This document shows, piece by piece, positions 1 to 1,816 of a stretch of 1,816 bases of DNA (within the stretch, counting starts at the first letter, position 1; each line of letters starts with the position of its first letter). The translations under genes were made by a program, and so were the position numbers. The DNA comes from Escherichia coli (GTDB taxonomy: Bacteria; Pseudomonadota; Gammaproteobacteria; Enterobacterales; Enterobacteriaceae). The DNA lies in assembly GCF_003334815.1 (NCBI RefSeq), contig NZ_QOWO01000092.1. One strand, written 5' to 3'. The notes below the pieces were generated by a model. The model saw nothing but the letters and a program-made list of their open reading frames with translations. It had not been told where the DNA came from and did not search any database.

Positions 1-140
1 TATGGTCTGGCAGGGCTGGGGATGGGTAAGGTGAAATCTATCAATCCGTACCGGCTTACGCCGGGCTTCGGCGGTTTCACACCTGTGCTACATGTAACCA
101 CCGTATGCCGCCTTACATGCGCTGACGCGCATTATTTGCC

Positions 141-169
141 TTGTTCCGTCTGAAAGTAATCACTATGAT
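141..169 (+). promoter_or_regulatory. Putative sigma70 promoter of the TA operon: -35 TTGTTC (141-146), 17-bp spacer, -10 TATGAT (164-169)
   Basis: Hexamers read directly from the sequence. The -10 matches TATAAT at 5 of 6 positions, the -35 matches TTGACA at 4 of 6, and the spacing is 17 bp. It sits 27 bp upstream of the antitoxin start. Not experimentally supported; an alternative -35 (TTGCCT, 136-141) is also possible. Confidence 0.3.
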
Positions 170-182
170 TAAATATGATTAA
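164..182 (+). repeat. Tandem direct repeat TATGATTAA-a-TATGATTAA (candidate RHH antitoxin operator)
   Basis: Two exact 9-bp copies at 164-172 and 174-182, offset by 10 bp (one helical turn). The first copy coincides with the predicted -10. RHH antitoxins typically autoregulate by binding direct or inverted repeats that overlap their own promoter. The repeat is seen directly; the operator role is inferred. Confidence 0.5.
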
Positions 183-195
183 CAACTAATCGGAT

Positions 196-480
196 ATGCA
201 AATGAAAAACAATACCGCACAGGCAACAAAAGTAATTACCGCGCATGTGCCATTACCTATGGCTGATAAAGTCGACCAGATGGCCGCCAGGCTGGAACGC
301 TCCCGGGGCTGGGTTATCAAACAGGCGCTTTCTGCATGGCTTGCCCAGGAGGAGGAGCGTAATCGCCTGACGCTGGAAGCCCTGGACGATGTGACATCCG
401 GACAGGTTATCGACCATCAGGCTGTACAGGCCTGGGCGGACAGCCTCAGTACTGACAATCCGTTACCGGTGCCACGCTGA
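196..480 (+). CDS. parD: Type II antitoxin, ribbon-helix-helix (CopG/ParD-like) family
   Basis: 94-aa ORF starting ATG 196 (alternative in-frame ATG at 202). The N-terminus has an RHH-like layout: a short beta-strand (KVITAHVPLPM), then helices with a G-x turn (ADKVDQMAARLERSRGWVIKQALSAWL), resembling the IKQ(Y)AL motif region of RK2 ParD as recalled. The TGA stop (478-480) overlaps the ATG of the downstream ParE-like toxin at 480-482, the classic antitoxin-first coupled TA arrangement. Size and acidic C-terminal tail fit a toxin-binding domain. The symbol is a family-level assignment, not an ortholog call. The Shine-Dalgarno is weak, so the start codon is uncertain. Confidence 0.75.
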   Translation: MQMKNNTAQATKVITAHVPLPMADKVDQMAARLERSRGWVIKQALSAWLAQEEERNRLTLEALDDVTSGQVIDHQAVQAWADSLSTDNPLPVPR

Positions 481-755
481 TGGAACTGAAGTGGACCAGT
501 AAGGCGCTTTCTGATTTGGCGCGGTTATATGATTTTCTGGTGCTGGCCAGTAAACCTGCTGCCGCCAGAACGGTACAGTCCCTGACACAGGCACCGGTCA
601 TTCTGTTAACTCATCCACGTATGGGAGAACAGTTGTTTCAGTTTGAACCCAGGGAGGTCAGACGGATTTTTGCTGGCGAGTACGAAATCCGTTACGAACT
701 TAATGACCAGACTATTTATGTATTGCGCCTGTGGCACACACGAGAAAACAGGTAG
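480..755 (+). CDS. parE: Type II toxin, RelE/ParE superfamily (ParE-like)
   Basis: 91-aa ORF. The C-terminal segment (QTIYVLRLWHTRENR) fits the ParE-type hydrophobic-x-hydrophobic-R-hydrophobic-x-H-x-R pattern, and the size (~90 aa) is typical. The start ATG shares one nucleotide with the antitoxin stop (TGATG at 478-482), implying translational coupling. GC content matches the upstream antitoxin. The symbol is a family-level assignment. Confidence 0.8.
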   Translation: MELKWTSKALSDLARLYDFLVLASKPAAARTVQSLTQAPVILLTHPRMGEQLFQFEPREVRRIFAGEYEIRYELNDQTIYVLRLWHTRENR

Positions 756-783
756 ATTGTGTGTGGGGACAACTTAACATAGC

Positions 784-845
784 CTGCAGATATTAATTCT
801 GGAACATTATTATCACGCCAGATATTTTGCATTCCATTAAATAAT
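784..845 (+). promoter_or_regulatory. Tentative promoter region for the 861..1139 ORF (weak hexamers: TATTAT 808-813, AATAAT 840-845; 8-bp direct repeat CAGATATT at 786-793 and 819-826)
   Basis: The 105-bp gap after the parE stop implies an independent promoter. There are AT-rich -10-like hexamers but no convincing -35, and a CAGATATT direct repeat whose copies are 33 bp apart. Speculative. Confidence 0.15.
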
Positions 846-850
846 CTTGT

Positions 851-855
851 AGGAG
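851..855 (+). promoter_or_regulatory. Shine-Dalgarno sequence (AGGAG) for the 861..1139 ORF
   Basis: AGGAG lies 5 nt upstream of the ATG at 861 and is a perfect core match to the anti-SD complement. Confidence 0.55.
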
Positions 856-860
856 ATAAA

Positions 861-1139
861 ATGAATTACGATGAAATAACGAAAATTACCGCTGAACGTA
901 TTAGCGACTACATGACTGAAGCAGTTAATACAGACTCTATTGCCGTTGCGGAAATGTTTCATAACGCTGCATGGGGAGTGCGAACATTGTGGTTTGAACT
1001 CGTCACAAAAATAGATATGGATATGCATAAAAAGAACGGGTATGCGAGTTATGATCTTAGAAGGAAAATCGAAATGCAGCATGAAGAGTTTCAGAAAATG
1101 ACAGAGCGCGAGCAAGTGCCTTTATTGAAATCGCCATAA
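861..1139 (+). CDS. Hypothetical small protein (92 aa), no family recognised
   Basis: ATG at 861 is preceded by a canonical Shine-Dalgarno AGGAG (851-855) with a 5-nt spacer. The ORF ends in three tandem in-frame stops, TAA TAA TAG (1137-1145). The translation has balanced, mildly acidic composition and looks protein-like, unlike the antisense shadow ORF. It is AT-richer (~44% GC in block 901-1000) than the TA operon. I recognise no homology from memory. Confidence 0.55.
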
Positions 1140-1147
1140 TAATAGAA

Positions 1148-1178
1148 ACAGTACAAGTACATTGCTGTATTGTGTTTT
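1148..1178 (+). terminator. Weak candidate intrinsic terminator downstream of the 861..1139 ORF
   Basis: ACAGTAC (1148-1154) can pair with GTATTGT (1167-1173) as a 7-bp stem with one G-U pair, followed by G then TTTT (1175-1178). The stem is AT-rich and the loop is long (12 nt), so predicted stability is low. Confidence 0.15.
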
Positions 1179-1241
1179 CCTTGAATATTGAATCGCGGTG
1201 CCCATGTACTACGATTCCTTTCGTGTCATTTATCATTGCAC

Positions 1242-1280
1242 ACTTTCCCTGACTGAGCGTAAAACACTGACTACTTTCCC
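1242..1280. repeat. Short rearranged direct repeats: ACTTTCCC (1242-1249 and 1273-1280) and CTGACT (1249-1254 and 1267-1272)
   Basis: Exact 8-bp and 6-bp repeats read directly from the sequence, in the 194-bp convergent intergenic region between the 861..1139 (+) and 1603..1334 (-) ORFs. Function unknown. Confidence 0.3.
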
Positions 1281-1333
1281 CTCAAACTCTTGGACGGAGA
1301 ATGCAAAATTGGTCTGTTCCAGCATAGAATATG

Positions 1334-1603
1334 TTACTTTTTCATGACCGAACCAGAAATATTGCGCGTCAATAAGAGACATTGTGTAAACTCAGTCCTT
1401 TTATCTGGCAGGTTAACCCCTATCAATCTTAGGATGAAACCACGCCATCCTCTGTTTGCCTGGTTATTAATTTCATAAAGACGATTGTTTTCCTCTCGTA
1501 GTTTTGTCCACTCTAAACAAAGTGTTATATCATCCAGTTCTGTGATGTGTTTCACTTTTCCATTGACAGTTACAGTGTTTATTCCATTTCCTGTGATCAT
1601 CAT
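1334..1603 (-). CDS. Hypothetical protein (89 aa), minus strand, coupled to an upstream ORF
   Basis: ORF starting ATGATG (1603..1598), with AAGG 6 nt upstream as a weak Shine-Dalgarno, and stop TAA at 1336..1334. The first ATG overlaps the TGA stop of the upstream minus-strand frame (ATGA, 1603..1600). The N-terminal half (MMITGNGINTVTVNGKVKHITELDDITL...) looks protein-like and the region LREENNRLYEINNQ looks helical. The competing + strand ORF 1290..1478 starts with TTG and looks less protein-like. Very AT-rich, and no family recognised. Confidence 0.4.
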   Translation of the reverse strand: MMITGNGINTVTVNGKVKHITELDDITLCLEWTKLREENNRLYEINNQANRGWRGFILRLIGVNLPDKRTEFTQCLLLTRNISGSVMKK

Positions 1604-1816
1604 CTTATGCCTTTTTTATCTTCATTTGGGACCGTGCTTTTCTTCGGAGTATCACTATTCGTTAACTGCTGTTTATCAATAAAATTCCTGATGTTATCAA
1701 GTGCTTCCTTTGTTTTTAGAATGTTATACAGAAATACAAGTATACAATCAGGAGAATAGGTAAAATCCATAATACTATAGCTAAAAAAATATATACGGGG
1801 ATCAGGCGTCTGTATG
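1600..1816 (-). CDS. 3' portion of a minus-strand ORF that extends beyond the window; alternatively a 56-aa ORF from ATG 1770
   Basis: The minus-strand frame is open for 72 codons from the window edge (1816) to TGA at 1602..1600. That is unlikely by chance in ~30% GC DNA (order 0.5% under a simple composition model I estimated by hand). The C-terminal sequence (…ILKTKEALDNIRNFIDKQQLTNSDTPKKSTVPNEDKKGIR) looks protein-like. The in-window ATG at 1770 has no Shine-Dalgarno, so the true start is probably upstream of the window. Confidence 0.3.
   Translation of the reverse strand, partial: IQTPDPRIYFFSYSIMDFTYSPDCILVFLYNILKTKEALDNIRNFIDKQQLTNSDTPKKSTVPNEDKKGIR

Follow-up and report, generated by a model that had tools for sequence, protein, structure and literature searches.

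Non-coding, structured replicon backbone with a candidate primase start at the left edge of an IncI1 plasmid segment

The DNA analysed here, referred to as the window, is a stretch of 1,816 nt from Escherichia coli (assembly GCF_003334815.1, contig NZ_QOWO01000092.1). The whole window is 100% identical to many IncI1 plasmids from E. coli, Salmonella, and E. albertii. One of these plasmids, L001, matches it in a single piece, and window base 1 corresponds to L001 position 4001. The initiator gene repA (repZ) ends with its stop codon at L001 3288, which is 713 bp upstream of the window start. The interval between this gene and the window contains a DnaA box (TTATCCACA, L001 3455-3463), located 546 nt left of the window, and a Tus-type Ter site (GAATGTTGTAACTAC, L001 3826-3840), located 161-175 nt left of it. 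In a scan of L001, this Ter site was the sole match within three mismatches to the core GNRNGTTGTAAYKA, and inside the window no Ter site with up to three mismatches to the same core was found. A second Ter site at the repeat CATGTAA...TTACATG (91-119) was considered and rejected because of more than three mismatches to the Ter core, and CATGTAACC at window 91-99 does not qualify as a Ter site either. The Ter site of L001 directly follows a G+C-rich, terminator-like hairpin (L001 3782-3810, AAAAGCG...CGCTTTT), which was scored on the minus strand and is also followed by a T-run on the plus strand; hairpin and Ter site together span L001 3782-3840, 161-219 nt left of the window.

The right-hand boundary of the stretch under study is formed by a toxin-antitoxin operon with genes for a CopG-family antitoxin (196-480) and a RelE/ParE toxin (480-755). 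DNA from base 133 is common only to plasmids with the same toxin-antitoxin pair (L031, L039), and from this base onward the DNA is cargo. A promoter scan identified a sigma-70-like promoter with a -35 element CTGAAA at 150-155 and a -10 element TATGAT at 174-179. Downstream of the -35 element, two direct repeats of TATGATTAA are found at 164-172 and 174-182, spaced 10 nt, together with inverted repeats TAATCA/TGATTA within 157-181; the TATGATTAA copies overlap both these inverted repeats and the -10 element. These repeats at 157-182 are probably the operator of the ribbon-helix-helix antitoxin. The features of the left edge are compiled in Table 1.

Table 1. Features assigned to the left edge of the window, in window positions
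Feature	Position	Strand	Basis
Conserved non-coding segment behind oriV, distal end (IncI1/IncFII-type; 'repA4 / G-site region')	1..132		IncI1 identity, IncFII alignment, 32 homologues
'RepA4' pseudogene label (RefSeq/PGAP; frameshifted, partial)	1..34, stop TGA 32-34	+ (frame 2)	some IncI1 records (L002 1546-1823 ends at window base 34)
Near-invariant CAG (5'-CTG-3' on the minus strand), candidate DnaG start triplet; primer would run rightward from base 12	11..13	-	conservation; function predicted
Module of three stem-loops, 90 nt	47..135	-	covariance model; strand predicted from loop signature
Hairpin A (CCGGC-TTAC-GCCGG; minus strand CCGGCGTAAGCCGG)	51..64	-	compensatory change, GCG(N)NAGC mini-hairpin motif, single-sequence folding
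Alternative hairpin CGCCG-GGCTT-CGGCG	59..73		chosen by folding in a few homologues; no independent covariation shown
Long-range stem S2 (GGCGGTT/TGCCGCC) around a variable inner stem-loop	70-76 with 105-111 (70..111)	-	arm covariation
Terminal hairpin S4 (ATGCGC-TGAC-GCGCAT)	117..132		covariation; exact end of conserved backbone
Toxin-antitoxin operon (CopG-family antitoxin, RelE-ParE toxin): promoter and probable operator	133..195	+	promoter scan, repeats, gene annotation; operator role predicted

Between the replication origin and the cargo, the left edge of the window belongs to a block of DNA that is conserved far beyond IncI1 plasmids. Window bases 1-129 align with IncFII plasmids at about 88% identity and occupy the same place relative to repA. 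Homology to relatives stops at positions 129-132, after which the own cargo of each plasmid follows. To the left, the conserved block starts about 240 nt before the window, at the Ter site, which is thus part of the same block and outside the window; the whole block measures about 370 nt. We take this block downstream of oriV to be the repA4 region of the literature, with its Ter site and its primase-dependent 'G site', and the window holds the last third of it. The IncFII plasmid L004 has the same layout as the IncI1 plasmids, and its two inverted Ter sites, at 1932-1946 (minus strand) and 2069-2083 (plus strand), are both located between oriR and the conserved block. The IncI1 plasmid L001 retains just the plus-strand site, and the other one of the IncFII pair is absent.

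Some version of the block was found in 4184 of 5426 complete E. coli genomes, about three quarters, in replicon types that carry much antibiotic resistance. For comparative analyses, 32 non-redundant Enterobacterales replicons were aligned over window positions -125 to 140 (266 nt). The almost invariant core of the block (L001 3882-3977) lies 24-119 nt left of the window and has covarying helices of its own. From this core, a 39-mer (GTAAGCGGCCCTNACGGCCCGCTAACGCGGAGATACGCC, L001 3893-3931) that was invariant in the first alignment was used in a scan covering one genome per species; it is present without change in 34 loci of diverse Enterobacterales, including Pantoea, Erwinia, Mixta, Izhakiella, Edwardsiella, Serratia, Klebsiella, Enterobacter, and others. 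A scan of L001 3200-4300 against Rfam 15 gave two chance-level matches (E > 5), both outside the window, and no family. Transposon-sequencing papers on IncI plasmids make no mention of the left-edge stretch. In plasmid p2RM8082 (NZ_CP043828.1; L045), an otherwise identical IncI1 plasmid, a 213-bp A+T-rich insertion is found between the equivalents of L001 3858 and 3859, in the interval between the Ter site and the core. The ends of this insertion resemble imperfect inverted repeats; it is possibly a miniature transposable element and is evidently tolerated there.

The initial annotation of the window, made without flanking sequence, had noted two open frames at the left edge, and both are present in the sequence. 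Plus-strand frame 1 is open from base 1 to a TGA at 151-153, and on the minus strand a frame without stops extends from 131 to 3 and contains GTG codons in frame at 101..99 and 80..78. The former had been suggested to be the C-terminus of an upstream gene and the latter the start of a divergent gene, with the caveats that neither translation looked protein-like and that more flank was needed. These caveats were borne out, as the flank made both gene ideas fail. Plus frame 1 meets a TAA 59 nt left of the window and thus amounts to at most a 55-aa ORF (L001 3986-4153) starting 15 nt left of the window; the true upstream gene is repA (repZ), which ends 713 nt away. The TGA that ends plus frame 1 lies inside the -35-like element of the toxin-antitoxin promoter. 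The minus-strand frame becomes an 81-aa ORF (L001 4101-3856) that extends over the most conserved, non-coding core and is not kept as a frame in relatives. Stop codons immediately upstream in both frames had been proposed as the sign of non-coding DNA. Such a stop is present for the plus frame, and the non-coding conclusion is drawn from comparative evidence rather than from upstream stops in both frames.

The lengths of the two frames do not call for a coding explanation. Among 2000 shuffles of bases 1-153, a plus frame that stayed open from the edge for 50 codons or more was seen in 39%, and a minus frame reaching the edge with 43 or more open codons in 42%. Both open frames are no more than chance. 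A third candidate comes from RefSeq, where some IncI1 records carry the RepA4 pseudogene label listed in Table 1; other plasmids have a 'hypothetical protein' at this stretch, or nothing. The RepA4 label is in plus frame 2 and thus differs from the plus frame 1 of the initial annotation. None of the three ORFs (RepA4 in plus frame 2, the 55-aa plus-strand ORF, and the 81-aa minus-strand ORF) had a match in Pfam or NCBIfam. Among the 32 homologues, no frame is consistently open on either strand, and the start codon of the 55-aa ORF is absent in many of them. In relatives that are 81-89% identical to the window, indels of 1-2 nt break the frames, with shifts into stops seen at 81-88% identity, and all 168 pairwise indels inside window 1-131 are 1 or 2 nt long. 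Variable columns are distributed over the codon positions as 37/34/34, which shows neither an excess at third positions nor any codon periodicity. In sum, neither a conserved frame, nor substitutions and indels of the coding type, nor a recognisable family was found for RepA4 or any other protein-coding gene, and the RepA4-labelled stretch probably does not represent a genuine coding sequence. As for the short ORFs of the two strands, they are best explained as by-products of G+C-rich structured DNA.

This structure is visible already in the number of short inverted repeats. The perfect repeat CCGGC-TTAC-GCCGG at 51-64, which had been recognised in the initial annotation, is one of four perfect 5-bp stems within bases 1-153. 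These stems make three hairpins, at 51-64, at 59-73, which overlaps the first, and at 117-132. One or more such stems occurred in 37% of 2000 shuffles and four or more in 0.6%, and the clustering of stems is beyond chance. Further repeats, which the initial annotation did not contain, are a 7-nt inverted repeat at 91-97/113-119 and the 6-bp hairpin 117-122/127-132. The hairpins at 51-64 and 59-73 are mutually exclusive, because bases 59-64 are common to both.

The comparison of the 32 replicons indicates which of these structures are maintained. The stem of hairpin A is CCGGC/GCCGG in 28 sequences and is replaced by the compensatory pair GCGGC/GCCGC in the other 4. The loop varies on the plus strand between TTAC, TGC, TAC, TTC, and TGAC. 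In all 28 sequences of the CCGGC type, it starts with T and ends with C, which corresponds to G..A on the minus strand; this G..A loop is absent in 4 of the 32 sequences. The arms of S2 occur as GGCGCCA/TGGCGCC, GGCGACC/TGTCGCC, GGTGCCA/TGGCACC, and GGCGCTG/GAGCGCC, and the helix is 96-97% paired with 3-4 pairs altered on both sides. Similarly, the arms of S4 vary as ATGCCGC/GCGGCAT, ATGCGCC/GGCGCAT, and ATGACGC/GCGTCAT, with 92-98% pairing and 3 pairs altered on both sides. Over all helices and in two alignments, 85-86% of the cells are paired, compared with 32-50% after shifting the partners by 1-3 columns, and 8-10 pairs are altered on both sides. The covariation score of 0.128-0.143 in the two alignments was matched by 0-1 of 500 shuffles.

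Single-sequence DNA folding likewise recovers hairpin A, S2, and S4 in most of the 32 homologues. The folding energy of the single sequence is only weakly better than that of shuffles, with z = -1.7 for the minus and -1.15 for the plus strand, and the case for structure is comparative for this reason. Counts of wobbles and mismatches give no clear strand preference. RNAalifold on the raw MAFFT alignment missed S2 owing to gap placement, and the stem was recovered from arms that had been extracted without gaps. After realignment with a covariance model, hairpin A and part of S2 still contained misalignments or gaps in the IncF/IncI group, and the ungapped table of arms is the cleaner evidence.

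Taken as a unit, the three stem-loops form the 90-nt module of Table 1. A covariance model of this module (window 47-135) located it at 42 places, with 48-98 bits and in every case on the strand of the core. The module is present once per replicon and is usually located about 70 nt after the core, and its order and strand relative to the core are constant in all full replicons examined. In three plasmids about 190 nt of additional sequence lie between core and module (module at L009 1972-2063, L042 6544-6635, and L011 11298-11385), and in one Enterobacter hormaechei plasmid the module is duplicated in tandem (L021 8121-8210 and 8261-8349).

With regard to function, the key features are a single conserved triplet and the loop of hairpin A. 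The CAG at window 11-13 is present in 31 of the 32 sequences and is the sole CTG or CAG kept in at least 60% of them across the 266 aligned nucleotides. In the three plasmids with a displaced module, homology of the left block runs to about this CAG, and an insertion then follows. E. coli primase starts at the template triplet 5'-CTG-3', which is what the CAG presents on the minus strand. Other possible primase starts were rejected since none of them is conserved; these were CTG on the plus strand (GGCTGAAAG at L001 3993-3995, and GTCTGG with the triplet at window 7-9) and the CAG in CGCACAGA (L001 3972-3974). At hairpin A, the minus strand reads GCG(N)NAGC in 28 of the 32 sequences. GCG(N)NAGC is the extra-stable DNA mini-hairpin motif of hairpin I in the primase-dependent origins of the phages G4 and St-1 (PMC13037366). 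The two strand-specific signals, namely the CTG triplet and the loop of hairpin A, point to the minus strand, on which three stem-loops are followed, in 5' to 3' direction, by the CTG. The inverted repeat at 51-64 turns out to be the best-supported functional feature of the left edge.

The location of the triplet is consistent with such a role. The window CAG corresponds to L001 4011-4013, which is 556 nt from the DnaA box and about 366 nt past an origin of 188 bp counted from the box. In plasmid R1, leading-strand synthesis reportedly begins at a G site that depends on primase and lies about 400 bp downstream of oriR, and the spacing of the window CAG, about 366 nt beyond the origin, fits this distance. 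The features by which a G site would be recognised are found together, namely the location downstream of the origin, in the direction of replication and at about the reported distance, the template CTG, and the stem-loops beside the start, these last with weak thermodynamic z-scores. The putative assignment of the G site to these bases is based on their position and on the literature.

In this proposed scheme, replication would begin with the opening of oriV by RepZ/RepA, with the DnaA box 546 nt left of the window. Rightward unwinding by DnaB would leave the stretch single-stranded, and the minus strand, as the leading-strand template, could then fold into three SSB-resistant stem-loops (132-117, 111-70, and 64-51). 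These would stand 5' of the invariant 5'-CTG-3' (13-11), where DnaG may start a primer from which the leading strand would then run rightward. The Ter site at L001 3826-3840 would be oriented so as to stop the fork after one full circle. Opening, unwinding, and folding are established steps for R1/R100, and it is their mapping to these bases that we infer here.

We are highly confident that the left edge is a non-coding, cis-acting, structured part of the replicon backbone of the repA4/G-site region and holds no gene. The fuller statement, with the mapping of the priming signal included, places bases 1-132 at the far end of the block behind oriV, as non-coding backbone of an IncI1 replicon (IncFII superfamily) that acts in cis, and is considered reasonably probable. 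We lean slightly towards the narrower proposition, which equates window 11-132 with the primase priming signal and puts its start at base 12. Several observations speak against this explanation. The most conserved part of the block, the core, lies left of the window and could be the true G site. Folding energies barely beat those of shuffles, the wobble counts pick no strand, and 4 of 32 sequences do without the G..A loop. In addition, the presence of the two inverted Ter sites of IncFII plasmids between oriR and the block leaves the passage of the first helicase unexplained by the simple model.

The comparison with known systems has the same two sides. A G site in the IncFII plasmids R1 and R100 and a single-strand initiation (ssi) signal in ColIb-P9, both primase-dependent and of the G4 type, have reportedly been described. 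R100 and ColIb-P9 carry signals homologous to the R1 G site. These signals belong to the same replicon family as the window, and ColIb-P9 is of the same plasmid type (IncI1). They also share with the window the location a few hundred bp downstream of the origin, the richness in hairpins, and a CTG on the presumed leading-strand template. The region is said to be conserved between IncFII and IncI1 plasmids, as is the case for the window. The published G site may correspond to the module of the window, to the core, or to both. A second point of comparison is the repA4 region of NR1/R100, which is reported to carry Ter repeats and to be necessary in cis for stability. Like the block of the window, it is located immediately downstream of ori, carries one or more Ter sites, and is required in cis for stable inheritance, and RefSeq applies the name RepA4 to the stretch of the window. 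The differences are that the window comprises just the last third of it, that one of the two Ter sites is lost in IncI1, and that there is no comparative support for a RepA4 protein.

The origin oric of phage G4 (L003 3893-3998) has three stem-loops 5' of a template CTG, the same general plan as on the minus strand of the window, and the GCG(N)NAGC mini-hairpin is represented by CGGCGAAAGCCG in G4 and by CGGCGTAAGCCG on the window's minus strand. However, similarity in sequence does not rise above chance for either strand. The best local alignments to oric cover 9 and 12 nt and do not exceed those of shuffles, and a phage BLAST with the region gave no G4-like match. Moreover, the CTG is 37 nt away from hairpin A in the window, whereas only 3 nt separate it from hairpin I in G4, and G4 oric resides on a packaged single strand, whereas the plasmid element would act only after unwinding of the duplex by a helicase.

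The main alternative to the priming reading regards the core (L001 3882-3977) as the complete G site and the module at 47-135 as a separate cis element at the boundary. Such an element might be a second signal for single-strand initiation, a PriA-type site at which the lagging-strand primosome assembles, or a replicon-boundary structure of the fork or insulator kind. Two single-strand initiation signals were reportedly found in pSY343, a derivative of R1. The far stronger conservation of the core, with its exact 39-mer at 34 loci and covarying helices of its own, argues for this division, as does the module itself, whose displacement by about 190 nt or duplication suggests a self-contained unit and whose last hairpin is exactly where the backbone stops. 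On the other hand, the core is without a conserved CTG or CAG, the sole one being located between core and module, no sequence evidence for a PriA site was found, and the relative order and strand of core and module are constant in all full replicons examined. On balance, this division of the block is rather doubtful. It can be extended to the claim that the module at 47-135 is a distinct and previously undescribed element at the outer boundary of IncF/IncI-type replicons of the Enterobacterales, one that can be separated from the G-site core, has no Rfam entry, and has a function of its own, for which a second strand-specific signal for priming or primosome loading and a structured RNA are candidates. 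This extended claim is doubtful.

A further explanation holds that the block is transcribed, either as a non-coding RNA or as a terminator or insulator that shields oriV from transcription of the cargo, or the cargo from transcription of the replicon. The strong covariation speaks for this explanation, and the GUAA-type loops on the minus strand would also suit an RNA. In addition, the plus strand of IncI1 passes the terminator scan at 117-132, where TATTTGCCTT follows the hairpin. Yet most relatives keep this hairpin without the T-run. A scan of L001 3700-4149 revealed no promoter-like site in or upstream of the block on either strand. The terminator-like hairpin at L001 3782-3810, scored on the minus strand and also followed by a T-run on the plus strand, stands between oriV and the block, and any transcript of the minus strand would need to originate in the cargo, whose DNA varies between plasmids. 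As no Rfam family matches either, an RNA role of the block appears unlikely, and transcription of the block in any of these forms is given little weight.

The proposal that the edge encodes a protein, be it the C-terminus of RepA4 in plus frame 2, the 55-aa plus-strand ORF, or the 81-aa minus-strand ORF, has in its favour that the ORFs exist, that some RefSeq records are labelled accordingly, and that repA4 of the IncFII replicon of pEC958 tolerates no transposon insertions (PMC4398462), but it is highly improbable given the broken frames, lost starts, missing third-position excess, chance-level frame lengths, and missing protein families described above, with PGAP itself calling a frameshifted, partial pseudogene or nothing. 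A cis-acting site would explain the intolerance of insertions equally well, and this intolerance also counts as evidence for the reading as cis-acting backbone with a priming signal. The RepA4 product, moreover, is reportedly not needed.

The preferred reading as cis-acting backbone with a priming signal has consequences mainly for annotation. There is no gene to call at this edge, and the labels 'RepA4' pseudogene and 'hypothetical protein' are best read as marking a replication element that acts in cis. Elements of this kind have been known since about 1990, and knowledge of these plasmids is unchanged by the present analysis. The structural description, which leads from a Ter site through an invariant core and a CTG to a module of three hairpins whose end is exactly where the cargo begins, may be useful for defining replicon boundaries, for typing mosaic plasmids, and for experiments on the start of the leading strand.

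Some minor features were observed in the cargo downstream of the toxin-antitoxin genes. A 92-aa ORF is located on the plus strand at window 861-1139, where RefSeq has a partial hypothetical pseudogene over 861-1064, and an 89-aa ORF on the minus strand at 1334-1603 is annotated in RefSeq as an 88-aa hypothetical protein from the second ATG. Both ORFs are found in an A+T-rich stretch, unlike the G+C-rich left edge. At window 1724/1725, a 223-bp segment (L002 3514-3736) that most IncI1 plasmids have is missing, as it is in L001. As a consequence, a hypothetical protein of 164 aa is truncated; the L001 annotation gives it as frameshifted.

Follow-up and report, generated by a model that had tools for sequence, protein, structure and literature searches.

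Introduction

RHH proteins read DNA through a beta-strand, and in CopG (pMV158) and Arc/Mnt the RHH dimers act cooperatively on adjacent subsites about one turn apart that overlap the promoter. The operators of CopG (pMV158) and Arc/Mnt have been discussed alongside that of V. cholerae ParD2, three dimers of which occupy three GGTA boxes on a single DNA face in consecutive major grooves, single boxes being insufficient (PMC10776004). Occupancy in the V. cholerae ParD2/ParE2 system is set by the toxin:antitoxin ratio, such that a 6:2 complex represses and a 2:2 complex does not bind (PMC10776004). The antitoxin CopA_SO recognises, in its own promoter, a pair of boxes set 10 bp apart, GTANTAC-N3-GTANTAC; binding is lost when these repeats are destroyed, and an equal amount of toxin (1:1) weakens the affinity 40-fold, from 16 nM to 660 nM (PMC8706911). 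CopA_SO/ParE_SO, from the Shewanella oneidensis prophage CP4So (PDB 6IYA, 7ETR), combines a CopG-type RHH protein with a ParE toxin, as does the locus analysed here.

In this study, we examine a stretch of 1,816 nucleotides (hereafter the window) that carries an RHH/ParE operon preceded by a short tandem repeat, and compare the region upstream of the antitoxin gene across homologous loci. Our search of the literature returned no binding, footprint, reporter or transcription-start data for this RHH/ParE system, and no description of the regulation of the module. A full-text search with the repeat and palindrome strings found no relevant paper, and a search on IncI ParDE, yacAB and pO157 TA systems found no operator study of the locus. 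An antitoxin operator is a kind of element that is already known and entirely expected. The locus, in turn, belongs to the backbone of IncI, IncK and IncF plasmids; these are very common, and pO157 and numerous resistance and virulence plasmids are among them.

Results

An RHH/ParE module in a plasmid backbone

The window matches the IncI/IncK and IncF plasmid backbone of E. coli, Shigella, Salmonella and Klebsiella, with at least 5,000 matching plasmid records, some of them 100% identical. On pESBL-117 the matching region begins approximately 0.7 kb downstream of the replication initiator gene, and the 80-nt promoter region has 98.8% identity on pO157 of E. coli O157:H7 Sakai. The candidate operator described below was found by DNA search in more than 1,500 plasmid records.

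The two genes of the module are listed in Table 1. In Pfam the antitoxin matches RHH_1 and PutA_1st only, with no match to the ParD antitoxin family model. Neither protein scored above threshold in NCBIfam or PADLOC, the antitoxin giving sub-threshold NCBIfam matches only (for example, BrnA at 20 bits against a cutoff of 60). Its homologues in the PDB are CopG-family RHH proteins, the nearest solved structure being CopA_SO (E = 1e-3). The module is therefore best called, by predicted protein family, CopG-type RHH/ParE rather than classical ParD/ParE. The toxin gene start at 480 overlaps the antitoxin stop codon. The annotated antitoxin start, ATG 196 (MQMKNN...), is probably two codons too early, the true start being ATG 202: distant homologues start at the equivalent of ATG 202 (MKN...), and the codon at 196 is GTG in the relative L087 and ATA in L090 and L093, both otherwise intact at this place. 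The sole Shine-Dalgarno-like sequence, GGA at 192-194, overlaps predicted operator site 4.

Several other features of the neighbourhood were recorded. Directly 5' of the predicted -35 lies a terminator-like hairpin at 117-141, ATGCGC-tgac-GCGCAT followed by TATTTGCCTT, which close plasmid relatives have as well and which may shield the TA promoter from transcripts that read through from the replication region. Two open reading frames follow the TA pair, of 92 aa (861-1139, plus strand) and 89 aa (1334-1603, minus strand), both without an NCBIfam match; the 89-aa frame is an annotated hypothetical protein in IncI records. Most IncI relatives carry 223 bp (NC_024976 3923-4145) that are missing from the window at 1724/1725. 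The missing segment falls inside a minus-strand gene for a 164-aa hypothetical protein of those relatives, so this gene is probably disrupted in the window.

Table 1. Predicted features of the promoter region and operon, in window coordinates
Feature	Position	Strand	Remarks
Predicted -35, TTGTTC	141-146	+	Weak; only TTG is consensus-like (3/6)
Predicted operator site 1, GTAATCA (reverse complement TGATTAC)	156-162	-	Centre 159; left arm of the central inverted repeat
Predicted -10, TATGAT	164-169	+	Formed by the palindrome spacer 'TA' and 'TGAT' of site 2
Tandem 10-bp units, TATGATTAAA and TATGATTAAC	164-183	+	Repeat finder, family D2
Predicted operator site 2, TGATTAA	166-172	+	Centre 169; overlaps the -10; in the first repeat copy
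Predicted operator site 3, TGATTAA	176-182	+	Centre 179; in the second repeat copy, over the predicted start
Predicted operator site 4, CTAATCG (reverse complement CGATTAG)	186-192	-	Centre 189; degenerate box AATCG (4/5)
Antitoxin gene, RHH (CopG type), presumed repressor	196-480	+	94 aa; Pfam RHH_1, E = 2e-10, residues 14-51
ParE-family toxin gene	480-755	+	Pfam ParE_toxin, E = 3.8e-17, full length

Four boxes overlap the predicted promoter

The earlier note on this DNA had singled out a 9-bp direct repeat, TATGATTAA, at 164-172 and 174-182. Both direct reading of the sequence and the repeat finder return these two copies as 100% identical with a start-to-start distance of 10, and they are the only two exact copies within the window. 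Of 5,000 windows simulated with a first-order Markov model, 121 (2.4%) contained an exact repeat of 9 bp or more at an offset of 9-12 and 46 (0.9%) contained one at an offset of exactly 10; the repeat by itself is unusual, not decisive. The same note had pointed to a related element, CTAATC, at 186-191, which is indeed present and falls exactly on the conserved 10-bp lattice described below. It had missed TAATCA at 157-162, the exact inverted partner of TGATTA at 166-171 and 176-181. The window thus holds four related hexamers (TAATCA, TGATTA, TGATTA and TAATCg), and the candidate operator first proposed needs refining in its extent: the repeat supplies sites 2 and 3 of a predicted array of four that spans 156-192.

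The four boxes immediately precede the antitoxin gene, where they overlap with the predicted core promoter. TTG, a 17-bp spacer and TATGAT make up a predicted sigma-70 promoter, with a predicted transcription start at approximately 175-177. The placement of the -10 in the first repeat copy, proposed from the window alone, agrees with the family profile (cTTG, 17-bp spacer, TATGAT), whose cTTGa element falls at 140-144 (CTTGT) in the window; the 17-bp spacing between the conserved TTG and TATGAT recurs in many loci. A consensus promoter scan preferred the second copy, combining CTGAAA at 150-155, 18 nt and TATGAT at 174-179 with 9/12 matches. The window gave three promoter-like hits against a shuffle expectation of 4.1, which is not above chance, and the consensus scan alone is therefore uninformative. 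With either TATGAT (164-169 or 174-179), the -10 sits inside the box array.

The box is conserved across homologous loci

For the comparison we used 80 loci with relatives of the antitoxin at 70-99% amino acid identity, one genome per species, spanning gamma-, beta-, alpha- and delta-proteobacteria and some metagenome bins, to which four plasmid homologues from the DNA search were added. The conserved TKVLTAH codons served as the anchor, the 130 nt upstream were compared, and removal of near-duplicates left 75 non-redundant upstream regions.

TGATT/AATCA boxes occur upstream of the antitoxin at 2.65 per 130 nt in these 75 loci, an approximately 8-fold enrichment; composition-matched shuffles have 0.31 per 130 nt (maximum 0.57 in 1,000). 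Two 130-nt blocks further upstream contain 0.32-0.35 per 130 nt, and the first 130 nt of coding sequence approximately 0.04. In an unbiased count of 5-mers, AATCA/TGATT reached 199 occurrences where 14.5 were expected, and only the overlapping ATTAA ranked higher. The inverted repeat AATCA-N3-TGATT, at 158-170 in the window, is the best conserved feature of the compared sequences, being exact in 27/75 loci and present with at most one mismatch in 47/75. TGATT-N5-TGATT was found in 21/75 loci, and a direct repeat of period 10, in either orientation, in 34/75. The rule is not universal: in 16/75 loci the 130 nt contain a single box or none, and several of these loci look co-transcribed with an upstream gene.

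Five loci (L014, L017, L019, L029 and L066) have no boxes within 130 nt upstream of the antitoxin and share ...ggctccggcaagatcaagttccgata(a/g)gaggtgcaacATG, which resembles the end of an upstream gene; a more distant upstream promoter probably drives co-transcription of these TA pairs.

A positional profile was built from 59 loci anchored on the central palindrome. It shows cTTGa at -18 to -14 (0.6-1.0 bit), a partly conserved box at -10 to -6, the palindrome AATCA-cTA-TGATT at 0-12 (1.0-1.9 bit) and a further box at 18-22. Within the palindrome, T A T G A T at 6-11 reaches 0.9-1.9 bit and the TGATT of site 2 at 8-12 reaches 1.45-1.88 bit. The boxes carry 1.0-1.9 bit and the spacers approximately 0-0.5 bit; conservation among homologous loci partly reflects shared ancestry, for which the divergence of the spacers in the same alignment is an internal control. 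Comparison across homologous loci, a check for which the earlier note gave non-conservation of the repeat as a refuting outcome, thus came out in favour of the operator reading: over the 75 loci the TGATT box and the 10-bp phasing are strongly conserved and the spacers are not.

As judged from the aligned sequences, the conserved unit is a box of 5-7 bp, TGATT(A/G)A, and not the 9-mer. We rejected TATGATTAA as the recognition unit: only TGATT and the next one or two bases are conserved, and in the relative L004 TATGATT has become TGTGATT. A symmetric box built on the odd palindrome 'ATGAT' was rejected as well, since the A before TGATT is conserved at the central site only, where it belongs to the -10.

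These data bear directly on the possibility that only promoter elements are conserved, with TTG and TATGAT as -35 and -10, the second TATGATTAA as a neutral slippage duplicate and no repressor. TATGAT and TTG do belong to the conserved profile, the 10-bp unit is gained and lost in nature, and the repeat alone has a chance expectation of 1-2%. However, the left arm AATCA matches the -10 in its degree of conservation (1.0-1.7 bit), although it is situated in the promoter spacer. Conservation where the polymerase needs no specific sequence points to a bound protein, beyond promoter signals alone. The outer boxes, 10 bp off on both sides and in either orientation, are conserved too, and boxes occur where a -10 is impossible, for example, as AATCA-N5-AATCA upstream of the palindrome in 16/75 loci. 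We consider an account by promoter signals alone improbable.

The array travels with the toxin-antitoxin pair

A ParE homologue lies downstream on the same strand in 73/75 loci, and the flanks far upstream make up 63 unrelated clusters out of 71, which indicates that only the TA pair accompanies the box array from locus to locus. Between the array and the coding anchor (the TKV codon near the antitoxin start) there are 32 to 117 nt, depending on the locus, with a constant internal geometry. A fixed geometry at a variable distance from the coding sequence fits a DNA-level element tied to the promoter.

We infer that the RHH antitoxin is the probable binder of the array. It has the only DNA-binding fold among the genes that always accompany the array; its beta-strand, T..TAH.P, is invariant across the loci that share the boxes, and the longer form T(K/R)xxTAHVP shows no variation across distant homologues; and CopA_SO and V. 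cholerae ParD2 provide precedents. A different binder might be suspected from the plasmid replication initiator gene near the window (approximately 1 kb): the toxin alone, a plasmid protein of replication or partition, or a regulator of the host, either nucleoid or global. We regard it as hardly probable. The same array is present on both chromosomes and plasmids, in alpha-, beta-, gamma- and delta-proteobacteria, and its flanks are unrelated; the RHH gene and ParE are its only shared neighbours, and in Pfam the ParE toxin shows no DNA-binding fold. The TGATT box is not known to resemble the DnaA, LexA or IHF consensus sequences.

The boxes are arranged on a 10-bp lattice

The spacing of neighbouring boxes depends on their orientation. 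The modal start-to-start distance is 10 for AATCA followed by AATCA (16 cases) and for TGATT followed by TGATT (27 cases), 8 for AATCA followed by TGATT (27 cases) and 12 for TGATT followed by AATCA (21 cases). If the site centre is placed on the fourth base of TGATT, all four modal spacings become 10 bp; this offset was chosen post hoc, although a single parameter accounts for two independent modes (8 and 12). Under this centring the site is in effect the 7-mer TGATTAA, a T-x-A-N-T-x-A pseudo-palindrome.

Adjacent pairs lie exactly 10 bp apart in 91/138 cases for the TGATT core and in 125/204 for the GATT core, and in shuffled sequences such pairs averaged 0.73 and never exceeded 5. Distances between all pairs of sites peak at 10, 20 and 30. 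Three or four sites fall on an exact lattice in 48/75 loci, five sites in none. Orientation patterns are many and include all-direct arrays. In the window the lattice is complete, and site 4 begins 12 bp after the TGATT at 176, the modal spacing for that orientation.

Copy number of the 10-bp unit also differs between homologues. A Pantoea plasmid contig (L058) carries three tandem TGATTAACTA units, all direct, and the Erwinia and Izhakiella homologues (L009 and L010) carry two. Pantoea versus Erwinia/Izhakiella is a second case of phase-keeping change in the copy number of a 10-bp unit.

The lattice also leaves little room for a chance or mutational artefact of AT-rich intergenic DNA that has no function. 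The repeat on its own might be taken that way, as 9-bp repeats at offsets of 9-12 did appear among the simulated windows at the frequency given above. Box sequence and phase are, by contrast, conserved family-wide (the 125 pairs at exactly 10 bp against 0.73), and the two-copy form is retained in approximately 1,470 plasmid records. That the loci are recent copies of one element is argued against by their protein identity of 70-83% and the unrelated flanks. In our judgement chance is very improbable as the source of the array.

Close relatives and one-copy variants

Among eight aligned plasmid relatives, substitutions within 156-192 occur only at 175, 184 and 185, which are in the 3-nt gaps between the 7-bp sites; all four boxes are invariant in these eight. 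The core of site 1 (158-162) is invariant in all close plasmid relatives inspected, and in the one-copy loci L093 and L096 only the outermost base of site 1 is changed (156, G to A). The sequence of the second unit in L004 is TGTGATTAA; TGATT is preserved there and the second -10-like hexamer destroyed.

Approximately 1,471 plasmid records have two copies of the 10-bp unit, and approximately 71 align gap-free to a one-copy form, GTAATCAcTATGATTAAcaaCTAATCG. The one-copy form, seen in L086 and L091-L096, lacks site 3 and has the arrangement AATCA-TGATT-AATCA, as in homologues from Aeromonas, Pectobacterium and Photorhabdus. The toxin gene is broken in all seven one-copy loci inspected (7/7), by at least five different lesions: a deletion that fuses antitoxin and toxin in L086, frameshifts in L091 (the same sequence being found in 23 records), a stop or frameshift in L092, a 3' deletion in L093 and L096, general decay in L094 and a truncation at residue 40 in L095. 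The antitoxin ORF is intact in 5/7 of these loci. Conversely, the toxin is full-length in 6/6 two-copy loci inspected, and among the two-copy records listed 29/35 have an annotated toxin.

The link between a single copy and a broken toxin is a lead rather than a result, since the lineages are not independent samples. Its simplest reading is relaxed selection, in which the toxin dies and slippage then removes one copy, which would imply that selection keeps both copies in place in modules that work. A more interesting alternative is that site number and toxin are co-adapted. More speculatively, and in our view rather unlikely, the operator could be a fixed-length 'ruler' of at most four orientation-free boxes on a strict 10-bp lattice, with the number of boxes matched to the toxin: in E. 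coli and Salmonella plasmids there are two units beside an intact parE and one in the seven inspected loci where it is broken. If the link were causal, box loss could be an adaptive derepression that yields an orphan, anti-addiction antitoxin; alternatively, under the 'ruler' reading, the fourth site may be needed only for a toxin-bridged repressor complex.

Discussion

A candidate autoregulatory operator

Taken together, positions 156-192 very probably form the autoregulatory operator of the RHH-antitoxin/ParE-toxin operon. The earlier note had offered an operator as the interpretation of the repeat, and phylogenetic footprinting across the 75 loci supports it. We dismiss as a negligible prospect control of translation or stability at the RNA level by a 5'-UTR hairpin from AAUCAcuaUGAUU: the inverted repeat could form a stem of 5-6 bp, but the fold of 150-205 has only -5.3 kcal/mol (z-score -0.77 against shuffles), a search of the whole window against Rfam gave nothing at E ≤ 1, the palindrome should not be transcribed because it contains the -10, the distance from array to coding anchor varies between loci, and direct and inverted boxes with constant DNA phasing are unexplained by an RNA stem.

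In the operator model that we favour, the operator would consist of four short asymmetric boxes with the consensus TGATT(A/G)A, usable in either orientation. Their centres at 159, 169, 179 and 189 are exactly one helical turn apart, so the boxes would all be exposed on the same side of the helix. One antitoxin dimer probably contacts each box through its beta-ribbon, a stoichiometry suggested by the box pattern, and adjacent dimers probably bind cooperatively, as for CopG, Arc and V. cholerae ParD2. The array covers both the predicted -10 at 164-169 and the predicted start, and its occupancy would thus keep RNA polymerase out and the operon repressed. Through the toxin:antitoxin ratio, ParE probably shifts this occupancy, for which the broken toxin in every one-copy locus inspected is indirect evidence. 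The tandem repeat that forms sites 2 and 3 may have been gained, and could be lost again, by a duplication or slippage of 10 bp that keeps the phase.

The comparison therefore yields a testable operator model: four boxes, a 10-bp lattice and an overlap with the -10 and the start. The box consensus is valid for homologues across Proteobacteria, where it can serve promoter annotation and the design of binding and reporter experiments. Furthermore, the natural one- and two-copy variants are ready mutants for the effect of site number and toxin on repression.

Comparison with known systems

ParDE-I/YacAB (Kamruzzaman & Iredell 2019) is a ParE-family TA module of IncI, IncF and pINV plasmids, types that it shares with the locus of the window. 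Identity of the two was considered and rejected. The published ParDE-I promoter differs (PMC6614396, Fig. S4), the yacAB primers (PMC9455713) match the ParDE-I promoter and not the window, and the annotation of L091 and L092 gives YacA and YacB an operon of their own next to the locus. Given the mismatch of promoter and primers, the results of Kamruzzaman & Iredell on ParDE-I do not apply to the locus. In L091 and L092 the YacA/YacB (ParDE-I) operon lies directly upstream of the RHH/ParE locus (129-676 and 136-683, respectively). In some IncI and IncF records, two ParE-type modules thus stand side by side, adjoining the replicon. On a pAA plasmid, two RelE/ParE-like operons that adjoin the FII origin are reported to have no clear toxicity (PMC11950199).

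In CopG and Arc/Mnt, unlike the window, the two subsites form one pseudo-palindrome and no toxin partner is known. The omega repressor of pSM19035 reportedly places one RHH dimer on each short asymmetric repeat, and its repeats are said to work in direct or inverted orientation and in many arrangements. Its heptad, reportedly WATCACW, resembles AATCAC. The omega heptads are, however, said to be contiguous with a 7-bp period, against 10 bp here, and omega is reportedly a global plasmid regulator and not an antitoxin.

V. cholerae ParD2 is like the window in having an RHH antitoxin and short asymmetric boxes; it differs in its antitoxin subfamily, its box and its three sites. CopA_SO/ParE_SO shares the CopG-type RHH and ParE composition, with marginal sequence similarity between CopA_SO and the antitoxin of the window and different beta-strand sequences. 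Its two GTANTAC boxes are palindromic, whereas the window has the asymmetric TGATTAA, in arrays of up to four.

Follow-up and report, generated by a model that had tools for sequence, protein, structure and literature searches.

The window, as we call the whole stretch of 1816 bases analysed here, is 100% identical to many Escherichia coli plasmids of the IncI1 type. It carries a conserved toxin-antitoxin (TA) module on the plus strand (158..755), delimited by DNA homology and composed of an operator/promoter region, an antitoxin gene and a toxin gene. The antitoxin gene (196..480, plus strand; RefSeq WP_001178089.1) begins with ATG and encodes 94 amino acids, or 92 amino acids if translation starts from the ATG at 202. 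The toxin gene (480..755, plus strand; RefSeq WP_001582571.1), likewise starting with ATG, encodes a protein of 91 amino acids that we assign below to the ParE branch of the RelE/ParE superfamily. In the plasmid record NZ_CP024481.1 the pair is flanked on one side by repA and its downstream origin region, and on the other by two small hypothetical genes, a ProQ/FinO-family gene, yagA and the colicin Ia gene. The rest of this plasmid represents a typical IncI1 backbone, since it contains nikAB, trbABC, the tra/pil genes and a Hok/Gef (pnd-type) toxin. RefSeq already names the two products “CopG family ribbon-helix-helix protein” and “type II toxin-antitoxin system RelE/ParE family toxin”, and the pair is thus an ordinary one, known in kind and in annotation from thousands of records. 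Scans of the window for tRNA/tmRNA genes and Rfam families returned no matches, and hence gave no integration-site or RNA-antitoxin component. A deletion of 223 bp at 1724/1725 distinguishes the window from most records and is shared with one (NZ_JBSQGZ010000003.1), and PGAP annotates ORF 861 in the window as a pseudogene.

The two genes are joined by a TGATG stop/start overlap (478..482, plus strand). Bases 476-485 read GCTGATGGAA, with the antitoxin stop codon TGA at 478-480 and the toxin start codon ATG at 480-482, so that base 480 is common to both. The same TGATG is found at the Pseudomonas aeruginosa, Ralstonia and Aeromonas loci described below. Judged by its sequence, the overlap implies translational coupling of the toxin to the antitoxin, which is consistent with the finding that the toxin ORF (480-755) has no Shine-Dalgarno sequence of its own. 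The start of the antitoxin itself is ambiguous between ATG 196 and ATG 202: the N-termini of the homologues differ in length, and the sole GGA nearby lies 3 nt upstream of the former and 9 nt upstream of the latter. The GC content is 0.56 in the antitoxin gene and 0.49 in the toxin gene, against 0.33-0.39 over 756-1331, and the step in composition downstream of the pair is real. Thus the earlier sequence-only reading of this DNA, which described two products of less than 100 amino acids encoded on the same strand with the antitoxin first, stop and start codons that overlap by one nucleotide and a site on the boundary with AT-rich DNA, was correct in each of these respects.

Upstream of the antitoxin gene, a single match to the sigma-70 consensus was found (150..179, plus strand), composed of a -35 element CTGAAA at 150, an 18-nt spacer and a -10 element TATGAT at 174-179. 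Only 9 of the 12 positions of this promoter-like site agree with the consensus, a weak match, and shuffled sequences contain matches of this kind no less often than the whole window does. A repeat search identified a candidate operator at 159..181 (plus strand), which reads AATCA (159-163), CTA, TGATT (167-171), AAATA, TGATT (177-181); it includes a tandem TATGATTAA repeat (164-172 and 174-182) with a spacing of 10 bp and overlaps the -10 element. Nowhere else in the window do three half-sites fall within 40 nt. The 15-mer AATCACTATGATTAA also occurs upstream of the pair at the Aeromonas loci L015-L017, and the AATCA-N3-TGATT core is found in front of the pair at a further locus (L018) whose toxin is 63% identical. 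The AATCA/TGATT motif is kept upstream of the pair in IncF plasmids, in Aeromonas and at one metagenomic locus; it was not found upstream of the Pseudomonas and Ralstonia copies. Binding of this region by the ribbon-helix-helix (RHH) antitoxin is plausible by analogy with CopA_SO, the antitoxin of the Shewanella oneidensis ParE_SO/CopA_SO system, which binds inverted repeats in its own promoter (PMC8706911).

A terminator-like hairpin (117-132) lies 5' of the operon. In addition, a 15-nt inverted repeat (123-137 and 1357-1371) is located near the cassette junctions described below and was considered as a recombination site. This candidate was rejected: the left arm is part of the terminator-like hairpin, which the IncI1 plasmid ColIb-P9 retains with compensatory changes, and the right arm falls within the coding sequence of a conserved ORF that ColIb-P9 also has. 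The repeat is probably coincidental, with a rough estimate of its chance occurrence of about 0.07.

Families and folds of the two proteins

Antitoxin residues 14-51 match the Pfam family RHH_1 (PF01402) end to end (2e-10), in agreement with the ribbon-helix-helix N-terminus previously proposed. The protein is laid out as an N-terminal RHH DNA-binding domain (approximately residues 13-51) followed by a C-terminal helical toxin-binding region (approximately residues 52-94), and the AF2 model predicts helices at 20-33, 37-67 and 74-83. A profile built from the true genomic partners of the toxin homologues best matched full-length CopA_SO (7etr_A, 3.6e-11, profile positions 5-85), followed by the DNA-binding domain of CopA_SO alone (6iya), PaParD1 (6xrw_B, 2.6e-7) and RHH domains of the PutA type; in CopA_SO and PaParD1, the part aligned with the C-terminal region of the antitoxin is the one that binds the toxin. 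A Foldseek search with the antitoxin model gave 6xrw as the top match (target-normalised TM 0.79, rmsd 2.0 Å). Since the accompanying E-values are weak (at least 0.06), as expected of a small elongated monomer, we relied on the sequence profile. NCBIfam yielded only sub-threshold BrnA and PutA RHH matches. On the basis of profile and model, we assign the antitoxin to the CopG/CopA_SO-like RHH type, with CopA_SO and P. aeruginosa ParD1 as the closest proteins.

The toxin, earlier called ParE-like, was confirmed as such by the Pfam search that the sequence-only reading had proposed: residues 3-90 cover positions 1-88 of the 89 positions of ParE_toxin (PF05016) with an E-value of 3.8e-17. Both toxin and antitoxin best match the same solved complexes, 7etr (ParE_SO/CopA_SO) and 6xrw (P. 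aeruginosa ParDE1), as expected of a cognate pair. No NCBIfam family matched the toxin and PADLOC gave no match in the window, while PHROGs returned only unnamed families (phrog_25976 and phrog_2455) and a weak match to a CopG-like repressor.

The Pfam family takes in both ParE and RelE and is therefore not discriminating, and the branch was tested directly. The same breadth of PF05016, together with a RefSeq name that says only “RelE/ParE family toxin”, leaves room for a RelE-like toxin, that is, a ribosome-dependent mRNA endonuclease; RelE-type structures also appear lower in the list of fold matches, and conserved basic and histidine residues are present near the toxin C-terminus. We nevertheless consider this reading very unlikely. 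A toxin family profile built from 53 diverse full-length homologues (35-71% identical) and compared with the PDB matched only ParE structures significantly (7etr_C at 2e-11, 6x0a, 5ceg, 6xrw, 5cw7 and 8c24 at 8e-6), whereas the first RelE structure appeared at E=1.4; RK2 ParE was not represented among the PDB matches. In the AF2 model of the toxin (pLDDT 96.9), a short strand b1 is followed by a long alpha-hairpin formed by helices 7-21 and 25-43, a sheet of three strands and a tail of five residues; there is no C-terminal catalytic helix of the RelE kind. In the Foldseek search with this model, ranks 1-22 were all occupied by ParE-type chains (TM 0.75-0.87), and RelE, YoeB, HigB and YafQ scored lower (TM 0.45-0.70). 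The active-site residues K52, K54, R61, R81 and Y87 of E. coli RelE, whose sequence was checked against 4v7k, align with V60, R62, E69, E89 and no residue, respectively, in an alignment of only 6% hhalign probability; R61 and R81 thus stand opposite acidic residues and Y87 falls beyond the C-terminus of the toxin.

The hallmarks of ParE toxins are present in the window protein. Conservation of at least 90% across the family is found for D12 (helix 1), for the C-terminal motif H86-x-x-E89-x-R91 and for R15, R61 and Y68, and W5 and Y72 are invariant. This pattern agrees with the absolutely conserved helix-1 aspartate and the C-terminus-dependent toxicity that a review reports for ParE toxins. 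Hence profile, fold and active-site comparison clearly favour placement of the toxin in the ParE (non-RNase) branch over RelE. The sequence-only reading had held that the choice between gyrase poison and mRNase could not be told from sequence alone; the branch is told by these comparisons, while the target is proposed by analogy with other members of the family.

Two solved systems offer the nearest comparison. Among solved structures, ParE_SO/CopA_SO (SO_1444/SO_1445; 7ETR and 6IYA), encoded by the S. oneidensis prophage CP4So, matches both proteins best. It has the same order of a CopG-type RHH antitoxin followed by a toxin of the ParE fold and stabilises a mobile element; the C-terminus of CopA_SO folds onto the toxin (PMC8706911). 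It differs from the window pair in sequence (approximately 20-25% identity), in its carrier, a prophage and not a conjugative plasmid, and in its operator sequence. Moreover, two residues of reported functional importance, CopA_SO Glu86 and ParE_SO Arg18, are not retained in the window proteins according to our reading of the alignments. The chromosomal ParDE1 system of P. aeruginosa (6XRW) is the top Foldseek match (toxin E 7e-7, TM 0.78) and likewise combines a CopG-type RHH antitoxin with a ParE toxin with a short C-terminus; it differs in being chromosomal and shares only approximately 23% identity with the window pair.

Conservation and mobility of the module

Toxins 77-80% identical to the window protein are encoded in P. 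aeruginosa, Ralstonia and Aeromonas, each with the TGATG overlap and an upstream gene for an RHH_1/RelB3_C protein of 89-93 amino acids. At these loci the antitoxins are 73-82% identical, whereas the DNA is only 69-74% identical. At four further loci with toxins 40-63% identical, a small gene overlaps or abuts the toxin start, and in three of the four it encodes an RHH_1/RelB3_C protein; these domain assignments of the partner genes at the distant loci were taken from precomputed Pfam data. The pair is far beyond what chance would give, since each of the two same-strand ORFs covers a cognate TA family from end to end and the two occur together at all seven of the distant loci examined. The two small co-directional genes with the antitoxin first, an arrangement kept in distant loci, justify the earlier description of a textbook type II TA architecture.

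The limits of the module are defined by an Aeromonas locus linked to Tn3 (L015), whose DNA homology covers exactly 158-746 of the window at 74% identity. IncF plasmids carry this module at 95-97% identity, and within E. coli plasmids a larger block, from window position 1 to approximately 1100-1150 and including ORF 861-1139, moves from one plasmid context to another (IncI1 and IncF). The pair of pAPEC-O1-ColBM is oriented divergently to a serine recombinase gene. Several homologous loci adjoin genes of Tn3-family transposases or resolvases, among them homologues 77-80% identical to the window toxin, and the ParE-ParD modules of Tn3-family transposons of the Tn5501 group (PMC7157771) count among the nearest known systems. 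At the Aeromonas loci L015 and L017 the layout <tnpR A> T> corresponds to that described for Tn5501 (PMC7157771), a likeness by layout; unlike the Tn5501 group, the window has no adjacent resolvase or transposase gene. By sequence comparison, the pair belongs to a strongly conserved family distributed across Gamma- and Betaproteobacteria and often found near Tn3-family transposase or resolvase genes.

The damaged neighbourhood of the pair, with the 223-bp deletion and the ORF 861 pseudogene, could suggest that the pair itself is a decaying, non-functional remnant. Degraded toxin remnants are indeed common in IncF plasmids: about 1000 IncF, Klebsiella and Shigella plasmids carry only a 5'-truncated, frameshifted toxin with no antitoxin. 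In the window, however, both ORFs are intact and full length relative to their Pfam models and retain all family-invariant residues. Identity of 100% in many independent plasmids and a pN/pS ratio of 0.1-0.4 between E. coli alleles, although based on few substitutions, argue in the same direction, and such decay is therefore highly improbable.

Relation to ParDE-I and the replicon-proximal IncI1 locus

A literature search for this exact pair, including the RefSeq accessions and peptide strings, found no experimental paper. ParDE-I, the YacA/YacB system of IncI1/IncF plasmids, was characterised from the IncI1 plasmid pJIE512b (Kamruzzaman and Iredell, PMC6614396) and provides plasmid stabilisation; its toxin ParE-I causes growth arrest, filamentation and induction of recA/lexA, and its antitoxin rescues the cells. 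If the window pair were simply this published system, its function would already be demonstrated. ParDE-I also lies directly 3' of the IncI1 replicon and has the same gene order, gene sizes and one-base overlap. The upstream primer of that study, which lies in the flank of the replicon, agrees with window 68-87 in 16 of its 20 positions, and the toxins are homologous at the profile level (toxin family profile versus YacB = ParE-I: hhalign probability 96.6%, E 5e-10). The identity of the two systems has next to no probability, however. The coding-region primers and the published promoter of PMC6614396 have no match in the window. In database searches, megablast with the 50-nt primer flank gave no match, and blastn assigned the promoter shown in Fig. 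S4 of that study to yacA of ColIb-P9. The toxin is only 24% identical to the YacB of ColIb-P9, and the antitoxin has no BLAST match to its YacA (hhalign probability 0.6%). Furthermore, NCBIfam does not name either window protein YacA or YacB, the complete 105-kb plasmid carrying the window has no YacA/B, and the examined region of ColIb-P9 has no window-type pair. Primers, promoter, the low toxin identity and the unrelated antitoxins together rule out that the pair is the published ParDE-I/YacAB.

Alignment with ColIb-P9 delimits the exchanged segment. Window 1-129 is 87% identical to ColIb-P9 2197-2326 and window 1332-1816 is 99% identical to ColIb-P9 4895-5602, and window 130-1331 stands in place of yacA-yacB, a 3'-5' exonuclease gene and one further ORF of ColIb-P9. 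The ParDE-I cassette therefore differs from that of the window in these two additional genes as well as in its antitoxin, for which no similarity is detectable. As far as sequence comparison can tell, the window-type pair and yacAB are alternative occupants of one replicon-proximal IncI1 locus. Both are frequent, the window-type pair about as common as YacAB: in PLSDB, the window-type pair was found in 1,448 plasmids and yacAB in 1,734, and among complete E. coli genomes the window-type arrangement was present in 246 and the uninterrupted ColIb-P9 arrangement in 162.

A tentative extension of this finding is that the locus serves as a swap site, occupied by either YacAB or the window-type pair, with antitoxins too diverged to neutralise the toxin of the other pair; cross-neutralisation would not be expected because the antitoxins have diverged beyond recognition. 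If so, the two alleles could allow IncI1 plasmids that are otherwise incompatible to kill cells in which one is exchanged for the other, a form of TA-mediated plasmid competition, and curing based on the ParD-I antitoxin would fail on many IncI1 plasmids, considering the numbers of genomes with each arrangement. Taken alone, the pair is of little import, being among the stability genes that resistance and virulence plasmids of the IncI1 and IncF types routinely carry. What goes beyond the routine is the finding of two ParE-family cassettes, unrelated in their antitoxins, as alternatives at the replicon-proximal IncI1 locus, and this bears on antitoxin-based curing strategies and on the transfer of results obtained with ParDE-I. 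As ParDE-I/YacAB is a different protein pair, the effects reported for it (SOS induction, antibiotic and heat tolerance, curing) are not automatically transferable.

Proposed function and toxin target

Considering family, fold and conservation together, it is very likely that the pair is a functional ParE/RHH TA system. The fuller reading, a type II TA operon acting as a plasmid-maintenance module with autorepression by the RHH antitoxin and a ParE-branch toxin most likely poisoning gyrase, appears probable to us. The operon (158-755), immediately 3' of the replicon of an IncI1 plasmid, would then act as a post-segregational killing module. An antitoxin dimer would repress the operon by binding the AATCA/TGATT repeats over the -10 element of its own promoter. 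The C-terminal helices of the antitoxin would wrap the toxin and neutralise it, and toxin translation would be coupled to that of the antitoxin through the TGATG overlap. Upon plasmid loss the labile antitoxin would be degraded and the toxin freed. The freed toxin would most likely trap DNA gyrase in the cleavage complex. The resulting double-strand breaks would induce the SOS response, and the cells would form filaments and cease to grow. From homologues we infer that the toxin is toxic, that the antitoxin neutralises it and represses the operon, and that gyrase is the target; the joint conservation of the two genes and the inactivation of orphan toxin copies lend indirect support to toxicity and neutralisation. 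Plasmid addiction with gyrase as the target is supported by the profile-level homology of the toxin to ParE-I, a tested toxin. The strength of addiction may be modest, since in the case of the neighbouring allele the relE-RHH system of pJIE512b did not prevent plasmid loss in the mouse gut (PMC5330492). Earlier work of the group that described ParDE-I detected a relE-RHH system in only 72 of 125 IncI1 plasmids.

For the target itself, analogy with family members favours gyrase with rather modest confidence. The toxin might instead share the ParE fold and be attenuated or not act on gyrase, having another target or serving mainly as a regulator, as is reported for some ParE-fold toxins. ParE2 of E. 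coli O157 does not inhibit gyrase and ParE2 of Mycobacterium tuberculosis interacts only weakly with GyrB (introduction of PMC8706911). The target of ParE_SO, the closest solved homologue, was not validated, and gyrase is the hypothesis of its authors (PMC8706911). PrpT (7ycs) and PfiT (9w3a), toxins with the ParE fold and of less certain target, are among the fold matches of the window toxin, and the mechanism of ParE toxins is described in the review as a major gap. In the review, a shortened C-terminus was linked to the attenuated toxicity of P. aeruginosa ParE1, which is reported to inhibit gyrase, and only five residues follow the last strand of the 91-amino-acid window toxin.

Still, we regard an attenuated or non-gyrase toxin as unlikely. 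The strong conservation of D12 and of the C-terminal H86, E89 and R91 across the family argues for maintained activity, and the distant homologue ParE-I induces the SOS response and filamentation in E. coli. Against attenuation speak also the orphan toxin copies of the IncF, Klebsiella and Shigella plasmids, which are inactivated, an outcome that one would expect of a toxin harmful in its intact form.

Alternative cassettes at a replicon-proximal IncI1 locus

Comparison with the IncI1 plasmid ColIb-P9 placed the toxin-antitoxin (TA) pair, a ribbon-helix-helix antitoxin followed by a ParE-type toxin, in a cassette of about 1.2 kb (window 130-1331) with junctions at 129/130 and 1331/1332. Between the same conserved IncI1 flanks, ColIb-P9 carries in its place a block of about 2.6 kb composed of yacA-yacB, a 3'-5' exonuclease and a hypothetical gene. 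A single replicon-proximal locus holds one of two alternative ParE-family cassettes, the window type or yacAB, and both are common. The IncF plasmid pAPEC-O1-ColBM is named as positive for ParDE-I, the yacAB system, in supplementary Table S1 of the study describing it (PMC6614396); at the locus we examined, it carries the window-type pair with 98.6% identity.

To the left of the cassette lies a replicon-associated segment (window 1-129), which some records annotate as the end of 'RepA4'. It shares 87% identity with ColIb-P9, and 97% with a fragment of pAPEC-O1-ColBM that has a serine recombinase on one side and the same TA pair on the other. From these sequence comparisons, the pair appears to have moved along with a piece of the replicon flank.

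Near both cassette junctions we found the arms of a 15-nt inverted repeat (window 123-137 and 1357-1371; 14 of 15 positions complementary). The left arm belongs to a hairpin resembling a terminator (117-132), which compensatory changes maintain in ColIb-P9, and the right arm falls within a conserved ORF of 89 amino acids. The repeat is probably due to chance.

Distribution of the toxin family and its remnants

The toxin family is unusually conserved: its members from Enterobacterales, Aeromonas, Pseudomonas, Ralstonia and Shewanella are 77-85% identical at the amino-acid level. Its genes often adjoin Tn3-family tnpA/tnpR, as in several of the P. aeruginosa, Ralstonia and Aeromonas loci compared (L009-L017), which suggests that the family has spread as a transposon passenger. 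In roughly 1000 plasmids (IncF, Klebsiella and Shigella) the sole copy of the toxin gene is 5'-truncated and frameshifted (92.7% identical). These remnants, exemplified by positions 4001-4238 of the pEC36-2 locus (equivalent to window 516-755), lie near parM/stbB, are unannotated and lack the antitoxin.

Other genes of the cassette and its right flank

The cassette also contains a plus-strand ORF of 92 amino acids (window 861-1139) preceded by a strong Shine-Dalgarno sequence, AGGAG. It belongs to a conserved hypothetical family of about 93 amino acids found only in enterobacterial plasmids; searches of NCBIfam, PHROG and PADLOC gave no match, and precomputed Pfam domains were essentially absent among the homologues listed. 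On IncF plasmids the ORF accompanies the TA pair near parM/stbB, and PGAP annotates it in IncI1 records as a C-terminally truncated pseudogene.

The minus strand carries another pair of small genes that overlap by a single base, the first of 164 aa and the second of 89 aa (window 1600-1770 and 1334-1603, respectively; 3143-3637 and 2877-3143 in comparison locus L001). The pair is also conserved in ColIb-P9 and was assigned to no family in Pfam, NCBIfam, PHROG or PADLOC. The window differs from most IncI1 records by a 223-bp deletion at 1724/1725, with no microhomology at the junction, that cuts short the hypothetical 164-aa gene (L001 3143-3637). The same deletion is present in NZ_JBSQGZ010000003.1, where the affected gene is annotated as frameshifted.

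What the first reader, a model, noticed from the sequence alone, without database searches (positions are those of the whole stretch)
756..1816. Abrupt compositional break just downstream of the TA operon suggests a junction with horizontally acquired AT-rich DNA
Hand-counted 100-bp blocks give ~61% GC (301-400) and ~53% (501-600) in the TA operon, against ~44% (901-1000), ~35% (1501-1600) and ~29% (1701-1800) downstream. The change occurs within ~100 bp after the parE stop (755). Type II TA modules often sit at the edges of genomic islands, integrons and prophage remnants. AT-rich acquired DNA in enterobacteria is typically silenced by H-NS and often carries accessory or defence functions. 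The ORFs in this segment are therefore candidates for accessory or defence genes rather than core genes.
Basis: partly seen in the sequence, partly recalled or inferred. Interest (0 to 1): 0.45.

Follow-up and report, generated by a model that had tools for sequence, protein, structure and literature searches.

The report
Ordinary GC mosaic in IncI1 plasmid
The drop in GC content is real, but it lies inside a block of plasmid genes that thousands of plasmids inherit together, so it is normal patchwork composition of a conjugative IncI1 plasmid and not the edge of a newly acquired island or defence locus.

Summary
The GC drop is confirmed: 51% for window 1-755 against 37% for 756-1816, and 0 of 500 shuffles reach it. 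It begins inside parE, with the best change-point at 684 (support 596-793).

The window is 100% identical to the backbone of ~90-kb IncI1 plasmids of E. coli and Salmonella, just downstream of repA/ori.

The GC step is not a junction. A 300-bp probe spanning it is intact in 2,212 of 2,796 matching PLSDB plasmids. IncF pJJ1886_5 aligns in one piece from window -116 to 1131, at ~98% identity on both sides of the step.

The real synteny breaks are at window ~129, ~1131-1156 and ~1332. The AT-rich tract is therefore two unrelated modules placed tail to tail:
- ORF92 (861-1139), which travels with the RHH-ParE pair.
- The distal genes of the fopA (yafB) operon: ORF89 (1334-1603) and yafA. In this window yafA is a pseudogene because of a rare 223-bp deletion.

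No tRNA gene or convincing flanking repeats were found, the nearest integrase gene is ~7 kb away, and no defence family matches. The ORFs have no known function. H-NS binding is untested. The finding is ordinary and of low interest.

The parts
1..129 (+). End of the rep/ori module (57% GC). It includes the tail of a RepA4 pseudogene remnant (to ~34) and the left arm of the hairpin ATGCGCTGACGCGCAT (117-132, terminator-like). Homology with the other IncI1 cassette types (L007 R64-like, L008 pESBL-EA11) ends at ~128-129.
130..1331 (.). Exchangeable cassette slot of I-complex plasmids. In this window it holds RHH-ParE, ORF92 and a spacer (44.6% GC overall). R64-like plasmids carry a non-orthologous yacA/yacB + 3'-5' exonuclease + hypothetical cassette here (49.7% GC). 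pESBL-EA11 has almost nothing in the slot.
196..480 (+). Ribbon-helix-helix (CopG-type) antitoxin, 94 aa, 55.8% GC. A promoter-like site lies at 150-179.
   Evidence: Pfam RHH_1 E=2e-10; annotation; promoter scan
480..755 (+). ParE-family toxin, 91 aa, 48.9% GC. Its start overlaps the antitoxin stop codon.
   Evidence: Pfam ParE_toxin E=3.8e-17
596..793 (.). Support interval of the GC change-point (best position after base 684). It lies inside the co-inherited ParE-ORF92 block.
756..860 (+). parE-ORF92 spacer (33% GC). It has no terminator-like structure (fold z = -0.01). AGGAG at 851-855 lies 5 nt upstream of the ORF92 ATG.
861..1139 (+). ORF92, an intact member of a conserved 93-aa Enterobacterales plasmid protein family (39.4% GC). 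The predicted fold is a three-helix bundle and the function is unknown. It travels with the TA pair in IncF, IncK and IncI plasmids and survives where the TA pair is truncated. PGAP annotates it as a partial pseudogene.
1148..1173 (+). AU-rich hairpin followed by GUUUUCC, a possible weak terminator for the TA-ORF92 transcript. IncF homology ends within or next to it (window 1131-1156).
1140..1333 (.). Convergent intergenic spacer (40% GC). The part 1157-1331 was seen in the fetched relatives only in this IncI1 sublineage and in the IncK2/Z plasmid p69.
1334..1603 (-). ORF89 (WP_000627829.1; PGAP start at 1600), the last gene of the fopA-yafA-ORF89 string of I-complex plasmids (37.5% GC). Predicted beta-hairpin plus long helix. 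Its C-terminal ~22 aa depart from the family consensus. I-complex backbone homology begins at 1332, just after its stop codon.
1600..1816 (-). 3' part of yafA. The intact gene encodes 164 aa with two predicted TM helices. Here it is a pseudogene: 223 bp are missing between window 1724 and 1725 (= L002 3514-3736), which removes codons ~50-124 and shifts the frame. The gene runs off the end of the window.

Best explanation
The window is the backbone of an IncI1 conjugative plasmid immediately downstream of repA/ori. The GC drop reflects ordinary gene-to-gene compositional mosaicism of that plasmid.

The AT-rich tract is not one acquired unit. It is two independent modules lying tail to tail:
(a) ORF92, a small conserved three-helix-bundle gene. 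It is inherited with the RHH-ParE toxin-antitoxin pair as one block in IncF, IncK and IncI plasmids, and may be co-transcribed with it because no terminator lies between them.
(b) The distal end of the I-complex fopA(yafB)-yafA-ORF89 gene string, transcribed towards it.

The exchange points that actually shuffle this region are the hairpin at the end of the ori module (window ~129), the end of ORF92 (~1131-1156), and the stop codon of ORF89 (~1332). Between ~129 and ~1332, I-complex plasmids carry alternative, non-orthologous TA cassettes. These were presumably swapped by homologous recombination in the conserved flanks and then eroded by deletions.

Shown: plasmid identity, the breakpoints, co-inheritance across the GC step, conservation of the ORF families, and the pseudogenisation of yafA. 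Inferred: co-transcription, the recombination mechanism, and any function of the ORFs.
For: - Identity: 100% match to ~90-kb plasmids that carry IncI1-type nikAB, tra/trb, pil and shufflon genes.
- Co-inheritance across the step: the probe 606-905 is >=80% intact in 2,212 of 2,796 matching plasmids. A single HSP runs from window -116 to 1131 in IncF pJJ1886_5, with ~98% identity on both sides.
- Real breaks: the probe 1000-1299 is intact in only 359 of 2,194 matches, and most others end at window 1131-1156. The probe 1182-1481 is intact in 368 of 1,201, and most others start at window 1332. Nucleotide alignments place the junctions at ~128/129 and ~1332.
- Alternative cassettes at the same slot: the toxins share only 25% identity and the antitoxins are unrelated.
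- In R64-like plasmids the cassette is 50-56% GC, and the AT-rich part starts only at the spacer before ORF88-yafA. The two AT-rich pieces are therefore independent.
- ORF89-yafA-fopA is essentially whole in 998 of 1,526 matching plasmids, and 766 of the 1,526 match at >=99% identity. fopA = yafB lies between yafA and yagA (PMC7491321).
- Core IncI1 genes have similar GC.
- No tRNA gene, no convincing flanking repeats, and no defence-family hits.
Against: - The three ORFs rank 3rd, 4th and 9th lowest in GC among 102 plasmid genes, and the tract is the most AT-rich kb-scale stretch of the plasmid. A foreign ancestry older than the IncF/IncI/IncK radiation is therefore not excluded.
- ORF89 and yafA are missing or truncated in about a third of fopA-bearing plasmids, so they are not strictly core.
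- Co-transcription of ORF92 with parE rests only on the absence of a predicted terminator.
- The plasmid counts come from a redundant database of related plasmids and are not independent events.
Confidence: 0.85

Rival explanations
1. One reading: a single AT-rich block (756 to the window end and beyond) was acquired horizontally next to the TA operon, so the GC step marks its insertion junction, and the block carries accessory or defence genes silenced by H-NS.
For: The GC drop is real and highly significant. The ORFs lie in the lowest tenth of the plasmid's genes by GC. The region is variable among I-complex plasmids.
Against: Homology runs unbroken across 756 in 2,212 plasmids. The tract splits into two modules with different distributions. 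No tRNA gene was found, the nearest integrase gene is ~7 kb away, and there are no convincing flanking repeats. No PADLOC, PHROG, NCBIfam or Pfam hits were found for the three ORFs. The H-NS high-affinity motif is not enriched (3 matches against 2.8 expected).
Confidence: 0.04
2. Fossil junction: the step records an ancient fusion of a GC-richer RHH-ParE pair with AT-richer small-gene DNA. The fusion predates the spread of the block through IncF, IncK and IncI plasmids, so it no longer appears as a synteny break.
For: GC and GC3 differ between RHH (55.8/58.9%) and ORF92 (39.4/40.9%). Divergent ORF92 homologs occur without this TA pair, or next to Phd-ParE pairs of other families. ORF92 and this TA pair have therefore not always been linked.
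Against: The GC decline is gradual and begins within parE, not at the gene boundary. No extant relative that separates the two at ~756 was found. The IS10-end remnant at window ~771-779 in L009 is an insertion with a 9-bp duplication, not a junction.
Confidence: 0.3
3. The low GC is functionally maintained. Possible reasons are keeping these genes under H-NS/StpA repression to lower plasmid cost, or the amino-acid composition of the proteins (for example the membrane protein YafA).
For: yafA has a very low GC2 (27.9%), consistent with a protein rich in hydrophobic residues and lysine and with two TM helices. AT-rich DNA at or below 40% GC is the known preference of H-NS (general knowledge; PMC12826799).
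Against: GC3 is also low (36-41%), so amino-acid composition alone does not explain it. There are no H-NS binding data for this tract, and the motif is not enriched. This plasmid has psiB and moderate overall GC (50.1%), not the AT-rich, hns-encoding type.
Confidence: 0.15
4. Artefact: the window is a chimeric or mis-assembled contig that joins unrelated DNA at ~756.
For: None for the step. The 223-bp deletion at 1724|1725 was seen as a contiguous match in only one RefSeq record among the 30 best hits (NZ_JBSQGZ010000003.1), so that particular feature could be an assembly error or a very recent event.
Against: The window matches dozens of independently sequenced complete plasmids at 100% identity over 1-1724 and 1725-1816.
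Confidence: 0.01

Closest known systems
IncI1 (I-complex) plasmid backbone between repZ/repA-ori and fopA(yafB)-yagA-colicin, as in R64, ColIb-P9/pCol1B9 and pESBL-EA11
   Same: Same gene order and 94-100% nucleotide identity outside the cassette slot. The same ORF89-yafA-fopA string is present. fopA is the FinO-domain RNA-binding protein that targets the Inc antisense RNA (PMC7491321).
   Different: This sublineage carries an RHH-ParE + ORF92 cassette, where R64-like plasmids carry yacA/yacB + exonuclease + a hypothetical gene and pESBL-EA11 carries nothing. This copy also has a 223-bp deletion that inactivates yafA.
RHH-ParE + ORF93 block downstream of the FII-type replicon in IncF and IncK plasmids (e.g. 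pJJ1886_5, S. sonnei p69; the same TA pair at 97.7% identity on a 222-kb S. flexneri plasmid)
   Same: 92-98% identical over window ~-116 to 1131-1156, including the same GC step. ORF92 is intact in these plasmids.
   Different: Downstream of ORF92 the IncF plasmids continue into unrelated DNA. Many IncF copies retain only a 3' fragment of parE (65 or 240 bp) but keep ORF92.
Genomic islands or xenogeneic AT-rich DNA silenced by H-NS
   Same: Lower GC than the surrounding DNA, small genes of unknown function, and variable presence of some parts.
   Different: No boundary coincides with the GC change. No tRNA gene or convincing flanking repeats were found, and the nearest integrase gene is ~7 kb away. 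The tract is not a single unit, it lies on a plasmid whose core genes show the same GC range, and H-NS binding is untested.

Membership tests
Horizontally acquired genomic island | Composition deviates from the surrounding replicon | tested here: met
   37.8% against a plasmid mean of 50.1%; lowest of all equal-sized windows; change-point reached by 0 of 500 shuffles.
Horizontally acquired genomic island | The compositional boundary coincides with a synteny or homology break among relatives | tested here: not met
   The probe across 756 is intact in 2,212 of 2,796 plasmids. One HSP runs across it in IncF pJJ1886_5. The breaks are instead at ~129, ~1131-1156 and ~1332.
Horizontally acquired genomic island | Flanking tRNA gene, integrase or direct repeats | tested here: not met
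   No tRNA in 15.8 kb. The nearest integrase gene is ~7 kb away. Only short two-copy repeats were found, consistent with chance.
Horizontally acquired genomic island | Present or absent as a single unit | tested here: not met
   ORF92 is distributed with the TA pair in IncF, IncK and IncI plasmids. ORF89-yafA is distributed with fopA in I-complex plasmids only.
IncI1 / I-complex conjugative plasmid backbone | Near-identical sequence in plasmids carrying IncI1-type relaxase NikB/NikA, tra/trb, thin-pilus pil genes and the shufflon, with RepA next to the locus | tested here: met
   100% identity to NZ_AP029608.1 and many others; annotation.
Type II toxin-antitoxin, ParE toxin with RHH antitoxin | Adjacent small genes, antitoxin first, with family domains | tested here: met
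   RHH_1 E=2e-10 and ParE_toxin E=3.8e-17. The genes overlap at position 480.
Type II toxin-antitoxin, ParE toxin with RHH antitoxin | Toxicity and neutralisation, or plasmid stabilisation | not testable with these tools
   Requires experiments.
Anti-phage defence system | Proteins match known defence families | tested here: not met
   PADLOC gave 0 hits for all six proteins at E<=0.1. The three small ORFs have no Pfam, PHROG or NCBIfam match.
H-NS-silenced xenogeneic DNA | AT-rich tract relative to the host (~51% GC for E. coli, general knowledge) | tested here: met
   37-39% GC.
H-NS-silenced xenogeneic DNA | H-NS occupancy and derepression in an hns mutant | not testable with these tools
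   No ChIP data for this tract were found in the library. The high-affinity motif is not enriched (3 matches against 2.8 expected), which is a weak test.
fopA (yafB) operon of I-complex plasmids | ORF89 and yafA co-oriented directly downstream of fopA, with conserved synteny | tested here: met
   The yafA stop and ORF89 start overlap. The 1.4-kb string is >=80% covered in 998 of 1,526 plasmids.
fopA (yafB) operon of I-complex plasmids | Co-transcription | not tested
   Needs RNA-seq or TSS data.

The most novel reading that the evidence does not exclude
ORF92 is a 93-aa protein with a confidently predicted three-helix bundle and an invariant NAAW...LW motif. By the 300-bp probe that covers only its first 45 nt, it is present on more than 2,000 sequenced enterobacterial plasmids. 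It is retained intact even where the neighbouring ParE pair has decayed, and it recurs next to unrelated Phd-ParE pairs. It could be an uncharacterised functional partner of ParE-type modules, such as a modulator or third component, or a plasmid-establishment or anti-defence factor, rather than a passive passenger. PGAP currently annotates it as a pseudogene fragment.
Probability: 0.15. Interest if true: 0.4.

Novelty: already known. Interest (0 to 1): 0.12.

Why it matters
This mainly serves as a caution. On mosaic plasmids a sharp GC change does not mark a recombination junction. Here the true exchange points lie elsewhere and show no compositional signal. The locus is a well-sequenced IncI1 backbone region. 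The only residual value is a set of widespread, conserved but uncharacterised small plasmid proteins next to the replicon (ORF92, ORF89, YafA), and a clear example of alternative TA cassettes occupying one slot.

Tried and rejected
- Phage origin: no match in 50,697 phage records.
- Rfam at E<=1: no RNA family in the window.
- tRNA scan: none found.
- Direct and inverted repeats: only short two-copy matches. One 15-nt inverted repeat (window 123-137 / 1357-1371) lies near both cassette junctions, but its left arm is absent from R64-like plasmids that share the right junction, so I treat it as chance.
- ORF89 structure: moderate confidence only (pLDDT 69.6), so I did not pursue it by fold search.
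- NCBIfam, PHROGs, PADLOC and Pfam on the three small ORFs: nothing.
- ORF92 as an obligate third TA component: rejected, because its homologs also occur with no TA nearby.
- H-NS literature for IncI1 or pCol1B9: nothing usable.
- H-NS motif scan: at the chance level.

Full report
**Observation.** GC is 51.4% for window 1-755 and 37.1% for 756-1816. A likelihood change-point on G+C versus A+T falls after base 684. Positions 596-793 lie within 2 bits of the maximum, and none of 500 shuffles reaches the statistic. The shift is therefore real and non-random. It begins in the 3' half of parE (51.4% in 480-617, then 46.4% in 618-755), not abruptly after the stop codon.

**Where the window comes from.** The window is 100% identical to ~90-kb plasmids of E. 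coli, Salmonella and E. albertii, and has no match among phage records. Annotated sister records show a classic IncI1 plasmid, with IncI1-type NikA/NikB, Tra/Trb, thin-pilus pil genes, the shufflon PilV adhesin, colicin Ia, psiB and ardA. The local gene order is:
- repA and the ori/RepA4 remnant
- RHH antitoxin (196-480) and ParE toxin (480-755); Pfam RHH_1 2e-10 and ParE_toxin 3.8e-17
- ORF92 (861-1139, + strand)
- a convergent spacer
- ORF89 (1334-1603, - strand)
- yafA (- strand)
- the ProQ/FinO gene, then yagA and colicin Ia

The ProQ/FinO gene is fopA (formerly yafB). [quoted passage not shown]

**Context of the AT-rich tract.** On NZ_AP029608.1 (88,911 bp, 50.1% GC) the tract spans L002 ~2389-3956 (38.5%) and ends where fopA (50.4%) begins. 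It is the most AT-rich stretch of its size on the plasmid, since only 0.07% of equal-sized windows are as low. However, the plasmid has about 15 low-GC tracts of at least 600 bp, and a step of this size or larger occurs at 2.9% of positions. At gene level, yafA (37.2%), ORF89 (37.5%) and ORF92 (39.4%) rank 3rd, 4th and 9th lowest of 102 genes. Undisputed backbone genes are comparable: excA 39.2%, pilJ 38.0%, pilU 41.9%, nikA 42.3% and parA 42.8%. Low GC does not separate backbone from cargo on this replicon.

**Is the GC step a junction?** It is not. Whole-segment searches showed that thousands of IncF-type plasmids share the TA genes together with the next ~380-400 bp. In IncF pJJ1886_5 one alignment runs from window -116 to 1131. 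Identity is 98.2% (RHH), 98.2% (ParE), 98.1% (spacer) and 96.1% (ORF92), so divergence is about equal on both sides of the step. Three 300-bp probes against PLSDB quantify this:

| Probe (window) | Spans | Matching plasmids | >=80% intact | Where the others end or begin |
|---|---|---|---|---|
| 606-905 | the GC step at 756 | 2,796 | 2,212 | - |
| 1000-1299 | the ORF92 stop at 1139 | 2,194 | 359 | most end at window 1131-1156 |
| 1182-1481 | position 1332 | 1,201 | 368 | most begin at window 1332 |

Pairwise mapping against representative plasmids and nucleotide alignments place the I-complex junctions in two spots. The left one is at window ~128/129, inside the hairpin ATGCGCTGACGCGCAT that ends the ori module (a terminator-like site). 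The right one is at ~1332, immediately after the ORF89 stop codon.

Between these points I-complex plasmids carry alternative contents:
- The present RHH-ParE + ORF92 cassette.
- A yacA/yacB + 3'-5' exonuclease + hypothetical cassette in R64-like plasmids. Its toxin is 25% identical to the ParE here, and the antitoxins are unrelated.
- Almost nothing in pESBL-EA11.

In the R64-like variant the cassette is 50-56% GC, and the AT-rich DNA starts only at the spacer before ORF88-yafA. The window's AT-rich tract is therefore a juxtaposition of two independent AT-rich modules: cassette-borne ORF92, and the backbone ORF89-yafA end of the fopA string.

The ORF89-yafA-fopA string is covered >=80% in 998 of 1,526 matching PLSDB plasmids. 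Of the 1,526, 766 match at >=99% identity and 92% are conjugative. The remaining plasmids show nested truncations from the ORF89 side. No tRNA gene and no convincing flanking repeats were found, and the nearest integrase gene is ~7 kb away.

**The ORFs.**
- **ORF92** is intact. The sister versions are 93 aa, and PGAP's "partial pseudogene" label appears mistaken.
  - It belongs to a length-conserved family down to ~60% identity in Salmonella, Citrobacter, Klebsiella and Dickeya, with 18 invariant positions.
  - Divergent homologs sit in arrays of small plasmid genes. Some lie downstream of Phd-ParE pairs of other families (L018, L019), one lies next to a Phd-like pair (L012), and others have no TA nearby and sit beside SprT-like and TopB genes (L013-L017). 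It is therefore an independent gene and not an obligate TA component.
  - No terminator is predicted between parE and ORF92. A weak hairpin followed by a U-run lies downstream at 1148-1173.
- **ORF89** also has a conserved family.
  - The predicted structure is a beta-hairpin plus long helix, at moderate confidence (pLDDT 69.6).
  - Its last ~22 residues depart from the family consensus.
- **YafA** has two predicted TM helices. In this window it is inactivated by a 223-bp deletion between 1724 and 1725.
  - Among the best 30 E. coli records, only NZ_JBSQGZ010000003.1 shows this deletion as a contiguous match.
- None of the three ORFs matches PADLOC, PHROGs, NCBIfam or Pfam.

**H-NS.** No H-NS occupancy data for IncI1 or pCol1B9 were found in the searchable literature. 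The high-affinity motif is at the chance level. Silencing is plausible from base composition alone but remains untested.

**Verdict.** The region is a mosaic with an exchangeable TA cassette and dispensable small genes. However, the GC step lies inside a block co-inherited by thousands of plasmids, the AT-rich tract is not a single acquired unit, nothing points to defence, and the locus is a well-known IncI1 backbone. This is ordinary biology and of low interest. The only open thread is the unknown function of the widespread ORF92, ORF89 and YafA proteins.

Noticed in passing
window 1724|1725 (= L002 3514-3736 missing): A 223-bp deletion with no obvious flanking repeat removes codons ~50-124 of yafA and shifts the frame. 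Among the 30 best E. coli records only NZ_JBSQGZ010000003.1 shows it as a contiguous match, while two plasmids from the same strain series (mip270_05, mip270_22) are undeleted. It is either a recent event or an assembly error.
   Followed up: partly
L009 2361-2420 (corresponds to window ~771-779): The S. sonnei IncK2/Z plasmid p69 carries a 50-bp perfect palindrome, CTGATGAATCCCCTAATGATTTTTATCAAAATCATTAGGGGATTCATCAG, flanked by a 9-bp duplication AACTTAACA in the parE-ORF92 spacer. From memory it resembles IS10/Tn10 terminal repeats, that is, a minimal IS-end remnant. This was not checked against an IS database.
   Followed up: partly
window 861-1139: RefSeq/PGAP annotates only 861-1064 as an 'incomplete, missing C-terminus' pseudogene. 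The ORF is in fact full length and differs from the conserved 93-aa family only by loss of the last residue. The PLSDB gene tables often list no gene here at all.
   Followed up: yes
window 1334-1402 (- strand): The C-terminal ~22 residues of the I-complex ORF89 (RTEFTQCLLLTRNISGSVMKK) differ from the consensus of the wider family (..FIKGINAKxESIYPE). A weak resemblance in another reading frame suggests an old frameshift. This tail is modelled with low confidence.
   Followed up: partly
window 123-137 and 1357-1371: A 15-nt inverted repeat with one mismatch (TGACGCGCATTATTT / AAATATTGCGCGTCA) lies within ~30 bp of both cassette junctions. About 0.2 such pairs are expected by chance in 3.2 kb (my estimate). 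The left arm is absent from R64-like plasmids, so it is probably coincidence.
   Followed up: partly
L005 3436-3500 and L006 1449-1689: Many IncF plasmids keep only a 3' fragment of parE (65 bp in pAPEC-O1-ColBM, 240 bp in pKC90-S) but retain an intact ORF92 homolog. The TA pair decays while the downstream gene is kept.
   Followed up: partly
L007 3837-3923: The spacer of the R64-like plasmid contains an ~87-bp fragment that is 83% identical to an internal part of yafA (L002 3706-3800). This looks like a small duplicated relic next to the cassette junction.
   Followed up: no
L018 2098-3282, L019 1422-2606: In Salmonella contigs an ORF92 homolog follows a Phd/YefM-ParE pair and a 121-aa ORF, and it faces a second, convergent ParD-ParE pair. 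ORF92-family genes therefore recur beside ParE modules with different antitoxins.
   Followed up: partly

Follow-up and report, generated by a model that had tools for sequence, protein, structure and literature searches.

Is the small open reading frame that lies directly 3' of a plasmid toxin-antitoxin (TA) pair a gene at all and, if it is, does its product serve that pair or only travel with it? Both questions are raised by the window analysed here, a 1,816-nucleotide stretch of Escherichia coli DNA. The ORF occupies positions 861..1139 on the plus strand and encodes a 92-aa protein that we assign to the YPNR family (from the ORF list, the homologs, dN/dS and an AlphaFold2 model). A Shine-Dalgarno sequence, AGGAG, is present at 851..855 on the same strand, five bases 5' of the ATG at 861, and the frame runs into three tandem stop codons at 1137-1145. 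ParE ends at 755, 105 bp away from the ORF, and every coordinate stated in an earlier sequence-only reading proved correct. Its description of the product as mildly acidic and soluble-looking also holds: the protein has a mass of 10.9 kDa, a pI of 5.3, a net charge of about -4 and a GRAVY of -0.63, and it contains no hydrophobic segment.

Reading frame, selection and family

By itself, the length of the ORF is weak evidence for a gene. An ATG-initiated frame of at least 92 codons appeared in 142 of 2000 composition-matched random sequences of 1061 nt (~7%), and an equally long frame (92 aa, 837..1115) is open on the minus strand; both points favour a chance ORF, or a true feature that is antisense or an RNA element. 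The sense frame, however, is preserved down to 33-40% identity, with substitutions biased to synonymous ones, while the antisense frame is broken or missing in divergent homologs. The antisense frame shares the codon register of the sense ORF and is open because the latter contains just one TTA, CTA or TCA codon, so that we regard it as a shadow and not as a gene. An RNA element finds no support either, since the window matched nothing in Rfam and showed no significant RNA structure. A purine-rich motif (AGGAG, AGGGG, GAGG or GGAGG) precedes the ATG at the same site in every homolog examined, and both this putative Shine-Dalgarno sequence and the reading frame are maintained across 17 diverse loci. 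The dN/dS ratio, calculated by the Nei-Gojobori method for pairs with dS of 0.2-1.7, was about 0.09-0.25. Because frame and Shine-Dalgarno sequence are conserved and dN/dS is low, the ORF goes beyond what chance would leave. The comparisons indicate a real gene under purifying selection, the strong translation signals of which the sequence-only reading had pointed out, and the pattern of conservation contradicts the chance, antisense and RNA readings, to which we assign a negligible probability.

The same reading had called the ORF an orphan, which proved wrong. A search of 5.8 billion clustered proteins returned 210 homolog clusters at 90% identity, mostly of 93 aa, and a profile search of 1.84 billion representatives returned 74 clusters at 50% identity, the full-length members of which are all standalone proteins of about 90 aa. 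By tblastn the protein was found on 2576 plasmids of PLSDB, 2103 of them with at least 80% of the protein covered. The hosts include Escherichia, Klebsiella, Shigella, Salmonella, Citrobacter and others, Acidithiobacillus not being among the genera named for these matches, and the plasmids are of IncI1, IncF, IncX4 and other Enterobacterales types. Of 5426 complete E. coli genomes, 1746 contain the region, with plasmids accounting for 2046 of the 2065 places, and the ORF usually stands last behind a TA pair.

A UniProt entry exists as well. The 93-aa allele of the type found in L003 is the exact sequence named YPNR_ECOLX, 'Uncharacterized 11.1 kDa protein', and the window protein is 90.2% identical to it over all 92 residues. 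The two belong to the same family and differ in their settings: in IncFII plasmids the gene adjoins parR/parM (stbB/stbA), whereas the window allele has 92 aa, having lost Glu93, follows an intact ParDE-I pair and stands beside an IncI1 replicon. In UniRef, other family entries take their name from the 'Stability (Stb) locus of IncFII plasmid NR1', which records the place of first sequencing and not a demonstrated role in stability. Databases thus already listed the ORF product, although as uncharacterised; what we add is the breadth and intactness of the family, explanations for the stop codons and for the pseudogene annotation, and the habit of standing next to TA pairs.

The statement of the sequence-only reading that the protein matches no known family was upheld with profiles of Pfam, NCBIfam, PHROG and PADLOC. 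None of the type II toxin or antitoxin profiles of Pfam, NCBIfam or PADLOC matched it, permissive thresholds included, and a PDB sequence profile search returned only a chance match (E = 0.28). Within the family, members typically have 93 aa and end in RERVPLLKSPE. An alignment of 18 sequences, with identity down to 60%, contains 20 invariant positions, among them N35-A36-A37-W38, W44, R83, L88 and L89. The window protein carries the family motifs, namely NAAWG in helix 2, W44 and the C-terminal R-x-V-P-L-L.

The triple stop TAA-TAA-TAG (1137..1145, plus strand), previously taken for a meaningful signal, is incidental. The closest relatives, L009 and L010, read GAA TAA TAG, so in the window a G-to-T nonsense mutation has turned the codon of the terminal Glu93 into the first TAA. 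The IncFII allele of L003 reads GAA TAA CAG, and most of the distant homologs have a single stop followed by a sense codon. On this comparison the second TAA is the native stop, and the TAG in third position is an incidental, lineage-specific feature common to the closest relatives.

RefSeq presents the gene differently. PGAP calls the equivalent of window positions 861-1064, that is codons 1-68, a partial pseudogene ('incomplete; missing C-terminus'), and makes the same call at L001 2404-2607 and, in pEC958, at L022 22677-22880. If the annotation were taken at its word, the ORF would be a decaying remnant, and several observations agree with that: the window allele lacks the last codon, three nonsynonymous changes and one synonymous change set it apart from its nearest relatives in addition to the loss of Glu93, and truncated alleles are common. 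On pO157 the allele ends after 68 codons, and tens to hundreds of proteins fall in clusters of 73-83 aa; truncated and frameshifted alleles are so frequent that the gene must be dispensable in many lineages. The changes in the window allele are too few to interpret, though their 3:1 ratio fits some relaxation of constraint. On the other hand, the window protein aligns end to end with the family of ~93 aa, apart from the non-conserved terminal Glu, the dN/dS values are well below 1, and the exact 92-aa allele occurs on at least 1000 contigs. We trace the PGAP call to the shortened 68-aa copy of pO157 (WP_001105064.1) because the 68-codon span ends exactly where that protein loses homology; the call is probably an artefact of this short reference protein. 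The decaying-remnant reading is contradicted by these comparisons and is, in our estimation, very improbable.

The correction matters because of where the gene lies. It sits on the backbone of the plasmids (IncF, IncI1, IncX4) that, in E. coli, Klebsiella, Shigella and Salmonella, spread antibiotic resistance and virulence, and the region is found in about one third of complete E. coli genomes, yet it has neither a family model nor a name and is often labelled a pseudogene by RefSeq. Its intactness, the purifying selection and a confident predicted fold correct that annotation and make it a cheap and well-defined experimental target. We consider it a moderately interesting lead rather than a surprise.

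Three unusual members of the family were noted. A Citrobacter contig (L012) carries two divergent paralogs within 1.6 kb of each other, at 1212-1481 and 2791-3042; they belong to a row of small genes on one strand that begins with a HigB/HigA-like pair. In an Enterobacteriaceae MAG (L011, 4740-5282), an upstream gene of 86 aa (phrog_12911) is fused in frame with the family member; there is no stop between the two genes, and the resulting ORF has 180 aa. Finally, a MAG contig binned as Collinsella (L013) holds an enterobacterial ParDE-I block together with a copy of the ORF (983-1144) that an internal deletion has shortened to 53 aa; this contig is probably a binning contaminant and not a true actinobacterial occurrence.

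The plasmid site and its cassettes

The window is identical in sequence to ~90-kb IncI1-type plasmids of E. coli, Salmonella and E. albertii, in agreement with the earlier placement of the ORF on mobile DNA adjoining parDE. The gene for the replication initiator and the origin lie just 5' of it. The block opens with parD-I (196..480, plus strand), annotated in RefSeq as a CopG/ribbon-helix-helix antitoxin; this gene is followed by parE-I (480..755, plus strand), annotated as a RelE/ParE-family toxin, which adjoins the ORF upstream. Together they make up ParDE-I, a system that Kamruzzaman and Iredell have characterised (PMC6614396). Past the ORF the plasmid continues with minus-strand genes, namely two small genes, a ProQ/FinO-family gene and yagA, with a colicin Ia-type gene further on.

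Comparison with other IncI1 plasmids delimits the block. By blastn, ColIb-P9 matches window positions 1-129 and 1332-1816, and the cassette in between (130..1331), which comprises parD, parE, the ORF and a tail of 190 bp, is absent from the same site. Its place in ColIb-P9 is taken by YacA and YacB, an unrelated pair, together with a 3'-5' exonuclease and a hypothetical gene of 150 aa (L023 2327-4894). The two cassettes are alike in that both fill one slot, flanked by the replication origin on one side and the minus-strand genes on the other, and in that a TA pair comes first and same-strand passenger genes follow. They differ in content, the proteins being unrelated, and by tblastn neither ParD-I/ParE-I nor the ORF showed similarity to the ColIb-P9 cassette. 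In R64 the stretch in common with the window is limited to 1-129 by blastn, with other cargo beyond, and in the IncI1 plasmid pESBL the whole parD-parE-ORF block must be absent because only ~1 kb separates repZ from the next gene, so that Tn-seq and RNA-seq work on pESBL has no bearing on the ORF. These alignments indicate that the IncI1 site after the origin hosts alternative cassettes.

The block is not confined to IncI1. The IncF plasmid pEC958 matches window positions 24-1131 with 98% identity (blastn), and parE and the ORF occur as one piece in 2016 of 2928 PLSDB records. The shared block and the joint records show that the three genes move together. Recombination breakpoints gather at the 3' end of the ORF, at about 1064, at 1128-1145 and at 1156.

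We also considered whether the ORF is the 'yacC' of ColIb-P9 and R64. This was rejected, since the ColIb-P9 cassette differs from that of the window and the gene after yacB encodes the exonuclease; the 'yacC' of the ColIb-P9 literature is probably this exonuclease. It should be noted that the names yacA and yacB cover two different TA pairs in the literature.

Two minus-strand frames to the right of the ORF appear to be remnants. At 1723-1725 the window lacks ~224 bp that are found in ColIb-P9 and most IncI1 plasmids, and the missing segment falls inside a minus-strand gene of 164 aa (WP_001582574/WP_001459505), of which the 56-aa ORF at 1600-1770 is the remnant left by the deletion. A single E. 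coli record matches the whole window in one piece, and PGAP labels its copy of the 56-aa ORF 'frameshifted'. The second frame, of 49 aa (1233-1382), spans the cassette junction at 1331/1332 and resembles a remnant of a longer gene; over 42 residues it shares 57% identity with the C-terminus of 178-aa proteins with a RelB domain (PF04221). Such 178-aa proteins sit near family members in L014 and L015, and one of 184 aa in L017 falls in the same blastp cluster.

Predicted structure and a probable binding surface

The AlphaFold2 monomer is a three-helix bundle (mean pLDDT 95.1, pTM 0.84), with predicted helices at residues 3-23, 27-58 and 60-80. When two copies were modelled as a tandem fusion the pTM was also 0.84 and the linker alone was disordered. 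The protein is probably a homodimer according to this model, a conclusion drawn from the pTM of the fusion alone, in which helical bundles pack readily. No function was indicated by sequence or fold searches. The mode of action most likely on the model is protein binding, through the invariant helix-2 patch (H-N-A-A-W-G and W44) together with the C-terminal R-x-V-P-L-L tail.

A conserved surface motif and tail on a small, acidic, all-helical protein that is restricted to plasmids and bears no enzymatic or DNA-binding signature could also belong to an establishment or anti-defence factor, one that inhibits a defence or stress-response protein of the host when the plasmid enters or resides in the cell. 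Small-gene arrays are in keeping with this idea: in Dickeya (L016) the family member belongs to a same-strand array of small genes 3' of an SLT gene, and L008 and L012 hold similar arrays of small uncharacterised genes. In addition, expression from an autoregulated TA promoter would be expected to surge on entry into a naive cell. The location in IncI1 plasmids argues against it, however. The gene follows repA and the origin and lies outside the leading region next to oriT; on the related pESBL map repZ is at 36.5 kb, ardA-psiB-ssb at about 54-65 kb and oriT at 70.4 kb, which puts the locus ~34 kb from oriT. Moreover, searches of family, fold and literature produced neither a known inhibitor nor an experimental hint: the fold search matched no known inhibitor, PADLOC, whose profiles cover defence and not anti-defence, gave no match for the ORF, and the papers searched on the I-complex and on Shigella pINV/pWR100 do not mention it. 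The sequence-only reading had named regulators, anti-defence and defence-accessory factors as candidate roles; we consider a role as establishment or anti-defence factor quite unlikely.

Transcription and the neighbouring toxin-antitoxin pairs

The sequence-only reading had concluded from the 105-bp gap that the ORF probably has its own promoter. This is not borne out by the gap itself, which contains no promoter site at the scan threshold, no terminator and no significant RNA structure. The only candidate close by is a weak promoter-like sequence at 731..758 on the plus strand (GTGGCA-16-TAGATT, 8 of 12), read from the sequence and overlapping the parE stop codon, which could serve the ORF as an internal promoter. 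Upstream of parD, a consensus scan identified a promoter-like site at 150..179 (CTGAAA-18-TATGAT, 9 of 12, plus strand), the probable source of a transcript that would cover parD, parE and the ORF. In the IncFII lineage, which has neither parD nor the parD promoter, the sequence at the same site as 731-758 is stronger (L003 3870-3897, GTGACA, 9 of 12): the substitution G734A turns GTGGCA into GTGACA and, at the same time, the parE Trp codon TGG (732-734) into TGA. Downstream of the ORF, a weak A+T-rich hairpin followed by GUUUUCC (1148..1180, plus strand) has a fold energy of -8.4 kcal/mol with a non-significant z of -1.28; the terminator scan did not flag it, and it is at most a weak terminator. 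On other plasmids the family gene starts 15-82 bp after the upstream gene or overlaps it. The most economical reading is read-through from the upstream operon, perhaps with help from a weak internal promoter.

The explanation that we favour, and to which we give an even chance of being right as a whole, builds on this arrangement. The ORF would be an autonomous passenger gene, poor in promoter activity of its own, that closes plasmid maintenance operons at their 3' end and owes its expression chiefly to read-through; in the window the parD-I/parE-I transcript would read into it, maybe aided by the weak promoter at 731-758, and its own strong Shine-Dalgarno sequence would allow it to be translated independently. 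The product would be a soluble, acidic and probably dimeric three-helix bundle that binds another protein through the helix-2 patch and the C-terminal tail. It may confer some benefit on the plasmid, and its function would be independent of the neighbouring TA pair, a part that shares the even chance of the whole.

The distribution of upstream genes bears directly on that last point. TA pairs are found directly upstream, on the same strand, in 5 of 11 distinct contexts: ParD-I/ParE-I in the window; HigB (PF09907) with an HTH partner in L014, L012 and L015; a Phd/YefM-like antitoxin with a RelE/StbE toxin in L017 and L016; a HigB-like toxin (PF05015) with HigA on a Yersinia plasmid (L027), where the family copy is ~33% identical; and MazE with PemK in soil metagenomes (L028, L029). 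A TA pair immediately upstream is expected for a few percent of plasmid genes and, with that expectation being a rough estimate, the enrichment looks real. A ParA operon precedes the family member in L030 and L031 and a SprT-like gene on IncX4 backbones (L004, L019), in both cases without a TA pair, and the upstream genes in L011 and L025 belong to no Pfam or NCBIfam family. Over all contexts the upstream gene is on the same strand at a distance of 15-105 bp, or overlaps. Neighbour clustering across 17 loci revealed no conserved partner gene. The passenger explanation accounts for the placement in 5 of 11 contexts solely through the properties of the promoters.

Fate of the ORF after loss of a working pair points the other way from its repeated placement. 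In ~980 PLSDB plasmids a dead parE remnant, with a 5' truncation, two in-frame stops and a +1 insertion, lies beside an ORF that has no disabling change. The ω values were 0.49 for the remnant and 0.23 for the ORF, a difference that is not significant with so few substitutions. The two lines of evidence on the TA link, repeated 3' placement and persistence without a working pair, are in conflict.

If placement is given the greater weight, the ORF could be a helper of the pair that it follows, either a third component like PasC or a functional counterpart of a TAC chaperone. Co-expressed after antitoxin and toxin, it would modulate how the toxin is neutralised, how the antitoxin is turned over or what follows once the toxin is active. 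Besides the five contexts, the transfer of parD-parE-ORF as a block between IncI1 and IncF plasmids, with its right edge at the end of the ORF, is consistent with such a role, and one dispensable third gene is already known. PasC, which enhances the neutralisation of PasB by PasA, is like the ORF product a small plasmid protein encoded by the third gene after antitoxin and toxin (pasABC of pTF-FC2) and is likewise dispensable for basic TA function (review PMC4803016). In strand and position the ORF agrees with a PasC-type third gene, lying directly 3' of the TA genes with a 105-bp gap and no terminator between, and it may share their transcript. Unlike PasC, however, the ORF family follows at least four unrelated TA families, as well as ParA and SprT-like genes, and persists beside a dead pair. 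The partner pairs differ in antitoxin fold and in toxin target while the motifs of the ORF remain constant, which makes a specific contact unlikely, and the ORF is intact and constrained beside dead parE and present in IncX4 and ParA contexts that have no upstream pair.

The likeness to TAC chaperones is also partial. In TAC systems a SecB-like chaperone is encoded by a third gene 3' of TA pairs from several families, and the ORF shares this position. Its product, in contrast, is predicted to be a three-helix bundle and not a SecB-like fold. Furthermore, cloned ParDE-I is by itself sufficient to stabilise plasmids, and ParD-I needs no helper to neutralise ParE-I (PMC6614396), so the pair works without the ORF and, unlike in TAC, there is no chaperone addiction. 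Taken together, we regard a helper role for the adjoining pair as unlikely.

A broader version would make the protein a general TA accessory, recruited repeatedly 3' of unrelated type II operons (ParDE, two kinds of HigBA, Phd-RelE and MazEF). It would act in trans on a shared step, such as the turnover of antitoxins by proteases or the recovery that follows toxin activation, and action in trans would explain why it can outlast its own pair on plasmids where other pairs are present. We hold this to be rather improbable; if true, it would mean a new and very widespread layer of TA control on the main resistance plasmids of Enterobacterales. More generally, should the placement next to TA pairs be functional, the gene would be a new component of plasmid maintenance or stress biology. 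Should it not be functional, as in the passenger explanation, the gene would be an example of small plasmid genes that borrow the promoters of maintenance operons.

Further observations concern the surroundings of family members. In the TraDIS study of pEC958 (PMC4398462) the hypothetical gene EC958_A0140 was reported as required for plasmid maintenance, and by a rough count it lies within a few genes of the parDE-ORF locus (L022, around 117000-118200). That EC958_A0140 is the window ORF is disfavoured by the distribution reported for A0140. The same paper left the ParDE-I pair unrecognised as a TA system. Finally, on two Salmonella plasmid contigs a cysteinyl-tRNA synthetase-like gene lies directly 3' of the family member (L014 5469-6860 and L015 5469-6860), and L014 carries a glutaminyl-tRNA synthetase-like gene as well (7626-9293).

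What the first reader, a model, noticed from the sequence alone, without database searches (positions are those of the whole stretch)
1334..1816. Translationally coupled minus-strand ORF pair in the AT-rich segment: candidate uncharacterised two-gene module or frameshifted pseudogene
On the minus strand, a frame open from the window edge (1816) ends with TGA at 1602..1600, and this overlaps the ATG at 1603..1601 of an 89-codon ORF (1603..1334), giving an ATGA overlap. Together that is about 161 codons of open frame in ~30-35% GC DNA, where stop codons are frequent, so real coding sequence is more likely than chance. An ATGA junction is the hallmark of tightly coupled small operons such as toxin-antitoxin, immunity or defence gene pairs. 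A single ancestral gene broken by a 1-nt frameshift would look the same. I recognise no homolog for either product, and the upstream partner is cut off by the window, so this is the most promising but least resolved element here.
Basis: partly seen in the sequence, partly recalled or inferred. Interest (0 to 1): 0.55.

Follow-up and report, generated by a model that had tools for sequence, protein, structure and literature searches.

The report
Broken yafA plus intact yaeB
The two overlapping minus-strand reading frames are yafA and yaeB, two already catalogued accessory genes of unknown function on IncI1-type E. coli plasmids, and in this copy yafA is broken by a 223-base deletion, so this is ordinary plasmid backbone rather than a new toxin-antitoxin or defence module.

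Summary
The ATGA junction and the 89-codon ORF are at the stated coordinates. The window matches IncI1-complex plasmids at 100% identity. It lies downstream of repA/repZ and carries a CopG–RelE/ParE pair, a 92-aa ORF, then yaeB and yafA on the minus strand, just downstream of fopA (yafB).

The downstream ORF is YaeB (88 aa). It belongs to a real but unannotated family of plasmid proteins under strong purifying selection (ω 0.05–0.17). tblastn finds it in about 3,700 PLSDB plasmids.

The upstream frame is not an intact gene cut by the window edge. Intact YafA is a 164-aa hydrophobic-hairpin protein. This copy has a 223-bp internal deletion (junction 1724|1725). The true yafA frame stops after 51 codons, at 1718..1716. 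The frame open to the window edge is a chimera: 41 real C-terminal codons plus out-of-frame sequence.

The same deletion occurs in four plasmids from separate sources, and yaeB is intact in all four. R64-type plasmids show the reverse, intact yafA with yaeB deleted. Each gene also occurs alone on other plasmid backbones.

The pair is therefore not one frameshifted gene and not an obligate toxin–antitoxin or immunity pair. No Pfam, NCBIfam, PADLOC, PHROG, PDB or fold match exists. Function remains unknown, and novelty is low.

The parts
1334..1600 (-). yaeB coding sequence. It is 88 aa from ATG 1600..1598, or 89 aa from the alternative in-frame ATG 1603..1601, with stop TAA at 1336..1334. The gene is intact.
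   Evidence: ORF listed. It is identical to WP_000627829.1 as annotated. UniProt names it YaeB. It belongs to a conserved family with core ω of 0.05-0.17. The AF2 model has pLDDT 81: a beta-hairpin followed by two helices.
1600..1724 (-). 3' remnant of yafA: codons 124-164 plus stop TGA 1602..1600, which overlaps the yaeB start. It is no longer in frame with the yafA start.
   Evidence: DNA alignment with intact allele L002. tblastn places aa 124-164 at L001 7725..7603, which is window 1725..1603.
1724..1725 (.). Junction of a 223-bp deletion inside yafA. The deletion removes codons about 50-123, which cover the second hydrophobic segment and most of the conserved cytoplasmic domain.
   Evidence: The exact 40-nt junction is found in 1 of 5,426 complete E. 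coli genomes. It is also in 3 of 72,556 PLSDB plasmids, including an ECOR 3 plasmid and an E. fergusonii plasmid.
1725..1816 (-). 5' part of yafA, codons 19-49 of the real frame. The true start codon lies 55 nt beyond the window edge.
   Evidence: tblastn places aa 1-49 at L001 7871..7725.
1716..1718 (-). Premature stop (TAA) reached by the real yafA frame after the deletion. The product is 51 aa, MCDSE...YFCITF. The stop lies 112 nt upstream of the first yaeB ATG, so stop/start coupling with the real yafA frame is lost.
861..1139 (+). A 92-aa ORF convergent with yaeB. It is a neighbour worth noting, not part of the pair.
   Evidence: It is 37% identical (E 4e-17) to the 87-aa gene immediately upstream of the yaeB homologue in an IncX-like plasmid.
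196..755 (+). CopG-family antitoxin (196-480) and RelE/ParE toxin (480-755), joined by their own ATGA overlap. This is context only: a genuine type II TA pair in the same window.
   Evidence: ORFs. RefSeq annotation.

Best explanation
The segment is the distal end of the fopA(yafB)–yafA–yaeB gene string of an IncI1-complex conjugative plasmid. yafA and yaeB are two separate accessory backbone genes that this plasmid lineage has placed end to end. The yafA stop overlaps the yaeB start (ATGA), so in the intact allele ribosomes finishing yafA can restart on yaeB.

YafA (164 aa) is predicted to be an inner-membrane protein. It has one strongly hydrophobic helix, a second aromatic-rich hydrophobic helix, and a conserved cytoplasmic helical domain with the motif SGKRMTGRDEMDI. 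YaeB (88 aa) is a small soluble protein with a beta-hairpin and two helices.

In this window yafA is a pseudogene. A 223-bp internal deletion shifts the frame, translation stops after 51 codons at 1718..1716, and yaeB has to rely on its own weak AAGG ribosome-binding site.

Neither gene needs the other. The pair is not a toxin–antitoxin, immunity or known defence module. Both are dispensable accessory genes whose biochemical function is still unknown.

Shown here: gene identity, the deletion, the reading frames, conservation, selection and independent occurrence. Inferred: co-transcription with fopA, translational coupling, membrane location, and neutrality of loss.
For: Identity and context.
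- The window matches IncI1-type plasmids at 100% identity.
- The gene order is repA, CopG/RelE, ORF92, yaeB, yafA, ProQ/FinO (fopA), yagA, colicin Ia.
- fopA, yafA and yaeB share a strand. The fopA–yafA gap is 55 nt and holds no promoter-like site.

Deletion.
- It is seen in the alignment, and PGAP marks the gene 'frameshifted'.
- The truncated product is shown.
- The junction is present in four independent plasmids, all with yaeB identical.

Two genes, not one.
- The IncK2/Z plasmid has both genes with a 4-nt spacer.
- YafA homologues occur without yaeB in L011-L013.
- The R100-type homologue YfhA sits between traR and traC in IncF plasmids.
- YaeB homologues occur without yafA in IncX-like, IncFIB(K), IncHI2 and other plasmids.
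- R64-type plasmids keep yafA while a 119-nt deletion reduces yaeB to ATG ATG ATA TGA.

Real coding sequence.
- The yaeB core has ω of 0.05-0.17, and yafA has ω of 0.26-0.64.

Dispensability.
- Of 960 complete E. coli genomes with a match, only 382 have at least 80% of the pair. About 319 carry the R64-type form and the rest carry assorted truncations.
- In the pESBL transposon screen, yafA scored 0.96 in the column I read as 'not required' (PMC4288162).
- Gerovac et al. 2020 describe yafA as of unknown function (PMC7491321).

Physical predictions.
Against: - No experiment or transcript data were available, so the operon structure and the coupling are inferred from geometry alone.
- The YafA model has low confidence (pLDDT 55).
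- The second hydrophobic segment falls below a standard Kyte-Doolittle threshold, so the hairpin topology is uncertain.
- The overlap recurs in several hundred plasmids. Distant YaeB-like domains are fused to multi-pass membrane regions (P0267, P0273). Both facts leave room for a real YafA–YaeB functional partnership.
- R64-type YafA is only about 61-65% identical to this one, so its tolerance of yaeB loss may not transfer exactly.
- I did not confirm the column meanings in the pESBL table.
Confidence: 0.8

Rival explanations
1. YafA and YaeB form a functional complex. YafA acts as a membrane anchor whose cytoplasmic domain binds or regulates the small soluble protein YaeB. The ATGA coupling would set their stoichiometry, and the deletion allele would be a loss-of-function variant of a two-part system.
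For: - The overlap or near-abutment is kept in at least 382 complete E. coli genomes and 669 PLSDB plasmids.
- Distant YaeB-like domains are fused to C-terminal multi-pass membrane regions (P0267, P0273).
- One is fused after a two-helix membrane N-terminus (P0215).
- In an IncX-type plasmid, a small 87-aa membrane protein lies 46 nt upstream of the yaeB homologue.
Against: - Each gene is widespread without the other.
- P0215's N-terminus is not homologous to YafA (hhalign probability 0.3%), and it comes from a 1-kb contig with 1.4x coverage.
- yaeB DNA is about 97% identical between the IncI1 and IncK2/Z plasmids, while YafA is only about 60% identical. The two genes have separate histories.
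- No co-folding could be run.
Confidence: 0.15
2. The pair is a toxin–antitoxin, immunity or abortive-infection module. One product, for example the membrane protein YafA, would be toxic and the other would neutralise it.
For: The two genes are small, co-directional and overlap. They sit on a plasmid next to a genuine TA pair, and one product is hydrophobic.
Against: - No toxin, antitoxin or defence family matches in Pfam, NCBIfam, PADLOC or PHROGs.
- Both single-gene states are naturally stable. yafA deleted with yaeB intact occurs in four plasmids, including one from an ECOR strain. yafA intact with yaeB deleted occurs in hundreds of R64-type plasmids.
- Both families occur alone on other backbones.
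Confidence: 0.04
3. The ORFs are spurious open frames in AT-rich non-coding DNA, or a single gene split by a frameshift.
For: The upstream 72-codon open frame is unremarkable by chance, reached in 23% of shuffles. Part of it is indeed non-native frame.
Against: - The yaeB family is conserved across genera with ω of 0.05-0.17.
- yafA is conserved from IncI to IncF plasmids at 33-65% identity, with ω below 1.
- An 89-codon ORF arises in only 0.7% of shuffles.
- No fused homologue exists, and the IncK2/Z plasmid has a spacer between the genes.
Confidence: 0.01

Closest known systems
YafA of IncI1 plasmids (R64, ColIb-P9, pCol1B9, pESBL) and its IncF homologue YfhA of R100
   Same: The retained parts of the upstream gene are 100% identical to YafA (WP_001582574.1). 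They share the N-terminal SEAEKI.FILNKHE motif, the hydrophobic hairpin and the C-terminal LL.RL.SGKRMTGRDEMDI motif. YfhA is 33-37% identical over the full length.
   Different: The window copy lacks codons 50-123 and is frameshifted, so it is a pseudogene. In IncF plasmids the homologue sits inside the tra operon between traR and traC, not behind fopA, and has no yaeB next to it. Note a name clash: the 'yfhA' of the IncI leading region studied in PMC10104558 is a different, ParB-like gene.
YaeB (UniProt C1J8K1 and relatives; WP_000627829.1), an unannotated family of about 84-aa plasmid proteins
   Same: It is identical to the annotated protein. It carries the family core G-INTV..-EVKHITELD..-EW.KLK.EN..LY..N...N.GWRGFILRLIGV.LPD.
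   Different: The IncI1/IncK version has a tail (residues about 71-88) that is not homologous to the family consensus '..IKGINAK.ESIYPE'. The cause is probably an old deletion of about 23 nt with a frameshift. This protein is unrelated to the chromosomal E. coli gene once called yaeB (that remark is from my own knowledge).
Type II toxin–antitoxin operons, such as the CopG–RelE/ParE pair at window 196-755
   Same: Two small co-directional plasmid genes are joined by an ATGA overlap.
   Different: There are no toxin or antitoxin domains. The two genes are not obligately linked, and either can be lost while the other persists.
The fopA (yafB) locus of pCol1B9, which encodes a FinO-domain RNA chaperone that helps Inc RNA repress repZ
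   Same: yafA and yaeB lie directly downstream of fopA on the same strand, in the same plasmid family.
   Different: Nothing links YafA or YaeB to RNA binding or copy-number control. Co-transcription with fopA is inferred, not shown.

Membership tests
Type II toxin–antitoxin module | Two small adjacent co-directional genes with overlapping or abutting stop and start codons | tested here: met
   TGA 1602..1600 overlaps ATG 1603..1601.
Type II toxin–antitoxin module | At least one product belongs to a recognised toxin or antitoxin superfamily, or has a DNA-binding antitoxin fold | tested here: not met
Type II toxin–antitoxin module | Obligate co-occurrence: the neutralising partner is not lost while the toxic partner stays intact | tested here: not met
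   yafA deleted with yaeB intact occurs in four plasmids. yafA intact with yaeB deleted occurs in R64-type plasmids. Both families occur alone elsewhere.
Type II toxin–antitoxin module | Growth arrest when the toxin is expressed, rescued by the antitoxin | not testable with these tools
   This needs an induction experiment.
Known anti-phage defence systems (PADLOC-DB v2) | A protein matches a defence-system model | tested here: not met
   No families matched YafA, YaeB or ORF92 at E up to 1.
YafA/YfhA plasmid membrane-protein family | Sequence homology across the N-terminal motif, the hydrophobic hairpin and the C-terminal SGKRMTGRDEMDI domain, in one open frame | tested here: not met
   Homology is clear: 100% identity for aa 1-49 and aa 124-164. 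However, codons 50-123 are deleted and the frame is broken. The window copy is a pseudogene derived from this family, not an intact member.
YaeB small plasmid-protein family | A protein of about 84-88 aa with the conserved core GINTV…EVKHITELD…GWRGFILRLIGV.LPD | tested here: met
   All invariant core positions are present. The profile search recovers the family. The protein is identical to WP_000627829.1.
   No such ORF was found in IncI1, IncK2/Z, R64-type, IncF, IncX-like or other loci. The only fused protein, P0215, has an unrelated N-terminus.

The most novel reading that the evidence does not exclude
The YaeB-like domain has no entry in Pfam, NCBIfam or the PDB. It is under strong purifying selection and is present in about 5% of PLSDB plasmids. 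It may be a new cytoplasmic adaptor that works with small plasmid-encoded membrane proteins. In that reading YafA would be its IncI1 partner, and the system could belong to the Hha/H-NS-linked 'stealth' or establishment gene sets of conjugative plasmids.
Probability: 0.12. Interest if true: 0.45.

Novelty: already known. Interest (0 to 1): 0.2.

Why it matters
It matters little as a discovery. Both genes are already annotated on hundreds of sequenced IncI1-complex plasmids and have names (YafA, YaeB). The window merely carries a rare deletion allele.

Three results are useful.
- The natural reciprocal knock-outs (yafA deleted with yaeB intact, and yafA intact with yaeB deleted) argue against the toxin–antitoxin reading that an ATGA overlap invites.
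- YaeB is a widespread, strongly conserved plasmid protein family with no database model. tblastn finds it in about 3,700 PLSDB plasmids across IncI, IncX-like, IncFIB(K) and IncHI2 backbones.
- YafA links to R100 YfhA inside the IncF tra operon.

Both families are reasonable targets for anyone cataloguing uncharacterised backbone genes of resistance plasmids.

Tried and rejected
Family and profile searches
- Pfam gave nothing significant for YafA and YaeB. It also gave nothing for the fused relatives P0273 and P0267.
- For YafA, YaeB and ORF92, NCBIfam, PADLOC and PHROGs gave nothing below E 0.1.
- PDB profile searches gave E of 0.066 or worse.
- Rfam found no RNA family anywhere in the window.

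Structure
- The YafA AF2 model was too poor (pLDDT 55) to use for a fold search.

Homology ideas that failed
- I tested whether P0215, a membrane protein fused to a YaeB-like domain, has a YafA-like N-terminus. hhalign gave 0.3% probability, so I rejected this.
- I tested whether the 85-aa gene upstream of the Klebsiella yaeB homologue belongs to the ORF92 family. BLASTP found no similarity.

Signal scans
- The promoter and terminator scans found no terminator after yaeB and no promoter-like site between fopA and yafA. These scans are weak evidence.

Literature
- No paper assigns a function to yafA or yaeB.
- The 'yfhA' studied in PMC10104558 is a different, ParB-like leading-region gene, so I set it aside.

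Deletion
- I considered whether the deletion is an assembly artefact. I rejected this because the same junction occurs in four records from different laboratories and hosts.
- There is no microhomology at the deletion ends, so how the deletion arose is unexplained.

Full report
**What is in the sequence**

On the minus strand, an ATG at 1603..1601 opens an 89-codon ORF that ends at 1336..1334. A second ATG at 1600..1598 gives the 88-aa product that RefSeq annotates. That frame has no stop back to the window edge, a run of 72 codons.

I shuffled 1334-1816 (35% G+C) 3,000 times. An ATG-to-stop ORF of at least 89 codons appeared in 0.7% of shuffles. An open frame of at least 72 codons appeared in 23%. 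Only the downstream ORF is statistically notable.

**Where the window comes from**

The whole 1,816 bases match many E. coli plasmids at 99.9-100% identity. RefSeq annotation of two of them, ColIb-P9 and pCol1B9 of Salmonella SL1344 gives this order:
- repA/repZ
- CopG-family antitoxin and RelE/ParE toxin (window 196-480 and 480-755)
- a small ORF (861-1139)
- on the opposite strand, an 88-aa hypothetical protein, a 164-aa hypothetical protein and a ProQ/FinO-family protein
- yagA and the colicin Ia/Ib genes

The ProQ/FinO protein is FopA (YafB). It is the RNA chaperone that helps Inc antisense RNA repress repZ (PMC7491321, PMC9977716). The 164-aa gene is yafA, annotated by name and called 'of unknown function' in PMC7491321. 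UniProt calls the 88/89-aa protein YaeB.

**The upstream frame is a deletion pseudogene**

Nearly all best hits aligned to the window in two pieces spanning 2,039 bases rather than 1,816. Alignment with an intact plasmid (L002) shows that the window lacks 223 bp inside yafA. The junction lies between window positions 1724 and 1725.

Intact YafA has 164 aa. In the deletion allele:
- codons 1-49 are followed by two foreign codons and TAA at window 1718..1716;
- codons 124-164 survive at 1724..1603 but are out of register with the start.

It joins 41 genuine C-terminal codons to about 30 codons of a non-native frame across the yafA 5' region. PGAP marks the gene 'frameshifted' in the one RefSeq E. 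coli record collinear with the window.

The exact 40-nt junction occurs in only 1 of 5,426 complete E. coli genomes. It also occurs in 3 of 72,556 PLSDB plasmids: an ECOR 3 plasmid, and E. fergusonii and E. coli plasmids from UK cattle farms. The two I opened have an identical, intact yaeB. The deletion is therefore a real, inherited, rare allele and not an assembly error. No microhomology flanks it.

**Two genes or one?**

They are two genes.
- An IncK2/Z plasmid has both genes. A 1-nt difference moves the yafA stop and leaves a 4-nt spacer instead of the overlap.
- In R64-type IncI plasmids (pN580, pESBL), YafA is a 169-aa protein about 61-65% identical to this one. A 119-nt deletion has reduced yaeB to ATG ATG ATA TGA followed by a startless remnant.
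- More divergent YafA homologues (151-155 aa) stand alone in other plasmid contexts.
- A homologue 33-37% identical is R100-type YfhA. It lies between traR and traC in IncF tra operons and has no yaeB nearby.
- YaeB homologues of about 84 aa occur without yafA on several backbones:
  - IncX-like plasmids;
  - an Erwinia plasmid;
  - Klebsiella IncFIB(K) plasmids;
  - IncHI2 plasmids;
  - an IS-rich chromosomal island.
- No locus has a single ORF spanning both genes.

**Are they real genes?**

Yes.
- The YaeB core (residues 1-67) has dN/dS of 0.05-0.17 wherever dS is measurable, and dS is saturated otherwise. Twenty positions are invariant across 19 sequences from many genera.
- YafA has dN/dS of 0.26-0.64. 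Its cytoplasmic motif (…LL.RL.SGKRMTGRDEMDI…) is strongly conserved and its hydrophobic region is more variable.

**What the products look like**

YafA has one strongly hydrophobic helix at about residues 23-50. A second, aromatic-rich hydrophobic stretch at about 57-80 falls below a standard hydropathy cut-off. An all-helical C-terminal region follows. The AF2 model is of low confidence (pLDDT 55).

Neither protein matches Pfam, NCBIfam, PADLOC, PHROGs or PDB sequences. The IncI1 YaeB tail (residues about 71-88) does not match the family's consensus tail. Comparison with an IncX-type copy suggests an old deletion of about 23 nt with a frameshift.

**How it most likely works**

fopA, yafA and yaeB share a strand. 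The fopA–yafA gap is 55 nt with no promoter-like site, and the only promoter-like sites lie upstream of fopA. I infer one transcript.

In the intact allele the stop/start overlap lets terminating ribosomes restart on yaeB. Its own Shine-Dalgarno sequence is weak (AAGG, 6-9 nt upstream). In this window the yafA frame ends 112 nt earlier, so coupling is lost and yaeB depends on that weak site.

**Why the toxin–antitoxin or immunity reading fails**

The reading fails on natural genetics.
- If YafA neutralised YaeB, the four plasmids with yafA deleted and yaeB intact should not persist.
- If YaeB neutralised YafA, the hundreds of R64-type plasmids with yaeB deleted should not persist.

The locus is also structurally polymorphic:
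- 960 complete E. coli genomes have a match;
- 382 of them have at least 80% of the pair;
- about 319 have the R64-type form;
- the rest carry assorted truncations.

In the pESBL transposon screen, yafA fell in the class I read as not required for maintenance or transfer (PMC4288162). The best reading is two dispensable accessory genes of unknown biochemical role that this lineage has juxtaposed.

**What remains open**

A weaker rival is that YafA anchors or regulates YaeB. Two facts support it: the coupling recurs, and distant YaeB-like domains are fused to multi-pass membrane regions (P0267, P0273, and one doubtful metagenomic fusion, P0215). Independent distribution of the two genes argues against it, as does their discordant divergence. 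yaeB DNA is about 97% identical between the IncI1 and IncK2/Z plasmids, while YafA is about 60% identical. I could not co-fold the two proteins.

**Verdict**

The 'uncharacterised two-gene module' consists of two known, named and functionally uncharacterised IncI1 backbone genes, one of them a deletion pseudogene here. Novelty is low. The one mildly interesting by-product is that YaeB is a large, well-conserved plasmid protein family with no database model.

Noticed in passing
window 861-1139 (+); L015 3726-3989: The 92-aa ORF convergent with yaeB is called a partial pseudogene by PGAP. It is 37% identical (E 4e-17) to the 87-aa gene lying 12 nt upstream of the yaeB homologue in an IncX-like plasmid. 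The two families are therefore neighbours on two unrelated backbones, in tandem on one and convergent on the other.
   Followed up: partly
L015 3469-4255; L022 2919-3758; L023 3387-6185: yaeB homologues lie in strings of small genes that include hha. The order 'hha – small ORF – yaeB-like' is seen in an IncX-like plasmid and in a Klebsiella IncFIB(K) plasmid. In an IncHI2 plasmid the homologue lies about 2 kb from an hns gene. This may link the family to plasmid 'stealth' gene sets.
   Followed up: partly
L020 3001-3477; L021 3001-3474: YafA has a full-length homologue, 33-37% identical, between traR and traC of R100-type IncF tra operons. It is named YfhA or YafA in UniProt and is absent from F itself according to PMC2762410. 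The name yfhA is also used for an unrelated ParB-like leading-region gene.
   Followed up: partly
window 1334-1390 (-): The last 18 or so residues of IncI1/IncK YaeB are not homologous to the family's consensus tail (…IKGINAK.ESIYPE). Another frame of the window reads IKGLSLHNVSY*, and DNA comparison with L007 suggests an old deletion of about 23 nt with a frameshift. The amino-acid differences among IncI1/IncK copies fall mostly in this tail.
   Followed up: partly
L004 3005-3130: In R64-type IncI plasmids a 119-nt deletion leaves yaeB as ATG ATG ATA TGA plus a startless remnant of codons 42-75. This is the reciprocal of the window's allele.
   Followed up: yes
proteins P0267, P0273, P0215 (L014 300-962): Distant YaeB-like domains are found fused in two ways. 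Some sit in front of a C-terminal multi-pass membrane region of about 120 aa. One sits behind a two-helix membrane N-terminus, but that one comes from a 1-kb metagenome contig with 1.4x coverage and could be a sequencing artefact.
   Followed up: partly
window 196-755 (+): This CopG-family antitoxin and RelE/ParE toxin pair has its own ATGA overlap at 477-480. ColIb-P9 and pCol1B9 carry a different pair (YacA/YacB) and an extra 3'-5' exonuclease gene at the same position, so this part of the IncI1 backbone is mosaic.
   Followed up: no
window 1-150: Two RefSeq records annotate a 'replication-associated protein RepA4' under the start of the window. A terminator-like hairpin lies at 117-132 (+).
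   Followed up: no
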